DNA from: a virus
Virus record (IMG/VR): IMGVR_UViG_3300020034_000004
Coordinates: 33,490 to 97,489 of that record
Length of the DNA: 64,000 nt
Reading direction: 5' to 3' (one strand)
A program made the translations under genes and the position numbers. Under the pieces are notes generated by a model. That model was not told the origin of the DNA and did not search any database. It saw nothing but the letters and a program-made list of their open reading frames with translations. Shown here piece by piece: positions 1 to 64,000 of the stretch (position 1 is its first letter; every line of letters starts with the position of its first letter).

Positions 1-238
1 CCACTTATGATACAACATTCCTGCGAAGAAATCAACACTTACGTTTGAACTAATGGCAAAGAGCGGGTAAGAATTTAAAGCATACACTTCATGCTCTAAA
101 AGATAATCCTGAGCCATCAAATATGAAATTCTATAGATATTGCTTTCTGTCTTGTTATGAATAACGGAATACTTTCCAATACCGTCGCTCCATGCTTTAT
201 CGATGTGCTCTTCAAGCGTCATTACTTACCTTTCTGTG

Positions 239-613
239 TGGAGTCGGGCGGATTCGAACCGCCGTGCTTCATTCTTCTAAATAAATCATTATACAGTCAT
301 TACTATTCATTGAGACTTTACAATTTGAAGGTGTCTGTGGAATAGCTCCCGCTACCTATAGCATTTTCTCCTGTGCCTTCAGGTTCAATTGTTATTAAAT
401 TGTAACTATTTTGGATTCGGACGGTATAGTTACCGTCCTAGCTAGTCTTTTATCAGACAGTTGCTAGGGAAGCAGAGCGTAGAATAGCCTCTGCCTCTGC
501 GACAATGTTATAATTATCTGCATTTATAGTTTGTTAGCTGTTTTAAGACTCTGCCAACTAAGTCTGACTGCGTATCTATTCTTCCAAACAAAGTCGAAAC
601 CAATTACGACCCC
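239..613 (-). ncRNA. ssrA: tmRNA
   Basis: 5' GGGGUCGUAAUUGGUUUCGAC and 3' T-arm GGCGGUUCGAAUCCGCC-CGACUCC-A, with a G3:U70 Ala acceptor. Internal tag ORF 521..453 after AUAAAU reads ADNYNIVAEAEAILRSASLATV*. Confidence 0.95.
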
Positions 614-735
614 TTAAACAAGTTTTCTTTAAATCTATTTATTGCATTAACGGCATCTTCATACCTGTTGAATCTACCAAGATGTTTAGCTTTGCCATCT
701 ATAATTGTTTTCGCTCTCCAACATTGCCCACAAGT
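604..735 (-). pseudogene. AP2 DNA-binding domain remnant (relic of an HNH-AP2 endonuclease)
   Basis: Manual translation gives WRAKTIIDGKAKHLGRFNRYEDAVNA, an AP2-type W.A....GK..HLG.F....A..A pattern. No start codon; the stop lies in the tmRNA 5' end. Confidence 0.6.
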
Positions 736-806
736 GCCCCTGCTGGGATTCGAACCCAGAATGCGAGTTTAGGAAACTCGAAGTTTATCCCTTAGCTTAC
801 AAAGGC
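735..806 (-). tRNA. tRNA-Arg(CCT)
   Basis: Cloverleaf; anticodon arm CGAGT-TT CCT AA-ACTCG; TTCGAAT T-loop. Confidence 0.9.
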
Positions 807-882
807 TTACCGCCAGCATGTTGCTACCTGCACCGATTCGAACGGCCATGCTGACTGGGAGAGCGTATACACTCTCCGTAGC

Positions 883-1179
883 TCAAGAAGGAGTTACTAG
901 ACCAAACACATTGGCTTTGTTAGTCCATCCATTTACATGTCCATGATTATTACTAATCTGAACTCTATCACCATCTACCGCCGAAATCAAGTGCAAATAA
1001 AATCTGCGGCCAATCTTGGCAAAGACAATGTCACCTTTAGATAGTACCCTGTCAACTGGTCTGATATCAACCGGCTGCCGACTATAAATGAGTGGTACCA
1101 TTGAGTTACCGCCCTCTTTGTATTCTTTAATGGTTTCTCCTGCTAGGAGCCTCTGTACCATTAGTTCTTTGACGTTCAC
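883..1179 (-). CDS. Peptidase S24/S26-like domain protein
   Basis: GNSMVPL...GDIV...LHLI pattern typical of the S24/S26 beta fold. Confidence 0.55.
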   Translation of the reverse strand: MNVKELMVQRLLAGETIKEYKEGGNSMVPLIYSRQPVDIRPVDRVLSKGDIVFAKIGRRFYLHLISAVDGDRVQISNNHGHVNGWTNKANVFGLVTPS

Positions 1180-1180
1180 G

Positions 1181-1255
1181 TGCCCTTGAAGGGATTCGAA
1201 CCCTCATCATCCAATTACGGTCAAACTACTTAGGAGGTAGCGCCGGTACTCAGGT
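1181..1255 (-). tRNA. Non-canonical tRNA-Arg(CCT)-like gene: no D-arm in the normal position, degenerate acceptor stem
   Basis: Anticodon arm GCTAC-CT CCT AA-GTAGT; T-arm GAGGG-TTCGAAT-CCCTT; D-loop-like TAATTGGA in the variable region. Confidence 0.55.
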
Positions 1256-1259
1256 AAAT

Positions 1260-1385
1260 TGGTGGACGGATAAGTTGGTAATTACTCCAACTAAGATTCT
1301 AGTTACCTATTACACACGTTACTCCGGAGTGCCGCGTGCACTTACTTCCCCAATATCCTCACCTTTTACAGTTATTGGCCGTCCC
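1260..1385 (-). ncRNA. Candidate ~126 nt structured RNA ending in ACCA
   Basis: Closing helix GGACGG/CCGUCC-ACCA; internal helices CCAAUA/UAUUGG, UGCACG/CGUGUG and AGUUGG/CCAACU. Confidence 0.45.
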
Positions 1386-1386
1386 G

Positions 1387-1453
1387 TGCCCCTAAGCGGA
1401 ATTGCACCGCTAACTGTCGGATTCGGATTCTGACGGTCAATCTTTCTAAGGGC
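1387..1453 (-). tRNA. D-armless tRNA-like gene, anticodon CCG (Arg)
   Basis: 7-bp acceptor GCCCTTA/TAGGGGC-A; T-arm AGCGG-TGCAATT-CCGCT; extended anticodon stem with loop AT CCG AA; no D-stem. Confidence 0.5.
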
Positions 1454-1470
1454 AATTATTCTGTTATATC

Positions 1471-1935
1471 CTAATCTTTACGATGATATTCTTCTATGAT
1501 TTCTTCATCTATTGCATCTTCACGTCTGAATTGACTTAAAGAGAAATACTGCCAAATCCAGAATATTAGATTCGGTACCGCCACCGACAGTAGAACCAGC
1601 CACTCACCAGTAGCAATATAGCACGATGAAGCAAACAACCACAAGCAAGCACCGGCAAGACCAGATGCCTTACCAACGGGCGGTATATTGAACATCAAAA
1701 AAGTCAATCCACATAGAATGGTAATAATTGCTATCGCTCCCCAAATAATTGGAAGAGAATTACCTAAACTACTCATAGCATTGAATAACGAAGAAGTACC
1801 CGCTATTTTAGTGAATGGTAGAATGAAAGCAAATCCAATACCATACGAAAAGGTAGATAACAAAAAGGGCCACATTAATGGATTAAATGTTTCACCTCTG
1901 GAGCTACTGGTTACTCTACTAAAGTACTTGTTCAT
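1471..1935 (-). CDS. Membrane protein (about 4 TM)
   Basis: 154 aa with several hydrophobic segments. Confidence 0.75.
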   Translation of the reverse strand: MNKYFSRVTSSSRGETFNPLMWPFLLSTFSYGIGFAFILPFTKIAGTSSLFNAMSSLGNSLPIIWGAIAIITILCGLTFLMFNIPPVGKASGLAGACLWLFASSCYIATGEWLVLLSVAVPNLIFWIWQYFSLSQFRREDAIDEEIIEEYHRKD

Positions 1936-2086
1936 ACTTAATTATAACATAGCACTTGTTAAGACACGGTGCACCACAGGGTCCTGACGGGTCAATACGT
2001 CTACCGCCCGTTTCCGCCAAGCGTACTTTAGGAGACGTAACATGTAAATTAACCGTATCGGAGTTGGTTACCGAACTTCCGCTTTG

Positions 2087-2159
2087 AGGCCCCTGAGAGA
2101 ATTGAACTCTCGTCTATGGGGTTGCAACCCATCGCCTAGAACCACTCAGCCAAGGGACC
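2087..2159 (-). tRNA. tRNA-Cys(GCA)
   Basis: ATGGG-TT GCA AC-CCCAT; U73 discriminator. Confidence 0.9.
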
Positions 2160-2241
2160 ATAATGCCACATAGACCTTGCTTATATAACATTTTGATTAT
2201 TTTACTCTATAATGTGGAGCATGGCACAATCGAACCATGAG

Positions 2242-2314
2242 TGGAGAATATGGAAATCGAATCCATCGGACAGGTATCTTGCAAAGATTCCTCGCTTATC
2301 CCAGAGCATTCCCC
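2242..2314 (-). tRNA. tRNA-Ala(TGC), atypical D-arm
   Basis: GGGGAAT/ATTCTCC-A acceptor with G3:U70; loop TT TGC AA. Confidence 0.75.
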
Positions 2315-2333
2315 AAGAAATAATATTGTAATA

Positions 2334-2362
2334 ATTATAGCACGAACTTGCATGAATGTCAA
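2334..2362 (-). promoter_or_regulatory. sigma70/HrdB-type promoter
   Basis: TTGACA-17-TATAAT with extended -10 TGn. Confidence 0.8.
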
Positions 2363-2488
2363 GAAGAATACGACGTAAGAAATAATGAGATAGATAATAA
2401 GCTTTGAGGTCTTTTAGTTTTACAAGGAGCATACCAACTTCCTTGGGGCGTTGTCATCACCCGGACTAGTATTTAGTCTAACAGATGC

Positions 2489-2881
2489 TTAGTGGTCTGT
2501 CAAACCTTCTTGTGCACTTTGAACTAGACTTCGTTCTCCGTCTATTAAATCGTTAACGGATAAACTACCAGCCTTATAGAAGTTAATCGGAGCATCTTCT
2601 GCTACTATCTCTTCTGTTACATCTGGCTGTAGACCTTCTTCTAGATTAGAGAGGACTTCTTCGAGGGATTCATTTACAATACCCTCGTTTTCGTTGTACT
2701 GGTCGTAGAAGTCACATAGCATTGCGTCACGCTCAGCAACCGCTTCTTCATGGGCAATTCGTGCTGCTTGCAACGCACCCTCAGCAACAAGTAAATTATC
2801 TTCAGTTACTGTCAATTTATCTAAAGTTGGCGCAAATCGTCTACGCTTCTTCTCAAACTCCAAAAACTCTTCTGCGTTCAT
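2489..2881 (-). CDS. Hypothetical acidic protein
   Basis: 130 aa ORF, tightly packed with the upstream gene. Confidence 0.7.
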   Translation of the reverse strand: MNAEEFLEFEKKRRRFAPTLDKLTVTEDNLLVAEGALQAARIAHEEAVAERDAMLCDFYDQYNENEGIVNESLEEVLSNLEEGLQPDVTEEIVAEDAPINFYKAGSLSVNDLIDGERSLVQSAQEGLTDH

Positions 2882-2886
2882 TTTTC

Positions 2887-3726
2887 CTACTTACATGCTG
2901 TTTTAATAGTGTTGATGTAACCCCAGACATCTCGACCCTTGGTAGCGCCAGGTGGATAGTATAATGCTGGACGACCCTGAGAAATCCAGCGTCTAGCTCC
3001 GCCTACGCCCAAATTGTAGGACGCAATGGCGTCCTCAATGGTGTTGATTTGATTGTCGTTTACAGCCATCTTCAAATAATCAAACACAAACTTGAAGGAT
3101 AATTCTGGAACCAACCGCTGCTCTTCAGTCCATTCAGGATGAGCCTCGCCATTGATTTGAGCTAGACCTACGTCTCTTTCGTCGGCAAAACCGACGGCTC
3201 CTGCATCCCAACCAGACTCTTGAGTTATAACACCACAAACAATAACTGGTGTGATTGCCCCAAGTGCCGGGTATTTAAGTAATTCAGCTTTAACAATTCT
3301 ATCTAAGTCTGGAAATAACAAAGCCTTAGAAGTTTTAGGACCAATAGCTCCATCTGCTGATTCTCCAACCTTTTGCTGAAATGCAACCACTTTACTCTTG
3401 GTTACCGGGCCGAACACACCATCAGCAGCGATGTTGGTTCCTAGTCTTCTGTTCAAGGCCGTTTGATACGCCTTGACTGCGCCAACAACTGCCCTCTCAT
3501 TTGCGTTAGCTGGTGCCTTTTTACCGATGTAATTTGTACCTACAATAGGTAACTTATAATATGGTCCTGGCTTATCGGTTTTATACGCTAATGTACCGCC
3601 GATGCTTGACCATGAGCCTCTACCTGTCATTTTGTTTTTAACTACCTTTCCAGATGTATTTGTATTATCTGGAAATAGTATATCACGAAATATATACAAA
3701 ATGATAACTAAGACTAACGTCAGCAC
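2887..3726 (-). CDS. Membrane-anchored lytic transglycosylase with peptidoglycan-binding domain
   Basis: N-terminal TM; DGVFGPVT and DGAIGPKT PG-binding repeats; SLT motifs QES, GLAQIN, ASYNLG. Confidence 0.85.
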   Translation of the reverse strand: MLTLVLVIILYIFRDILFPDNTNTSGKVVKNKMTGRGSWSSIGGTLAYKTDKPGPYYKLPIVGTNYIGKKAPANANERAVVGAVKAYQTALNRRLGTNIAADGVFGPVTKSKVVAFQQKVGESADGAIGPKTSKALLFPDLDRIVKAELLKYPALGAITPVIVCGVITQESGWDAGAVGFADERDVGLAQINGEAHPEWTEEQRLVPELSFKFVFDYLKMAVNDNQINTIEDAIASYNLGVGGARRWISQGRPALYYPPGATKGRDVWGYINTIKTACK

Positions 3727-3732
3727 AAGATA

Positions 3733-4017
3733 CTACTGTCTTACATATTTGATAGTGATAACTTGATGAGCTTCTACCGGATAAAATTCTACACGCATAT
3801 TAGAAGAATCTAATTCACCATCAAGAGAATCTCGATAGGAAAGCCCAACGAAATGGTTTGGCTGGTCGATATAAACGTTTTCATAAACATTTCCCCAACG
3901 CCACTCTTCAACAATTTCAGATTGAACCTGACTGTAACCGAGACTACGAATAAAATCATTTGGGTCGGCATAAGAGTCTTCTTTGATATACTCTAGCCAT
4001 TGTTCATTTAAATTCAC
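3733..4017 (-). CDS. Hypothetical protein
   Basis: 94 aa; AAGGAG RBS upstream. Confidence 0.7.
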   Translation of the reverse strand: MNLNEQWLEYIKEDSYADPNDFIRSLGYSQVQSEIVEEWRWGNVYENVYIDQPNHFVGLSYRDSLDGELDSSNMRVEFYPVEAHQVITIKYVRQ

Positions 4018-4038
4018 TTTAGCTCCTTAGATTGAAAA

Positions 4039-4065
4039 TAGGCCGGTATATAATATACCGGCCTA
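4039..4065 (-). terminator. Intrinsic terminator-like hairpin after tRNA-Tyr
   Basis: TAGGCCGGTATA/TATACCGGCCTA inverted repeat followed by TTTT on the minus strand. Confidence 0.65.
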
Positions 4066-4068
4066 CCG

Positions 4069-4150
4069 TGCGCCTGGACGGATTCGAACCGCCTCACCCT
4101 AAAGAATGGCTTTACAGGCCACCGCAACTCTCCAACTTTGCCGCAGACGC
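4069..4150 (-). tRNA. tRNA-Tyr(GTA)
   Basis: TGGC-CT GTA AA-GCCA; long variable region. Confidence 0.9.
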
Positions 4151-4240
4151 ATAACCTCTTTGCTAGTTTTCCATATAAACCGCCTGGGTAACTAGCTAAC
4201 CAACCGGATGGTATTGACAGGATGAGGTACCTTGTCAAGT

Positions 4241-4555
4241 TTAGACTCTTTCAAGTCTACGCTTACGTAGTCTACGAGAAATCAATATTGTGGGTCTCTG
4301 ATTACGTAAGTAGTTTTTCTTGTCCTGATGAGTAGTTAAGACTTCACCCTGTTGCACCTCTGTACGAGATGCCTGCCAGGAACTAAAACTACCTAAGAAC
4401 AAAGCTATCATAGAAACTAAAGAAACGAAAATAACGCTTTCCAACCAACCGAGGAAGAAAGATAATACTGTGAACGGTAACCAAAAACATGTTGACCATC
4501 CATGGAACCCCTTTAGTATATATGGGTCACCAATGATTTCCATTAGTTTCTTCAA
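4241..4555 (-). CDS. Small membrane protein
   Basis: Two TM segments and a basic tail. Confidence 0.65.
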   Translation of the reverse strand: MKKLMEIIGDPYILKGFHGWSTCFWLPFTVLSFFLGWLESVIFVSLVSMIALFLGSFSSWQASRTEVQQGEVLTTHQDKKNYLRNQRPTILISRRLRKRRLERV

Positions 4556-4556
4556 G

Positions 4557-4634
4557 TAGCGGGATACTGGAATTGAACCAGCTTATTGCTGAAGCTTATG
4601 AGGCTTGCCGAGATTTACCAACCTCCCACCCGCA
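4557..4634 (-). tRNA. tRNA-Met(CAT), 1:72 mismatch (initiator-like)
   Basis: AAGC-CT CAT AA-GCTT; TTCAATT T-loop. Confidence 0.75.
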
Positions 4635-4654
4635 TGACTTTTTCAAGTAGTTCT

Positions 4655-4683
4655 ACTTTATCATACTACAATGGCTCTGTCAA
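4655..4683 (-). promoter_or_regulatory. sigma70-type promoter
   Basis: TTGACA-17-TAAAGT with TGn. Confidence 0.7.
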
Positions 4684-4744
4684 CTCAATCGCACAGTTAT
4701 GCAAAAATCATCATTGGGAATTCGACAATGGTCATTTATTCTTG

Positions 4745-4813
4745 TAGCGCGTGAGGGTGATGCACCCTCCTATCAGTCCTTATGAGAGACTGCTGTTCAC
4801 TGGAACCCGCGCC
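4745..4813 (-). tRNA. tRNA-Met/Ile2(CAT), short D-arm
   Basis: CAGTCT-CT CAT AA-GGACTG; T-arm GAGGG/CCCTC. Confidence 0.7.
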
Positions 4814-4983
4814 AGGCCAGCCTATTATTTATACTCTTGTACTGGAACAGAGTGAGTTGGTGGGGGCGTCTGTCAGCTTTGGATTATGCAGGAAACACGC
4901 CCCTTCAAACCTGCGTTATCGGTACATAGATATGCATCTCGTCTCCGACCTTCACATACAAGACTTCGAAATCTTGCAGCTTG

Positions 4984-5055
4984 TACTCCCAGAGGGAATC
5001 AAACCCTCTCCTAATGCCTGAGAAACATTTATACTTGTCGTTATACTATGGGAGC
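4984..5055 (-). tRNA. tRNA-Glu(CTC)
   Basis: Acceptor GCTCCCA/TGGGAGT; loop TT CTC AG. Confidence 0.8.
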
Positions 5056-5145
5056 TTATTAAATTATTACATAGTTCTTCAATTAACCATTGCGCTACAT
5101 ACGCCTCTCTATCCAATAGATAATCTAGTTCTATTCGAAAACAAG

Positions 5146-5226
5146 TATCGCAGACGGGAATCGAACCCGCAAGCCGAAGCATCTGATTGAAAGTCAGACC
5201 ACCGTAACCAATACAGTACCTGCGAT
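5146..5226 (-). tRNA. tRNA-Glu(TTC) with an extra variable arm
   Basis: TCTGA-CT TTC AA-TCAGA; variable GC-TTCG-GC hairpin. Confidence 0.8.
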
Positions 5227-5353
5227 ATAATGCCAAGCAGTTACAAAAGGCTGCAACGCTTGGCAGCATTATTTCAAAAACTAGATAATTCCGGAGAACA
5301 TCTAGTAACAATTGTGCAAACAAGCTGCACTGCCTTATCGGCGTAATAAGTCT

Positions 5354-5382
5354 ATCTTACCATACCGACGAATGCCTGTCAA
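5354..5382 (-). promoter_or_regulatory. sigma70-type promoter
   Basis: TTGACA-17-TAAGAT with TGn. Confidence 0.8.
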
Positions 5383-5645
5383 GCTATTTTGGCCGGTGCT
5401 AGTTTATTGTTCTTAACTACAACTAGTACTGTCTTATCCTGATACCATTCATTAATGTCTATACCATTATCTAATGCCAAAGAGAATGGACATTCTCTTA
5501 AGTCTTGATAATCTTCTAAACAATTCTTGCTATGAAGAATGTAGACCGTTTCTTCTTTACTTACCGCCTTCGCAAAATGTGCACGAACGTGCCTTTTTAT
5601 TCCAACAATTTTTTCAATTATTGATGCATCTACAATTTCAGTCAT
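5379..5645 (-). CDS. Hypothetical protein
   Basis: 88 aa; start overlaps the upstream stop codon. Confidence 0.7.
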   Translation of the reverse strand: MTEIVDASIIEKIVGIKRHVRAHFAKAVSKEETVYILHSKNCLEDYQDLRECPFSLALDNGIDINEWYQDKTVLVVVKNNKLAPAKIA

Positions 5646-5845
5646 TATTCGTTATCAAGTCTCTTTAGATTAGGATTTTGACCTTGCATAATTCCAACCT
5701 TACCAAGACGAACCTTGATTTGACCGGGTAATGAATTATGCCACTGAAGCATATGTTCCTTTACTGTTCGATTCACGTCTTCATCTGTAGAATATGAACT
5801 CAGTACATAGTCAACAACAATTCCATCTTCATAAATGAACATTAT
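5645..5845 (-). CDS. Hypothetical protein
   Basis: AAGGAG RBS ahead of MFIYEDG; the longer ORF-track start lies inside a tRNA. Confidence 0.55.
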   Translation of the reverse strand: MMFIYEDGIVVDYVLSSYSTDEDVNRTVKEHMLQWHNSLPGQIKVRLGKVGIMQGQNPNLKRLDNE

Positions 5846-5853
5846 GCTCCTTG

Positions 5854-5937
5854 TACGCCAGGTGAGGTTCGAACTCACGTCGGGCTTTCGCCATCAGTTT
5901 AAAAGACTGTTCCCATCGGCCACTAGGGGACTGGCGC
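5854..5937 (-). tRNA. tRNA with TTT (Lys) anticodon on a class II (long variable arm) body
   Basis: CAGT-CT TTT AA-ACTG; variable arm GGC-GAAA-GCC. Confidence 0.75.
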
Positions 5938-5974
5938 ATATTTTGTTTCAATTCACACTTATTACAAAGTTAAG

Positions 5975-6045
5975 TACCCCCGGTTGGAATCGAACCAACG
6001 TCTGCAAAGTAAGAGTTTGCGGCTAATCCCCTCAGCTACGGAGGC
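5975..6045 (-). tRNA. tRNA-Lys(CTT)
   Basis: GCAAA-CT CTT AC-TTTGC. Confidence 0.9.
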
Positions 6046-6145
6046 AGAGAATGAGCTAAACCATAGATTTAGCTCACCCATCAACCTATTCAGTTTCGGA
6101 GTGCTGTCACGCATTTATTCTCCTAGATGGTAAGTCATCACCGTG

Positions 6146-6218
6146 GGTGCTAGACGGGTACTGCCCCCGCTAAAACTTGAGTCACAGTCAAGCACCTCGC
6201 TTCTTGGCCTCTAGCACC
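6146..6218 (-). tRNA. tRNA-His(GTG)
   Basis: CTTGA-CT GTG AC-TCAAG; encoded G-1:C73. Confidence 0.9.
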
Positions 6219-6326
6219 ATGTTGTCAATAGACAAATTATTGCAAGTGCTGGTCTGACTACCTCATTGGGTCATACAGACCGTACGGATTGGTTACCTTA
6301 GCAACACTTGATACCCTGATATAACT

Positions 6327-6355
6327 ACTTTAACACCATACCGGCCGTTTGTCAA
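6327..6355 (-). promoter_or_regulatory. sigma70-type promoter
   Basis: TTGACA-17-TAAAGT with TGn. Confidence 0.75.
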
Positions 6356-6378
6356 GACCTCACATTATGTGGTTTGAT

Positions 6379-7011
6379 TCAGGCGCAGTTCACAGCGTCG
6401 TATCTACGATGCATTGCTGAATCACAAGCTGTCTTATCGTGATACTGTGCCCACCTCAGGTCCCATCTATTCTGATTGAAGATAGAAACACTAGAGCCAC
6501 CAGACCAAATCTTACCACCCAAATGTTGACCCATCAATCTAGTGATGTATGTGGCAATTGCATTAGTACCGGCATAAATGACATCCGGCTGACAAGAGTA
6601 CCTGTAATAATTGTAAAAGATTGTCGGGCCAGTCTCATGCCTTGAACCATCACTTGTCAAGTTTTGATAACCCTGAGCACACCACGGATAATCGTTGGCT
6701 TGATATGCCTGCACTAGCCAGGTTCGTATAATCTGTCTATCTAGATAACCATAATCACCACAAGTAACACCAGTGGCTGGTACATTTGTATAAATAACAC
6801 TAATTGCTGGTGATTCATTCCAGCTATTAGCTGCGGTATGAAAATATGATGGATAGAACGAACCAGTTGAATGGTCTTCTACACATACATATGGACTATA
6901 GAATCTATGATTGTCAATCGGTACCGCCGCGTTTGCTGCTAGAGCGCCTGCCATCCAAAAAGCCATAACTAAACAGGCAAAAACGGTAAGTCTATTAAAA
7001 ATTTTCTTCAA
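6379..7011 (-). CDS. Secreted cysteine-containing protein, possibly a degenerate zincin
   Basis: Signal peptide ending ANA-A; AANSWN and TRLMGQHLG segments. Confidence 0.6.
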   Translation of the reverse strand: MKKIFNRLTVFACLVMAFWMAGALAANAAVPIDNHRFYSPYVCVEDHSTGSFYPSYFHTAANSWNESPAISVIYTNVPATGVTCGDYGYLDRQIIRTWLVQAYQANDYPWCAQGYQNLTSDGSRHETGPTIFYNYYRYSCQPDVIYAGTNAIATYITRLMGQHLGGKIWSGGSSVSIFNQNRWDLRWAQYHDKTACDSAMHRRYDAVNCA

Positions 7012-7055
7012 TTTTCGCTCTCCATATATGAATGTGGGGCCGAAGACCCACCTTG

Positions 7056-7126
7056 AGGGCTGAACGGGTACTGACCCCGCTTCTTCACGTTGGCAACGTG
7101 AGACATTACCTTTATGCTACCAGCCC
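7056..7126 (-). tRNA. tRNA-Gly(GCC)
   Basis: CACG-TT GCC AA-CGTG; U73. Confidence 0.9.
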
Positions 7127-7214
7127 GGAGTAACGAAATTTCCTTCCACTACCCTTATTTAAAGCCCCATATGTTTCGGTCAATGAATCTAACTGCTTAA
7201 GCTGCCGGTATTAA

Positions 7215-7274
7215 TTATAAAATCCAAATCAATAATGCTATGATAAGAAGAACACCAACAATAGTCCAAATCAT
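7215..7274 (-). CDS. 19-aa transmembrane microprotein MIWTIVGVLLIIALLIWIL
   Basis: G-rich RBS, own promoter at 7318-7346, fully hydrophobic sequence. Confidence 0.55.
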   Translation of the reverse strand: MIWTIVGVLLIIALLIWIL

Positions 7275-7317
7275 ATTATTCCCCCACCCACTTTAATCAC
7301 CACCTAATACTTATAAT

Positions 7318-7346
7318 AGAATAACATATAAGAATCTTAGTGTCAA
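7318..7346 (-). promoter_or_regulatory. sigma70-type promoter
   Basis: TTGACA-17-TATTCT with TGn. Confidence 0.65.
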
Positions 7347-7348
7347 TG

Positions 7349-7421
7349 CGCCCCTGACTGGATTCGAACCAGCATTTTTCAGCTTAGAAGGCTGTTGAGT
7401 TATCCCTTACTCTACAGAGGC
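7349..7421 (-). tRNA. tRNA-Arg(TCT)
   Basis: CAGC-CT TCT AA-GCTG. Confidence 0.9.
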
Positions 7422-7423
7422 AG

Positions 7424-7542
7424 ATGTAGCTGGATGGTCTTCGGATGCACTTAGGTCCTACTGGTCTGAATAACTGTGGTTCTTATGTTTCACAGCACTG
7501 ACATTTCTGGCGAATACGCCTGCTCCTAAGGTCCAGCTACAT
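7424..7542 (-). ncRNA. Candidate ~120 nt structured RNA
   Basis: 11-bp closing helix AUGUAGCUGGA/UCCAGCUACAU; inner CUUAGG/CCUAAG and CUGUG/CACAG. Confidence 0.45.
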
Positions 7543-7618
7543 GGTCCGGTATGTATTTTATCTCTCACTTTCCATACCGGCTCTCTATCGGGGGTTTAAT
7601 ACGAAGAGAGCCCCGATG

Positions 7619-7756
7619 TTAATATCTACTTAGTGCTTTATACAGTCTTTCGAATTGTGACTTGCCGTTACGTTGACAAGACGGTGAACAATAGATTTTA
7701 CCGCCCACAATCCATAAATGAGTCTTAATCTGTGTACCGCATTTTGAACAGTTCAA
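7619..7756 (-). CDS. Small zinc-finger protein (45 aa)
   Basis: Manual translation NCSKCG...YCSPSC; TTG start. Confidence 0.5.
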   Translation of the reverse strand: MNCSKCGTQIKTHLWIVGGKIYCSPSCQRNGKSQFERLYKALSRY

Positions 7757-7827
7757 TGTTTTATCTAGTTTTTATGGTCTAGCGACCCCGAGAGTGACAG
7801 CCTCTTGCTTGTCACGATTATATATCT

Positions 7828-7856
7828 ATAGTATCACGTGACAGTCGTCACGTCAA
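7828..7856 (-). promoter_or_regulatory. sigma70-type promoter
   Basis: TTGACG-17-TACTAT with TGn. Confidence 0.7.
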
Positions 7857-7858
7857 GA

Positions 7859-8092
7859 TTATCGAGCAAGATATCTTACTCTGCGCTCAGCTTGTCTTGA
7901 CTCATATGGAGTAGGCAAGCCTTGTGCGCGATATACATCATTTGCTGCTTTACGCTCAGCAGCGTCAGCAATATTTGCTTTCTTTTCAAGCTGTCGCTTT
8001 GCCCATGAGCGGGCGCGGCGGGCTTTAAGATTAACATTGCTCATACGCTTGTGGGCAGGATTGCCCTTGTTGCTTCGTTGTTGGTCGGCCAT
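7859..8092 (-). CDS. Small basic protein
   Basis: AAGGAGG RBS; R/K-rich, 77 aa. Confidence 0.75.
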   Translation of the reverse strand: MADQQRSNKGNPAHKRMSNVNLKARRARSWAKRQLEKKANIADAAERKAANDVYRAQGLPTPYESRQAERRVRYLAR

Positions 8093-8203
8093 CTATTAGA
8101 CACCTCCTTTTCAGGTAGTTACCTAATCATGACCGTACCTCCAAAAGTTCATTTATATTTACCCTCCGATTTTTATCAGTGATTATGTTCAGTGATGATA
8201 TTA

Positions 8204-8584
8204 TCAGTCCCACAGATGGGAAAAGTATTGTACAAAAAGCTGCAGCGCTTTGTTACGCTTTTCCTCAAGTGCTCGTGACCAAGCGTAATAATTATTATCA
8301 CTAAACTTGTAGGTATCCATGCTTTGCAGTTCAGCGTGAGCTTTGAAGCCGTCAATCATCTCGTCAAGAACAACAATCCACTCATCCATATTGACAAACC
8401 CGCCAGGAAAACCAGCGCCAGTCTTAAAACGTTCAAGACCACCGACAATCACAAAAGCGAGGTAGTCATTGAAATTCCAAAAATCATATTCGGAAAATCC
8501 ATTCTCACCACGCTGTTTTAGATGCTCTTTGCGCTCACTTGGCTCAACAAAATCACTTGGGTCTTTGAGACTCATCAACTTCAC
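8204..8584 (-). CDS. Hypothetical phage protein
   Basis: 126 aa; EW..VLDEMI..F...K.LQLF.QYF.HLWD pattern common in phage hypotheticals. Confidence 0.75.
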   Translation of the reverse strand: MKLMSLKDPSDFVEPSERKEHLKQRGENGFSEYDFWNFNDYLAFVIVGGLERFKTGAGFPGGFVNMDEWIVVLDEMIDGFKAHAELQSMDTYKFSDNNYYAWSRALEEKRNKALQLFVQYFSHLWD

Positions 8585-8753
8585 TCCAATCTAGACCCTG
8601 GGCGCACTCAAGGCACGCCGGTATTTGAGTAGTGTTGTCTCCATCGAAACCTTTAATGGTCAACCGCCCGGTTGCAGGCACGTTGTTACATAATGAACAG
8701 AACTCAACACGCTCAATTGCGTTTTGGTCCAAGGTCTCTATACTCACAATCAA
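8553..8753 (-). CDS. Small CxxC/CxxC zinc-binding protein
   Basis: CSLC...CLEC; AAGGT RBS. Confidence 0.55.
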   Translation of the reverse strand: MIVSIETLDQNAIERVEFCSLCNNVPATGRLTIKGFDGDNTTQIPACLECAQGLDWSEVDESQRPK

Positions 8754-8927
8754 CTACCTTTACTCCGAGGTTATCTCCAACACTAAACGTGTCTTGGACT
8801 GCATCCCATGCGTCACCTTCATCGAAGGCATCGATTTCGAGCTTCATTATTACTTCATAAATAAACTTCTTCATGGAGCTTAGTATAGCACTAAAGGATA
8901 TCTAATGCCATACCGGTTTTTCAATGA

Positions 8928-8974
8928 AAAGACCTAAGAGAACTCAAAGCCTTACCCTATTCTCTTAGGTCTTT
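8928..8974. terminator. 15-bp inverted repeat downstream of the tRNA at 8976
   Basis: AAAGACCTAAGAGAA ... TTCTCTTAGGTCTTT. Confidence 0.6.
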
Positions 8975-8975
8975 G

Positions 8976-9052
8976 CGCGAGTGAAGGGATTCGAACCCCC
9001 ATTTTCATTCCGTTATGCACTAATGGTTCGTAGCCACCGCCATTACACCCGC
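8976..9052 (-). tRNA. Non-canonical tRNA-Arg(ACG) with D-loop displaced to the variable region
   Basis: Intact 7-bp acceptor GCGGGTG/CACTCGC-G; U8A9; only 5 nt before the anticodon arm GGTGG-CT ACG AA-CCATT; then AGTGCATAACGGAATGAAAAT; canonical T-arm. Confidence 0.7.
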
Positions 9053-9083
9053 ATTGTAATCGAAACTGTGATATGATGTAGTC

Positions 9084-9605
9084 ATGAATAATAACAGTTC
9101 GAAACATACATGTTTGCAGTGTTTCAACGAAACAATGAATCCTAAATTCTGTTCACGTTCTTGCTCTGCAACCTATAATAATACTATCATGCCCAAGAGG
9201 CAGCGTCAAGTCTGGGTTTTCAATTGTTCTCGATGCAATAAGCCTCAAAAGAAAAAATCTTTATCTGGATTATGTTCAATTTGTTGGAATGATGAACAAG
9301 ATAAAATTGCTGGAGAAATGACTCTTGGAGAATCCATAAAAGAATTTGCAAATCCCAGAAGTCGATACAATACTGTTAGACATCATGGACGAAAACTTTC
9401 CAAAATTTATAATCAATGCCAAGTTTGTGGATATGATAAAGTTCTTCAAGTTTGCCACATCAGACCAGTCTCTTCATTTCCTCTTGATACCCAAATAAAA
9501 GAAATAAACGCACCTGATAATATTGCAATATTATGTCCCAATCATCATTGTGAACTTGACCGAGGATTACTCGCACCCTCTGAGATACCAAATCGAGCGG
9601 CATGA
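9084..9605 (+). CDS. HNH homing endonuclease, opposite strand
   Basis: KFCSRSC zinc knuckle; CQVCG...CHIRP...NIAILCPNHH. Confidence 0.85.
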   Translation: MNNNSSKHTCLQCFNETMNPKFCSRSCSATYNNTIMPKRQRQVWVFNCSRCNKPQKKKSLSGLCSICWNDEQDKIAGEMTLGESIKEFANPRSRYNTVRHHGRKLSKIYNQCQVCGYDKVLQVCHIRPVSSFPLDTQIKEINAPDNIAILCPNHHCELDRGLLAPSEIPNRAA

Positions 9606-9606
9606 G

Positions 9607-9711
9607 ATTGTCTGGTACTCGCCAGAAGCTCTACCATTGAGACTTACTCTGCACTTACCTAGGATGGAGAGCCCGGATTCGAACCGACAACCTCCGGGTT
9701 TCCCAGACAAT
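9607..9711 (-). ncRNA. Circularly permuted tRNA-like RNA (YrlA-like module without a Ro motif)
   Basis: Order is T-arm (GTCGG-TTCGAAT-CCGG), closed acceptor, D-arm (CTC-AATGGTA-GAG); clamped by 9-bp ATTGTCTGG/CCAGACAAT. Confidence 0.6.
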
Positions 9712-9715
9712 AACG

Positions 9716-9786
9716 AGCGGATAACAGGACTCGAACCTGCTTCTCAAGATTGGAAATCTTGGGCACAACCTATATACCATATCCGC
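9716..9786 (-). tRNA. tRNA-Gly(TCC)
   Basis: CAAGA-TT TCC AA-TCTTG; U73. Confidence 0.9.
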
Positions 9787-9844
9787 ATTTGGTTCCGTTG
9801 TTTTGTTAACAGTATGGCGGCTCAACGGTTTCCATAAATTCCGG

Positions 9845-9916
9845 TGCCAGCACAGAGACTTGAACTCTGTTCCTTGGGACTTCACTCCAAAGCATATCCA
9901 TACATGCTCTGCTGAC
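9845..9916 (-). tRNA. tRNA-Phe(GAA)
   Basis: TTGGA-GT GAA GT-CCCAA; acceptor GTCAGCA/TGCTGGC. Confidence 0.8.
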
Positions 9917-9969
9917 AGGCACCAGCGGGTACCGACGCTTCGGTATACGTTCCCTAACTGGTACTAACT

Positions 9970-9998
9970 ACTATAACATGTTTAAGAAGGCTTGTCAA
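9970..9998 (-). promoter_or_regulatory. sigma70-type promoter
   Basis: TTGACA-17-TATAGT with TGn. Confidence 0.75.
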
Positions 9999-10006
9999 GT
10001 ATCAAT

Positions 10007-10531
10007 TTATGTACCGTCGTACCAAGCAATTCCAAGAGCTAAATTGTATACCTGCTCCGAAGTCATATCATTAGCACTTTGTGTTATAGCCAAAACATCA
10101 TCTTCAACCAAAGTAGGATTGAATCTACCCCATCTTCGAATATCTTGAAAGTTACAAGCTAAACGAAGAGCGTGTCTTTTTCTTTTGAAGTCGTTACCCT
10201 CGGTTAGTGCAAATGATTTAATTGTCCTCAAATACCTTTCCCATACACCTGTACCAAGAACATAATTATTTCTAAATGCAGAAATCTTATCCCTTACCGG
10301 CATTTGACTCATCATAGCTTCACAGGCTTGTGGTACCCCAGACTCTACCTGCATCAGCCAAGTTCCAAAATCTACCACAACGGAATCAACTCCGTCAACA
10401 ATGCTTTGCTTAGCATATTTTGCTCTGGCAGTCTTGACCTTTGAAACGACGGTATAGTAGTCATAATCACTATTGTCATGGTGTAAACCATACAATCTAC
10501 TTCCATGAATTGTTTTGAACAATATTTCCAT
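10007..10531 (-). CDS. Pol-beta superfamily nucleotidyltransferase
   Basis: HGSRLYG...SDYD motif; start placed at MEILFK. Confidence 0.85.
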   Translation of the reverse strand: MEILFKTIHGSRLYGLHHDNSDYDYYTVVSKVKTARAKYAKQSIVDGVDSVVVDFGTWLMQVESGVPQACEAMMSQMPVRDKISAFRNNYVLGTGVWERYLRTIKSFALTEGNDFKRKRHALRLACNFQDIRRWGRFNPTLVEDDVLAITQSANDMTSEQVYNLALGIAWYDGT

Positions 10532-10541
10532 ACCGGCCCCC

Positions 10542-11399
10542 CTATCTCTTAGCCAACTTTCCATACTGTCCGTTAGCAGTTGCACACACACCGGTAGTTG
10601 CATAGAATGGGTTACTGGCCGGTACATTAACTAAACTTGGGTAATAATAATGCATATAATACTGCCAAACATATGCCATACGTAAATGTCCACAAGAACT
10701 AGCATGAATCTTATCAGTATTTAGGTCTTTGACTTCATCACCAATAATATTCATAGGAACATACTTAACATATGAAGGATTCGCATTCGCTACCGCCAAA
10801 ATCTTGCTGTTCAATTCAGCCCACTTAGCGTGAGGAGACTTAATCAGACTTGCCAAAAAGACAATGGTGTCTGGACTAGCCAAATGAATACGAGTAACTA
10901 ATAGCTGGATTCTATTCTGTACGTTAGGAATATCATAGTTCTGGGCCAAATCATTCGTACCGGCGTGAATCAAAACATACTTTGGCTTATAAAGAATGAC
11001 TCGATTAGCAACAACGGTACTCAATTCGTCAATTCGCCAACCAGAATGTCCTTCATGATTGTTGTCACCCATTACCTGGAAAGCAGTCTTATGACACTTA
11101 TATGGGAGCCATGGACTAATTGGACATTGACCAACCATATTTGGCTTCTGCATACCGCCCGCGTTGAGTCCCTGAACCAATGGTCCTCGGTAACCGTCAG
11201 TAGCATCTACATACTGGCCGGTAGAATTGGTATGAGGATTATAACCCCATGTGTTTGAATCGCCCAAGGGCATAATATTTGTGTATTCATCAATAAGAGT
11301 CGTCTTGAGTGTAAATGGTCGAGGAGATACCTTCGCTTCGGCTGGTGCAGTTAACACGAACGACATCAACATCAACATAATCGAGAATAGCGTCTTCAT
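10542..11399 (-). CDS. Secreted SGNH/GDSL esterase
   Basis: Signal peptide; GDSNT, GHSG, HAGTND, DKIH blocks. Confidence 0.85.
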   Translation of the reverse strand: MKTLFSIMLMLMSFVLTAPAEAKVSPRPFTLKTTLIDEYTNIMPLGDSNTWGYNPHTNSTGQYVDATDGYRGPLVQGLNAGGMQKPNMVGQCPISPWLPYKCHKTAFQVMGDNNHEGHSGWRIDELSTVVANRVILYKPKYVLIHAGTNDLAQNYDIPNVQNRIQLLVTRIHLASPDTIVFLASLIKSPHAKWAELNSKILAVANANPSYVKYVPMNIIGDEVKDLNTDKIHASSCGHLRMAYVWQYYMHYYYPSLVNVPASNPFYATTGVCATANGQYGKLAKR

Positions 11400-11552
11400 G
11401 ATTCCCCTATCTAAGTATAACTCATTATTGAATGACGTAGAATTCTCCCGCTTTATACGGAGTACTCCAAATTGCAGTTTCAAAGCGTCCAAGATTTTCA
11501 ATGTTAAATCTCTCCAAGGTGACGCCTTTCTAACGACCTAATACAAGCATAC

Positions 11553-11590
11553 AGGTGGGAGCGGTACCTGTCAAGGCCCTACTCCCACCT
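11553..11590 (-). terminator. Hairpin after the Ro60 C-terminal gene
   Basis: AGGTGGGAG/CTCCCACCT inverted repeat. Confidence 0.5.
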
Positions 11591-11596
11591 ATATTA

Positions 11597-12685
11597 TCAG
11601 ATTCTACCGGCTGAGAAATCCGCTAGGACTCTTGGAGCCGCTGCATCAAATCCAACGAAGTCCATCATGATTCCTGGCATCGTTGGGTCCGCAATTGTGA
11701 ACTCAGTACCAGCAAAAGCAACTACAGCTAGTCTTGAGTCGCGACCAGAAGTCTGACGATACTTAACTAGGGACTGTGCTGGCTTCTCTGGCCCGGCCCA
11801 AGTTTCGTTATCGGTAAATACCATGAATGTATCAATGTTCTTGTTCTTCTCACGTGCGTGACGCATTGGCGCAGAACAATCAGTACCGCCTCCACTAAAG
11901 CGGCTAATTTTTTCCTTCACTGTTTCCAAAGAGTCGCGGTCAGAGACATTGACTGTCTTGACTTTCTCCACGTAAGTGCCAAAAGCATTGATTTCAACAT
12001 ATGGCTCTGTACGCAGAGTAACCATTGCCATTACTGCAGCAGCCCCGGCGTAGTCCATACCAACCAGACCAGCAGGAGCACCCCACGTCATGGACGCGGA
12101 AGTGTCAATGCTAATCATTGTGCGCTTGTTGGCAGGTTCAATTGTCTGGAAGGCGCTATAGAAACCATCTTCCAAGGCACCCAGAACTTTAGCGTTAACT
12201 GCCCATTCGCGATGACGAACTCCATAACCTCCCTGCGCGAGCGGACCTTTACCATAAATACCCAATGCGTTTGCGTAGGCAACTGGATGAACTCGACCAT
12301 TGATAATTCTCTCTTCGTTGGCCAGAGCCTGAGCCACATCGCCAGCGAACTTCAAATCATCAAACGCACCAATCTTAGCGAAACGAGTTACATTTCGTAA
12401 AAGTGCAGTTTGTCCCAATGCTCCATCGTAGAATAGAGTCTTCCAGACCTCTGCTTCTTTTAGGAACTGAGTTGGAACTGCTTCCCATGGAAGGTTCTTA
12501 TGAATCCTCAATGCATTCAGAACTTCTGACACATTCTGCGCAGACTGAACCATCTGAAATCCATGCAAAATCTCAGGAGCATCTTTAGAAATCTCTCCCT
12601 TAAGGATAAAGTCTCCCACCCTTGGGTTTATACCCTTCGGATGAGCTAGTCTAAACAAATCGGCGTGTCGCCATGTGTTACTCAT
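11597..12685 (-). CDS. rsr: Ro60/TROVE protein, C-terminal part (rest of HEAT ring plus vWA domain)
   Basis: WRHADLFRLAHPK, LPWE, ALLRN, RVHP, MIDAS DTSASM, GGGTDCSAPM, FTDNETW, MDFVGFD. Confidence 0.92.
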   Translation of the reverse strand: MSNTWRHADLFRLAHPKGINPRVGDFILKGEISKDAPEILHGFQMVQSAQNVSEVLNALRIHKNLPWEAVPTQFLKEAEVWKTLFYDGALGQTALLRNVTRFAKIGAFDDLKFAGDVAQALANEERIINGRVHPVAYANALGIYGKGPLAQGGYGVRHREWAVNAKVLGALEDGFYSAFQTIEPANKRTMISIDTSASMTWGAPAGLVGMDYAGAAAVMAMVTLRTEPYVEINAFGTYVEKVKTVNVSDRDSLETVKEKISRFSGGGTDCSAPMRHAREKNKNIDTFMVFTDNETWAGPEKPAQSLVKYRQTSGRDSRLAVVAFAGTEFTIADPTMPGIMMDFVGFDAAAPRVLADFSAGRI

Positions 12686-12717
12686 ATTTTTCCTTTCGGC
12701 TCACTATCAGTGAGCAT
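12686..12717 (-). promoter_or_regulatory. Leader hairpin and RBS, Y-RNA-mimic operator candidate (copy 2)
   Basis: ATGCTCA-ctgatag-TGAGC-CGAAAGGAAAAAT-ATG. Confidence 0.65.
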
Positions 12718-12844
12718 AATATAATAAATTCTTCACCAGAAATATGCATGTATCCCCATCGGGTAGAGCCATACTTTGATGATTTTGAACAGCAATGCGT
12801 AGATTGGGTACCTAACAATATCTGAATATTGTGAAATCCAATTG

Positions 12845-13396
12845 TTAGACAGTGCGTGACCTATACTTCACGGCTTGATAAGCCAACTGCTCAGGAGTCT
12901 TTGATTCATACCATCCTGCTACCGCTGCCCTCTTGGAACGACCCCAGCCACCAAATGCCTTGACGTAAGATGCGAACTCGAATAGATGAGTAGAAGTACG
13001 AACTACCTTATTTACCGCCGCGCGAGCGTATGCCTTGTCCTGACCTTCAAAGAAGACCAATGCAAGAGTAAAGATAGTAGGTGACTGCTTCGCTGCGCGG
13101 TTGTTGACTGATACGTCAACAACGGTATCGACAACCTCACGCTCATTGATTTTAATCATTTCCTTAACAAAGTCAACATTCTGCTTCGTTAGGTCTGATT
13201 CACCAACGTAATAGGTGCCTGAATCGGTACCCAGAATAAGAAATCGTTCCAACCTGTCCTTATCTGATACCTTGAACACAAACCCACCGGCACTGTTTAA
13301 GACTTCGTCAGTCCTGCCTGGTGTGCGCTCGCTCTGTGGTGTAGAACCCTTACGGTTACGCTGAGTAGCGGCGGTACGTGTTAATGCGTTTGACAT
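12845..13396 (-). CDS. rsr: Ro60/TROVE protein, N-terminal part
   Basis: NSAGGFVF, RLERFLILGT..GTYY, RTSTHLFEF, GWGRSKR, LAYQAVKYRSR. Confidence 0.92.
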   Translation of the reverse strand: MSNALTRTAATQRNRKGSTPQSERTPGRTDEVLNSAGGFVFKVSDKDRLERFLILGTDSGTYYVGESDLTKQNVDFVKEMIKINEREVVDTVVDVSVNNRAAKQSPTIFTLALVFFEGQDKAYARAAVNKVVRTSTHLFEFASYVKAFGGWGRSKRAAVAGWYESKTPEQLAYQAVKYRSRTV

Positions 13397-13432
13397 AATA
13401 TTTCCCTTTCGGCTCATTCGCTATATGAGCAT
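13397..13432 (-). promoter_or_regulatory. Leader hairpin and RBS, Y-RNA-mimic operator candidate (copy 1)
   Basis: ATGCTCA-tatagcgaa-TGAGC-CGAAAGGGAAATATT-ATG. Confidence 0.65.
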
Positions 13433-13448
13433 TAGATAGGTGAGCTAA

Positions 13449-13592
13449 CTATTCATCCAGACTGGCATGAATTACGTTTCTTATATCTTCCTGAAGTTGA
13501 TTGGTTCTCTCATGAGTCCAATACCCGTCGCCTCTTGCGAACGCCTCGACGAATGCGAATCCCAGGGCAACTTCTAAATTTTCTTTGTTCAC
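13449..13592 (-). CDS. 47-aa hypothetical protein starting immediately after tRNA-Ile
   Basis: Manual translation VNKENLEVALGFAFVEAFARGDGYWTHERTNQLQEDIRNVIHASLDE*. Confidence 0.45.
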   Translation of the reverse strand: MNKENLEVALGFAFVEAFARGDGYWTHERTNQLQEDIRNVIHASLDE

Positions 13593-13593
13593 G

Positions 13594-13666
13594 TGCGCCA
13601 GGTCGGGGTCGAACCGACATCAACCTGTATATAAGACAGGGACACTTACCTTTGTGCTACCGGCGC
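13594..13666 (-). tRNA. tRNA-Ile(TAT)
   Basis: CCTGT-CT TAT AT-ACAGG; acceptor GCGCCGG/CTGGCGC-A. Confidence 0.85.
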
Positions 13667-14060
13667 GCTTGAGATATGCCAATGCTTTCTCAAGACCCTC
13701 GATGTTATCACCAAGCATCCCAATTCCAACATTGCAATTCCCACAAAGACCACCACGAAACAATCCAGTCTTATGGTTATGGTCGATTACAATTGCAGGT
13801 CTAAGTTCACATGAGTAGCATAGACCACTCAACGCTTCTTGAACCTGCTCAAGAGGTATGTTGTACTTCTGGGCCTTGTGCTTACCTGTTGCCTTGTAAG
13901 CACTGACTCTATCACGTTGCTTCTGGCGATTGCTACCCTTTGAGTAGTACTCTCGCTGATAAGCATTGTGACACACTTTGCACTTGCCAGTCAACTTACC
14001 TCGCTTGGTAGCGAATTCAGATTCTGGCTTCTCTTTATTACACTCAATACAAATCTTCAT
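13620..14060 (-). CDS. Endonuclease VII-like homing endonuclease
   Basis: CIEC...CKVC; DHNHKTGLFRGGLCGNCNVGIG; 3' end runs into tRNA-Ile. Confidence 0.85.
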   Translation of the reverse strand: MKICIECNKEKPESEFATKRGKLTGKCKVCHNAYQREYYSKGSNRQKQRDRVSAYKATGKHKAQKYNIPLEQVQEALSGLCYSCELRPAIVIDHNHKTGLFRGGLCGNCNVGIGMLGDNIEGLEKALAYLKRAGSTKVSVPVLYTG

Positions 14061-14171
14061 ATTTGGATTATATCAAGGATTATATCCTAAAACCAAAACT
14101 AAAGACCCGATACCGTAGAGTGAGGTTATCACTTATTCGTATCGAGTCCTGTGCACTTTTTACAGTGCCAG

Positions 14172-14262
14172 CGGAAGCGGGGTGGTTTCGAACCCCCAAG
14201 GGCCATAAGCCTCGCTCGCTTTCAAGGCGAGTGCCGTCGTCCAAAATTCGGCTTGCGCTTCC
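14172..14262 (-). tRNA. tRNA-Ser(TGA)
   Basis: CTCGC-CT TGA AA-GCGAG; long variable arm; G73. Confidence 0.9.
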
Positions 14263-14265
14263 ATG

Positions 14266-14330
14266 ACCAGATATGTTGATTGAGAACGTGTTTATTTGTT
14301 TGAAAGATAAACGTACTCATTCGACCCGGT
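14266..14330 (-). ncRNA. Short Y RNA (Ro-binding stem only)
   Basis: 5' CCGGGUCGAAUG...UUAUC...AACAUAUCUGG 3'; contains the GNCGAAN(0-1)G Ro motif. Confidence 0.75.
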
Positions 14331-14406
14331 TGGTGGGCGTGGGGAATTTCGAAATCCCGACCTCTTCGGTGTAAACGAAGCGCTCTTCCTCTGAGACTAC
14401 ACGCCC
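14331..14406 (-). tRNA. tRNA-Val(TAC), CCA encoded
   Basis: TTCG-TT TAC AC-CGAA. Confidence 0.9.
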
Positions 14407-14437
14407 AAGATATTTAATTGTTATCGAATTGTTATTA

Positions 14438-14562
14438 TTGAGGATATGTTATAGAAATCGAGTTTTTAACGCTCTTCCATTAAGCTACAGACCGAAGTCC
14501 AGTGGGATTCGAACCCACATCTCTCTTTTGACATAAGATAATCGAATTCATTCGACCCTCAA
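14438..14562 (-). ncRNA. yrlA: YrlA-type Y RNA with full tRNA-like domain
   Basis: GAGGGUCGAAUG 5' strand; T-arm GUGGG-UUCGAAU-CCCAC; UUCG-closed acceptor; D-arm UAGCUUAAUGGAAGAGC; 3' AACAUAUCCUC. Confidence 0.88.
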
Positions 14563-14582
14563 ACTTATGGTATCTCTAACGG

Positions 14583-14654
14583 CGGCCCCGACGAGAGTTG
14601 AACTCGCTCTAACACCTTGACAGGGTGACGTGCGCACCGGTACACTACGGAACC
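14583..14654 (-). tRNA. tRNA-Asp(GTC)
   Basis: CACC-CT GTC AA-GGTG; G73. Confidence 0.9.
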
Positions 14655-14660
14655 ATTTCA

Positions 14661-14801
14661 TCATTCAGAACATTTATTACCATAATGGTTAAGCACATCC
14701 ATCTTAACAGACAATCTTCGAACTTTCAAATAGTCTCGTTGCTTTTGCCTATTATTTTGTCTATACTTTGCTTGGGACACTTTACGTTTCTCTTCATCCA
14801 T
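14661..14801 (-). pseudogene. Truncated HNH endonuclease N-terminus
   Basis: MDEEKRK...VLNHYGNKCSE* stops where the second Cys of CxxC is expected. Confidence 0.55.
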
Positions 14802-14927
14802 AGTAATATAGTATCATTATATATAATCTCCATCACAGGCCAAATTTGGTGGGACATTATAAAGGGCTGTCCCGGTTACCCTGTTATATCATACCACGTT
14901 TCGAACCGCAATACAATACCTACGTTA

Positions 14928-15049
14928 TGATGGACATGTTATGGTTTCGGAGATTGTCCCGGCTTCCCGTGGGACTATAAAGGACTCGAACCTTCTGCCG
15001 TTTATATACCATTTATATGTGAGATAACCGAAAATCCTTCGGCCCATCA
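14928..15049 (-). ncRNA. Y RNA with T-arm and degenerate tRNA-like domain
   Basis: GAUGGGCCGAAGG...UUAUC...GAAGG-UUCGAGU-CCUUU...AACAUGUCCAUC. Confidence 0.78.
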
Positions 15050-15072
15050 AGCTTGTTGGTTTTTAGACCAAG

Positions 15073-15147
15073 TGGGAAAGGTCGGATTCGAACCGACGCC
15101 CTTTCGCGTATCAGACGATTGCTCCAACCAGACTGAGCTACTCTCCC
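15073..15147 (-). tRNA. tRNA-Ile(GAT)
   Basis: Loop CT GAT AC; canonical D and T arms. Confidence 0.9.
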
Positions 15148-15182
15148 ATTGGGTTGGTTTGAGAAACCATTTCCTAAAACAG

Positions 15183-15255
15183 TGCGGATGGTGGGATTCG
15201 AACCGACGCGCTCTTGTATCCAAAACAAGCAGGCTGCCCTACACCCACAATTCCA
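15183..15255 (-). tRNA. Degenerate tRNA-Pro(TGG)
   Basis: CTTGT-TT TGG AT-ACAAG and T-loop present; acceptor stem pairs poorly. Confidence 0.5.
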
Positions 15256-15267
15256 TATTACCTCAAG

Positions 15268-15339
15268 TCGGGTACCCCAGGGTCGAACTGGGTTTCTTCT
15301 GTTCCCAAAACAGACGGATTACCGTCTTCCTCGTACCCG
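15268..15339 (-). tRNA. tRNA-Pro(TGG)
   Basis: CGGGTAC/GTACCCG-A; TCTGT-TT TGG GA-ACAGA. Confidence 0.9.
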
Positions 15340-15356
15340 AAACCGTTTATTTTTAT

Positions 15357-15790
15357 AGTGGCTAACGTCTTAACGGCTTTCACCGCTCCATCCACTGTTG
15401 TGAGCAACCTACGCTATTGATAAATTTAGAATAAATCATCTACGTTGGCGATTAATCTGCTCTGAACTCACAAGTCACAAAGTAGAATCTGATTCCAAGG
15501 ATTGGCTACCTCGTCGGCTACACGGTACCGTCAGACTATTAACTTTTCTCATCTACTAAGAATAAAGTGAGAGGAAGGGTGCTACCTTCACGCGGGGGGA
15601 GACCTTAGCATGTAAGATTACCCCACGACCATTCGTTTGCCGCTAAGCACAGATTCAACAAGTCGCTAAACTTGCCTCCTAGTCTCACCGCATTAGCCTA
15701 ACTAGGGTACTTCTGCCGAACGTGCATTACGAGCTACGTCTCCGACACTCGCATTTCTGCCACTCTCAGACGAAGGTGCTACCTTCGTCT
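15357..15790 (-). ncRNA. Candidate large (~430 nt) structured ncRNA
   Basis: No minus-strand ORF of 60 aa or more between tRNA-Trp and tRNA-Pro; two GAAGG-UAGCA-CCUUC hairpins; long-range GAGAG/CUCUC and AGUGG/CCACU helices. Confidence 0.55.
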
Positions 15791-15793
15791 TTG

Positions 15794-15864
15794 CACCCGA
15801 CGAGAGATTCGAACTCTCACGCTAGAGTTTTGGAGGCTCTGCGACTCAACCTACGCTGTCGGAT
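15794..15864 (-). tRNA. tRNA-Trp(CCA)
   Basis: AGAGC-CT CCA AA-ACTCT; G73. Confidence 0.85.
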
Positions 15865-15888
15865 ATAGGTCTTTCGACCACATTTACT

Positions 15889-15918
15889 ACTCTATCACAT
15901 CTTCATGCATCATGTCAA
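15889..15918 (-). promoter_or_regulatory. sigma70-type promoter
   Basis: TTGACA-18-TAGAGT with TGn. Confidence 0.65.
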
Positions 15919-16026
15919 GATTCATATCTTCCATAATCTCTTGGTATTCTTCTGTCCATACCCCGGAAATCAGATTCTCACCAAGAACCATTACTACGTC
16001 TATATTAGCATCTGCTGTTGGCATTG

Positions 16027-16335
16027 TCAAGACCCTTCAAGCAAGTCAATCAAATCTGACGTAGAATAATCGTTACCTAATTGTGATTCTAAATTATTTT
16101 TAATGTCTGTTTCATCCATATCACCGGGTACTTCAATTTCATATTCATACCCAGTTGAATTGGACGGAGGGGTGGAATGTTTTCCATTGTGGTTACACTC
16201 GTGGTTGAAGTATACAACGACACGAGCAAATCCGTCAACAACTTCTGTCACTTCAAATTCAGGACGACTCGTATGAGTCGTAGATTTGGCTATGTCAGCC
16301 TTTCTGACATAAGGTGAAAGCGTACCTTTCCACAT
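16027..16335 (-). CDS. Hypothetical protein
   Basis: 102 aa; ATG directly after tRNA-Gln. Confidence 0.65.
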   Translation of the reverse strand: MWKGTLSPYVRKADIAKSTTHTSRPEFEVTEVVDGFARVVVYFNHECNHNGKHSTPPSNSTGYEYEIEVPGDMDETDIKNNLESQLGNDYSTSDLIDLLEGS

Positions 16336-16336
16336 G

Positions 16337-16410
16337 CTGCTCGCCTAGGATTCGAACCTAGAAAACCTTGGGTCAGAGCCAAGTGGGTCTACCAATTCCC
16401 CCAACAAGCA
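16337..16410 (-). tRNA. tRNA-Gln(CTG)
   Basis: CTTGG-CT CTG AC-CCAAG; U1:A72, G73. Confidence 0.9.
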
Positions 16411-16538
16411 AGGAGGTCTCATAACGGTTTTCATATCGTCACCACCCAGCCAAATGGAAGGATGTGCTAATTACACCGATGAAACCAAAGCACGGTGGCC
16501 TGCTGTCTTCCGACCCTGAACCTTTTCCGTACTTTTAT

Positions 16539-16567
16539 ATCTTAGCACATCACTCAAGCGATGTCAA
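16539..16567 (-). promoter_or_regulatory. sigma70-type promoter
   Basis: TTGACA-17-TAAGAT with TGn. Confidence 0.8.
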
Positions 16568-16577
16568 CTTCAATATT

Positions 16578-16859
16578 CTAGATAAACTCCGTATTTTCAG
16601 CTTCTGCCCAAGCAATACTATCTTGATTGTATTGTCTTGCATAAGTAGATAACATGTTCTTCAATATACCGGCTCGGTGCGAGTTAAATTCAACACACCA
16701 ACATGCGTTTTGAAATTCACTACTTGGCTCACTAAGCCAGCACCCATGTATCTCATCTACACCAGTACGCACTAATTGGTCGATTACCTTCCAAAAATTA
16801 GACCACTTCTTCTGTGATAGCTTATCATCACTATTATCAATACTGATATATACAATCAT
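16578..16859 (-). CDS. Hypothetical protein
   Basis: 93 aa; overlapping start/stop with the upstream gene. Confidence 0.7.
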   Translation of the reverse strand: MIVYISIDNSDDKLSQKKWSNFWKVIDQLVRTGVDEIHGCWLSEPSSEFQNACWCVEFNSHRAGILKNMLSTYARQYNQDSIAWAEAENTEFI

Positions 16860-17245
16860 CCTTGGGCCTTATGTTTAAAAGCTTTGATTGGATATTCTTC
16901 AACAGGTGTAAATACATACCGGTCAATCCAGGATTCCTCATTGACCCAATCTTGGTCAAAATATTCATCACCATTGGACTCAATATAAGAATCACCATTC
17001 TTTGAGATGTCATCCCACCAGGAATATCCAAATAATTTACCGTCACTCTTACGCTTGATGATAGTAATCATATTTAAGCCTTGGTAGAAAGCATCATTTT
17101 CTAGAAAATGACCAACATATTCATATTTTCTACCATCGCGGTCTGTGCGGTCTTCACCTTCATAAACCGCAAGATATGATGTATTTTCTTCTTCTTCATA
17201 AGGTTTAAATTCGAATACCGGCCAATCTGGGTCTAATTTACTCAC
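16856..17245 (-). CDS. Hypothetical acidic protein
   Basis: 129 aa; translationally coupled. Confidence 0.7.
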   Translation of the reverse strand: MSKLDPDWPVFEFKPYEEEENTSYLAVYEGEDRTDRDGRKYEYVGHFLENDAFYQGLNMITIIKRKSDGKLFGYSWWDDISKNGDSYIESNGDEYFDQDWVNEESWIDRYVFTPVEEYPIKAFKHKAQG

Positions 17246-17865
17246 TTGAAATCCCTTCTTTTTATTTTGGTTATAATACGTTCGCCTTTACGATTAAATA
17301 GTTGTACCTCTGAACGAGCTACAATACCTTCAGCCTCAAAGTTACCCCATTCGGACTTTAGGCCGGATTCAACGATATCAATTGCGTCATACAATGTACC
17401 GCGACCAATCTGCGGTACATAATCAATATCTAACTTATTAGCAATGTCTTCAACATTATTACGCTCAAGCCACCATTCATCAATTCTGACATCAAATAGA
17501 ACAAAAGCTTGGTCTTCTCTATAGACACCACCTTTTTGAATACCCGGACCATACCCCTCGCCATAAAGTGTTAGAGCCGGGAGTTCGGCCTCGTAGAAAT
17601 TCTCTGGCTGAAACTTTTCCTGCAAATGCTTTAGAAGTTTAGTTGGTATCAAGGCATTACCCGTGCGCCCACCAAATTCAACACCAAGGCCAAGACCAGC
17701 AAAATCAACACGAATATTAGTACCGTCTACTTTTTCAGTGAACTCCCATTGATTGAGTGCTAAATATTCTAGCTCAGGAGTAGTCCAGTTACCACGAATC
17801 ATTGGCTTATTTGGTGCGTCTAAGTCACGCTTAAAAATACTATTTATCTTATGATACTCTTCCAT
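17242..17865 (-). CDS. RNA ligase (Rnl2-like adenylation domain)
   Basis: Motif I EKVDGTN, YGEGYG, FVLFD, EGIV, TKIK. Confidence 0.9.
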   Translation of the reverse strand: MEEYHKINSIFKRDLDAPNKPMIRGNWTTPELEYLALNQWEFTEKVDGTNIRVDFAGLGLGVEFGGRTGNALIPTKLLKHLQEKFQPENFYEAELPALTLYGEGYGPGIQKGGVYREDQAFVLFDVRIDEWWLERNNVEDIANKLDIDYVPQIGRGTLYDAIDIVESGLKSEWGNFEAEGIVARSEVQLFNRKGERIITKIKRRDFK

Positions 17866-18130
17866 CTGTACCGGCTCCCTTCTCAAATCTCTTATCTCTA
17901 TATGGGTTGCCCATATACCACCAAGTGTATGTTTTACGCTTGGTAATTAACTTTAAATATCCTACATCATTGATATGTCGAGTTGGCTTCGAACAATAGC
18001 GTCCATCATAACCTTCACCGAAGTCTTCATCTCGCCCTCTGCACTTATAGAATGTTGGAAAGTGTCCATACATTCCACTTGTGCGCACCCATGGTCTTTT
18101 GGTTTTATCGTATCTCGAAAACAGTGACAT
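17849..18130 (-). CDS. Hypothetical protein
   Basis: 93 aa in a coupled run. Confidence 0.55.
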   Translation of the reverse strand: MSLFSRYDKTKRPWVRTSGMYGHFPTFYKCRGRDEDFGEGYDGRYCSKPTRHINDVGYLKLITKRKTYTWWYMGNPYRDKRFEKGAGTDGRVS

Positions 18131-18307
18131 TACTTACCCCAGATTCTTGTTTTGGTTGTTATACCCCAAACAGAATAGCTGATACCCGCCTTCTTTTCAA
18201 AATCATCTCTATTGAAATTAAGTGCTCTTGCCATTAATTTCGCAGACCATAACCATTTGGCGGTATAGATAGGAATGTTTTCCTTACCCATCTGTTCCTC
18301 TACTATT

Positions 18308-18577
18308 TCAAACATCGAATAACTCCAATTGTCCAAGCACTTGTGATGGGGTTGAGTCACCTTGTCTATACTTAGTACAAACTATTCCATCATTACCAAC
18401 ATCTTCTAATTCCTCTACCGGCATTTCTGTGACGATAGAACCAGCAATTTCATGAAACATTGGCATCTCCGGGTCATCATTTCTAAATACACAATCAAAG
18501 CATTGACCGGCCTCAATGAATTCAATTACTTCGTGAGCATATTGAAATCTGTGGTTTCTATGTGCAGTATATGTCAT
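18308..18577 (-). CDS. Hypothetical Cys-containing protein
   Basis: CFDC...C; coupled to the upstream gene. Confidence 0.55.
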   Translation of the reverse strand: MTYTAHRNHRFQYAHEVIEFIEAGQCFDCVFRNDDPEMPMFHEIAGSIVTEMPVEELEDVGNDGIVCTKYRQGDSTPSQVLGQLELFDV

Positions 18578-18909
18578 TGAATTACCCACTCACCATCTAT
18601 TAGATACTCTACTCTTAGCTTAGGTGGAATCATTTCTTGTTCTACCGCGACTTGGACCAAAGTGTCTTGATTCGACATTTGATTTACCCATAGCTTAAAC
18701 TTCACAGAAGTAGCCATTTTCTTCCAAGCCTTCTTCTTATTCTGAAGTTGACTTCTTTCTTCACGGCTCTCACCTACTGCACCAGATGGTGGGTGAATGA
18801 TTCTAACTCCAGTGTCGCGTTTATCTTGATTTTGTCCACCTTTACCACCTGAACGAAAGGTCTGAACTTCACAGTCATGAACTGTGACTGTCAGTATTTT
18901 CTTCCTCAT
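18574..18909 (-). CDS. Peptide chain release factor-like GGQ domain protein (ArfB/PrfH-like)
   Basis: FRSGGKGGQNQDKRDTGVRIIH...ERSQLQNK. Confidence 0.9.
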   Translation of the reverse strand: MRKKILTVTVHDCEVQTFRSGGKGGQNQDKRDTGVRIIHPPSGAVGESREERSQLQNKKKAWKKMATSVKFKLWVNQMSNQDTLVQVAVEQEMIPPKLRVEYLIDGEWVIQ

Positions 18910-19283
18910 TTACGCTTCCTCGGTTTTCTGGGTACCGACCGATTCATGACGACCTCTTGCCGGAAACCTGCGGGGGTAGTCGGAATTGGAACTATACGTG
19001 AACAACCGCAAGTATTGTATGAGCCACCTGACTGCAAAAATTGCTTGACCGCGTGCCATCCAGCATCATCTCTTTTCCGTGGTGCCTTGAAATCGAATCC
19101 AACCATGATTAACTTTTCTCTATCAATTGGACAACGTGGCTCAATCCAATCTTGAAATTGAGCCACGTGCCTATGTTCAATACAGATAAACGTTGCTTTA
19201 TAGTTATTCATTAATGAGGAGTTGCGACACATGATTCCTCCTAAATTGACATACCGACCAAGCGTAACAACGTGCATGACCAC
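18906..19283 (-). CDS. Hypothetical zinc-binding protein (true start probably internal)
   Basis: CIEH...CPID...GFDFKAPRKRDD..W. Confidence 0.55.
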   Translation of the reverse strand: MVMHVVTLGRYVNLGGIMCRNSSLMNNYKATFICIEHRHVAQFQDWIEPRCPIDREKLIMVGFDFKAPRKRDDAGWHAVKQFLQSGGSYNTCGCSRIVPIPTTPAGFRQEVVMNRSVPRKPRKRK

Positions 19284-19450
19284 AGAGACTATGCTTTAGA
19301 GATTCTTGAATTCTTTGAAATTTTGGATGTTTTCTAATAACCATCTCATTCTCTCCAGTGTACTATTTTTCTTTTTGTATATTTATATAATAAAGAGCAC
19401 GACGGTACTTATCACATTCTTTATATGTATTTTAATCCGTCGTGTCTACC

Positions 19451-20056
19451 TTAGTCTGTATCTCCACCTTCGCCGCCCAATAGGATTGTCTCGATAGCTG
19501 GCCGCATAGGAACCACACCAGAACCACAAGCCCAGCACCAAAAGGTGCCGTCGTGCAAACAATCCTTGCTTGCAACCTTTGCCCAACGAGGCCATCTTAA
19601 TGGCTGAGGGCCGCTACCACATGCAGCACAAATTTCGTCAGGCCCCAAATCCCTACCAGCAGTACAAGCGGTGCAAATCTCTGGTCGCTGTGCTCTGGTG
19701 TCACGACGGTATCTAAAAGTTCTAACTGACTTAGCTGGAAGCGTACCATCTTCATTTGGAATCAAGTTGCCTTTAGCTGCATTACACTTTTTATGAAAAA
19801 GCCTAAGATTATTCAAATCCCAAACTTGTTCATATGTCCAACCAGCTTCATATGCCTTGGATTGTGGATAGTGATGGTCTTCAGTAACTTCCCATGGACC
19901 CTGCTTAATATCGAAGTCCAATAATTTACCACAGTCAGGATGCATACAATTATCACCATCACGAGCACGCATAACGGCAATACGCTCACCACGGGCTAGC
20001 CTATTACACTCTAGTTGATTAGACTCTAGTTCGCTAAGCTTTCTAGTTAATGTCAT
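19451..20056 (-). CDS. HNH endonuclease, terminase-adjacent
   Basis: RDGDNC...C...DHHYP...NLRLFHKKCN; AAAGGAG RBS before MTLTRK. Confidence 0.8.
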   Translation of the reverse strand: MTLTRKLSELESNQLECNRLARGERIAVMRARDGDNCMHPDCGKLLDFDIKQGPWEVTEDHHYPQSKAYEAGWTYEQVWDLNNLRLFHKKCNAAKGNLIPNEDGTLPAKSVRTFRYRRDTRAQRPEICTACTAGRDLGPDEICAACGSGPQPLRWPRWAKVASKDCLHDGTFWCWACGSGVVPMRPAIETILLGGEGGDTD

Positions 20057-20087
20057 GTACTTCTCCTTTCTGTAATTTACTGACACT

Positions 20088-20116
20088 ATCTTACCATACC
20101 GGCCAGTCTCAGTCAA
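20088..20116 (-). promoter_or_regulatory. sigma70-type promoter
   Basis: TTGACT-17-TAAGAT with TGn. Confidence 0.75.
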
Positions 20117-20119
20117 GAC

Positions 20120-23100
20120 TCAGATAATAGTTGCTCGTTGTAGGTAATCAGCTAATTCAGAAGGCATTTTACGTTTAGGAGGAGTAATTACTTTGCCTGG
20201 TCTTTGCTGCTCAACCTTTTCAGCCTCTTCTTGACGCATCTTACGTCTCAAGTCTGCATACGTCAAAACTTCAACTTCCATGTTCACTGGCTTAGGAGTC
20301 AACGACACAGCGTTGAAGATGGCACCACACACTGCATCGGATAAATCCTTGCTGTTGTGAACAAACACCCCGCCTGAAATGGCAAAGTTCTCATATTCCT
20401 CAACCTCAAGGTCATAAACAGGAACATCAATCGCCAAATGAACCGGAACTACTGTGCGAATTTTGTGATTGTCACCAGCTTGAGAATTGATTGGCATCAA
20501 CCTATCAATTCCCGGTCTCAAATCCTTGGCATCTTTGTACTCTCCATTTCTAAGCATCCATCGGTGGTCAGGCGTACAACGAGTAACAGAACCGTTGTCC
20601 AGAATTACATCAACAAATTCATTAGTGTATTTACTTAGACGCCCTCGCGCCCTGCCTGGAACAATTCTTCCATCAGGGGTTGAGGAGTAAACCCACACCT
20701 CAGAACCGGCTAACTCTGAAATCATTGGCCTTGTTCCATCTAATAGAGGAATTCTAGTCTCTCCTACGAAACATCCTTTTCGAGGGTGGTCAACTTTTTT
20801 CTTAACAAGCTTAAGCTGTCCAAGTTCATCAACAAGTAGCTGGACCTTCGGTCCAGCTAGGCGATGGTCATACATAACAGACAAGAAGTCGTCATAATGC
20901 TTTAATGCTACTGACAAAACATCTGTTTTGATACCGTGCTCATTTTCTAGAATATTCATAGTGTCGTGACTATTATGGGTCACAAATCCGTCAGCAATAA
21001 ACTCTTCGTATTCTGGCACGCTAATGTCGAAAGTTTGTTCGTTTCCAATGGACTGGATATTTTTGATTTTCACCCACATTTGACCATTGTCAAAGACCCA
21101 TCTTTCTTTGTATTCTCGACTCTCCACAAGACTCAATGTGTTCTTTCTATCAATAGAGGGCTTGATAATGGCTAGAACCCTTTCCGCTTTTTTACCTTCG
21201 AAAGTCAATCTGTGAACCTCTCTTTCGGGAGAGTGACGCTTCTGACGCAACCTCGTTGGTTCTAGTTCAAGCGATAGAGAAATCCATACCAACTCCTTGA
21301 CAAGTTCTTCACTTATAGTATCAACAGTCAGGCGGTACCGCGTCTGACCTGACTTATCAATATAAGTCTGGATACCACCATCTCCATCAATATACCCGGC
21401 CATAAAGGCCGCACGGATTGAGGCTGAACCATTCAGTACAGAATGAGGTACTGTTTTATTTGCAGACTTGGCTGGAGTCAGCCCAGCGATTCTCATTCTT
21501 TCAATCATGTCTTTGTCCCAATAAGTGTAAGAGTAAGTGTCAACCTTTGAGCCAACGGTCTTGTCTTGAATCTTTCGTTGTACCGTATTCTTGAATCCCC
21601 ACCCATCAACCATTGCATCATGCATTCTGATTCGGAACTGCTCATCAGCAGTGGTAAAGTTGATTTGCTGATTTTTCCTATCATTAATCCAGCCGTCTGC
21701 AATCAAGCCACCCAAAGCATAAGCTTGGCTCTCGGTAATGGTGTCTACCCCGGACCACTCGTGAGTATTGTCAAGGAGCATTTCGTCTTCAATTGTCAGT
21801 TCTCCCATAGTTACCCAGCCCCTCTTCGTTAACACTCTATGATTTACCGTTGCCTCAAACTCATACCCCAACCTCGTAGTTACCCTGAATACCTCCTGAA
21901 TACCGGAATCTATTTTGGCTTCTACCTTTGCTATTCCATGTCTGGTACTTACTTCATCACCAACCTGAATATCCCTCATTCTTACCGGGCCGGACGGTGT
22001 GGACACAATAGCATTACCCTTTACGCAGTTCCATCGGTCGAAGGTAGTTAATTTAATATCGAAACCTCGCCTACGAAGAGCAATGATGTAGTCTCTAACG
22101 TCAGCAAAGTCAACAGATTTAGATTTAGTAGGTGTCCACCATCTAACTGCGTCTACGACTACGAACGGATGAATTTCTTTATAGAAATCTGAACCGATAC
22201 TAATCTCTACCCACTTTTCCACGTGAGCAATAGCTACAGCACAATGGTCATGCTTTTGTGCAAGGTCAACGTGAATAAAATATCTCACGCCTTCTTTTGG
22301 CTGAAACTTATCCAAGAAGATTCCATCTTCGTCTACACCATTTTGTAAAATGAATGCATCTTCGATTGCTTGCTTGTTCTTAAAGAATCCGTCAGACAAG
22401 TTGGATGGCATACACGCAAAACGACCCAATGCGTCTCCAGGGTCATCTGCGAAGTCTCTTGTATAGTCTTGAATCTTTCTATTTGGATTAACTTCCCAAG
22501 ACGGACGACGCAGGGCAAATGTCTTACGATGACTGTATCTAAGGATATGGTCTTCTTCCCAAGATACATCAACATAATTACCTTCGATTTCTCCAAGGTC
22601 AGGGTCTAGGTAAAGACGCTCTGTCCTAGTAATAACTTCTTTCTCAGCAATTTGTGCGTTGTAACGCTGCTGAATAAAGTCATCCTTGTAACGAGGGAAT
22701 GAAAGCAATACTAGTTTACCAAAATCAGGGAACCTAGATGTAATCGAACCCCTATACATCTTATAAATACCTGGGGCTGTCTTTTTCATTGCTTCTTCGT
22801 CATCGGTCATGCCTTCGCTTGGCATGGCAAATCCAGAAATCTCGTCCAAGATAACAACTAATGTGTTATATCCTTCGAACGCCTCTCGTTCAGAGTGACC
22901 AGAATAAACGGTTACGTTCTTATCGAATTCGATATAATTTGCCTTGGGGTCATATTTACCAGCGAACCATGGACAATTCTCAATCTTAGTCTTAAAGTTC
23001 TTAAAGAAAACTCGGAACGCCTGGTCGGCGTTAATAGCAATATTCAAAATGTCAATAGTGTCTCCGGTCTCATTTCCATAATATCGAGCCGGGTCTTTAA

Positions 23101-24535
23101 GGCAAAGCAATAGATAAACAATATACGCCACAGCGATGGTAGAGGTGAAGTCTTTACCAGAGTTATTTGTAATAATACCACCAGCATTCAGGACACCCTC
23201 AACGGCCACAGTTGTACACACCGTGTTCTCTTCAAAGCCTATATATTCCACACTTTCAATTCTATCAAAACGGTTATTTGGATACATTCCTTTAACATCA
23301 ATATTTAGAAGACGTTCAACTTTATCATTCTTGCCGGGAATATCCTTGATATTCTTTATAAGAAATTTAGCAATGGATGTGTCAGTAATACAAACCCTAT
23401 AGTTTGCATTATGTTTACCATCACTACGTTCTTGTCTATGTTTCTTAAATTTACTAATATATCCAGTTTTAAGCAATGCAAGATGTATGCCTTTAATGCA
23501 TGACTCGGAAGTCATTTCAATACCAATTTGAGCTTGAGTTAATTTTGTTGTGCCATTTCCTATTTTCTTACCCGGAGCAGTGAATGAAATCCAGCCATCA
23601 GTAGCAATAACACCTTTAATTAATTCATGCATATTATCGTTAGTCATAGATAGCCATTGGTCATTCCATTGCTTTTGAATATTATATTCTTGAATTAAAC
23701 CATGCTTTATAAACCATGACATCATGGCATTGATTCTGATTTGCCAGCATCCTTTACCAGAGGTTAGATACGCAACATTACCTCCCAATGATTCTACAAT
23801 TCTGACTATATCAGATTGCACTTCAGGAGTATTATTTGTAAACATTGGATTTTTATACCCTGATTTTCCCCTTTTAGCCCAGCTACCGTCTCCAATCATA
23901 TATCCAATTAATCGTGCCTCATCAGAAGTTATCTCGTATGGAGTTTCTTGCTCACTCCAACCGACCTTAAGTTCAATCAAGTCTCCCTTTTCTAATTGAG
24001 TAGCAGCAACATCTTGTGACTGCTTCTTAAGAGAATATGCCTTAGTGTGTTTTGTATTTTTCCATGTCGGAGTTTTATGATTTGGCCCACAATCAAAAGA
24101 ATATCCATGTTTTGTTGTAACTCGATAAATCTCATCTGCCCCTTCATCAAAAAAGGGATAGGCAGGCTGGACCTCATCACGAGAGTCACACATCCAACCA
24201 TCTTTACCCAAAGCATAAGAATCTACATAACCCTTATCAACTGAGTAGAATTTTTGTTTTGGAGAAAAATTTCCCTTGCCTAACTGCATAACAACTTCGT
24301 TGCATGTTTGCTTAAATCGCTTATGACCTTCCTCTTCACCATACAGAGATACCAAGGTGTCTTCTCTATAGATTTGAGACATAGCCTTTACCAGAGAGTA
24401 CTGATGCTTAGATAGTCTTCTAATATTAAGGAATCTATCAGAGGTTACAAATTCTTCAATATCTACCGGCACCTCATCCCATTCATCCTCTGACAAAGCA
24501 TTAAAAAAGTCTAGAAACTCAGTCATTGTATACAA
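20120..24535 (-). CDS. terL: Terminase large subunit containing three inteins (extein about 609 aa)
   Basis: Walker A GKG|SGK split by an intein; Walker B VILDE; nuclease HVDLA, TFDRWN|S, DHPRKG|SKD..DA. Confidence 0.92.
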   Translation of the reverse strand: MYTMTEFLDFFNALSEDEWDEVPVDIEEFVTSDRFLNIRRLSKHQYSLVKAMSQIYREDTLVSLYGEEEGHKRFKQTCNEVVMQLGKGNFSPKQKFYSVDKGYVDSYALGKDGWMCDSRDEVQPAYPFFDEGADEIYRVTTKHGYSFDCGPNHKTPTWKNTKHTKAYSLKKQSQDVAATQLEKGDLIELKVGWSEQETPYEITSDEARLIGYMIGDGSWAKRGKSGYKNPMFTNNTPEVQSDIVRIVESLGGNVAYLTSGKGCWQIRINAMMSWFIKHGLIQEYNIQKQWNDQWLSMTNDNMHELIKGVIATDGWISFTAPGKKIGNGTTKLTQAQIGIEMTSESCIKGIHLALLKTGYISKFKKHRQERSDGKHNANYRVCITDTSIAKFLIKNIKDIPGKNDKVERLLNIDVKGMYPNNRFDRIESVEYIGFEENTVCTTVAVEGVLNAGGIITNNSGKDFTSTIAVAYIVYLLLCLKDPARYYGNETGDTIDILNIAINADQAFRVFFKNFKTKIENCPWFAGKYDPKANYIEFDKNVTVYSGHSEREAFEGYNTLVVILDEISGFAMPSEGMTDDEEAMKKTAPGIYKMYRGSITSRFPDFGKLVLLSFPRYKDDFIQQRYNAQIAEKEVITRTERLYLDPDLGEIEGNYVDVSWEEDHILRYSHRKTFALRRPSWEVNPNRKIQDYTRDFADDPGDALGRFACMPSNLSDGFFKNKQAIEDAFILQNGVDEDGIFLDKFQPKEGVRYFIHVDLAQKHDHCAVAIAHVEKWVEISIGSDFYKEIHPFVVVDAVRWWTPTKSKSVDFADVRDYIIALRRRGFDIKLTTFDRWNCVKGNAIVSTPSGPVRMRDIQVGDEVSTRHGIAKVEAKIDSGIQEVFRVTTRLGYEFEATVNHRVLTKRGWVTMGELTIEDEMLLDNTHEWSGVDTITESQAYALGGLIADGWINDRKNQQINFTTADEQFRIRMHDAMVDGWGFKNTVQRKIQDKTVGSKVDTYSYTYWDKDMIERMRIAGLTPAKSANKTVPHSVLNGSASIRAAFMAGYIDGDGGIQTYIDKSGQTRYRLTVDTISEELVKELVWISLSLELEPTRLRQKRHSPEREVHRLTFEGKKAERVLAIIKPSIDRKNTLSLVESREYKERWVFDNGQMWVKIKNIQSIGNEQTFDISVPEYEEFIADGFVTHNSHDTMNILENEHGIKTDVLSVALKHYDDFLSVMYDHRLAGPKVQLLVDELGQLKLVKKKVDHPRKGCFVGETRIPLLDGTRPMISELAGSEVWVYSSTPDGRIVPGRARGRLSKYTNEFVDVILDNGSVTRCTPDHRWMLRNGEYKDAKDLRPGIDRLMPINSQAGDNHKIRTVVPVHLAIDVPVYDLEVEEYENFAISGGVFVHNSKDLSDAVCGAIFNAVSLTPKPVNMEVEVLTYADLRRKMRQEEAEKVEQQRPGKVITPPKRKMPSELADYLQRATII
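20354..20773 (-). mobile_element. TerL intein 3, mini-intein (140 aa)
   Basis: CFVGET...TPDHRW...VYDLEV...VHN|S; no endonuclease motifs. Confidence 0.9.
20972..22027 (-). mobile_element. TerL intein 2 with LAGLIDADG endonuclease (352 aa)
   Basis: CVKGN...TVNHRV...LGGLIADG...MAGYIDGDG...TFDISV...THN|S. Confidence 0.92.
23162..24271 (-). mobile_element. TerL intein 1, class 3-like with LAGLIDADG endonuclease (370 aa)
   Basis: Starts with Asn (NFSPK); block B NHKTPTW; block F VCTTV; ends ITNN|S; IGYMIGDG and IKGVIATDG motifs. Confidence 0.85.
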
Positions 24536-25070
24536 CTACCGCTTCAACCGTTTCGGTTACCTTGCTTAACTTATGACCAACGTTTTTCCTGCAATCAGGA
24601 CATAGGTCGTTTCTTAAAATCTCAATCAAAATGTGCTGCTTTTCTTCCATTTCAGCAACCTGGTCACCCATATCGGCGGCGTCTAGAAGACCAGCTTTTT
24701 GCAAAGCATCCAAACGGTTCTTCTCTAACTCAGCAACTAGCTTAATTGCATTAAGCTTTTGTTGTACCTTTTGAGAAGTAGTTCCGTTAGCAGTTAAATC
24801 ATTTTCAATTTGTTCCAATGTCTCATATGACTTTTTAATCAAATCATCATAATGAATGTCCATGTTGTTGAGTGCTTCTAATGCTCTATCAGTACCGACT
24901 TTCGAGACGGTTACTGTTTGATTGAACTCTTCTAGTAATTCAACGACTCTTTTTCTCTGAATACCTGTCGCCTTGGCGATGACAGTTGGTGTATTGCCTT
25001 GCATACGCAGAGTAGCCACACGTTCCATATCCTGGAAGTGTGGCGCGTCTGCTAATACTAAATCGGTCAT
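24519..25070 (-). CDS. Probable terminase small subunit (HTH)
   Basis: N-terminal HTH (IAKATGI), coiled coil, directly upstream of terL. Confidence 0.6.
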   Translation of the reverse strand: MTDLVLADAPHFQDMERVATLRMQGNTPTVIAKATGIQRKRVVELLEEFNQTVTVSKVGTDRALEALNNMDIHYDDLIKKSYETLEQIENDLTANGTTSQKVQQKLNAIKLVAELEKNRLDALQKAGLLDAADMGDQVAEMEEKQHILIEILRNDLCPDCRKNVGHKLSKVTETVEAVVVYND

Positions 25071-25240
25071 AGAGAATGCCCTCCGTTGCGGGTGGGACTC
25101 CAAACAAGACCTCTAAAGTTTAGTTCTCTAGTAAGCTTGTTTCCACATTTTGTGCAGTTCTGATTGTCACGGTCGTCAATTGGGACGTTGTGTTCGAACT
25201 GTACTTCACATTCTCTACAGTCATAATCATAGTTTGGCAT
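25067..25240 (-). CDS. FmdB-like zinc ribbon protein (57 aa)
   Basis: Manual translation MPNYDYDCRECE..F...CTKCG. Confidence 0.8.
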   Translation of the reverse strand: MPNYDYDCRECEVQFEHNVPIDDRDNQNCTKCGNKLTRELNFRGLVWSPTRNGGHSL

Positions 25241-25263
25241 AATTCAGTATACCACGTTTTCAA

Positions 25264-25812
25264 TCATTTAGGCATAGCGAGTACTCTGCGTGAGAATTCG
25301 CCAATGCTTCTTACTCTGCGTTCAACTTTAACGCCTTCATTCCATGGTCTGGTAATCAGAAATGCTTTTGTACCAACTGCGTTTAGTGCTTCATAGTTCT
25401 TAAGGTTATCTTCTACGAAGACATCTGTCTTGACGACAGTCTTATCTTCTGAGAATGTTAGAGAATGATATCTATACCCTCGCGTGTCCAGCCACTTCTC
25501 GGTAAGCTGTTCAGCTAGTCCTGGTCGGTCGGCAAATCCTCTATGCGTGATAATGTGAATTTCGTGACCAGCATCATGTAGATTGTTCAATGCTTCTACC
25601 GCGCCGACGAACGGAGCATTATTGAAAATGACACCTGCCTCGACACCTTCTTTCCAAAACTCCATCCACTTCTCATCTGACCATCCCCAGTCTCGCCAGA
25701 AGTTGTAATTGTAGATGTCGCATTTTAAGTCATGGCCTTTGAGCCTAAGATACATATTAACTCCAACCTGAAACATCAAATTGCAACCATCTAGGTCGAC
25801 ACCTATACGCAT
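25264..25812 (-). CDS. 5'(3')-deoxyribonucleotidase, HAD family
   Basis: DLDG, ITHR, FVEDN, RPWN. Confidence 0.85.
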   Translation of the reverse strand: MRIGVDLDGCNLMFQVGVNMYLRLKGHDLKCDIYNYNFWRDWGWSDEKWMEFWKEGVEAGVIFNNAPFVGAVEALNNLHDAGHEIHIITHRGFADRPGLAEQLTEKWLDTRGYRYHSLTFSEDKTVVKTDVFVEDNLKNYEALNAVGTKAFLITRPWNEGVKVERRVRSIGEFSRRVLAMPK

Positions 25813-26369
25813 TACTTAATCCTTTCTAGACCGAGACCTTCGAACCATGAGATTAAAACTGCGCGAAGATAATCCAAATCTCTGTGATTATCAATATATT
25901 CATCAAATTTCCAGGCATCCAGCGCGGTCTCTGAAATGTGATTATTGATTGGAACAACGCCTGGACGCTCAACTCGATATATCATACCTTCACGTAACTT
26001 AATAGCAAATGCTTCATTTGGGAATCTAACGTCTGTAACTACGACATTCGGACCGGTAAAGTTGAGGGTCGAATCTACCCAAATATTCTCACCTAAGATT
26101 TCTCTACCTACTTCAGTACCCAGATTTTGCAGTAGTCTTCGAATCTCATCCTTGTATATTGTTTCTTTATATCCATCCCATCCAAATGTATCAATAACTT
26201 CTTGAAGATATTGAGTGGTATTATATTTATCTACAATTGGATTCAAGGCATAAAGACATTCACGAAGCTTATCTGCAAATGCCACCTCCTCAAATCCAAA
26301 TTCTTCAATCAAAATCTTAGCTACTTCATTCTTTCCTGCGCGAGCGTAACCACTAAGTCCTATTAGCAT
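25812..26369 (-). CDS. Deoxynucleoside monophosphate kinase
   Basis: GLSGYARAGK, FADKL, RRLLQNLGTE, DVRFPNE, HISE. Confidence 0.9.
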   Translation of the reverse strand: MLIGLSGYARAGKNEVAKILIEEFGFEEVAFADKLRECLYALNPIVDKYNTTQYLQEVIDTFGWDGYKETIYKDEIRRLLQNLGTEVGREILGENIWVDSTLNFTGPNVVVTDVRFPNEAFAIKLREGMIYRVERPGVVPINNHISETALDAWKFDEYIDNHRDLDYLRAVLISWFEGLGLERIK

Positions 26370-27037
26370 TCTAACACCCTCTGTCCTCTTTGATTGGTTC
26401 GATGTAGCCACTCGTGTACGGCTACTGTTTCTTCTGGATATTCCCGGTCAATATTTACTTCCGTACCAGCTTCGACATCAGACCAATGAAGCGGATTGAA
26501 AACATTTCGATGGAATGTCTGTACTGGTCCGTATTCACGAATTGCATGCTCTAACAACTGTACACCAGTTGTTGCGTTCATGAAAGCCCCCGGCATCTCA
26601 AAGTAACGTTTTGGTAACAACTCAATTACTTTCTTGAAAAACGGATGCCCTGGTGGCGAATACATTGTCATATTAACTGGATGGATATCGTCTTCCATTG
26701 CCAAAGCGGGCTGGTCTTTATCAAATTCCAATGTGTCCAAGGACTTCAATGGCTTCATATCTGTATTGAAGTAAAACCCACCATTGTTGTAAAGTAATTC
26801 ATAATCTACTACATCTGCGACATGAGTATAAAATGCAACCATATCTGCATTTGGAAGGCGGGACTGCTTGTACATCTCATCTAATACCGCCTGGTTCTCC
26901 CAGCGAGTGTCATAAATTTCATCTTCCAGCCAATCGTATAGCTCGTAACCAGGATTTAATTCTTCCCACTGCTTACCATATTCAATATACCTCTCAGGCA
27001 TCTTGCTGCCTAACCAAATTCTATGAATTATTGTCAT
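26363..27037 (-). CDS. Glycosyltransferase, GT32-like
   Basis: IHRIWLG; ADVVDYELLYNNGGFYFNTD; TTG. Confidence 0.8.
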   Translation of the reverse strand: MTIIHRIWLGSKMPERYIEYGKQWEELNPGYELYDWLEDEIYDTRWENQAVLDEMYKQSRLPNADMVAFYTHVADVVDYELLYNNGGFYFNTDMKPLKSLDTLEFDKDQPALAMEDDIHPVNMTMYSPPGHPFFKKVIELLPKRYFEMPGAFMNATTGVQLLEHAIREYGPVQTFHRNVFNPLHWSDVEAGTEVNIDREYPEETVAVHEWLHRTNQRGQRVLEC

Positions 27038-27869
27038 TTGCTAACTCCCTGTATTTATCCAATATATTTGTTTCACTTAACAGATAATCCCTCTGATGAT
27101 AAAATGAAAAATGACTGATTAAGCTATTCGGAACAATTATATTTGGCCTTTGCAGTTCGTAGGGCTTATTAATTGTGTGCCAACCTTCTTCTTCTCCACC
27201 CAGTTGCCCCTCGACCTTCTTATACTCGCTACCAAACTGAGCAAAGCAAGACACGCTGAATTGCTGACCAACAGCTAATTGAATGCTATGGTGCATGAAT
27301 AATTTATCAACTTGTTCAGTTTTAATCATCTTTAATAAATGATTATGAATATTCTCAGCAAAATGAGCATCCGCCCAACCTACCGGGTCCATACAATGAT
27401 TACCAACGAAGCCCCACCAAGATGGCATCTGTTGCCCCTGTTGTAGATAATATGAACATACTGCATTATTCCAAATAATTGGAAATACAACAAATGGAAA
27501 AGGATTGTCTATTCTCTGCTCTACTAATCTTTGAATGGCATTCTTTTCAATCCAAACAATATCGTCATCCATTCTTACATAGATAGTGTCTGATTCTTGA
27601 GTATACTGATAAAAACGACCGGTATTCATTTGTTTAGGAAACAATACTTCTCCTACCGGCCTTTCGAACGTTTTAATCCAGTCATGCTTTTTCTCTAGGT
27701 CATATCCATATTGCCTATCTGATTCTTGATTTGAGTCTGTATTTATCCATAGGTGCCATTCATCTATAACACCAGCAATCTTATCGCGAGCCAGATATTT
27801 ATAAAGAATGCTTGCAGTTAATTCTCTGCCCCATGGTGTGAAGACTACTACTTTTTTGTTTCTAATCAC
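27021..27869 (-). CDS. Glycosyltransferase, GT-A fold
   Basis: FTPWGR; YVRMDDDIVWI; HFSF. Confidence 0.75.
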   Translation of the reverse strand: MIRNKKVVVFTPWGRELTASILYKYLARDKIAGVIDEWHLWINTDSNQESDRQYGYDLEKKHDWIKTFERPVGEVLFPKQMNTGRFYQYTQESDTIYVRMDDDIVWIEKNAIQRLVEQRIDNPFPFVVFPIIWNNAVCSYYLQQGQQMPSWWGFVGNHCMDPVGWADAHFAENIHNHLLKMIKTEQVDKLFMHHSIQLAVGQQFSVSCFAQFGSEYKKVEGQLGGEEEGWHTINKPYELQRPNIIVPNSLISHFSFYHQRDYLLSETNILDKYRELANDNNS

Positions 27870-28765
27870 AAGAATTTCCTGTAGTATTCAATGGTCTTTT
27901 TCATTCCATCCTCCAGAGATACGAATGATTCTTTGGAAATACCAAGTGACTTAAGGGCGCTCGGGTCAGCAAGAACCACTCCATGCTCTTCCTCTCCGGG
28001 ACGCATTGGCCAATGCTCCAAAACAGAGCTAGAGTTGGCAACCCTAATTACAGTTTTAGCAACTTCATTGACAGTGATTGGTTCGCCATACCCAACCTCG
28101 AATGCATTTTCATAAACCTTGCCTTGGTCAGCATGTTTCATGGCGGCAACCAACACGCGAGCAACATCCTCAACATAAATCATATCAGAAACCTGCGTTC
28201 CATCACCATAAATTCCAATGGGCAAATTTCTGATTGCAGCATTGACAAACGCTGGCGCAATCTTTTTGACCTTTGATGGACCATATGGTGGATAAGACAC
28301 TTGGCGAGGTCCAAAACAGTTGGTAGGCCGGACCACATTAATCTTGGTGCCTGACTCCTTATTGAACATCTTTACGAACCGCTCCATTGTGGACTTTGTA
28401 ATGGAATATGTATTATTCATCCAATGATTTCCCACAGCAATATTAACGCCAGGAACGTTGTACTGTGCAGCAGCCTTGAATACATTCAGCCCACCAAGAA
28501 TGTTAGTGTGCGCTGCTGGATTGGGATTTTTTATAGTCTCTTGCGTCCCCAATACACCTGCCAAATGAATAAAATTATCGGCGTGAGCGAATGCTTCTGT
28601 AACCCTAACATCATCTACAATATCTCCAAGAAAGAATTCTGCTCCATCAGGACGAACTCCCTTATCATAGGAATCAAAAACAATCGGTGTGTATCCCTGC
28701 TTAATTAATTCCTCAACGACATATTGACCAATGAATCCTTGGCCTCCAGTTACTAAAACCTTCAT
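27866..28765 (-). CDS. NAD-dependent epimerase/dehydratase
   Basis: TGGQGFIG, HLAG, YSITK, NCFGP. Confidence 0.92.
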   Translation of the reverse strand: MKVLVTGGQGFIGQYVVEELIKQGYTPIVFDSYDKGVRPDGAEFFLGDIVDDVRVTEAFAHADNFIHLAGVLGTQETIKNPNPAAHTNILGGLNVFKAAAQYNVPGVNIAVGNHWMNNTYSITKSTMERFVKMFNKESGTKINVVRPTNCFGPRQVSYPPYGPSKVKKIAPAFVNAAIRNLPIGIYGDGTQVSDMIYVEDVARVLVAAMKHADQGKVYENAFEVGYGEPITVNEVAKTVIRVANSSSVLEHWPMRPGEEEHGVVLADPSALKSLGISKESFVSLEDGMKKTIEYYRKFL

Positions 28766-29472
28766 AAACTTATTTTCTCCGTATTGTGTATTTGGGTCTT
28801 CGGCCAGTCGTAGTCTACGAAAACCTTATCTGGCTTAGGAGCATATCCGTTTAATGCTCCCTTATGCGCCTCTTGATAAATAAAACAATCTACTGGATTA
28901 CGTAATCCATGCTTCTTGGCTAATTGGACTAGCTTCGTACCGCCCGCTGGACTATACATCATTGCAACCATGCCATATCCCTGATAAACTTTAGCGAGGT
29001 CATCAATATTACAATCAAAGTAACTCGGAAACCCATCGGGACGAGTGCCGTAAATCTCTGGGTCACCATAACTGTTATAGCTCAGATTATATCTATAGTC
29101 GATACGCTGATTGTCTGGTACCCAAAGAGCTATAAAATCCCAGTCGACTGGAAGCTGCGGTATTATGGTATTCATATGCACACTAAATTGTTCATCAATG
29201 ATTGCGTCATCTTCAAATACTACCAATGGTTCATTCATTTGAGATACTTTTTCCCAATTTAGAAAGTTGGACATCCATACCCCGATTTCTCCCAGTTGTA
29301 ACCGGTCCGGAGATGTGATTGCTAATCCTAACTCGGCAAGTATCTGTCTGATATCTTTGCAGTGTGCACCATCAACAGACACAACAAATTGCTCATCTAG
29401 GCCGACATGATTTCTGATGTTCTGTTTGTATGACATTCTTTTGTCACTAATACTGATAATATTATATTTCAT
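28762..29472 (-). CDS. Glycosyltransferase, GT25-like
   Basis: VDG, GEIGVWMS, VFEDDA, PVD. Confidence 0.8.
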   Translation of the reverse strand: MKYNIISISDKRMSYKQNIRNHVGLDEQFVVSVDGAHCKDIRQILAELGLAITSPDRLQLGEIGVWMSNFLNWEKVSQMNEPLVVFEDDAIIDEQFSVHMNTIIPQLPVDWDFIALWVPDNQRIDYRYNLSYNSYGDPEIYGTRPDGFPSYFDCNIDDLAKVYQGYGMVAMMYSPAGGTKLVQLAKKHGLRNPVDCFIYQEAHKGALNGYAPKPDKVFVDYDWPKTQIHNTEKISL

Positions 29473-29612
29473 CGTTTTAAATTAAACTTTCTCAGCCATT
29501 TATTAATTGTAACCTGTGTTGTACCACAAATTTCAGCGATTTTCGTTTCTGTCAATCTTTCTGTGATGTATTTACGGGTGAGCCATTTCTTAGATTTATA
29601 ATAAGCGGGCAT
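29469..29612 (-). CDS. Small HTH DNA-binding protein (47 aa)
   Basis: Manual translation ...KIAEICGTTQVTINKWLRKF. Confidence 0.7.
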   Translation of the reverse strand: MPAYYKSKKWLTRKYITERLTETKIAEICGTTQVTINKWLRKFNLKR

Positions 29613-29665
29613 GAACATTTCCAATCCATTCCAAGAATTCATCCATTGTTTGGTTTGATTTTGCT

Positions 29666-30247
29666 CTATTCCTTGGTCGTGCCATATTTTTCCAATCCAT
29701 AATAAGCTATAGCAATTGCATCTGAAATATTATTAGATTCAGTATTAATATCATAATTTACTTTAACCCAATTCATAGTTCTTTGCTTTCTTATTTCCCT
29801 GCTTTTGTTAGAGTACCAGGATGCCGACTTGCCTGGGAAGTCTATCTTAATTTGTTCTTTCTCTACTTTTGTGAGGGTTTTATTCGAAATAAAGTTTTGC
29901 CAAGTCACAGGCGGCACTTCTTCAACAGATTTTCCATCTTGCATAATAGACGCGATAAGGGCACCAAAAGAATATGCCAATAAGACCACAGTCTTTTTGT
30001 TTTGAACAAATATAGCAGATTCAAATACAATCAGGTCAAAATCAAATTTTCCTCTTAGGGCAGCAACTTCTGCTTGCCCATGAGCTAATCGCTCCCATAC
30101 AGTCTTCCCAGTGAATTTAATCTCTCCCCATTCGATAGGACCATCCGCACCATACCAACAATACGCAAACGAGTTGGTTGATGCATCAACACCCAACACT
30201 GAATCAACTCTCCGTGCCTTTACTTTAGTCAATGTTCCTATTCCCAT
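29666..30247 (-). CDS. ruvC: RuvC-like Holliday junction resolvase
   Basis: LGVDAS, IVFE, SDAIAIA. Confidence 0.8.
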   Translation of the reverse strand: MGIGTLTKVKARRVDSVLGVDASTNSFAYCWYGADGPIEWGEIKFTGKTVWERLAHGQAEVAALRGKFDFDLIVFESAIFVQNKKTVVLLAYSFGALIASIMQDGKSVEEVPPVTWQNFISNKTLTKVEKEQIKIDFPGKSASWYSNKSREIRKQRTMNWVKVNYDINTESNNISDAIAIAYYGLEKYGTTKE

Positions 30248-30290
30248 ATGTATATGTTATCATAATGTAACATATTATGCACAATAAAGA

Positions 30291-30749
30291 TTATTGCCAA
30301 TTAACGGCTAGCATCATGTTTATAACAGACCTATTGGTTTGAATCTGTTGCTTAGTGGCGCAGCTATTGCAATCAACACCATCGTTGTAACGAGACAATT
30401 TCGTTGTCTGGCATGTTCTGCAATATCTAGTCATTCCATTACGTTGGTCGCGTCTGGCGTAGTACTTTTCCATGATTCTTCGGTTGGTCGCGATTCGACA
30501 GCACTCAGCAGAACAGTATTTCATGTTGTGAGTATTTCGCTGGAATACAATTTCGCAGTCTGTTCTTGCACAAGTTATCGCGGGAGTGTTTTCCATATTC
30601 ACACCCCCTCTAATGGTTTCTTGAGAAACTCCATATTTATTTTTATGATATCCAGATAACTTCTTTCCGTTAGGATTAACAATCATGCCATCATCTGTAA
30701 TGATGTATCCTCTAGAGACAGCTTCTCTTATCCTCTCGGGGTGGTTCAC
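30291..30749 (-). CDS. Hypothetical Cys-rich protein (start uncertain)
   Basis: KYCSAEC, CRTC, CNSC. Confidence 0.6.
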   Translation of the reverse strand: MNHPERIREAVSRGYIITDDGMIVNPNGKKLSGYHKNKYGVSQETIRGGVNMENTPAITCARTDCEIVFQRNTHNMKYCSAECCRIATNRRIMEKYYARRDQRNGMTRYCRTCQTTKLSRYNDGVDCNSCATKQQIQTNRSVINMMLAVNWQ

Positions 30750-33502
30750 TTAGGTATCTCCAAAGGAGGTAAGTTTACCGTACCCGGATTTGGGTCATTC
30801 TTACTATTGCTTCTTGCAAGCCCTTCCCAACATGTATTACGTACCGGGCATCCCTTGCACTGTACACTGGACTTTATAAACGGTCTCGTTGGCAATTTGC
30901 CTTCATCAGCATTCAGCTTTACTGCTCGCATCCATTCCAACGTGTCATCTACAAACTTTTTACGCTCATCAGTCATCTTAATAGGTAGGATGAATATTTC
31001 GTGTGTATTTCCCGTGATGGTTGGCTTTCCATTTTGTTCCATAACCCAATATCCATTATTTGTTGTTGGACACCAAACATCTCCTTCGTAGTCAGAGTCA
31101 ATCACCAACCCAGCATTAAATGCTGTTCTCATTCCTGAATAGCAAGACACTTTGCCTTCGTTAATATTTGTTACAACACCATTCAAATAATGAGCAATCT
31201 GAAAACTTTCCTTTACAGCATTGTCTAGTTGACCAAAAGATTCTTTTCTTCCGGCAATAGCCCACGAACCATCCCCACCTATAAGACCACGAATATAGGC
31301 CAAGCGTGACTGATGATTCATTTTGTAGGGCAGCGTTGCAGAAATCTTCTTGCTTGAATACACCCTACGAAGTTCTTCTACCAACGCAGTCTTCGTTTTC
31401 AACCTATAGCCAATCTTTCTGCCTCCACGAGTAATGATAGTTCTTTCACTTTCATCCAATAAAGATTCCAATGCTTCTTGACCGATTAACTTTTCCTGAT
31501 AAATCTGATAATACTTTCTTCCGTCTTTATCAGTTGTAATGCATCCATCAGATGCAATCCATCCAATAACTTCAGAAACCTTTTCATCAAGAGAATCTTC
31601 AGGTTCATGATACAAGCTGGCTACTCGCGGAATCAAACTTCTTGTCTTCAAATCCTTAGCCTGGTACTCTTTCATAACACCCTTATAATCTTTAGCAATC
31701 CAAGTATGGTCTTCAGTTGAAATAAAAGATTGGTGTTTGTTTCCAATAGATACCATTTTTGTGTCTGGAATCTTAACAACTTTATCTCTATACGTCTCCC
31801 ATTCCAGGAAATTCCCATCTGGATTAAAGGTAAGTATTTTCGTCTTTCCTTCAACCAAATCTTCGTGATTCATCCATCCAGAATCTGTCATTATTCTTGA
31901 ATAGGTGGGTACGCAGTTTTTATTCTCTGTAAGGAAGAAACCCTTGTCCTTACCTGTTACATACATATAAATTAGGAGCTGTAATAATTGATACCCCGGC
32001 ACCGTGTTTTGGGTGGCTCGTATTTCCCATGTTTCTGCTCTGGTTGTCTTAATTTCAACAACCACTTCTTCATTCTTCCAATTGACTATGGCGTCAATAA
32101 ACCCACCAATAGGCGGGTCTTGATGTTGCACTGGAATTTCTGAATCAACCAAAATGCCAGCCTCATCCAATACCTTGGCTAGACGAACTCCTGCATCGGA
32201 ACCAGCATTCATATTGGCCATAGAAGGAGCATCTGTATCATATTCGAATTCGGCACCATTGAATGCATAGTGCCAATATCTTGGACAGTTCATGGTCAGA
32301 ATACCATCGACCAAAGAAAATCTTTCAGTTTCCGGTTGAACAACGCAAAAAACTTCTTCTGTTCTTCCTGTATCTGTAATCGAAACAACTTTCCATTTTC
32401 TCGGAGACCTCGCGGGCTTTTCGCACAAAGAGATGTGGTAATCTCGGTGATGAGACAATAAAAAGAAATCTCCAGGAAGTTCCTGTGATGATAAAGAAAT
32501 ACTCCACTGGTCATAATCTCTACCAAGTTTATTTCTAACTGAATGAAGCATAGAGCCGGTATTAATACCCAGGATTGCACAAACATTTCTAACAGCCATA
32601 ATATCTTGCTTTCGGTGAGAAGTGATTGAAGCACTTCCTTCATCATGAATATTACCATCAGCGGCGAAATATCCAGCCAACCATCCATAAAGATATGAAG
32701 TTGATTCATTCAGCGGAGGCAATGATTTGTAAGAGCGAGGCATGCCATAAACCTTACGACACTCGATATTATTGTTCTTCATGAAATCAGTATCTTCTCC
32801 AGAATGAAGATAAACTTCGCCTACAGAATATCCATCGAAATACTTCAATAATTCAAAATCCTTATTCCCATAGAGAACAACATATGAGTCTGTCTTGCGT
32901 TGACCAAAGCCTTGGTCACAAGAACCATCTCCAAACACAACACCAGCACGAATACCATCGTGACTCATGGTGTTTAAGTCTACTCTGCTTTTTGGATTCG
33001 AGTGCCACAGGAGATTGCCTTCAGATAAATTTTCTGTATTAATAATCACAGGTACTGCTCGTGAAGCAGATGTTGACCAAGAACCAGATTGGACAATCCA
33101 CCTGTGTTCAGGAGTTGCTAAAATCTCTCTTTCGACACCATCTCTTTCAACAACAACAGACATTAACTTTTGTTTTCCAAAAGATTCTACTTTGGCTTGC
33201 TTCCAACCTCCCGTTTGAGCAAAATCATACTTTGTTGACTTCATATTCACTGAACCTGTCCATACGACAACATCTTGGTCAACCACTTCAGATAAAGTTT
33301 TAACACCTTCATCTGTAATGAACTCTGTGTTTCCAGAGAAACATGACCCTGAGTAACCAAGACCTGACGGTGCGAACGAAGTCTTCTTGGTCCGCTTCGA
33401 TGGACGCTTCATAGCCTTTTCCAAGGCGGTACCAAATTCTTCGGTGCCAAAAGCCTTGTTTATTGCATGATGTTCATTTGCTTGAACTAATTTCTTTACC
33501 AT
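30746..33502 (-). CDS. Cas4/RecB-like PD-(D/E)XK exonuclease with two inteins
   Basis: Extein CPRYW, GFIDA, EIKT, QLLIY, and CKGC..C Fe-S ligands. Confidence 0.88.
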   Translation of the reverse strand: MVKKLVQANEHHAINKAFGTEEFGTALEKAMKRPSKRTKKTSFAPSGLGYSGSCFSGNTEFITDEGVKTLSEVVDQDVVVWTGSVNMKSTKYDFAQTGGWKQAKVESFGKQKLMSVVVERDGVEREILATPEHRWIVQSGSWSTSASRAVPVIINTENLSEGNLLWHSNPKSRVDLNTMSHDGIRAGVVFGDGSCDQGFGQRKTDSYVVLYGNKDFELLKYFDGYSVGEVYLHSGEDTDFMKNNNIECRKVYGMPRSYKSLPPLNESTSYLYGWLAGYFAADGNIHDEGSASITSHRKQDIMAVRNVCAILGINTGSMLHSVRNKLGRDYDQWSISLSSQELPGDFFLLSHHRDYHISLCEKPARSPRKWKVVSITDTGRTEEVFCVVQPETERFSLVDGILTMNCPRYWHYAFNGAEFEYDTDAPSMANMNAGSDAGVRLAKVLDEAGILVDSEIPVQHQDPPIGGFIDAIVNWKNEEVVVEIKTTRAETWEIRATQNTVPGYQLLQLLIYMYVTGKDKGFFLTENKNCVPTYSRIMTDSGWMNHEDLVEGKTKILTFNPDGNFLEWETYRDKVVKIPDTKMVSIGNKHQSFISTEDHTWIAKDYKGVMKEYQAKDLKTRSLIPRVASLYHEPEDSLDEKVSEVIGWIASDGCITTDKDGRKYYQIYQEKLIGQEALESLLDESERTIITRGGRKIGYRLKTKTALVEELRRVYSSKKISATLPYKMNHQSRLAYIRGLIGGDGSWAIAGRKESFGQLDNAVKESFQIAHYLNGVVTNINEGKVSCYSGMRTAFNAGLVIDSDYEGDVWCPTTNNGYWVMEQNGKPTITGNTHEIFILPIKMTDERKKFVDDTLEWMRAVKLNADEGKLPTRPFIKSSVQCKGCPVRNTCWEGLARSNSKNDPNPGTVNLPPLEIPK
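31007..31915 (-). mobile_element. Exonuclease intein B with LAGLIDADG (303 aa)
   Basis: CVPTY...TEDHTW...GWIASDG...RGLIGGDG...VWCPT...TGN|T. Confidence 0.88.
32288..33343 (-). mobile_element. Exonuclease intein A with LAGLIDADG (352 aa)
   Basis: CFSGN...TPEHRW...GVVFGDG...LAGYFAADG...VFCVV...TMN|C. Confidence 0.9.
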
Positions 33503-33506
33503 ATCG

Positions 33507-33863
33507 TTACTTAACCAAGTATTTCAGAGCGTCTACAAGTTTGTCAAGACCACTATATAATTCTTTGTAGTGATTCTTCTTCATATTGGCTTCAGTTGTT
33601 CCTTTCAAATATGACATATGTCCAGTAAACATCATTCTGAACTTAACTGCATAAGCCTGAAGTTGTACAAGTAGTACCGCGACTTGTGTCTGCGGTACGT
33701 TAGGCTTAGCGATTATCTTAACAACAAGGTCTAGACATTCGCCAAAATCCTTGTCATCCACAAATTCCTTTGCAAGCTTTTCCCACGTATCTGCAAGACC
33801 ATCTGTTATTACCAATGGATTCTCATCAGTCGTGTGTTCACGCTCTGCATGGTTACTACTCAT
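33507..33863 (-). CDS. Hypothetical protein
   Basis: 118 aa, helical. Confidence 0.7.
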   Translation of the reverse strand: MSSNHAEREHTTDENPLVITDGLADTWEKLAKEFVDDKDFGECLDLVVKIIAKPNVPQTQVAVLLVQLQAYAVKFRMMFTGHMSYLKGTTEANMKKNHYKELYSGLDKLVDALKYLVK

Positions 33864-33870
33864 TAGTATA

Positions 33871-34326
33871 TCACCTTACGTATTGGAAAACAACTCTACC
33901 GCTATACCGCTCGCTTGTGCGCTGATAGCGACATCCACCTGCGACATAGAATTCGGGAATTTCATACTGAATATCAATCAATCTTCCATCAGCCACTCCA
34001 CCGATTAGAATCATATGCCCACCAGTTCTGCGACCTCTAGCAATAACGGCTGGTTCGTACTTAGCTTCAAATACTTGAGAGTCACAAGGGTAAAACTCAC
34101 CTTTCATTCCTTTGATGATGAAGTCACCATGGCTAACTCCAACCCAAGTATCGTGCAAATAGTCATAAACTTCGGCAACAATTTCACCCGCTGCATAATC
34201 ATCTACCCTGAATCCAGGGAAAGAGCCGGTAGCGCGCACAACAACTCCGACAAACCTTTTAATATCTAAAGGATTGTCGTTAAATCTAACTGCTTCAATT
34301 TCTATTGGCTTTGTTCTATATTTCAC
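33871..34326 (-). CDS. Hypothetical phage protein
   Basis: KP.EIEAV...GDFIIKG.KGEFYPC...FE.KYE pattern. Confidence 0.75.
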   Translation of the reverse strand: MKYRTKPIEIEAVRFNDNPLDIKRFVGVVVRATGSFPGFRVDDYAAGEIVAEVYDYLHDTWVGVSHGDFIIKGMKGEFYPCDSQVFEAKYEPAVIARGRRTGGHMILIGGVADGRLIDIQYEIPEFYVAGGCRYQRTSERYSGRVVFQYVR

Positions 34327-34633
34327 TGTACTTTTCTTCCCAAGCCTCATACATTTCATGAAACATATCGTCATTAATAACCCAAAGACGAATCTTTGAA
34401 TCAGACCCTTTACTTCCGAGTACTAATTTAAGTGCTGGAATCTTTCTTCCAGATTTAAATGCATCGGTTGCAATCTTAGCCCAATTTTTTCTGGACACCG
34501 AAAAGGATTCGTTATATTCCTTAATGTCATAACAAATTTCACCGAGAATAGCGTCCCCTTTTTCCAATATACCCCGGCCGCTGTTGCGTTGTGCACGAGC
34601 ACCATCACGTTTTACTTCAGACGCTTCGCTCAC
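34316..34633 (-). CDS. Small PD-(D/E)XK nuclease, Hjc-like resolvase
   Basis: NSGRG..KGD...DIKE. Confidence 0.65.
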   Translation of the reverse strand: MSEASEVKRDGARAQRNSGRGILEKGDAILGEICYDIKEYNESFSVSRKNWAKIATDAFKSGRKIPALKLVLGSKGSDSKIRLWVINDDMFHEMYEAWEEKYSEI

Positions 34634-34848
34634 TTGGTTCTTCCTTCATAATTTTCAATCTTAGATTGATGTCCTTGAGAGCATTCCCAAATCAATAAAT
34701 CTAAATTTGTGTAATATTTACCTTCAATAGCCACTTCAAAGCATCCGGTTGTTTGACAAGACATCGCCCCTTCACATTCTTCAAAAGGCTCTTTGTTTAC
34801 CTTATTCTTATCAATTAAATCTTTAAACGGATTTGGCAAAAATCTCAC
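34630..34848 (-). CDS. Small zinc-binding hypothetical protein
   Basis: CQTTGC...WECSQGH. Confidence 0.6.
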   Translation of the reverse strand: MRFLPNPFKDLIDKNKVNKEPFEECEGAMSCQTTGCFEVAIEGKYYTNLDLLIWECSQGHQSKIENYEGRTK

Positions 34849-35824
34849 CTTCCAACTTCTCTGCTATTTCTGGATTGTCTCGAACATACGCGACAGATTT
34901 TGGACGCCCTTGTAAACGTTCGTTATAAATCGTAATCCAAGCGCCGCCCTTCTGGACGATTCCATATTTAATCCCGTAATCCAATAGTTCACCATACTTA
35001 TCAACACCAACAAAATCACCACGGAAATACAAATCATAATTTCCAGTTCCGTAATGCCCGTTGACTTTGTTTTTGTCGATTGTCCAGGTAACTGCTCTAC
35101 CAATTTGTTCCTCCAATAAAATATCACCTACGGCAATCTCACCCATGATAGCCTTATTCTCAGACTTAGAAGAAAACATTCTAACTGTTAATGAATTAGC
35201 ATGTTCTGCTTCTTTACCGCCCGACGGCTTCATACCTGGCATAAAGGAATTACCCAGGTCCATACGAACCTGTGAAATATGCACCATAGCTGCTGAATAA
35301 TTCTCGCCTTGAATCATACGGCAGGACTGTCCTAATTCACGAGCAAATTGACCAATCTGACCAGTCTTTTCGAAAGGCTTCATTTCTCCTTCTTCAAAAA
35401 AGGATTTAGGCATTAGAGCAGAAGTGGAGTCAACGACAATTAATTCTACCCCGGCTTTGATGAAATCACTGCTAATGTCAGTCATATCACCAATAGATGA
35501 AACCTGAGAAACAAGCAATTCATCAACATCTACACCTAATCGAGTGGCCCATTCAAGGTCGAATGTTCTTTCTGCATCGATGTAGGCACAACCGCGACCT
35601 TGAGACTGATTCAATGCAATCGATTGCAACCAGAGTGCTGATTTACCTGCTGATTGATTTCCCCAGAAAGTACTTTGCTTTCCGATTCCAATACCGCCGC
35701 CGAGCAGAATATTCATACCAATAGATGCGGTAGGTATTTGAGACTTGCTGATGTCTTTAGCTAGTCTAAACTTCTCTACCGTTACCGGACTTAGCTTCGC
35801 TAGAATATCATCAATATGTGTCAA
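34823..35824 (-). CDS. recA: RecA/UvsX-like recombinase
   Basis: GNQSAGKS, YIDAE, IVVDS, SQVR, SGG, KGGAW. Confidence 0.93.
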   Translation of the reverse strand: MTHIDDILAKLSPVTVEKFRLAKDISKSQIPTASIGMNILLGGGIGIGKQSTFWGNQSAGKSALWLQSIALNQSQGRGCAYIDAERTFDLEWATRLGVDVDELLVSQVSSIGDMTDISSDFIKAGVELIVVDSTSALMPKSFFEEGEMKPFEKTGQIGQFARELGQSCRMIQGENYSAAMVHISQVRMDLGNSFMPGMKPSGGKEAEHANSLTVRMFSSKSENKAIMGEIAVGDILLEEQIGRAVTWTIDKNKVNGHYGTGNYDLYFRGDFVGVDKYGELLDYGIKYGIVQKGGAWITIYNERLQGRPKSVAYVRDNPEIAEKLEGEIFAKSV

Positions 35825-35859
35825 TTTTTCTCCTATTTTAACACCATTATAGCACGAAT

Positions 35860-35883
35860 AGCCGGTCTCAGCAAGACCGGCTT
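35860..35883 (-). terminator. Hairpin after mazG
   Basis: AGCCGGTCT/AGACCGGCT. Confidence 0.55.
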
Positions 35884-35889
35884 CCGTGA

Positions 35890-36279
35890 CTATCTATTGT
35901 CGCCAGAGCCCTGAATTACTCCACGCTCAAGTCTTGAGCGTAACTTTGCGACATTTTCCTGTGCAATTTGCTCAAGAGATAATCCTAACTCATCTGCAAC
36001 GCGGGTAAGATACCAAAGCACATCACCCAATTCTTTACCAACTTCTGTACGCTTCTCATCAGTGACGATACCACCGTCATCTCGAAGAACCTTTTTTAAC
36101 TTACCTTGAACTTCTCCAGTCTCACCCAAACCAAGACCAACGTACAACAGTGCTATTGTTGAACCGGTACCAACTTCAGGGTACTGAGCAAAGTCATCAA
36201 TGTCTAATTGATAGTCCGTGAAAGAATAGCCACAGGGGCTAGACTCTTCAAACTTCAGGTCATTCTCCGTTGTCATCAT
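35890..36279 (-). CDS. mazG: MazG-like NTP pyrophosphohydrolase
   Basis: GLGETGEV, KELGDVLWY, GSGDNR. Confidence 0.9.
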   Translation of the reverse strand: MMTTENDLKFEESSPCGYSFTDYQLDIDDFAQYPEVGTGSTIALLYVGLGLGETGEVQGKLKKVLRDDGGIVTDEKRTEVGKELGDVLWYLTRVADELGLSLEQIAQENVAKLRSRLERGVIQGSGDNR

Positions 36280-36445
36280 TTAAATCCTCAATACTAAATA
36301 TGAACGAATCTCGTTCCGAATTATGCACGATAGCAATCTGCTTACCATCCAATTGTGGTATGTTCTTTCTAAATATTTCTACTCTACCGCCCGCAGCAAG
36401 AACAATCAAAGCGAGTAGTTCCGGGCTTACTTCATTCAAACTCAT
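36260..36445 (-). CDS. Hypothetical protein
   Basis: 61 aa; AGGAG RBS. Confidence 0.65.
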   Translation of the reverse strand: MSLNEVSPELLALIVLAAGGRVEIFRKNIPQLDGKQIAIVHNSERDSFIFSIEDLNDDNGE

Positions 36446-36452
36446 GTTACTC

Positions 36453-39400
36453 CTATAATATGTTCTGGACGAATACTGCTCCGTCGTCCGTTTTGTCTAG
36501 CTTAACGTCTACGACGTCACCTTCATTCAAACTAGATATTGCCTTGAAAAACATGCTTGGAAACACCAGGGCTGATTGTAAATTCTTCTCACTATCTGAA
36601 AAAACAACATCTGCCATCTTCTTACCGGCTTTTGTCGTTCTTCCAACAAATGATACCACACGAAGCATTCCTTCTGGAACATCAGGAAATTCTGTAGTCT
36701 CCAAGAATTCCTTGAAGTCGAAACCACTGCCTTCAATCAAATCATTGACGCTGATGTACCGGGCGATTCTATTGTTAGAAACTAGCATGACATACATCTG
36801 TCCAGCCTCAATAGGTGTGTGTTCGTGATGGAACATACCAGCCGAGCCGGTCTCGTCCACGACTTCTATCAGAGACCATCCTTCACCCGTTTTAATCTTG
36901 CGAACCATTCCTGCGATAACAAAAGCTTCTCCCTCGGTGAACTCATCCAAGGTTCTGAATTGCGCAGTCATTTTTGGAGATAGCTTCTTTGTTTCAAACG
37001 CAGGAATATTCAAGTACTCGTAGAAATTCTCTCTTTCTTTACCGGTTCTTGGATTATCATCGAAGGCTGCGCCTCCGATAGCATTCAAAGAATGGAGCAT
37101 TCGAACATTCATACCGCTATTTTTAGTCGTAACTACCGTATGCAAGTCTTCATATGTATTGAACGGTCGGGTATCCATCAATCTTGTTGCTAGCTTACCA
37201 GAGATGAACTTAATATTGCTAAGACCAAATCTGATGTATTCGCCTCTATCGTCTGACTGAATCTCAAAATTCACATCACTCATATTTACATGAGGTAGCA
37301 TAACTCTAATACCCATCCTCTTAACCTCGATTAGATAATCAAGAAGAGAATCCTTATCTTGTTCATTCCTAAGAACCGCCGTCATGAATTCAATTGGATA
37401 CTGTTCCTTCAACCAAGCGGTCCAATATGAAATCATAGAATAAGCAACAGCATGAGATTTATTGAAGGAGTACCCGGCGTGAGCTTCGAAGTCGTGCCAC
37501 AATCTTTCAGCTACCTTTTTCGATACCTTCTTAGAAGCGCCATTAATAAACTCCGTTTTGTAAGCCTCAAATTCCTTCACGTCACGTTTCTTACCAATAA
37601 TCTTACGAACTTTGTCGGCGGTACTCATCTTTATACCGGCCAATTCAGTCATTGTAAGCATGACCTGCTCCTGATAAATGATTGCACCATATGTCTCATC
37701 AGTAAACCATTCCATATCCTGGTGAGGATACGATACGTGAGCCTTACCCTGCTTACGATTGATGAAGTCAGCACCAGCGGTTGAATTCATGGCACCCGGG
37801 CGAACCAATGCATTGGAAGCCACCAGTTCATCAAAGTTCTTAACTCCACCCATTTTGATAATCAAGTTGGTATATGGCACGGCTTCTACCTGGAAAACTC
37901 CCTTTGTCCAACCACTAGACAAAGTGGAGTATACACTGTTGTCGTCCAGAGGTAGCATATCTAGGTCAATAATCTCGCCTGTACGCTCCTTCACTGTCTG
38001 TAGCGTATCAGAGATAATCGTCAACGCCTTAAGCCCCAGGAAGTCATACTTGATTAATCCTATGTCTGCTACGGTTTCCATATCATAAGCTACGATTGGA
38101 ATCCTCGTACCGGCCTCATCCGAGTTATCCTTAGCTGACTGAATTGGAGCATATCTATTGATTGGCTCCTTTGAGAAGACTAGTCCACCAGCATGCATAC
38201 CTTGGGTGCGCAAACGACCATACATAAACTTAGCCAGTTTGATAACTTCAGGATACTTTTTGACAAAATCTCTTCCCTTTTCAGTCTTCTCCCAGTGTTC
38301 GAACCAATCGCTTGGCCAATCCGCACCCTTCAATGCACGATTCACATCACCGAGCGGTACTAGGAATACTCGGGCAGCGTCACGTACGGAATTCTTTCCT
38401 TGGAACGTACCAAACGTAGCAATTGATGCTACATGCTTATATGTACGTGTTGCGTAACCCTTAATCTCGGACCTTCTGCGGTCCTCAACGTCCGTGTCAA
38501 TATCCGGGAAGTCATTACGCTCCGGATTGATGAATCGAAAGAACAACAGATTATGCTTAACTGGGTCAACATTTGTAATGCGCAATGCATAGTTGACTAA
38601 GGACCCAGCACCAGAACCTCGGCCGGGGCCGAATAGAATGCCTTGCTCTCTACCCCACTTGACAATATCTGCTTCAATCAAGAAATAGGAACTGAAATTC
38701 TTACTAATGATGATTTCAAGCTCTTCTATCAATCGAGCGCGGTACTCAGGGTCATCCCCAAACCCACGCTCACGCAATCCATCCCAAGCCATATCTGTCA
38801 ATAATTCATCTGGGTCTACATTCTTAGGCTTAGGAAGTAAGTCTAGATTCTCATAGAATGGATAATCGCCAATCATACTGGCAACTATCATTGTATTACC
38901 TACCGCCTGATTCCAGTAATCCTGGTCCCAAGTGCTATCTAATGGTAACTCTTGGTGATTGATTTGCTCTTGGTAGGAATGCAAGAATAATCCGAAATGT
39001 TCAAAACTCATCTGACGGTCTGGATAAGCATAATTGAATCTTTCCAGCATTTCCATCTTCTGAGACTTTGAGAAATCGAATTCCTTGTTGTGCTTCGGGT
39101 TGGTTGCCAAGATAAGCATGGCTTCTTCCAGCCATAGGTCTTCTTCGCGCGCATAGTGACAATCACTGGTCACAACTGACAAAATCTTATGGTTTTGCGC
39201 AACTTCAATCAATCCATCATTAATTTCACGAGGATTGTGTCCCTGCAATTCAATGAAGAATCTGTCACCAAGAATACGCTTGAACTCACGTGCAAGTTGA
39301 TTAGCCTGTACGTCTAGCTTATTAGCAATCGCCTTTGCAATTAATCCATTCAAGCATCCAGAGGTTACAATTAATCCTTCATTGTATTCCTCTAACACAT

Positions 39401-39779
39401 CCATATCAATACGAGGCTTAGAATAGAATCCTTCAGTCCATGCAATCTCAGATAGCTTATTTAGATTCTTTAAACCTATCTCATTTTGAGCCAATACGGT
39501 TAAATGATTGTATGCCTGTGTGTTATCGAAACGTTTCTTAATTGCCCTTCGGTCAAACCGGTCGGTAGGAGAAATATACATTTCACAACCAAGAATGGGC
39601 GTAACACCATGCTTTTTAGCTGCAGCCTGAAACTCTCGATGCCCCGATAGATTACCGTGGTCAGTAATAGCCATATGGGACATTCCCAATTCAGAGGCTC
39701 TTGCCAGATATTCATCCGGCGTATTCAGACCGTCTAAGAGACTAAAATGAGTATGAAGATGCAATTCAATATATCTCAT
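36453..39779 (-). CDS. dnaE: DNA polymerase III alpha subunit
   Basis: PHP HLHTHFSLLDG, TDHG, GRGSGAGS, PDIDTD, KYDFLGL, FNKSHA. Confidence 0.97.
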   Translation of the reverse strand: MRYIELHLHTHFSLLDGLNTPDEYLARASELGMSHMAITDHGNLSGHREFQAAAKKHGVTPILGCEMYISPTDRFDRRAIKKRFDNTQAYNHLTVLAQNEIGLKNLNKLSEIAWTEGFYSKPRIDMDVLEEYNEGLIVTSGCLNGLIAKAIANKLDVQANQLAREFKRILGDRFFIELQGHNPREINDGLIEVAQNHKILSVVTSDCHYAREEDLWLEEAMLILATNPKHNKEFDFSKSQKMEMLERFNYAYPDRQMSFEHFGLFLHSYQEQINHQELPLDSTWDQDYWNQAVGNTMIVASMIGDYPFYENLDLLPKPKNVDPDELLTDMAWDGLRERGFGDDPEYRARLIEELEIIISKNFSSYFLIEADIVKWGREQGILFGPGRGSGAGSLVNYALRITNVDPVKHNLLFFRFINPERNDFPDIDTDVEDRRRSEIKGYATRTYKHVASIATFGTFQGKNSVRDAARVFLVPLGDVNRALKGADWPSDWFEHWEKTEKGRDFVKKYPEVIKLAKFMYGRLRTQGMHAGGLVFSKEPINRYAPIQSAKDNSDEAGTRIPIVAYDMETVADIGLIKYDFLGLKALTIISDTLQTVKERTGEIIDLDMLPLDDNSVYSTLSSGWTKGVFQVEAVPYTNLIIKMGGVKNFDELVASNALVRPGAMNSTAGADFINRKQGKAHVSYPHQDMEWFTDETYGAIIYQEQVMLTMTELAGIKMSTADKVRKIIGKKRDVKEFEAYKTEFINGASKKVSKKVAERLWHDFEAHAGYSFNKSHAVAYSMISYWTAWLKEQYPIEFMTAVLRNEQDKDSLLDYLIEVKRMGIRVMLPHVNMSDVNFEIQSDDRGEYIRFGLSNIKFISGKLATRLMDTRPFNTYEDLHTVVTTKNSGMNVRMLHSLNAIGGAAFDDNPRTGKERENFYEYLNIPAFETKKLSPKMTAQFRTLDEFTEGEAFVIAGMVRKIKTGEGWSLIEVVDETGSAGMFHHEHTPIEAGQMYVMLVSNNRIARYISVNDLIEGSGFDFKEFLETTEFPDVPEGMLRVVSFVGRTTKAGKKMADVVFSDSEKNLQSALVFPSMFFKAISSLNEGDVVDVKLDKTDDGAVFVQNIL

Positions 39780-40056
39780 GATAAATCCTCATACATCCGT
39801 GCCTGCTCAAATACATCCTCTAAGTCATCGTAAATTGCCTTAGCCACACCATTACAATCTTCCCATGTAATAAAGATTCCTTTATCGTCCAATACCCTAC
39901 GAATTATATTTGAAATACGCATCTGGTTGTCTGTCATTCGCTCTCCCTTTTAAAGACTCTATGGTCTAATCTTCATCATTTTCATAACATGGTCGGACAT
40001 CTGGCCAATAAACTGTAATATCAGCATCCAGTGCAAACATTGGTCTGTCTGCCCAT

Positions 40057-40368
40057 TTATCGTTTTCTGATTTGTTCTCGTCTTGATGCTCTCTTGGCAT
40101 TGACATACTCCATTGTAACACGACGCAACCCCCGACGGCGATTGCGTCGGTAGATGTGAGTCACTTCTCTGTGGCATTTAATGCACAGAGGCAGAAGGTC
40201 TAATAGAGACTCTCGTCCCAATCTTGCATAGTCCAGATGATGCACATGAATTGGTCCTTGTTTGGAACCACACGCAAAACATCTTTTTCCGTACTTTGCA
40301 AAGACAGCCTGTCGCTTCCGCTTCCAGGCATCAGACTTCAAATAATTGACGTAGGCTTTTGATATCAT
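40057..40368 (-). CDS. HNH endonuclease
   Basis: YLKSDAW, CFAC, VHH, LCIKCH. Confidence 0.8.
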   Translation of the reverse strand: MISKAYVNYLKSDAWKRKRQAVFAKYGKRCFACGSKQGPIHVHHLDYARLGRESLLDLLPLCIKCHREVTHIYRRNRRRGLRRVTMEYVNAKRASRREQIRKR

Positions 40369-40375
40369 ATAATGA

Positions 40376-40403
40376 GGCGACCGGCCCCGAAAGGCCGGTC
40401 GTC
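40376..40403 (-). terminator. GC-rich hairpin after the SSB gene
   Basis: GACGACCGGCC-TTTCGG-GGCCGGTCGCC. Confidence 0.6.
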
Positions 40404-40406
40404 AAA

Positions 40407-41108
40407 TCACCACTCGTTATTTACGGATTCAGATGAAACTTCTGCCTTCTTCTTAGCAAATTCTTCCAGACCCGATGGCTTGTCATCTAGGCGCGTATAG
40501 AATTCTTCCTGCTCTGAATAAGGAATCTCAGGCGCTACATAGTTCTTCAAATCATATAGTTCATATGCCTCGACATCTAGTCCATGCTCCTTCAATGCAG
40601 TAAGTGTATAAGATGTGTCGTTGAACTTCGCACCACTTCTCTTAATTTTGAACCACTTATCTGTAATGGTTTCAAACGCACGTGCATGCTCCATAAGAGC
40701 ATCAGTAATGTGGTTTGAAGACTTGCTCTGGGATAGAATTGCTACATATGGCTCATCTACACCATTATCAACCAAAACGTTTACGTAAAGTCTTAGCTTA
40801 CGCTTCCATTTCTGGTCTTCACCGTAACAGACACCTTCATCAGCCATGCTGCATTGTGCCTTAATCTTCCATTTATCCTGGTCAGGATGGACGTGTTCAA
40901 TGGCTAAAGCAAGCTGGCCATTCTTCTGCGAAAAGTTATCACTATCAGTGTTAAACTCTTGCAGGAAAGCGACAAGTACTGATTCCTTATCATTGATACC
41001 GAACCACTTCGCTTTAGGCCGTTCTGCCGCTGCCTTACGCTCTTGGAATTCAGCTTCGTCTTTATCAAAGACGTCTTGAATATCTGTTAATCCTTTTACT
41101 AATCCCAT
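40407..41108 (-). CDS. Single-stranded DNA-binding protein, gp32-like
   Basis: Position beside primase; RLYVNV, KIKRSG...DTSY, acidic tail. Confidence 0.7.
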   Translation of the reverse strand: MGLVKGLTDIQDVFDKDEAEFQERKAAAERPKAKWFGINDKESVLVAFLQEFNTDSDNFSQKNGQLALAIEHVHPDQDKWKIKAQCSMADEGVCYGEDQKWKRKLRLYVNVLVDNGVDEPYVAILSQSKSSNHITDALMEHARAFETITDKWFKIKRSGAKFNDTSYTLTALKEHGLDVEAYELYDLKNYVAPEIPYSEQEEFYTRLDDKPSGLEEFAKKKAEVSSESVNNEW

Positions 41109-41150
41109 TTTCTTGTATAATCTCCTTGTTGTTTGCTCCCTAATGTGGAG

Positions 41151-42290
41151 CTATGCATCTATTGTATCACGAGATTGCTCCCATGGCAATAGTCTATCGG
41201 AAATTCCCCATGATTCAAACTGGAAATTAGACACTGCGTTCATCAAGCATTGACGAATCTCATCATCAGACATATCACCAACATCTTTAGCATGACCTTC
41301 ACGATAACCATCTAATGGTTTGTTGGGGAATACACATTCATCATCATATACAGCCCATAGTATCTTCTTATTTGGTATAGACTGAGCTATTGACTTTCCT
41401 AGTTTTACTCCCGGCCTACATCCGTTATGCTTTTTGTTACATAACTTGCATCTACCATCTGATAGAAACTTCGGAGTATCGAAATCAGTCATTAAGATTA
41501 TGGTGCTGAATGTCCTATTTAATTGTTCTAAATGGTTAGGAGATAAGTAGCCACCAAGCAGGGCTACGACATTTGGATACCCGGCTTGGTGCACTCGCAT
41601 TGCATCAAACGATGCTTCTACGATAACTACCGATTCCCCTTCTTTTTTAGCCCTATGGAAGTTCCATGCGGTCTTGGACTTCGGAAGATTCTCCGTATTC
41701 TTAAACCTCTTGTCATCAAACGAAGCGGTACGTCCAATAAATCCTACCGGCATTCCCCTAGGGTCATGCATCGGAACAATAACCATGTTCTGTTTAGCTG
41801 AGTACCCAATCCTGAAATACCTCAGCGTCTCTTCATCGAAGTGACGGCGACCCATATATTCCTGTGGAGTGTCGTTCTCCCAGAATTCGTCATACATACG
41901 GTCTAGCGGTTCCTGAGGGAAGCTGTTGAATTCAGGTTCTGTCGTCAACACTTCCTTGAGTCTTTCTTCAAACGGAACTTGATTAATATTACGATGCTTG
42001 ATTATAAGCCTGGCGGCTTCGAAAGTGTTCAACTTCGTTAATCTACGAATGAGAAATTCTAAGGTACCAGAGCTAGTACATGATGGATTGAAGCAGGTCC
42101 ATAAGCCTTTTTCTTTGTCTACCGCGAATGCCGGAGTGTAGGAGTTTCCATGAAACGGACAATACGCTAAGAAATGGGTATTAGTTTCTGAAGCTACTTC
42201 CACACCCAAGAACTCTAGGATGGATTCAACTTGATTGGCTGAATAGATTTCAAAATCTTCTTCCCAGCTAAAATCCCTCCCGTTTCCCAT
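41151..42290 (-). CDS. dnaG: DNA primase
   Basis: CPFH..CFN..C zinc finger; GFIGR; TOPRIM VEASFDA and DFD. Confidence 0.92.
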   Translation of the reverse strand: MGNGRDFSWEEDFEIYSANQVESILEFLGVEVASETNTHFLAYCPFHGNSYTPAFAVDKEKGLWTCFNPSCTSSGTLEFLIRRLTKLNTFEAARLIIKHRNINQVPFEERLKEVLTTEPEFNSFPQEPLDRMYDEFWENDTPQEYMGRRHFDEETLRYFRIGYSAKQNMVIVPMHDPRGMPVGFIGRTASFDDKRFKNTENLPKSKTAWNFHRAKKEGESVVIVEASFDAMRVHQAGYPNVVALLGGYLSPNHLEQLNRTFSTIILMTDFDTPKFLSDGRCKLCNKKHNGCRPGVKLGKSIAQSIPNKKILWAVYDDECVFPNKPLDGYREGHAKDVGDMSDDEIRQCLMNAVSNFQFESWGISDRLLPWEQSRDTIDA

Positions 42291-42301
42291 GCCTTATCCT
42301 T

Positions 42302-42856
42302 TCATCTATTCATTGCGTTTTCTATAGATTGTCCAGAAAAAATCCTCTTTTTCAAAGTATTTCTGGACACGCTACATCTATCGTCTGCAATCCATTCAGT
42401 CAAACATTTGGTCTCTCCAAATGCTGTAATAACGAAAGAATCTCTTCGATTTGAAGCATTTCTTTTTCTAGTTACCCATCGACAATTATCTGAGGAGTAT
42501 CCATTATTATTAATACGGTCTAATTCTAAATCTAGGCTAAATCCGTTGGCAAGAGACCATCTAATAAAATTACCTCGCTCTTGCCATTCATCACTTACCA
42601 AGATTCCTCGTCCACCATAGTCTGAATATGTCTTAAAACTTGAATTATAACATCTCTCCATCATGTGATGCCATCTTGCGGTGATTGGACGTGATATCGA
42701 CATGCAAGCTCTGCATTGTCGGTCGATATCTTCCATTCTAACTATTTTGATATCTTTGCAATCTTGACAGATAGCTAGAAATGATTTTCTTGATTTATCA
42801 TCACGAGTTTGGCCCAATACTCTTCTTTGCCCCATTCTTCCAGATAATCTTACCAC
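42302..42856 (-). CDS. HNH-type homing endonuclease
   Basis: M.ERCYN, YGGRGI, LDRINN, NCRWVT. Confidence 0.85.
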   Translation of the reverse strand: MVRLSGRMGQRRVLGQTRDDKSRKSFLAICQDCKDIKIVRMEDIDRQCRACMSISRPITARWHHMMERCYNSSFKTYSDYGGRGILVSDEWQERGNFIRWSLANGFSLDLELDRINNNGYSSDNCRWVTRKRNASNRRDSFVITAFGETKCLTEWIADDRCSVSRNTLKKRIFSGQSIENAMNR

Positions 42857-43100
42857 TCATCACCCCCGCAACATTCCAAGCATCCTGACAATATATTCCA
42901 TATATCGTAAGACAGAAGTTGTAGCTTCCATCTTCAGACCTATAGTCTAACGTAAACTGAGGGTCTATATCCAGTACCGGCGCATAGCCTTCATCACGCA
43001 TCTGAGACTCCAATGAGCGAATCAAAGTCTCCTTCGCAGATACAATGTTGTTATCTGCGACTATTCCATCGAGGGAGTATTTCTCGATATTGTCGTGCAT
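42801..43100 (-). CDS. Hypothetical protein
   Basis: 99 aa, downstream of the helicase. Confidence 0.7.
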   Translation of the reverse strand: MHDNIEKYSLDGIVADNNIVSAKETLIRSLESQMRDEGYAPVLDIDPQFTLDYRSEDGSYNFCLTIYGIYCQDAWNVAGVMSGKIIWKNGAKKSIGPNS

Positions 43101-43111
43101 ATGATATCTCT

Positions 43112-44332
43112 CTAAGATAAATCAAATCTTTCCTTAACGATACCGTTATTGATATCCCAATCTAAATAGCCATCAAACAGTGGACCGTTTCGGTTCTTTC
43201 GGCAGACAATCTCGACAATGTTACTTTCGTCGTGCTTATGAACAGCGAAAGCCAAATCTGCATCGAACGCTAACTGCTTAGACCATGCAACCTGTTCCAC
43301 CGTTGGTGGTTCATTCGCTGAGGATGATGAGTCGGCTGTCGCCGAAGAAATCAGAACAACTGGAATGTCTTCAGCTTGCGCCAAGTTCTTGTACTGCTGA
43401 GACATATTTCTCATTCTTGCAGTCATATCGCCAGAATTCTCATTATCCGTAGCTAGCTGTGCGTAATCAAAGATTAACATGCTTGGCTTGTGCTGATGCA
43501 CTTTTGCCTGCACGATATTCGGAGTCATATTGCCAACACCATCATTGGTGATGACCATAAAGTCCGGGGCCTTCTCATACTTTGACTTGAAAGACCTAAA
43601 ATCGTCTGTGCCGATATCACCGAGAGTTAGACTTGAATTAGAGAAAATACCACTTCCTTTAATGGTGTAAATGCGGTCTCTAAGTTTGTCTCCTGACATT
43701 TCCAGTGAAACAATCATAGGCTTGTGTCCCATTTCGTGTGCATTACATGCCACCAATGTGGTGAACAGGGACTTCGCTCTTCCCGTCCAGCCTAGAACAA
43801 CAATTAAATCCCCTCCTGCCCATCCGGAGGTATATGCAGAATCAATGAAGGAGATACCGGTAGGAATTCCTGGTGTCCCACCGCCAGCTTCTGCTCTTCG
43901 TCTTACTTCTTTATAGTGCGCTTCTGCTTCATCAAAGTCCATAATATTCAAATCACGAGAAGAATTGCTAAATCTGTTTAACTTAGACAATTCTTCTTGT
44001 AATTTCTGTAAAACTCTTGGACTCGTATCTTTTTTCATCGCCACGGAAGCCTTAAGCATCAAGGATTCCATGCGAGCTTCAATGTGTTCTTCCTTCAAAC
44101 TGTCAAGATAGTACCCAGTCTCTCCCTTAACAGGAACCTCTTCCAACCCCGGAAATCTTTCTTGTAAAACCTCAATATCAGGAATTGAACGGTGTCGTGC
44201 GTGGTATGCTTTCATCGATTCCCATACATCGCGGTATGCGACAAACAGGTCGTCTACAGCATGACCGAACAAAACCCCAATGTCTTTGTTCTTTAAAACG
44301 GAATTAATTACTTGTAACTCCCTTGTTGCCAC
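43112..44332 (-). CDS. dnaB: Replicative DNA helicase
   Basis: GWTGRAKS, SLEMS, FDYAQL, DAD, KNRNG; GTG start at VATREL. Confidence 0.93.
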   Translation of the reverse strand: MATRELQVINSVLKNKDIGVLFGHAVDDLFVAYRDVWESMKAYHARHRSIPDIEVLQERFPGLEEVPVKGETGYYLDSLKEEHIEARMESLMLKASVAMKKDTSPRVLQKLQEELSKLNRFSNSSRDLNIMDFDEAEAHYKEVRRRAEAGGGTPGIPTGISFIDSAYTSGWAGGDLIVVLGWTGRAKSLFTTLVACNAHEMGHKPMIVSLEMSGDKLRDRIYTIKGSGIFSNSSLTLGDIGTDDFRSFKSKYEKAPDFMVITNDGVGNMTPNIVQAKVHQHKPSMLIFDYAQLATDNENSGDMTARMRNMSQQYKNLAQAEDIPVVLISSATADSSSSANEPPTVEQVAWSKQLAFDADLAFAVHKHDESNIVEIVCRKNRNGPLFDGYLDWDINNGIVKERFDLS

Positions 44333-44654
44333 GTTCGCGCCACTCCTTCGCTCTTTTTTCTGACTCTTCACGTAAACGTGCCCTTTTCGCCGCGTCGTCA
44401 TCCGTTCTTCTCTTGGACTCTAATAATTTATCATAGTTATAGAAGAACCAATCTAGAGAATGCTTGTTTGTAGAGGCTACGGTGAAATAAAAGTCTACTA
44501 TTTCTTTAGCCTCTACCGGCGAGAGCCCTGTGAGCACCGAGTCAAATCCCCATCGAGCAGTATGTCTATTTACGATAGGGTCTCTCCCGTAGTGTTCTTT
44601 GTACTTCTTAACAAAATAAGATGTCATTGCGTGACTCTGTTGTGCTGTTGCCAT
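44304..44654 (-). CDS. Hypothetical protein
   Basis: 116 aa, coupled to dnaB. Confidence 0.7.
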   Translation of the reverse strand: MATAQQSHAMTSYFVKKYKEHYGRDPIVNRHTARWGFDSVLTGLSPVEAKEIVDFYFTVASTNKHSLDWFFYNYDKLLESKRRTDDDAAKRARLREESEKRAKEWRERGNKGVTSN

Positions 44655-44657
44655 GAC

Positions 44658-44882
44658 TTACCTCTGAACTTTAGTTACAGAAACTAATCCAGCCTCTTCG
44701 TTTATTTCTAGAATCTTTTCTTCTACCAATTTTTCAACTTTTTCGTAAAGCGCCGACGCCGCCTCGTAAGGATTCTTATCTTCTGGAACGTCACGCTCGA
44801 CGCCCAATTCAATCCTGACGGATTCAAAGTTTCCAATATTACGAACAAAAGTGATGCTGGCGCGAACTCTATCTGCTGCCAT
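44658..44882 (-). CDS. Hypothetical protein
   Basis: NIGNFESVRIE pattern; AGGAG RBS. Confidence 0.7.
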   Translation of the reverse strand: MAADRVRASITFVRNIGNFESVRIELGVERDVPEDKNPYEAASALYEKVEKLVEEKILEINEEAGLVSVTKVQR

Positions 44883-44891
44883 TATTTCTCC

Positions 44892-45461
44892 TTAGAATTG
44901 CTCTGCCTGCCACGTAGGCACAAACTGCCCATCGTTGGTTTTAACATACAAAATCGCATCATGACGAATCATGGCTTTAAGTTCACGGGCTGATGGCAGA
45001 CTCCTCGGATTAATTAATCCGTCCTTACGCGGCGAACCTACGTGCCTACTACTCAACACTTCGTGCAATGCCAGGATGTCTCTCTCATGCCACAGATATT
45101 GGTATTTCTGTCTGATTTCTGATAAACCATAACTAAACTGCGGCGCTTCAATGTCTCCATTTAGAATGCAATTCTCTACCGTTACTTTGGTACGATTAAC
45201 CATCTTACACACCTGTGTGGTGGTGAATGCTTTTTCCATACGGGCTTTAACATCTGAATATGTGTATCCTACCCGTTTTGATTCCGGGTAGGACCACATC
45301 GTGATTATATCTGATGGACGGTTGATATGCAATACTCTATGTAAATTACCATTCAGATACAGATATCTTAATTTCCGGCTTTTCTTCTTAGGCTGAGAAT
45401 TTATCAAAGTTAATTTCTCGCCGCCGCGTTTTCTCTGGCCTTCTCGTGCTTGTGTAGCCAC
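44892..45461 (-). CDS. Putative HTH DNA-binding protein
   Basis: FTTTQVCKMVNRT MerR-like HTH. Confidence 0.6.
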   Translation of the reverse strand: MATQAREGQRKRGGEKLTLINSQPKKKSRKLRYLYLNGNLHRVLHINRPSDIITMWSYPESKRVGYTYSDVKARMEKAFTTTQVCKMVNRTKVTVENCILNGDIEAPQFSYGLSEIRQKYQYLWHERDILALHEVLSSRHVGSPRKDGLINPRSLPSARELKAMIRHDAILYVKTNDGQFVPTWQAEQF

Positions 45462-45589
45462 TGACCAAACCTCGAATCTTTATTGATAAACTCTCTATCA
45501 CCACATAGGATACAGAACGTCTCATAGTTCTTATTGTCTGAAAAGACTCTATCTAGAAACGTCCTACCAGAACATCTACGACACTTCAT
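45410..45589 (-). CDS. Small zinc-ribbon protein (59 aa)
   Basis: Manual translation MKCRRCSG...FCILCG; AAGGAG RBS. Confidence 0.7.
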   Translation of the reverse strand: MKCRRCSGRTFLDRVFSDNKNYETFCILCGDREFINKDSRFGQWLHKHEKARENAAARN

Positions 45590-45687
45590 AACCGTACTCC
45601 TTTAAAAAATCTTTGCACCACTGAATCTTATCTTCAATAGATTGTCCGGCTGGTTGTGAAGTTGACCATAATTCCATACATATTTCC

Positions 45688-46026
45688 TTACGCTACTGGT
45701 GGAGTGCCGTTCGTGTTCGGAACCGCGTAAACTCCTACCGCACCTGCTGCTGCCAAGATAATCTGAATCCACTCAACGGAGTCAATTCCGCCAATGATAG
45801 CAGATACCAAAACTGTAAGACCTGCTGCCAATACTGCCAGAATAGCCTTAGTGTAGGCAGCGCCTGGGACGTTTGGTCCAGCGAATACAGCAAGTGCTCC
45901 CACTCCCATAATCGCGACATTGACCCATTCTACGGAAGAAATAACCCCGTCACCGGTCAACGCTCCTGCAACAGCAGCCAAAACGGTTACAACTGCTGCG
46001 GCGAAAAACTTTAGATACATAGTCAT
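45688..46026 (-). CDS. Holin-like membrane protein with internal duplication
   Basis: 4 TM; duplicated GxIxSVEW...VxAxPN halves; AAGGAGG RBS. Confidence 0.7.
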   Translation of the reverse strand: MTMYLKFFAAAVVTVLAAVAGALTGDGVISSVEWVNVAIMGVGALAVFAGPNVPGAAYTKAILAVLAAGLTVLVSAIIGGIDSVEWIQIILAAAGAVGVYAVPNTNGTPPVA

Positions 46027-46079
46027 TTATATACCTCCTTTGCTCATGAGCTAAATCTATTATAGCATAGGAGATGTTA

Positions 46080-46472
46080 TTAAAGCCAAACCACTGAAAA
46101 AGTGTTAATGATTAAATGCAAGGTATTATCTGAAATAATCATCAACCATACCGCCAACCACGCGGGAGGATTGACTTCCCAATATCCTATTGTTTTACAT
46201 TCTTTCCAAGGATGCCTTACACTTTTTGGTCCAATTTGATTCTTTATCCAAATCAAATACCTTACTAAACGAAATCTATCAATTACAATATGTGTTATAC
46301 AAATTACACTCAATGCAAGAATACTCTGAGTTATCAATATATACGGTAATGTATATAATACCCCATGCAAAATAGCCGGTAACCACATTTGAGTCTTTAG
46401 CTCTGCCATCCAGTGTGGTTGTAGTAAATAATCACCAACTAGATGAGCTAGTATTATATAAAGACCAGTCAT
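46080..46472 (-). CDS. DUF3307-like membrane protein
   Basis: AHLVGDYLLQ, H, HIVID, DNTLH. Confidence 0.75.
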   Translation of the reverse strand: MTGLYIILAHLVGDYLLQPHWMAELKTQMWLPAILHGVLYTLPYILITQSILALSVICITHIVIDRFRLVRYLIWIKNQIGPKSVRHPWKECKTIGYWEVNPPAWLAVWLMIISDNTLHLIINTFSVVWL

Positions 46473-47221
46473 CCTTCAAACTTCTTCCCATCAACCACGC
46501 ATGTATTATCCTTGATTCCAACAAGACTAATATGAGGATAATCATCTACAATATGAGCAGTCGCAAATCCTGCTTGCCAATCATGCTTCATATCGTATGA
46601 CATTCCGGATGAATAAATATCTGTCATGTGACCTAATTCATATCCTCGTAACTCAATGTTAGCTAATGGATATGATTTAGCAACGAAGGACTGTCTATGA
46701 GAATGCCCCACTATCGCACTTACGTTAAACTCATCCAATACCTTACGCACCGACTCTCCGCCTTTACTTAGAGCATAGGGTCCGTGGTGCACAAAAATAT
46801 CTCCAAATCTATGTACTGGCGGATTGCTATAATAGCTAAGTTCAATACCAAATAAATCCGTTCCCCATAGCAATTCAGGAGTAATAAGTCCTTTTAGTGC
46901 TGGTGCCTTTTTATCGATATAATCATCGTACCGCTTTTCATGATTGCCGGTAGCGAAATGAATTTGAGAATTCGGAAGAATCGCACGGAGGTCTTCAAAA
47001 AACTTCTTAACCAATGGTGCATATGTGATTACAGCACCTTCAATCTCCATTGATGTTCCTTCTGAAAATCTACTCACCGGACAAGCGTCATCCAAGTCTC
47101 CCAAAATATCGACAATCTCAGGCTTTTGCCATCTCAATATATTAAACCACATATCCATCCATCTCTTATTATGAAATGGAATATGAAAATCGGACGCAAT
47201 CATCCATTTAAAGTCGCTCAT
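46469..47221 (-). CDS. Calcineurin-like metallophosphoesterase
   Basis: SDFH, GDLDD, GNHE, HG, GHSHR. Confidence 0.9.
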   Translation of the reverse strand: MSDFKWMIASDFHIPFHNKRWMDMWFNILRWQKPEIVDILGDLDDACPVSRFSEGTSMEIEGAVITYAPLVKKFFEDLRAILPNSQIHFATGNHEKRYDDYIDKKAPALKGLITPELLWGTDLFGIELSYYSNPPVHRFGDIFVHHGPYALSKGGESVRKVLDEFNVSAIVGHSHRQSFVAKSYPLANIELRGYELGHMTDIYSSGMSYDMKHDWQAGFATAHIVDDYPHISLVGIKDNTCVVDGKKFEG

Positions 47222-48140
47222 AATTGTTCCGAGCCCTTTCTTCTTTTCTTGCAAGATACACAGTTGCATCTTTATATAAATACTCCATGCCCGCAACCGC
47301 CTCTTTTCCGTTCAGCCGGATTCTCCAAATAGATTTATGCGGTATCGGTAGAGGCGTACCTAGCTCATCCGCTATCCATGACAGCAGACCATATGCACCA
47401 ACTATTTCTAGTGATGGATATCCCAGTCCGCTGATATATCCATCACCATCAACAACACCTCGGACAAAGTGTTTATTGAGTTTGTCTGGAAGATTGAGAG
47501 GTTTGTCCAAATCAATTGATTTGTTTGGAATACATCCCTTATCAATAAGGTCTAAAGCCATTTTGGCTGACCTAAGGCATACCTTTGAATACTCAAAATT
47601 TTTACCATCTCTGTTAGAATTCACAGTCATAACAATGCCAGGTCCGGAATAATTAATGTTTTCGCCAAACTTTTCTAAATGCTCTTTATCCGACTGCTTA
47701 AGAGTTATTGCAACATCTAACATTCTGGCAGACACATTCCCATCAGCAAACAGAAAACCAAGCCAATATGCCTTGGACTCTGAATCAATTACTTCAAAAA
47801 AGTCATCATTAAAAAAATGTATTCTTTGATATTCAGACTGTGTTCTTAATTCAATATCCGCAGCAATTAATCTTAACTTAATCGTTGCATGTGATACATC
47901 AAGGTCTAAAGAGATAGATTCAATAGTTTCTCCATCATTATATCTCTTGATAATTTCCTTAATGGGTAAAACCTTCCGGCCATCCCAATCTGGGAATTGG
48001 CTCTTAATAACCTTGGTAATAGAATTGGGAGATACATTAAGTGCTTTTGCAATTCTAAGAATACTCAGCCCCTGTCCAAACATATCCAAAACTAGGATAT
48101 TGTTGTCTTTACTATATCTACGATAAACCATGGCAACCAT
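47208..48140 (-). CDS. Free-standing LAGLIDADG homing endonuclease with N-terminal HTHs
   Basis: YWLGFLFADG and FVRGVVDGDG. Confidence 0.9.
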   Translation of the reverse strand: MVAMVYRRYSKDNNILVLDMFGQGLSILRIAKALNVSPNSITKVIKSQFPDWDGRKVLPIKEIIKRYNDGETIESISLDLDVSHATIKLRLIAADIELRTQSEYQRIHFFNDDFFEVIDSESKAYWLGFLFADGNVSARMLDVAITLKQSDKEHLEKFGENINYSGPGIVMTVNSNRDGKNFEYSKVCLRSAKMALDLIDKGCIPNKSIDLDKPLNLPDKLNKHFVRGVVDGDGYISGLGYPSLEIVGAYGLLSWIADELGTPLPIPHKSIWRIRLNGKEAVAGMEYLYKDATVYLARKEERARNNYERL

Positions 48141-48161
48141 CTACAACATTCAACTTATATC

Positions 48162-48935
48162 CTACCTGTGTTTACCGCGAACTCCCATGGAGTCGCGTAA
48201 TACCCTAAGGAAGTTAGTGTTCTCCCTGTCTGCATTCTTGTATCCTAGAGCGTACCCGCCCCAAAGAGCAAAAAGCATTAAGGCTATTAGAAGCAATAGA
48301 CTTATTAATCCTATACCGGCGGCCTGGAAGGTTGTTACTCCTGGCAGTTGAATCCTGCGTTCCGTTGGAACTGCAGTCGATATTGTCGTTGGCACTACTG
48401 TACCACGAGTAACCGTTTCCTGTCCAATAGATACAGATTGTGACGGAGATAATGTTATCACGTTGGTCACCGGAGGCCCTGTTCCTGTTGATGTCACAAT
48501 TTGTCTAATGGTGATTGTTTGTGTTGATTTCGGTACCATAGCAGTCTGCCCTGGCACCGTCAACGTTGCTCCTGGCAACCTGACTGTTTCTGCTGGTAAT
48601 GTAACAGTTCTTCGGGGTTGAATCAAAGTACGCACAATTGGCGGTAATGTAACAATCTCAGTTACTCTAGGTAGCAGTCGAGTTACAGTTATTCTGGGCA
48701 AGGATACTGTTTCTCTTGGAAGAGTAATTGTAATACCAGGGAGAGTAACGGTTGCATTAATCCCTACACATGGAGGATTGATAATTGGCGGTAGACAAAT
48801 TTCAAGGTTTTCACTTTGCGGTGTAGCCATAGCCTTTTCTCTACCGGCGGCTTCAGTACTTATAACCGCGAACATGGCAGTAAGCAAGATAACTAATGAG
48901 GTCACAGCTATAATTCTGCATTTCATATGTGTCAT
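48162..48935 (-). CDS. Membrane protein with Thr/Val/Pro-rich repeats
   Basis: Signal/TM, repeated TVTLP units, C-terminal TM. Confidence 0.7.
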   Translation of the reverse strand: MTHMKCRIIAVTSLVILLTAMFAVISTEAAGREKAMATPQSENLEICLPPIINPPCVGINATVTLPGITITLPRETVSLPRITVTRLLPRVTEIVTLPPIVRTLIQPRRTVTLPAETVRLPGATLTVPGQTAMVPKSTQTITIRQIVTSTGTGPPVTNVITLSPSQSVSIGQETVTRGTVVPTTISTAVPTERRIQLPGVTTFQAAGIGLISLLLLIALMLFALWGGYALGYKNADRENTNFLRVLRDSMGVRGKHR

Positions 48936-48952
48936 TGTATATTAGATTCTAC

Positions 48953-49234
48953 CTAGTTGCAACCCTTGTTCCAATTACAGATTGCATGTGCTGGAGCAAC
49001 ATTGTCCCATGTATGGGTCCCTCCTTTAGCAAGGGGGATTATATGCTCTACCGTCGCCGCCCAGTAATTAGGCTTCCTCACATACTTATCAATCTTATTG
49101 TGGCAGATGTGACACATCCAGCCATATAATTCAAATAATGTTAGGTGGTCAATGTCATCACCTTGTGCATATACAGCACGTCTTCTAGGAGAGTAGTATT
49201 TTACTCTACCAGCCCTTTCGCCCACATACAACAA
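48953..49234 (-). CDS. HNH endonuclease
   Basis: CHIC, EHIIPLAKGG, HAICN. Confidence 0.8.
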   Translation of the reverse strand: MLYVGERAGRVKYYSPRRRAVYAQGDDIDHLTLFELYGWMCHICHNKIDKYVRKPNYWAATVEHIIPLAKGGTHTWDNVAPAHAICNWNKGCN

Positions 49235-49278
49235 CTCTTTCTACATGGTATTACCCAGGAGAAGTCTTGAATCGTTGG

Positions 49279-49830
49279 TTACTTCTTCTTTCTACCGCCT
49301 TGATGATGATGTCTATCTCCGGTTTGATACAGCTTACTTGTTACGGCTCCCGACAAATGACTCCATGTTTTTCCAGTTATTGCTCTACTAATTGTCGACT
49401 GATTGAGTTGTAATTCTTCAGATAAGCTTCGTACAGTTCTGCCTTGACGGAATTCGTTTCGACAATATTTAACTAATTCTTCTGTTAATTTTGATGATGT
49501 ATTTAGCTCTCCCAATTCGCCGAGGACTTTACCAAGACCTTTATTCTTTCGGTCATTCATATTATCTTTGTTTGTTCCTAGGAACAAATGGTCTGGCCTA
49601 ACACATTTTCTATTGTCACAATGATGACAAACAAAAATTTTCTTAGATTCTATTTCGCCGTATGTAATCTGATATATAAATCTATGTGCAGAAACTGGGC
49701 CTGTGGAGCTAGTCCAAAATTGACCATATCCAGTATTGAATAATCCAGCAATCCATTCCCAACAATCTTCTGTTTTATTTACACTAGCCCAAAATCTAGC
49801 CAGTTCTCTGTTTGTAATGTTCATATTCAA
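49279..49830 (-). CDS. HNH homing endonuclease
   Basis: CWEW, AHR, CHHCDNRKCVRPDHL.GT..N. Confidence 0.9.
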   Translation of the reverse strand: MNMNITNRELARFWASVNKTEDCWEWIAGLFNTGYGQFWTSSTGPVSAHRFIYQITYGEIESKKIFVCHHCDNRKCVRPDHLFLGTNKDNMNDRKNKGLGKVLGELGELNTSSKLTEELVKYCRNEFRQGRTVRSLSEELQLNQSTISRAITGKTWSHLSGAVTSKLYQTGDRHHHQGGRKKK

Positions 49831-49864
49831 ACCATATCATAACAACATTACAAAGTCAAATACT

Positions 49865-50296
49865 TTAAAATCCCCCGGCGTACCAGTTCACGTAGAAATT
49901 ACGTTCGATTTGTAACTTATTCATATATGTATAGCAAGCAACCTGACACTGGAAACCTCTGTGGTCAGGATGCAAAACACCAATGCCATTTACAACGGCA
50001 AATGTTCTAAGTTGGAAAGTAACAGGAGTTAGGACAACAATGGGATGACAAGCCGAAGAAAAATAATTACCAAAATATGCAGTACGTTCTTGTGTACCCA
50101 GTTTTGATGCAGTGAACAACATCATACCAAAAGCAATCTTAAGACCGACAACACGTCGCACACCATGCGCATTGTATGTTGCACTGGTCTTGTTTTCAAA
50201 TAGCCATTGAGCGTTGTTAGCTACCTGGTCCATCTTGGCATCAGATACTATCTCATTGGGTTGCCAAGATACGGCTCTAAAGGGCGTCGCAGCCAT
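49865..50296 (-). CDS. Putative minor tail/virion protein
   Basis: End of the tail module; VNWYAGG C-terminus. Confidence 0.6.
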   Translation of the reverse strand: MAATPFRAVSWQPNEIVSDAKMDQVANNAQWLFENKTSATYNAHGVRRVVGLKIAFGMMLFTASKLGTQERTAYFGNYFSSACHPIVVLTPVTFQLRTFAVVNGIGVLHPDHRGFQCQVACYTYMNKLQIERNFYVNWYAGGF

Positions 50297-50697
50297 TAGT
50301 TAAGTGGTTCTCCTAAGGTATGTAGTTTGATATCTTCATTAGAGACAGTTAAGGCTTCATCCTTACTGGCATTGATTCTTTCCAACGCATCTGGACTGGT
50401 AATCCATCTTCTCTTATTATCTTCTATCAAGTACATTTTACCATCGGCAATATTATAAATCAAGCTGCCTTGACGGAACCCCAACTTATTCATGATTCTA
50501 TAATTAGATACCGCTTTTTCGCTGGTTTCAACAATTCTATGAAATTTCCATGAATCTAAAACTTGCTTAGAGGAGATGCGAAGTCGAAAGGAATTAGACT
50601 TAAGATAAAAGTACCCCCTCTCGGTGGATACAACCGTTCCGAGAGGGTACACTGTTGGCTTATTCGGTAGATTTCTTTGAACTGTTTTCTTGAACAT
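50296..50697 (-). CDS. Hypothetical protein
   Basis: 133 aa with two internal repeats. Confidence 0.65.
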   Translation of the reverse strand: MFKKTVQRNLPNKPTVYPLGTVVSTERGYFYLKSNSFRLRISSKQVLDSWKFHRIVETSEKAVSNYRIMNKLGFRQGSLIYNIADGKMYLIEDNKRRWITSPDALERINASKDEALTVSNEDIKLHTLGEPLN

Positions 50698-50971
50698 CCT
50701 TGGCTTCCTTGAATTCTACTAAACTCTGTTTTAAGTCTTCATTCTCTACATGCATTTTATTTAATAGTTCATTATAAGTCTCATGTTCAACTGTGAAGTC
50801 AGCACGTAAATCGGCTATGCGTTCTTCATAATCAGAGGTTAGCTGCCCTATTCTTTGCTTAAGTGCTACCACCTTTAATTGGTCTTTTGTTAGTTTTTCT
50901 TGTTCTTCAGACACTCTTAACCTTTCTTCTTCTCTTAATTTCATTGTAAAGACCGACACTTTTCTTGTCAA
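50660..50971 (-). CDS. Coiled-coil hypothetical protein (true start probably internal)
   Basis: Heptad pattern; a TTGACA-17-TACAAT promoter overlaps the ORF-track start. Confidence 0.6.
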   Translation of the reverse strand: MTRKVSVFTMKLREEERLRVSEEQEKLTKDQLKVVALKQRIGQLTSDYEERIADLRADFTVEHETYNELLNKMHVENEDLKQSLVEFKEAKDVQENSSKKSTE

Positions 50972-50998
50972 GTCCTGTTATAAGACTGTTACCATTCC

Positions 50999-53900
50999 TT
51001 AACCTCTGTGATAAATAGTTAAGTTCCCAGTATTTGCATGCTCACCTTTACCGGTCAGCGGTGCGTAGTCTCCTGATGCATCGTAGATAGCCATTCCCTT
51101 ATAGGTTCCATCTGCGAATAGTGAATACCAAGCTGCTGGTACTGTAACAATTATACCCTCAGATGGATTCAAATTCACAATATTAGACCCTTCAGGTCTT
51201 CCTGTTACAACAATAGAAGGAATACCTGCTGGCTTGGTAGTATGCAGATGAGGGAATAGGTTGATGCTTGCACCTCCACCAAGACCACCCGTTGGGCGAC
51301 GCAACATTGCCATCTGAATCTTCGTTGGGATTCGGGCGGTACCCAAACCGCCAGCCAATAGATAATCTCTAATCAGTGTACCATAGAACCATAGTCCACG
51401 GTGAACATCATTATTACCACTCCATTCACCTTGGATAGGTGCGTCTCCATCGGTTCTCCAAACACCACCGGAACCTGAATGCCATGAACCAGTAGAGTTT
51501 GCACGAATATTTAATGGAGATGCTAGTAAATATCTGCTTGCTGTGCTGGAACCAGATGCAGCAACTATGCCTGCTTTGTTTAGGGAATAAGCCTTGATGT
51601 ATATTGTTCTGTTTACCGGCAAATTTCCAAGCAAGAAGGTCTGTGCTGCGTTGTTAACTGTCTGAACAACAGTTGTCCAGCCATCAGTTGATGATGTTGG
51701 GGCGCGGTCAATTCTCCAAACAATTCTCAACTTGTCATTGTCGGTGTCGTTTGGATTCGTCCAGCTAAGCTTGTATGTTCCATTGGCCGTTCCTGACGCA
51801 TAAGCTGTAATTGTAATTGTTGATGGTGATGTCGCTGCACCAATTACAACTGGGTTAGAGCCGTCAGCATTTGGAACGGTAGCAGTTGGACCAATTGTGA
51901 AGTTTAATCCATTTAGAGGAATAAAATCAGCGCTCGTTAACATCGGAGGACCAGCACCTAAACGGGCTCTTGATAACACGACCGTGCCATCAGTATTGAC
52001 AATCAAAATTGCGTTGTATTGGGCCGCCACACTGGCATCAAACAATCCAGCGGTTAGATATTGCTGTGTCAATGGCCTATGTCCCACCGGCAAGGTGAGA
52101 AGTGTAGCACCTTGATTGATGTTGCCAGCAACATCAATCAAGCCTCTTAGGGTAACAATTCCATTATTAACCTGTGATGCAATTGATTGTGTAGATGCGA
52201 AGCTGGTAACGTTAGTTCCAACTGAAACTGGGGTAACCCAGTTAGGTTTCCCATCAACTCGTAAGGAACCATAAACATGCAAATCCTTAGCTGTCTTGGT
52301 TACTTCAGGATTGGTTGGGTCGACATTTGAACCAATACGCATAGTTAATTGCTGGCTAGTATTATAAATTAGAATTGTATTGGGGAATGTCGTATCTGCT
52401 CCATCTAACATGTAAATAATTGGACCAGAATTAGCACCTGCTGCATCAGTGATTCTGAAGCCCATATATGAATTACTATCTGTAGCAACTTTTTCAATGA
52501 TACCGGTCGAACCCTGGTTTTCAATGAAAATAGAAGTATGCCTTGGAACAAAATCAATACCCGGTTTCCAAGTGTTGGTTGGAAGTTGAGGAAGTGTCGT
52601 GATAGTATTACCAACTACTAGACTTCCTCCAACCACCGTACCGGCTCCAGGCATTCTGAAGGTTGTTGGCATCTGTGGTTTAAATGGTCCAATGAGGCCC
52701 ACTTCCAATTGAGCATCATCGAAATAAACTACTTGACCAGCGCCGGTTGCATAGAATCCAAGCTGAAGTTCAATTATAACAATATCTTCATCAATAGATG
52801 AAGTTAATGCTGCTTCCTGAACATATCTGTACCAAACATCACTATCGGGGTATAGATTTTCAACACCGAATCCACTAGTCCAAATCTCTGTATTGTCTGC
52901 GTCCTTCGTTAATATAGAACTACCAACATCTACGTCATATGTGGTGCGAGCAAACACCGATGATGTCAAATCAAATGTTCCCAACATGTCAGGGTAATCA
53001 GCAACTTTAATTCGCATTATTGCGAAACAATATCCTAATGCAGTTGATGTTAGTTTTAGTGACCTGTTTCCAAACCCCTCATGAAATACTGCATCATCTT
53101 GAGTCATTGTGCCGTTAATTACTTTAACAGCGTAACGTTCGGTATCGAAATGGACATCGGTTGTTGCGGTAAAGACAGTCTGCTCAAATGAAGAGTTGTA
53201 AAGCATGTTAGCATTCTTACCACGAATCTTGAATGCATCCCTGATTGGATTATATGAATTGAAGAAGGTTTGCGGTGGGGAAATCATAATGGTATGAGTC
53301 AGGTTGTTTGTTGCATCCTCATACTCAGTCATCAGTGCAGGATAAATTTCATCATCTCCACCAGAGTACCAGCGAATCATGTGACCGAAATCATCATCTG
53401 GAACGTCTTCAATTGTAATAGCCCTGATTCCACTACTAAAGTCACCAGATGCGGTAGAAATCTTCTTGGGTGTTAGGGTGTTGGACGCTTCAATGGTGAA
53501 TGCGTCTAATTCAGCTACCAAGCCAATGTCAGATGCGCCGACATCATCAATATTGACTTGAATAAACGGAACAATCTTGGTTACATTGAAATGGATTGGT
53601 GCTGGGTCATATGGGTCTAGATGTTGACTTGGTGGTAGGAATTCTTCTACATCCTTACCGCCCAAATATCCAGAAACCTCTACCCATCCACCAACTTCAT
53701 CTGGACTACCTTCAAATAGCGCTAAATTGCTTTCTGCATCGGCAGCAACCATATAATGGTCGGCTGGGTCATCGCTAGTCGTACCGTCGGCAGCACACAA
53801 GTCTCCATCGATATCGATACCCAAAACACCAACGCGATACTTGTATTCGTTATTCTGCTGAGAAGGTGAAGCGTTTGCAGCACCATTCCAGGTAGAACCA

Positions 53901-55798
53901 GAAGTCGCACCGTCGAAATAAGAAACAACAGATGGCGTCTCGGTCACCATTGCTTCATCCATGAATACCTCAACAGTCTGCGCGCCTGTGTGTGTGTTAA
54001 CCGCTAGCATCATCATTTGAATCTTAGCAGCATTGGACTCTGCGGTATAAGTACTGGTTACTCGTGTCCACTGACCAGCTACAAGCGTTATCTGTGGTCC
54101 ACCGAAGAATGGATTAATCGAGCTACCAGCCGCGTCGTACGTTGCCAACACGATAGTACCCTTGACGTTGGAACCAGTCTGTAGATACATATAAACGGAT
54201 GCGGTGTATGTCTTGCCACCAGTAACAACAATTGGATGTGATGAATCGGATGGCTCTACTCCTGTGTGACCATTGTTAGCTGTCCACTTAGGCAGGGACG
54301 TATGAGATACCTTTTGAGAGGTAGTACCCGACCTAACAGGAGTTGATGCTACTGAAACTGTCAGGACCCCACCGCCTGACCAGAATGCCTGTGACGCCCA
54401 GAAATCCGCAAGACCAGCGCCCGTGGTTGCGCGATAGGCATTCGGGTTGGACAAGAAGTTAATATTTGGTCCCGTTAGCTGACGCAAACGGGCTGTAATC
54501 TTATAAACTAGACTTGGGTCATAAGGAATACCAGCATTAAGACCATTGGATTTACGCCTAATAGATGTCTTACCAGTCATTTGGATTAGAGACTTAGCTG
54601 TGTATGCACCTTCAGAATCACTTACTCCGGCAAATACACCGGTCTCATATGGCGTACCGCCCTCTTCTTCTTCTTCACCATCAGTAGTGTGGCGTCCCCA
54701 TAATGCGGAATCCTCCATAAAATCAGAGAATCTGGTTGCTAACATGGTCTGCGTAGCATAGTCAAATTTACCGATATTCAATGAGTTAACAGCTAGGTTT
54801 CTAAACTCTGCGTAACCGTCACCACGAATAATCCAACCAGTCGTTCCAATCTCATAATTGGCAGAACGAACAACAGTTTCGGTAATCGGAATAGCATTGC
54901 CATCTTCATCAGTAGGGGCACTACCATCACGAGATGCACCCAGAATCAAGGATGACTTGACTACGATATTATCAATAATTCCAGAGCCAGCCACCAATTT
55001 GTTAGCTTCTAGATAGTCAATAAATGCAACGTTAATAACCGCATAATCTGCGAACAAACCAGGTGTTGCTGAAGTAACGGCCACTGCATCAGAAGCTGGG
55101 GAAACGTTTCCACCGATGTCTTCTGCAACGACAACAATGCTTTCAGATACATATGCGGCATATGTGAAAGTTCCAGATACCGCAAACACATCCGATGGAC
55201 GCACAGCTATTGTGGCAATTGGAGTCACTAGGTCTGAAGCTACATAGACTCGCAATTTATCAACGTCAGTGTCTAGTCGAGCACCAGTATCGTCCTTAAG
55301 GTCATGACGAACAAAGAAGATGTCACCTTGCTTCAATAAAATAGGGTCACTAGGCTTCTCTGGGTCGGTATCAATACCAAACACACGGGTCGTCCAACCA
55401 GACTCATTACCACTCTGGTCTACAATGCGTACCCTGAACCCGACATTGCTCTTATACAAACCAAATACAGTTACGTTGTATTCATATGTGAAAGTTAAAT
55501 TCTCTACCCCGGTTTGGTAGAATGCAGTCACACCATCCGAATATGCTTCTACTTCGAAATATGCGAAGTCCTTCATCACAGAGCTATCAGTGTTTGCACC
55601 AGAATGGTCCCATGTGACTACACTGGACGTGCCATTTTGAATAACTACTAAGTTGAATGGGTCTGTTGGCGCGATATCGTCAATGATTGTCTCAACTTCG
55701 TATAGGCGAGTCCATTCGGACACCGCCTGGCCGTCATTTGAGCGCACCTGGATTTTATAATCCTGCCCAGGCTGCAAATCGTTTACAAATAATCTCAT
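50999..55798 (-). CDS. Large tail fibre/minor tail protein with FN3 and carbohydrate-binding-like domains
   Basis: FN3-like N-terminus; CBM-like YTASVY...WTRV; YFDG motif; position in the tail module. Confidence 0.8.
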   Translation of the reverse strand: MRLFVNDLQPGQDYKIQVRSNDGQAVSEWTRLYEVETIIDDIAPTDPFNLVVIQNGTSSVVTWDHSGANTDSSVMKDFAYFEVEAYSDGVTAFYQTGVENLTFTYEYNVTVFGLYKSNVGFRVRIVDQSGNESGWTTRVFGIDTDPEKPSDPILLKQGDIFFVRHDLKDDTGARLDTDVDKLRVYVASDLVTPIATIAVRPSDVFAVSGTFTYAAYVSESIVVVAEDIGGNVSPASDAVAVTSATPGLFADYAVINVAFIDYLEANKLVAGSGIIDNIVVKSSLILGASRDGSAPTDEDGNAIPITETVVRSANYEIGTTGWIIRGDGYAEFRNLAVNSLNIGKFDYATQTMLATRFSDFMEDSALWGRHTTDGEEEEEGGTPYETGVFAGVSDSEGAYTAKSLIQMTGKTSIRRKSNGLNAGIPYDPSLVYKITARLRQLTGPNINFLSNPNAYRATTGAGLADFWASQAFWSGGGVLTVSVASTPVRSGTTSQKVSHTSLPKWTANNGHTGVEPSDSSHPIVVTGGKTYTASVYMYLQTGSNVKGTIVLATYDAAGSSINPFFGGPQITLVAGQWTRVTSTYTAESNAAKIQMMMLAVNTHTGAQTVEVFMDEAMVTETPSVVSYFDGATSGSTWNGAANASPSQQNNEYKYRVGVLGIDIDGDLCAADGTTSDDPADHYMVAADAESNLALFEGSPDEVGGWVEVSGYLGGKDVEEFLPPSQHLDPYDPAPIHFNVTKIVPFIQVNIDDVGASDIGLVAELDAFTIEASNTLTPKKISTASGDFSSGIRAITIEDVPDDDFGHMIRWYSGGDDEIYPALMTEYEDATNNLTHTIMISPPQTFFNSYNPIRDAFKIRGKNANMLYNSSFEQTVFTATTDVHFDTERYAVKVINGTMTQDDAVFHEGFGNRSLKLTSTALGYCFAIMRIKVADYPDMLGTFDLTSSVFARTTYDVDVGSSILTKDADNTEIWTSGFGVENLYPDSDVWYRYVQEAALTSSIDEDIVIIELQLGFYATGAGQVVYFDDAQLEVGLIGPFKPQMPTTFRMPGAGTVVGGSLVVGNTITTLPQLPTNTWKPGIDFVPRHTSIFIENQGSTGIIEKVATDSNSYMGFRITDAAGANSGPIIYMLDGADTTFPNTILIYNTSQQLTMRIGSNVDPTNPEVTKTAKDLHVYGSLRVDGKPNWVTPVSVGTNVTSFASTQSIASQVNNGIVTLRGLIDVAGNINQGATLLTLPVGHRPLTQQYLTAGLFDASVAAQYNAILIVNTDGTVVLSRARLGAGPPMLTSADFIPLNGLNFTIGPTATVPNADGSNPVVIGAATSPSTITITAYASGTANGTYKLSWTNPNDTDNDKLRIVWRIDRAPTSSTDGWTTVVQTVNNAAQTFLLGNLPVNRTIYIKAYSLNKAGIVAASGSSTASRYLLASPLNIRANSTGSWHSGSGGVWRTDGDAPIQGEWSGNNDVHRGLWFYGTLIRDYLLAGGLGTARIPTKIQMAMLRRPTGGLGGGASINLFPHLHTTKPAGIPSIVVTGRPEGSNIVNLNPSEGIIVTVPAAWYSLFADGTYKGMAIYDASGDYAPLTGKGEHANTGNLTIYHRG

Positions 55799-56631
55799 AT
55801 GGTTATTGGTAGTGAGAACTCAACGTCCTGCACTCTTCCTTCTACTTTTGTTAGTGGTGATGGCAGCAATTCTCTTGCCACCATCACATACTCTGGATTG
55901 ATAGTATCTAAGTCTTCGATTCTAATACCGTCGAAATCTACCTGTGCTGCGCCACCTCCAGTAGCCACAACCTCCACTTCAAATGCTGTAATATTGGTCC
56001 AGCTAGGCGTTCCCGTGGCCACGGCGGTACTCTTTGCAATCGATACGATTCGATAGCCCGTAGTGGTTGGAGAAGAAAGCGTGAAGGTAAAGTAATTAGC
56101 GCCATCGGTTTTAAATCTAACTCTAATTGCTGATACATTAGCATTATTATTGTAAAAAGCAACCACAAACGAATCGGCTCCTGAATTCCCGGCGAAATCA
56201 GAGAACATGTCTGTCAATGTAGATGTGACTGTAGCTGATGTTGCTGGTGCAATTCTTAGGCTGTCTTCACCGATTCTTGTATTGGTGCTAGCAAATGTAC
56301 CCGCGCTCCAGGTTTCTGAATTGGAGTCGAATGAAGTCAATAGTCTAGATGTATATTCACCTGCTGCACTATTAGTTGTTTGAGACCATAAACCTACTTC
56401 ATAGATGTTCCCGGCGAATTCCTGTGGAATAGATGCCTTAAAAATAAGCTTGTTATTAACAAAGTCATAAGATTTAAGAATGATATCTGCTCTACCCACT
56501 TCAAATTGCAATGAAGTATCATTGGTATCTTCTGCTTTACCGCCCAAACCAATAGCGATGCTCTTGGCAATGTCAGACACCTGCCCTGCCATGAATCGCT
56601 TGATGTGAGTTTTTCCTTGTACTGTCAGCAT
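55795..56631 (-). CDS. Minor tail protein
   Basis: Tail module; EVGLW motif. Confidence 0.7.
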   Translation of the reverse strand: MLTVQGKTHIKRFMAGQVSDIAKSIAIGLGGKAEDTNDTSLQFEVGRADIILKSYDFVNNKLIFKASIPQEFAGNIYEVGLWSQTTNSAAGEYTSRLLTSFDSNSETWSAGTFASTNTRIGEDSLRIAPATSATVTSTLTDMFSDFAGNSGADSFVVAFYNNNANVSAIRVRFKTDGANYFTFTLSSPTTTGYRIVSIAKSTAVATGTPSWTNITAFEVEVVATGGGAAQVDFDGIRIEDLDTINPEYVMVARELLPSPLTKVEGRVQDVEFSLPITI

Positions 56632-56981
56632 TATGTCTTTGTCACCCTTACATCAAAACCAATAACACCGTCGACATCATCAACAGATAACACTAAGTCA
56701 ACAACCTGTCTGCCGTCCGGGCTGGTTCGAATTCTTTGGTCAACAATTATCACATTCTGAGGAATGGCTGGAGCGTCGTGAGAGATTTCTCCTGACTCGG
56801 AATCTTCATCAGCCGCAGCGTCGTTGTAAATCTCTACAACATCAGAATCGGGAGCTAACGTTGAAGGTAGCGGTCCTGGATTGTCAGCATCCTCATAGAT
56901 AAAACTGTCCAATCCCTCTGGAATATAGAAGTTTGGGTCAATTACTGTTTTTTCTGGTGTAGTGCTGGTATTTGTTGACAT
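56631..56981 (-). CDS. Minor tail/hypothetical protein
   Basis: 116 aa, coupled. Confidence 0.6.
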   Translation of the reverse strand: MSTNTSTTPEKTVIDPNFYIPEGLDSFIYEDADNPGPLPSTLAPDSDVVEIYNDAAADEDSESGEISHDAPAIPQNVIIVDQRIRTSPDGRQVVDLVLSVDDVDGVIGFDVRVTKT

Positions 56982-57012
56982 ATACTAATTATATTATTAC
57001 ACCAAACATAAG

Positions 57013-60000
57013 TCAAACACCAAGTACTCGGCGTAACACAAGTGTTGTTGCCAAGCCTTGGTCGAACGACGTACTGACTGCTGTAATGAAGTATTTGTGT
57101 GTGGCGATAACCATACTCTTTTCAGGGTAACTGACAGTGACCACATCACCAATTTCTAGTAATGGATTACCAAAAATCTCTACTGTTTGTTCATCGGCGG
57201 TCTCTCCCCAGTGATGTAACATCCAGTCAGCAATATCTTGTGCTGCCGCCTTGGACTGAACCCATGGAGATGAAAGCTCTGTTTCACTCTTACCTCTTCG
57301 TAATATTTGGTTATAGTTCTGAGAGATAACTTTTTCAGCTTCTGATTGTGTTACCGCCCGGCCGTACACTGCGAATACTTGATTTATTGTGTTATTCGCA
57401 TACGTCAAATTATCTTCACCGTGAATAATTGCATTCTCACGGCTGGTATTTGCTAGATAGAATTTAGCGCCAAAGGCATTGGATGTATATTCGGGGCAGA
57501 TGACTTGCCAGTCATTCGTCATATATAGTTGACTATGAAGTACTGGCTTTGGGTCGAACTTAATATCGAATTCCCGTACCTCGTGAACAATAGGTCCGAA
57601 TTCATCCATGAATCTCTGCTGAGCCTGAACCTTGTAAGCGGTTACACCCTTTTTGGTGCGACGGTACTTGGTCTTCCATCCGTACACCCATTCGCGGTCC
57701 CATTGATTACCCTGGTATCCGCCCTCGACTCTGTCATAAAAACCGGTATTGTCAATAGGATTAACATCTGGCTGACCAATAGCGTATAGATATTCGTAAG
57801 AGACTTTTGTCTGTCCCCGAAAATGCATTCCGAATCGACCGTTCCAAATGTTGTACCAATCATCTACCATCGCAACAGTTAGCATCAAATTACCATTTAT
57901 CCAAACACTAACGGTGTGACCACCGGTAGCTGGACCAACAAATACATCCATTTCATACCAAACACCTTCAACAATGTTAATTGGTACACCTGTATTAGCT
58001 GTACCTCCATGAATCTTGATTTGGTCACTCTTACGAGAATATACAATTAATTCATTGGTTAACTTTCTACCAGTAGCAGTTAATTTGTTAGTGGGCGTTA
58101 GTTCAATATAGTATCCATTCTCTGAAGCATTAGAATGAATTACCATACCGGCGCGCTGCACTCGTTTACCGGCCTTCTCGAATCTAAGCTTTGTACCATA
58201 GTAATAGTATCCATCAGATAGATAGGAACCGCGCGTGACCGCGCAGAGGTCATACCAATTTTTGAATCTGGCACCGGCGTCTAATGTAACCATAGAATTT
58301 TGAGCATCATGTCTAAATGAAGATGCTGCACTGTCTGTGATTCCGCTATAACGTGCACGAGCCTCATAATTGGAGGCGTTCATTTCGTGACGCATCCTAA
58401 CAGAGTTCCATAATCCTCTACCCGGAACCTCACCCGGACCACTTTCAACACTAGCCTGGTCATCAATAATCAAACCGCCAGAGAATCCATTCAGATGTTT
58501 CTGGCTAGCGAATGTCTTATTATCACACTTGGCCTTCTCGGCGACATTCTTGATGTTAGCACCAGTTCTTACACCATTATCATAATAGACGTAGTTTTTA
58601 GATTTGTATCGAATCAACTCACCTTCAATTTGAACAATACCCTGGTATGGCCAATACACGGCTTCTTTTGCATTGATATAGAATACATATGATTCATCAG
58701 TGTTAATCGGGCGCGTTAGTTGGCTTGACCTCAATACCGTCGTTCCTTCAGCTTCCCAAACCTTTTCAAGCTTTGGGATACCATTGTTGAAATCAGAGAT
58801 TGTCGTGTTTTGATAATTAATTGTAATATGGTTTGACTCTAGCTCATCAGTCTGGTCTAGAGTGACAATGTCGGCCAATTCTCCAGCCTGTGGACCGGTT
58901 GTCACGGTATCTGCACGCAAGACCCAATCAACAGATTTCGCTTCGTCAAACATTGCCTCTCGGGTTTTAATCTGTAGCAATCCAGACCCATCGAAATAGA
59001 TAGCCGTTTGAGTTGCTTTTGACAACTCATCGAATAGTTCCCATACGGTCTTTTCTCCATCTGCCCAGAAGTAAGGAATAACGTGATTCGAGACCAAGTC
59101 ATTGCTTTGAATAGCATAATCTACAAATCCAACAGAATCACACAATCTCCAAATAATCTGTGTTACCGGTAAACCTTCATAAAAACACGGATTAGGTCTA
59201 GCTTCTTTAAGATACTTTGAGAAATCTGTTAATTCAATGTTCACCGTGTCATCACGTTGACCAGACCAAGGACCACCATACATCTTAAATTGCTGTACTG
59301 GATATTTAGTTCCTTCAACGTTGTAAACATATTCTAGATTGAAAATAGCTCCTGGTTCAATCAACCAACGGAAATAATCATCATCGGAATCCTTGGACAA
59401 TATGCCGTCAAGGTTGCTTAGAGTAATGGAGCCGGTATTTGAAGTTAGTGTCCCCATCGGATACAAGTTAGACTTGTCAGCCATATCAAACGTATCACCA
59501 TTAGAAATCAATCTATCGGTTAGGTCTTCTTCTCTACGGGCGCTGATTTCAATGACATTACAGAATGAACTAGCTCCTGTGCCCGGGTATACACCCAGAC
59601 CAGGACCCAGAGTTTCAACTCTGGCCTGAACACCAGCCAAAGTTCTTAAATTAGTAACTAATCTTCCGTCACCATCAACTGGCCTGGCCTGTAACCAAAC
59701 ATCGCTTCCGTGGTGATACAAAATAGTCTGCCCCTTGGAGTTAACTACCCAACTACCTCCAGCTAGTTGCTCCCATGCACCGCCGACAGTTTCTTGAATC
59801 CAAATAGTGTAAACCTCAGGTGTCGCCCATGAGTTTTCCCAATTGATAACAATCTTGTTAGATGACACCAACGCTGTGTATTTGATGTGTGGACGGCATT
59901 TAGTTGCTCCATCAGTATGATTAGGGAAGTTTCGTGTTCCATCTGTCTCTACCGGCGAACTCCAGTATTTGTAAACGTCATCAACACCGCCTAGATAGTA

Positions 60001-60270
60001 TCTTGTATCTAATGGGTTGGCATCATGATTTGAGATTCGACCTTCATTGATACGTAGCTTCGCCACCCCTCGTGTTGGCCTATTACCAGCATAAATAGAT
60101 TCAATTGGGAACACTTCAACATCGTATCCCTCTGAATCTTCAGTTGGAGTGTTGTCTGCGGACACAACAGCATAACGGTTGAAATTCCATTCAACCGTTA
60201 ATCTAGGTAATGCAAAAACTGCATGGCTTTCACGAATTGCATCTCGTACCGCCGCGTTTACTGATTTCAT
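57013..60270 (-). CDS. Minor tail (hub/Tal-like) protein
   Basis: Second gene after the tape measure; GNPLLEIGDVV motif. Confidence 0.8.
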   Translation of the reverse strand: MKSVNAAVRDAIRESHAVFALPRLTVEWNFNRYAVVSADNTPTEDSEGYDVEVFPIESIYAGNRPTRGVAKLRINEGRISNHDANPLDTRYYLGGVDDVYKYWSSPVETDGTRNFPNHTDGATKCRPHIKYTALVSSNKIVINWENSWATPEVYTIWIQETVGGAWEQLAGGSWVVNSKGQTILYHHGSDVWLQARPVDGDGRLVTNLRTLAGVQARVETLGPGLGVYPGTGASSFCNVIEISARREEDLTDRLISNGDTFDMADKSNLYPMGTLTSNTGSITLSNLDGILSKDSDDDYFRWLIEPGAIFNLEYVYNVEGTKYPVQQFKMYGGPWSGQRDDTVNIELTDFSKYLKEARPNPCFYEGLPVTQIIWRLCDSVGFVDYAIQSNDLVSNHVIPYFWADGEKTVWELFDELSKATQTAIYFDGSGLLQIKTREAMFDEAKSVDWVLRADTVTTGPQAGELADIVTLDQTDELESNHITINYQNTTISDFNNGIPKLEKVWEAEGTTVLRSSQLTRPINTDESYVFYINAKEAVYWPYQGIVQIEGELIRYKSKNYVYYDNGVRTGANIKNVAEKAKCDNKTFASQKHLNGFSGGLIIDDQASVESGPGEVPGRGLWNSVRMRHEMNASNYEARARYSGITDSAASSFRHDAQNSMVTLDAGARFKNWYDLCAVTRGSYLSDGYYYYGTKLRFEKAGKRVQRAGMVIHSNASENGYYIELTPTNKLTATGRKLTNELIVYSRKSDQIKIHGGTANTGVPINIVEGVWYEMDVFVGPATGGHTVSVWINGNLMLTVAMVDDWYNIWNGRFGMHFRGQTKVSYEYLYAIGQPDVNPIDNTGFYDRVEGGYQGNQWDREWVYGWKTKYRRTKKGVTAYKVQAQQRFMDEFGPIVHEVREFDIKFDPKPVLHSQLYMTNDWQVICPEYTSNAFGAKFYLANTSRENAIIHGEDNLTYANNTINQVFAVYGRAVTQSEAEKVISQNYNQILRRGKSETELSSPWVQSKAAAQDIADWMLHHWGETADEQTVEIFGNPLLEIGDVVTVSYPEKSMVIATHKYFITAVSTSFDQGLATTLVLRRVLGV

Positions 60271-60713
60271 TAGCACTCTTCCAAAGTTATAGAGATATCC
60301 CAGAAATCAATCCCCTGGCCTCTTTTTTTAATATCTTTAGAAAATGAAGTAATCATAACATCAACTTGCTCTACATTATTAGCGCCATCTCGGAATTGAA
60401 CTGGGAATGCATCATCGTGCAACCCATGAAAAATCTCCATTTCTGTCGCAGCTAGACCATTATCTACCGTCGTCATCATACCGCTGACATTTCTCTTATC
60501 TGGTAAATCTTCCCATGAGCAAGACCAGCTACGTTTCTTTGCAACAACATATCTACGTAATGTACCATCGGCCATGCGCTGCTTCTTTTCGATGCGCTCA
60601 ACTTGAATTGAAATCGGTGACCTATTGTGGTCAGAGACCTTCAAATAAGCGTCAGCGTCTTCCTCATCCAGTCTTCCCCACCAATACATGGCGACGGTAT
60701 CTTTCCAAGTCAT
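60270..60713 (-). CDS. Distal tail-like protein
   Basis: Directly after the tape measure; RMADGTLR motif. Confidence 0.7.
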   Translation of the reverse strand: MTWKDTVAMYWWGRLDEEDADAYLKVSDHNRSPISIQVERIEKKQRMADGTLRRYVVAKKRSWSCSWEDLPDKRNVSGMMTTVDNGLAATEMEIFHGLHDDAFPVQFRDGANNVEQVDVMITSFSKDIKKRGQGIDFWDISITLEEC

Positions 60714-63700
60714 TAGTTCTTCCTACTCTGAGGTTTACGAGCCTCAATCTTTTTAATTTCTGCTATTGTCTTCTTGACAATCATATCTACTGTGTCTGGT
60801 CTTGCATTTGCTGCGTCCACGTTAATAGTATAACTGTTACCGCCTCCATCTGCAAAGTTTCTAACACCTTCTTTTAGGTCCTTAGTTAGGGGGGCAGTCA
60901 ATACAGCTTCCGGCGCATTTCGAGTACCGTGTAGATTTGCTAAACCATCTGACATTGCAAATCCACCAGTCTTCATACCCGGCAAACCAAAGATTCTCTT
61001 GCCGTTAATATCTTCAGTCCAACCAAGAAGTGGTTTATTCCAATCACGACTTAAGCTTGTAATTGTTCCTTGACCAATTCTACCCATGTTTGGATAGTCA
61101 GTACCGATAATCCTACCGCCACCCGTGGATAGAGCAACGTGACCATATCTACCGCCGCCCCAGTAAACTGGAACACCGGCCGGTACAGATGCTGGGTTTG
61201 CAATTCCGTGCTTATGCTTAGCCCCACCCCATGCTGAGATAGCACTTGGGAATCCCCCGCCAGCGCCCAATGCCATACGAACGAACTTCTGGCAAAGACC
61301 AATCCAGCCTTCGTCACCGAGATGAGCCTGCGCCCAGCTAATAGCACTTCTACCAATCTTGTTGGCTGGGCCAGTTGGACCTGTTCCTAAACCACCGCCA
61401 GCACCTGGGTCCTGAGAGAATGCTGAGAAAATAGCCATTGCTTCGTTCCAGTACTGATGGTAGTTAGAGCCATCAGAGAATGCTGACCTCTGTACCGCCT
61501 GCGCGGCTGCCCATGGGTCCATTCCTCCTCTTGCACCAATACCCTTCAGACTTGAATAGAATTTTGTAGCTGCATAGGTTGGGTCCATGATTTGTGCCAC
61601 GGAGCCCCAGCCTTGGCTTGGACGCTGCTGGAATAGACCAACGGAATCTCGGTCGCCACCGCCAAGGTTGCGAAGACCAGATTCGGTGATTGCTGTCATA
61701 ATTGCAATCTGGATGTCTCGTGGAGACATTCCCATATTGGCACCAACAGTTGCAATAATAGCTGCGTTGTTTAGCTGTTCTGCACCGAAGCTCTGGTCAC
61801 CATAAACACCAGCCTTTCCAGCTAGATATCGACCACCCATTGCGGCTGCGGTATCACGCTGAATTGCTCTCTGAGCACCAGTTGCCACCGCCTGACCAAT
61901 TGCGCGGGTAGCCAATGAAGCAATTCCAGCAGTCAACAAACCTGCGAATCCTAATGGACCCGGGCCAGCACCCTTACCTTCACTGTAAGAGCCACTGTTA
62001 ATCGCCTTCAAGGTACCAAGATGTTTTTGAGCTTTGTCTTTGTTAACCATAAATTCACCACGCTGAGCAATAATAGGCATTTCAGAGCGATGTAATCCAC
62101 TTCCAGAAATACCGGCGCGGCCTCCTGCATCTACACCAATTTGTCCACCAACGTGGAATGTTGGTAGATTTCTGTTAGGCTGCTTTTGATTACGGCTCTG
62201 CTGAATCTGTTCGGCAGTCGGTCCCTTGGGTGCCTTATACGGAGCCCAACCCTTTGGTGTCTGTCCCGTTGTTACCCACTTGATGAATTCAGTCATGTTC
62301 ATGTTGAATGAACCCTTGACCATCTGAGAAGCAATGCTTTGACCAATCGCCGCCCATTTCTGATTAGCAACCAAGTCCTGCATAGCATAGTGAATGTTTC
62401 TAGTTAGAACAGACCTTACATCGGCAGCAGTTCCATTGAATTTACCGCGCGTATTGACTCGGAATTGGTCATACTTACGAGAAATACTATTGATGTGAGT
62501 TTGTAATTCCTGAGCATTTCTAGGAGCGAATGCCTGGAAATCCTTGATTGCACGGTCAAGTTGTAGTTTACGAGAATCCCAGATTCTTTGTTCAGCAGCT
62601 ATGTTCTTCTGGATACGGTTTGAAAGTACATTCTCTTCCGCACGTTGACGCGCAGCTAGATTATCCTTCTCAGCCTTTAGTCTTACAGCTAAATGTAGAC
62701 GAGCTTGCTCTTGAGATGCAGCAAGAGCGGCTTTCTCTTGGGCTAGCTTTGTAGTCAGAGCAGCTTTATCGCGTTCCTGACGGACCTGAAGTGACTTTTT
62801 TTCAGCCTCTTCTGTTAATCGAAGGGCTTCAAGACGAGCATCTTTTTCCTTATTGATACGGTCGATGGCGCCCTGCAGAGCAGTCACACGTGTTTCGGAT
62901 GCTGTTTGGCCTTCTCCAGCCGCATCGGACAATGCCCAGTTCTGCTCAACGGCAGAGGCATCATTCATAATCTTAGCAGCTTCGTCCATGTCGCCAGAAA
63001 CCAACGCAGCATTGAAGTCAATGTTGCGATTCATCATCTCGGCTAGACGATTAATGCGTGTTTGTTCTGCCTCGAATAGGCGTTGACGAAGCTCTTCTGC
63101 TTTCTGTTCTGCATCGATAGATTTCTCAATTTTCTCAATGCGAGAATCATATGAAGCTTCAATTATCTTACGGCGATTTTCTTGACGCTTCTCTAGCTGG
63201 TCATCTTGTGCTTCTTGACGATTATCAAGAAGCTTCATTTGTGCATCCTGGCGCTTCTCCAAGCGGTCCATAGATGAATCCTGTGACTTCTCTAGACGAC
63301 GATTCGCAGCATCTTGTTGTGCATCAAGCTGGTCATTAGCTTTTTCATGCACAGACTTCAATGCATCCATTCGTGCTTCCTGGTTGTTGCGATAAGCATC
63401 CATTGCAGCATTCATACGACGGTCGAAGTTCTGTGTTGCTTGGTCTGCGTATTCAGACATGGCGCCCTTAATTCCAGTAACTGTCGCATCACCGAATGCT
63501 TGACTAGCAGCCTTAGTATCAGTAAACGTACCGGCCAATCTCTCCATAAACCCACGGGTATCTTTGGCAGCAGCGCCGGTCTTTTTGATTCCCTTGGACG
63601 CTTCCTCCAAAGCCTTACCGACACCACGAGCCTCCATCGCAGACAGCTCCTGAGCCTCAGCTAGAGATAATGTTTCACCCTTTAGATTCTTAGCATTTAG

Positions 63701-64000
63701 ATACTGATAACGCTCTTTTTCGGTGATATTAATGGTTGCCTTAGCAAGCAACTCAGAAACAGACAACCGAGCTAGCTCGGAATCTTTTACATCCTTGATG
63801 ACTTCTTCACCAGCCAATTCGGTGATAATCTTACGTTTCATGGCGGCGTCTAGCTTCTGCAAACGGACAAATTCAACATCCAAATCGTGAGAACCTTCAC
63901 CCTTTGAGCGACGCTCCGAACGCTCACGCTCAAGCTCAGCCATACGTTCTTCTAGTGGCCTGAACAAAGAATCCATAGCTTCCATGTTTTCAGACTGACT
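60713..64000 (-). CDS. Tape measure protein, 3' part, with lysozyme-like and CHAP/NlpC-like domains
   Basis: Long coiled coil; TESGLRN..DRDSVGLFQQRPSQGWG; GLCQKFV...YGHVA; ORF continues past the window edge. Confidence 0.9.
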   Translation of the reverse strand, partial: SQSENMEAMDSLFRPLEERMAELERERSERRSKGEGSHDLDVEFVRLQKLDAAMKRKIITELAGEEVIKDVKDSELARLSVSELLAKATINITEKERYQYLNAKNLKGETLSLAEAQELSAMEARGVGKALEEASKGIKKTGAAAKDTRGFMERLAGTFTDTKAASQAFGDATVTGIKGAMSEYADQATQNFDRRMNAAMDAYRNNQEARMDALKSVHEKANDQLDAQQDAANRRLEKSQDSSMDRLEKRQDAQMKLLDNRQEAQDDQLEKRQENRRKIIEASYDSRIEKIEKSIDAEQKAEELRQRLFEAEQTRINRLAEMMNRNIDFNAALVSGDMDEAAKIMNDASAVEQNWALSDAAGEGQTASETRVTALQGAIDRINKEKDARLEALRLTEEAEKKSLQVRQERDKAALTTKLAQEKAALAASQEQARLHLAVRLKAEKDNLAARQRAEENVLSNRIQKNIAAEQRIWDSRKLQLDRAIKDFQAFAPRNAQELQTHINSISRKYDQFRVNTRGKFNGTAADVRSVLTRNIHYAMQDLVANQKWAAIGQSIASQMVKGSFNMNMTEFIKWVTTGQTPKGWAPYKAPKGPTAEQIQQSRNQKQPNRNLPTFHVGGQIGVDAGGRAGISGSGLHRSEMPIIAQRGEFMVNKDKAQKHLGTLKAINSGSYSEGKGAGPGPLGFAGLLTAGIASLATRAIGQAVATGAQRAIQRDTAAAMGGRYLAGKAGVYGDQSFGAEQLNNAAIIATVGANMGMSPRDIQIAIMTAITESGLRNLGGGDRDSVGLFQQRPSQGWGSVAQIMDPTYAATKFYSSLKGIGARGGMDPWAAAQAVQRSAFSDGSNYHQYWNEAMAIFSAFSQDPGAGGGLGTGPTGPANKIGRSAISWAQAHLGDEGWIGLCQKFVRMALGAGGGFPSAISAWGGAKHKHGIANPASVPAGVPVYWGGGRYGHVALSTGGGRIIGTDYPNMGRIGQGTITSLSRDWNKPLLGWTEDINGKRIFGLPGMKTGGFAMSDGLANLHGTRNAPEAVLTAPLTKDLKEGVRNFADGGGNSYTINVDAANARPDTVDMIVKKTIAEIKKIEARKPQSRKN

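What the first reader, a model, noticed from the sequence alone, without database searches (positions are those of the whole stretch)
14266..15049. Three architecturally different Y RNAs interleaved with tRNAs upstream of Ro
Seen: elements at 14266-14330, 14438-14562 and 14928-15049 share GGG(U/C)CGAA(U/G)G...UUAUC...AACAU(A/G)UC. The U-A versus C-G change in the terminal helix is compensatory. Their cargo domains differ: none, a full T-acceptor-D tRNA mimic, and a T-arm plus hairpin. Established: YrlA RNAs mimic tRNA, and Y RNAs can tether Ro to effectors such as PNPase. Inference: a modular adaptor set directing phage Ro to different partners, or acting as decoys for host anticodon nucleases.
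Basis: partly seen in the sequence, partly recalled or inferred. Interest (0 to 1): 0.78.

Follow-up and report, generated by a model that had tools for sequence, protein, structure and literature searches.

The report
Three phage Y RNAs beside Ro60
A soil phage carries three small RNA genes of the known Y RNA kind, the partners of the ring-shaped Ro60 protein, placed between its tRNA genes just upstream of its Ro60 gene; they are real, conserved and unannotated, but they extend a known system and are not a new one.

Summary
On the minus strand, at 14333-14263 (A), 14566-14436 (B) and 15052-14924 (C), three elements share a terminal helix, the motif GGG(U/C)CGAA(U/G)G, an inner helix, a UUAUC motif and AACAU(A/G)UC.

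A covariance model seeded on hairpin-type elements, window A among its six seeds, finds all three full length. It finds nothing else in the 97.5-kb virus record. In 18 related loci every match lies on the Ro60 strand, 5' of Ro60.

On 29 elements 91% of cells pair, against 70% when shuffled. Fifteen of 17 pairs show compensatory changes.

The three architectures recur in other Ro60 phages. They are a plain hairpin, a YrlA-type T/acceptor-like/D tRNA mimic, and a T-arm with hairpins. They match the kinds described by Chen et al. 2014. A 2025 paper shows a Thermus phage Ro60 binding two upstream Y-like RNAs.

Many elements sit flush against tRNA genes. A fills the whole tRNA-Val to tRNA-Ser spacer, which suggests release by tRNA processing.

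Neither binding nor expression could be tested. The anticodon-nuclease decoy idea has no support here: none of the three has a clear anticodon arm.

This scan noted similar Y RNA sets in tRNA arrays of other phages. Verdict: new members of a known kind.

The parts
14924..15052 (-). Y RNA C (T-arm class). Layout: terminal helix UGAUGGGC/GUCCAUCA with a bulged C; GCCGAAGG motif; inner helix UUUCGG/CCGAAA; UUAUC; hairpin; T-arm GAAGG-UUCGAGU-CCUUU; hairpin GUCCC/GGGAC.
   Evidence: Model R1 gives 30.4 bits, E 5e-5, full length. The constrained fold is within 1.0 kcal/mol of the MFE. The T-arm covaries in 7 class members.
14436..14566 (-). Y RNA B (YrlA class). Layout: terminal helix UUGAGGGU/AUCCUCAA; GUCGAAUG motif; inner helix GAAUUCGA/UCGAUUUC; UUAUC hairpin; T-arm; acceptor-like UUCG hairpin; D-arm with GG.
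   Evidence: R1 gives 40.4 bits, E 1.3e-7. Rfam YrlA RF02553 gives 28.9 bits with the T, acceptor-like and D arms aligned at high posterior probability. The constrained fold is within 0.2 kcal/mol of the MFE.
14263..14333 (-). Y RNA A (hairpin class, like YrlB/Yrn2). Layout: terminal helix ACCGGGU/AUCUGGU; GUCGAAUG motif; inner helix; 11-nt loop CUUUCAAACAA. It fills the whole spacer between tRNA-Val and tRNA-Ser.
   Evidence: R1 gives 75.4 bits, but A is a seed member. The MFE equals the family structure, z = -2.3. Hairpin-class elements occupy the same place 1-3 nt before tRNA-Ser(UGA) in L003 and L004.
15072..15147 (-). tRNA-Ile(GAU), 21 nt 5' of C.
   Evidence: ARAGORN and Rfam, 63.6 bits.
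14581..14654 (-). tRNA-Asp(GUC), about 15 nt 5' of B.
   Evidence: ARAGORN and Rfam, 47.5 bits.
14331..14406 (-). tRNA-Val(UAC) with an encoded CCA. The helix of A starts at the base after the CCA.
   Evidence: ARAGORN and Rfam, 47.3 bits; sequence read.
14173..14262 (-). Long-arm tRNA-Ser(UGA). It starts 3 nt after the last paired base of A. ARAGORN missed it.
   Evidence: Rfam tRNA-Sec model 34.4 bits, below threshold. Cloverleaf-like fold with anticodon loop CUUGAAA. About 81% DNA identity to the annotated tRNA-Ser(tga) of phage Beuffert.
12845..13417 (-). Ro60 N-terminal half (TROVE), the presumed protein partner.
   Evidence: Pfam TROVE 3.2e-12. It is 70% identical to residues 1-181 of Blueeyedbeauty Ro. 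It ends at the residue aligned with R174 of X. laevis Ro60.
11597..12685 (-). Ro60 C-terminal half (rest of TROVE plus the Ro60 vWA domain).
   Evidence: Pfam vWA_Ro60 1.5e-48 and TROVE 7e-16. It is 61% identical to residues 182-538 of Blueeyedbeauty Ro.

Best explanation
A, B and C are three Y RNA genes of a Streptomyces-phage-like virus (Stanwilliamsviridae relative). They are the RNA partners of the phage's own Ro60 protein, which is encoded 0.85-1.6 kb downstream on the same strand.

Shown:
- Each has the family's common handle: a 6-8 bp terminal helix with a bulged C, the GNCGAAN0-1G motif in an asymmetric internal loop, a second helix, and a conserved UUAUC.
- The handle is conserved with covariation in Ro60-encoding actinophages.
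- The apical parts fall into three recurring classes.

Inferred from the published Ro60/Y RNA work:
- The handle docks on the outer face of the Ro60 ring.
- The apical part (tRNA elbow mimic, T-arm module or nothing) decides what else is recruited. The best-documented partner is the host 3'-5' exonuclease PNPase. The particle would then degrade or check structured RNAs during infection.

Inferred from anatomy:
- The three RNAs are made as part of the tRNA-array transcript.
- They are freed by the enzymes that mature the flanking tRNAs. RNase P at the next tRNA's 5' end would set the 3' end of A, and 3' processing of tRNA-Val would set its 5' end.
For: 1. Motifs and helices are in the sequence.

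2. Model R1 finds B (E 1.3e-7) and C (E 5e-5) full length although neither was in the seed. A is a seed member, so its match is expected. There are no other matches in the window or in the whole 97.5-kb record.

3. All 41 matches in 19 sources lie on the Ro60 strand, 5' of the Ro60 match.

4. Covariation on 29 elements: 91.4% of cells paired against 69.5% in shuffles (0 of 500 shuffles reach it). Fifteen of 17 pairs have changes on both sides. Slid controls pair at 35-43%.

5. Among 80 IMG/VR loci picked only by a short motif, a model match goes with a Ro60 gene in the locus: 7 of 14 against 1 of 66, Fisher p = 8e-6.

6. The handle carries the motif that Chen et al. 2014 give for YrlA and YrlB. 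[quoted passage not shown]

7. Thermus phage phiLo Ro60 binds two upstream CGAA-motif RNAs and forms a complex with host PNPase (PMC12135203).

8. Both Ro60 halves are open and 61-70% identical to an intact relative. The K-Y-x-x-R stretch aligned to X. laevis residues 170-174 is kept.

9. Fifteen of 52 elements lie within 6 nt of a same-strand tRNA. A Y RNA directly before tRNA-Ser(UGA) recurs in 8 phages.
Against: - No expression, end-mapping or binding data exist. No RNA run holds this DNA.
- Rfam YrlA is below its gathering score for B (28.9 against 69 bits) and does not report A or C.
- The metazoan Y_RNA model does not match at E up to 10.
- Single-sequence fold z-scores for B and C are weak (-0.8 and -1.1).
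- The covariation alignment was fitted to the model's structure, which inflates the pairing percentages somewhat.
- Ro60 here is split in two, so the partner might be impaired.
- Seven model matches in five complete phage genomes lie 7-34 kb from Ro60, so closeness to Ro60 is not absolute.
- No promoter or terminator signal above chance was found. This fits co-transcription but does not show it.
Confidence: 0.8

Rival explanations
1. The elements are structured spacers or processing and stability signals of the tRNA operon. They would guide or protect tRNA maturation and have no link to Ro60.
For: Many members abut tRNAs, and A fills a tRNA-tRNA spacer exactly. Members far from Ro60 also sit between tRNAs: Bxz1 96723-96835 and Gilson 96654-96743.
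Against: In Bxz1 three members lie just 5' of Ro60 with no tRNA within 2.4 kb. The conserved single-stranded motif is the published Ro-contact motif. Model matches associate with Ro60 in an unbiased locus set. All phage genomes found to carry them encode Ro60.
Confidence: 0.07
2. The elements are free-standing tRNA-elbow decoys. They would soak up host tRNA-binding defence or processing factors, with Ro60 incidental.
For: B mimics the T-loop/D-loop elbow. The locus carries RNA-repair genes: an RNA ligase and RlaP. In relatives the first hairpin of a T+D element carries a CUGUGAA loop and was annotated as tRNA-His.
Against: A has no tRNA-like part yet keeps the full handle. No clear anticodon arm exists in A, B or C. 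The handle, not the cargo, is the most conserved part.
Confidence: 0.08
3. The elements are decayed tRNA genes or a selfish repeat family with no function.
For: B and C contain T-arms. B gives a tRNA hit below threshold (25.5 bits). Homing-endonuclease genes and remnants lie in the array.
Against: Compensatory changes in 15 of 17 pairs across phages whose Ro60 is only 33-61% identical. The three copies share only the handle, not flanks. Position is conserved next to tRNA-Ser(UGA).
Confidence: 0.03

Closest known systems
Bacterial and mycobacteriophage YrlA/YrlB Y RNAs bound by Rsr/Ro60 (Chen et al. 2014, PMC4201824; Rfam RF02553)
   Same: The GNCGAAN0-1G motif lies near the 5' end. A long stem joins the 5' and 3' ends. 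The genes sit within 4 kb 5' of Ro60 on the same strand. Several RNAs occur per genome: one with T, acceptor-like and D arms (B), one long hairpin with a small loop (A), and one with only a T-arm (C, compare M. smegmatis YrlB).
   Different: These lie in a Streptomyces-phage-type genome, where no record or paper I found annotates them. Rfam's model scores them at only 29-34 bits. They have a bulged-C helix and an added conserved UUAUC motif. They sit inside a tRNA array, often flush with tRNA ends. [quoted passage not shown]
Thermus phage phiLo Ro60 with Yrl1 and Yrl2 (PMC12135203)
   Same: A phage Ro60 with more than one upstream Y-like RNA, found through the CGAA motif and a 5'-3' stem. Binding to Ro60 and a ternary complex with host PNPase were shown there.
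   Different: That is a different phage lineage and host. Those RNAs are hairpin types with no tRNA-mimic class described, and no tRNA-array setting is reported. Nothing is shown experimentally here.
Metazoan Y RNAs (Rfam RF00019) and D. radiodurans Yrn1/Yrn2
   Same: The 5' and 3' ends form a helix with a bulged C next to a GxCGA-type motif that Ro60 contacts. There is a variable effector part, and several paralogues occur per genome.
   Different: There is no match to the metazoan model at E up to 10. No oligo-U tail or La site is expected. The apical domains are tRNA-derived.

Membership tests
Bacterial/phage Y RNA (YrlA/YrlB sense of Chen et al. 2014) | GNCGAAN0-1G motif near the 5' end | tested here: met
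   A and B have GUCGAAUG and C has GCCGAAGG. The motif definition comes from PMC4201824.
Bacterial/phage Y RNA (YrlA/YrlB sense of Chen et al. 2014) | Long stem formed by pairing of the 5' and 3' ends, enclosing an internal loop | tested here: met
   Folds. Covariation on 29 members: 91.4% paired, 15 of 17 pairs with double changes, 0 of 500 shuffles as high.
Bacterial/phage Y RNA (YrlA/YrlB sense of Chen et al. 2014) | Encoded within about 4 kb of a Ro60 (TROVE) gene on the same strand | tested here: met
   The elements lie 0.85-1.6 kb 5' of the Ro60 N-half start at 13417, on the minus strand. All 41 family matches are on the Ro60 strand.
Bacterial/phage Y RNA (YrlA/YrlB sense of Chen et al. 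2014) | At least one RNA per genome with a tRNA-like T, acceptor-like and D module | tested here: met
   B aligns to those three arms of RF02553 at high posterior probability.
Bacterial/phage Y RNA (YrlA/YrlB sense of Chen et al. 2014) | Physical binding to Ro60 and Ro60-dependent accumulation | not testable with these tools
   No RNA run holds this DNA. This needs immunoprecipitation or a gel-shift assay.
Rfam YrlA RF02553 | Score at or above the gathering threshold of 69 bits | tested here: not met
   B scores 28.9 bits; A and C give no hit. T+D elements of other Ro60 phages, including the one 5' of Bxz1 Ro60, also score only 29-34 bits. The threshold therefore excludes the phage branch as a whole.
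Metazoan Y RNA RF00019 | Match to the covariance model | tested here: not met
   No hit at E up to 10 in 13600-16500.
tRNA RF00005 | Cloverleaf scoring at or above 29 bits, with an anticodon arm | tested here: not met
   The best hit is 25.5 bits, over the 5' handle plus the T-arm of B. A and C give none. ARAGORN calls none of the three.

The most novel reading that the evidence does not exclude
In actinophages, Y RNAs are built into tRNA arrays as cassettes whose ends are cut by the tRNA-processing machinery. The junction of a Y RNA with tRNA-Ser(UGA) is conserved, and A is an exact tRNA-Val/tRNA-Ser spacer.

The three conserved classes (bare handle, full elbow mimic, T-arm module) would then give the phage Ro60 three distinct jobs. 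For example: a gate-only regulator, a PNPase tether, and a link to the phage's own RNA-repair enzymes (ligase, RlaP). That would make a programmable phage RNA-surveillance kit.
Probability: 0.2. Interest if true: 0.6.

Novelty: new member of a known kind. Interest (0 to 1): 0.38.

Why it matters
Ro60 and Y RNA particles are conserved from bacteria to humans, where Ro60 is a lupus and Sjogren's autoantigen. What the variable part of a Y RNA does is still open.

Large actinophages appear to carry 3-5 unannotated Y RNAs in a few recurring designs. Cultured relatives such as Blueeyedbeauty, Gilson and Bxz1 infect tractable hosts. They offer a compact natural test set for asking which design recruits which partner.

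There is also a practical use. Some of these RNAs are currently annotated as tRNAs in GenBank phage records, so phage tRNA counts are slightly inflated. The covariance model built here finds them reliably.

Tried and rejected
- **Rfam at gathering thresholds** finds only tRNAs and the tmRNA. At permissive E-values only B gives a YrlA hit. The metazoan Y_RNA model gives none.
- **MAFFT plus RNAalifold on 10 hairpin-type elements** recovered only the terminal helix, because the 3' strands were misaligned. I replaced it with a hand-checked six-sequence seed and model-based realignment.
- **Single-sequence MFE folds of B and C** prefer a local hairpin in the 5' motif. Their z-scores are weak, so they were not used as evidence.
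- **Promoter and terminator scan**: nothing above chance.
- **Sequencing runs**: no RNA holder listed. Only soil-metagenome DNA runs hold the stretch, and one may be its source. Read laying was not used because it could not bear on expression.
- **Literature on Ro60 residues**: I recall that K170 and R174 are the Y RNA-binding residues, but the literature search gave no paper for it. That point stays a recollection. Two reviews (PMC6047535, PMC10870794) are not held.
- **Motif-only scan of IMG/VR**: the hits were mostly chance matches (66 of 80 loci had no model hit), so I used them as negative controls.
- **Anticodon-arm mimicry in B**: the first hairpin can be drawn with a 7-nt loop containing GUC. 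The alignment is ambiguous, so I rejected it as evidence.

Full report
**What is there**

The window is part of a 97.5-kb IMG/VR virus record, estimated 74% complete. Almost all its genes lie on the minus strand. It carries a tmRNA and more than 20 tRNAs. By tRNA-level DNA similarity and by Ro60 protein identity (up to 61%), its nearest relatives are Streptomyces phages of the family Stanwilliamsviridae.

Read on the minus strand, the stretch runs in this order:
- tRNA-Ile(GAU), 15147-15072
- element C, 15052-14924
- a 45-codon ORF
- tRNA-Asp, 14654-14581
- element B, 14566-14436
- tRNA-Val, 14406-14331
- element A, 14333-14263
- a long-arm tRNA-Ser(UGA), 14262-14173, which ARAGORN missed
- an endonuclease VII-type gene
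- tRNA-Ile(UAU)
- Ro60

**Check of the observation**

GGGYCGAAKG occurs three times in 64 kb, all here and on one strand, against 0.27 expected.

The terminal helices extend beyond the shared motif. They are entirely different in sequence yet complementary. The base after GGG pairs as U-A in A and B and as C-G in C.

All three elements have the same layout:
- a terminal helix of 6-8 pairs with a bulged C;
- an asymmetric internal loop that holds CGAA(U/G)G on the 5' side and AACA on the 3' side;
- a second helix;
- a conserved UUAUC;
- a variable apical part.

Folds constrained to this layout cost 0 to 1.0 kcal/mol relative to the unconstrained minimum.

**Are they real, conserved RNAs?**

Ro60 homologues occur in 355 phage records: Mycobacterium 209, Streptomyces 115, Gordonia 11, Microbacterium 10. 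I fetched 18 related loci from IMG/VR and GenBank. A signature scan found 1-5 elements per locus, always on the Ro60 strand.

I built a covariance model (R1) from six hairpin-type elements, using a hand-checked structure of 17 pairs. Window A is one of the six seeds, so its 75.4 bits are expected.
- R1 finds window B at 40.4 bits (E 1.3e-7) and window C at 30.4 bits (E 5e-5). Both are full length, although neither was in the seed.
- All 41 matches in 19 sources are on the Ro60 strand and 5' of the Ro60 match.
- The whole virus record has only these three.

On 29 model-aligned elements:
- 91.4% of cells pair, against 69.5% in shuffles (0 of 500 shuffles as high) and 35-43% when partners are slid;
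- 15 of 17 pairs show changes on both sides;

The alignment was fitted to the model, which favours the structure. The slid and shuffled controls are far below the observed values all the same.

**Link to Ro60**

I scanned IMG/VR with a short motif and used its mostly chance hits as controls. A model match went with a Ro60 gene in the same locus in 7 of 14 loci, against 1 of 66 without a match (Fisher p = 8e-6).

Most of the seven Ro60-negative loci with a match are short pieces of 120-134-kb contigs. One of them (L082) comes from the same contig as a locus that does carry Ro60 (L056).

In five complete phage genomes, 11 of 18 matches lie within 4.5 kb 5' of Ro60 and 7 lie further away. The two distant ones I inspected also sit in tRNA arrays:
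- Gilson 96654-96743 ends 1 nt before tRNA-Gly;
- Bxz1 96723-96835 lies between tRNA-Val and tRNA-Lys.

**The partner protein**

Ro60 here is two ORFs. The first (12845-13417) covers residues 1-181 of the intact Blueeyedbeauty Ro60 at 70% identity. The second (11597-12685) covers residues 182-538 at 61% identity. A 159-nt spacer lies between them.

The first half ends at the residue aligned with R174 of X. laevis Ro60, and the K-Y-x-x-R stretch is kept. Both halves are open and conserved, so a two-piece Ro60 is plausible.

**Three architectures**

- A is a plain hairpin with an 11-nt loop.
- B aligns to the T-arm, acceptor-like hairpin and D-arm of Rfam YrlA. It has the GG of a D-loop.
- C has a hairpin, a T-arm (UUCGAGU loop) and a second hairpin. 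The T-arm covaries among seven members of that class.

The same three classes recur in Blueeyedbeauty (five elements), Gilson, Comrade, Sham, TunaTartare, Karimac, MulchMansion, Peebs, Bxz1 and metagenomic relatives.

**How it most likely works**

Chen et al. 2014 define the motif GNCGAAN0-1G as the likely Ro60 contact. They report YrlA in 254 bacteria and 22 phages.

A 2025 study shows that Thermus phage phiLo Ro60 binds two upstream CGAA-motif RNAs and assembles with host PNPase.

By analogy, the handle docks on Ro60 and the apical part recruits or excludes partners. This step is inferred, not shown.

The anatomy adds a second inference. Fifteen of 52 elements lie within 6 nt of a same-strand tRNA. 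A Y RNA directly before tRNA-Ser(UGA) recurs in eight phages.

Window A begins at the base after the CCA of tRNA-Val. Its last paired base lies 3 nt before tRNA-Ser. tRNA maturation would therefore release the Y RNAs.

**Comparison and novelty**

All sequence-testable defining features of bacterial and phage Y RNAs are met. Binding could not be tested.

Rfam's gathering score is not met. The same holds for the T+D elements of other Ro60 phages, including the one just 5' of the Ro60 gene of mycobacteriophage Bxz1, which all score 29-34 bits.

None of the GenBank records I examined annotates these RNAs, and I found no paper describing them in Streptomyces phages.

This scan has noted comparable sets of handle-sharing RNAs in tRNA arrays beside Ro60-like genes in other phages.

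The finding is therefore a well-supported new member of a known kind. The tRNA-array embedding and the recurring T-arm class are the modestly new details.

The decoy-for-anticodon-nuclease idea is not supported for these three, because none has a clear anticodon arm.

Noticed in passing
window 14173-14262 (-): A long-arm tRNA-Ser(UGA) with an unusual D region. ARAGORN missed it and it appears only as a tRNA-Sec hit below threshold (34.4 bits). It is homologous to the annotated tRNA-Ser(tga) of phage Beuffert.
   Followed up: partly
window 11597-13417 (-): Ro60 is split into two ORFs exactly between the residues aligned with R174 and N175 of X. laevis Ro60. A 159-nt spacer between them holds two hairpins and a new ribosome-binding site with a start codon. 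Rfam gives no intron hit at gathering thresholds.
   Followed up: partly
window 15564-15789 (-): A match to the manA RNA family (RF01745) below threshold: 42.1 bits against 55.2, full model length. It lies between tRNA-Trp and tRNA-Pro.
   Followed up: no
window 14667-14801 (-): A 45-codon ORF between C and tRNA-Asp. It shares the stretch NRQKQRD with the endonuclease VII-type ORF at 13620-14060 and stops near a cysteine motif. It is probably a decayed homing-endonuclease gene.
   Followed up: partly
window 14804-14923 (-): The stretch 3' of C folds into a 13-pair hairpin around a GUUCGAAA loop, plus two smaller hairpins (-29.7 kcal/mol). No family or model match.
   Followed up: no
L010 3413-3560 (Blueeyedbeauty gene 99) and L014 3632-3775 (Sham gene 97): T+D-class Y RNA elements overlap genes annotated as tRNA-His(gtg) and tRNA-Ser(cga). 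The Rfam tRNA model gives no hit at the Blueeyedbeauty site at E up to 0.05. In Blueeyedbeauty, Gilson, Sham and TunaTartare the first hairpin carries a CUGUGAA loop, which resembles a tRNA-His anticodon loop.
   Followed up: partly
MK061412.1 96654-96743; NC_004687.1 96723-96835: Y-handle elements 26-34 kb from Ro60, again inside tRNA arrays. The Gilson one ends 1 nt before tRNA-Gly(UCC). The Bxz1 one fills the tRNA-Val/tRNA-Lys spacer.
   Followed up: partly
window 10007-10627 (-) and 17242-17886 (-): An RlaP-family nucleotidyltransferase and an RNA ligase flank the Ro60 and Y RNA locus. A GDSL hydrolase-like gene lies directly 3' of Ro60.
   Followed up: no
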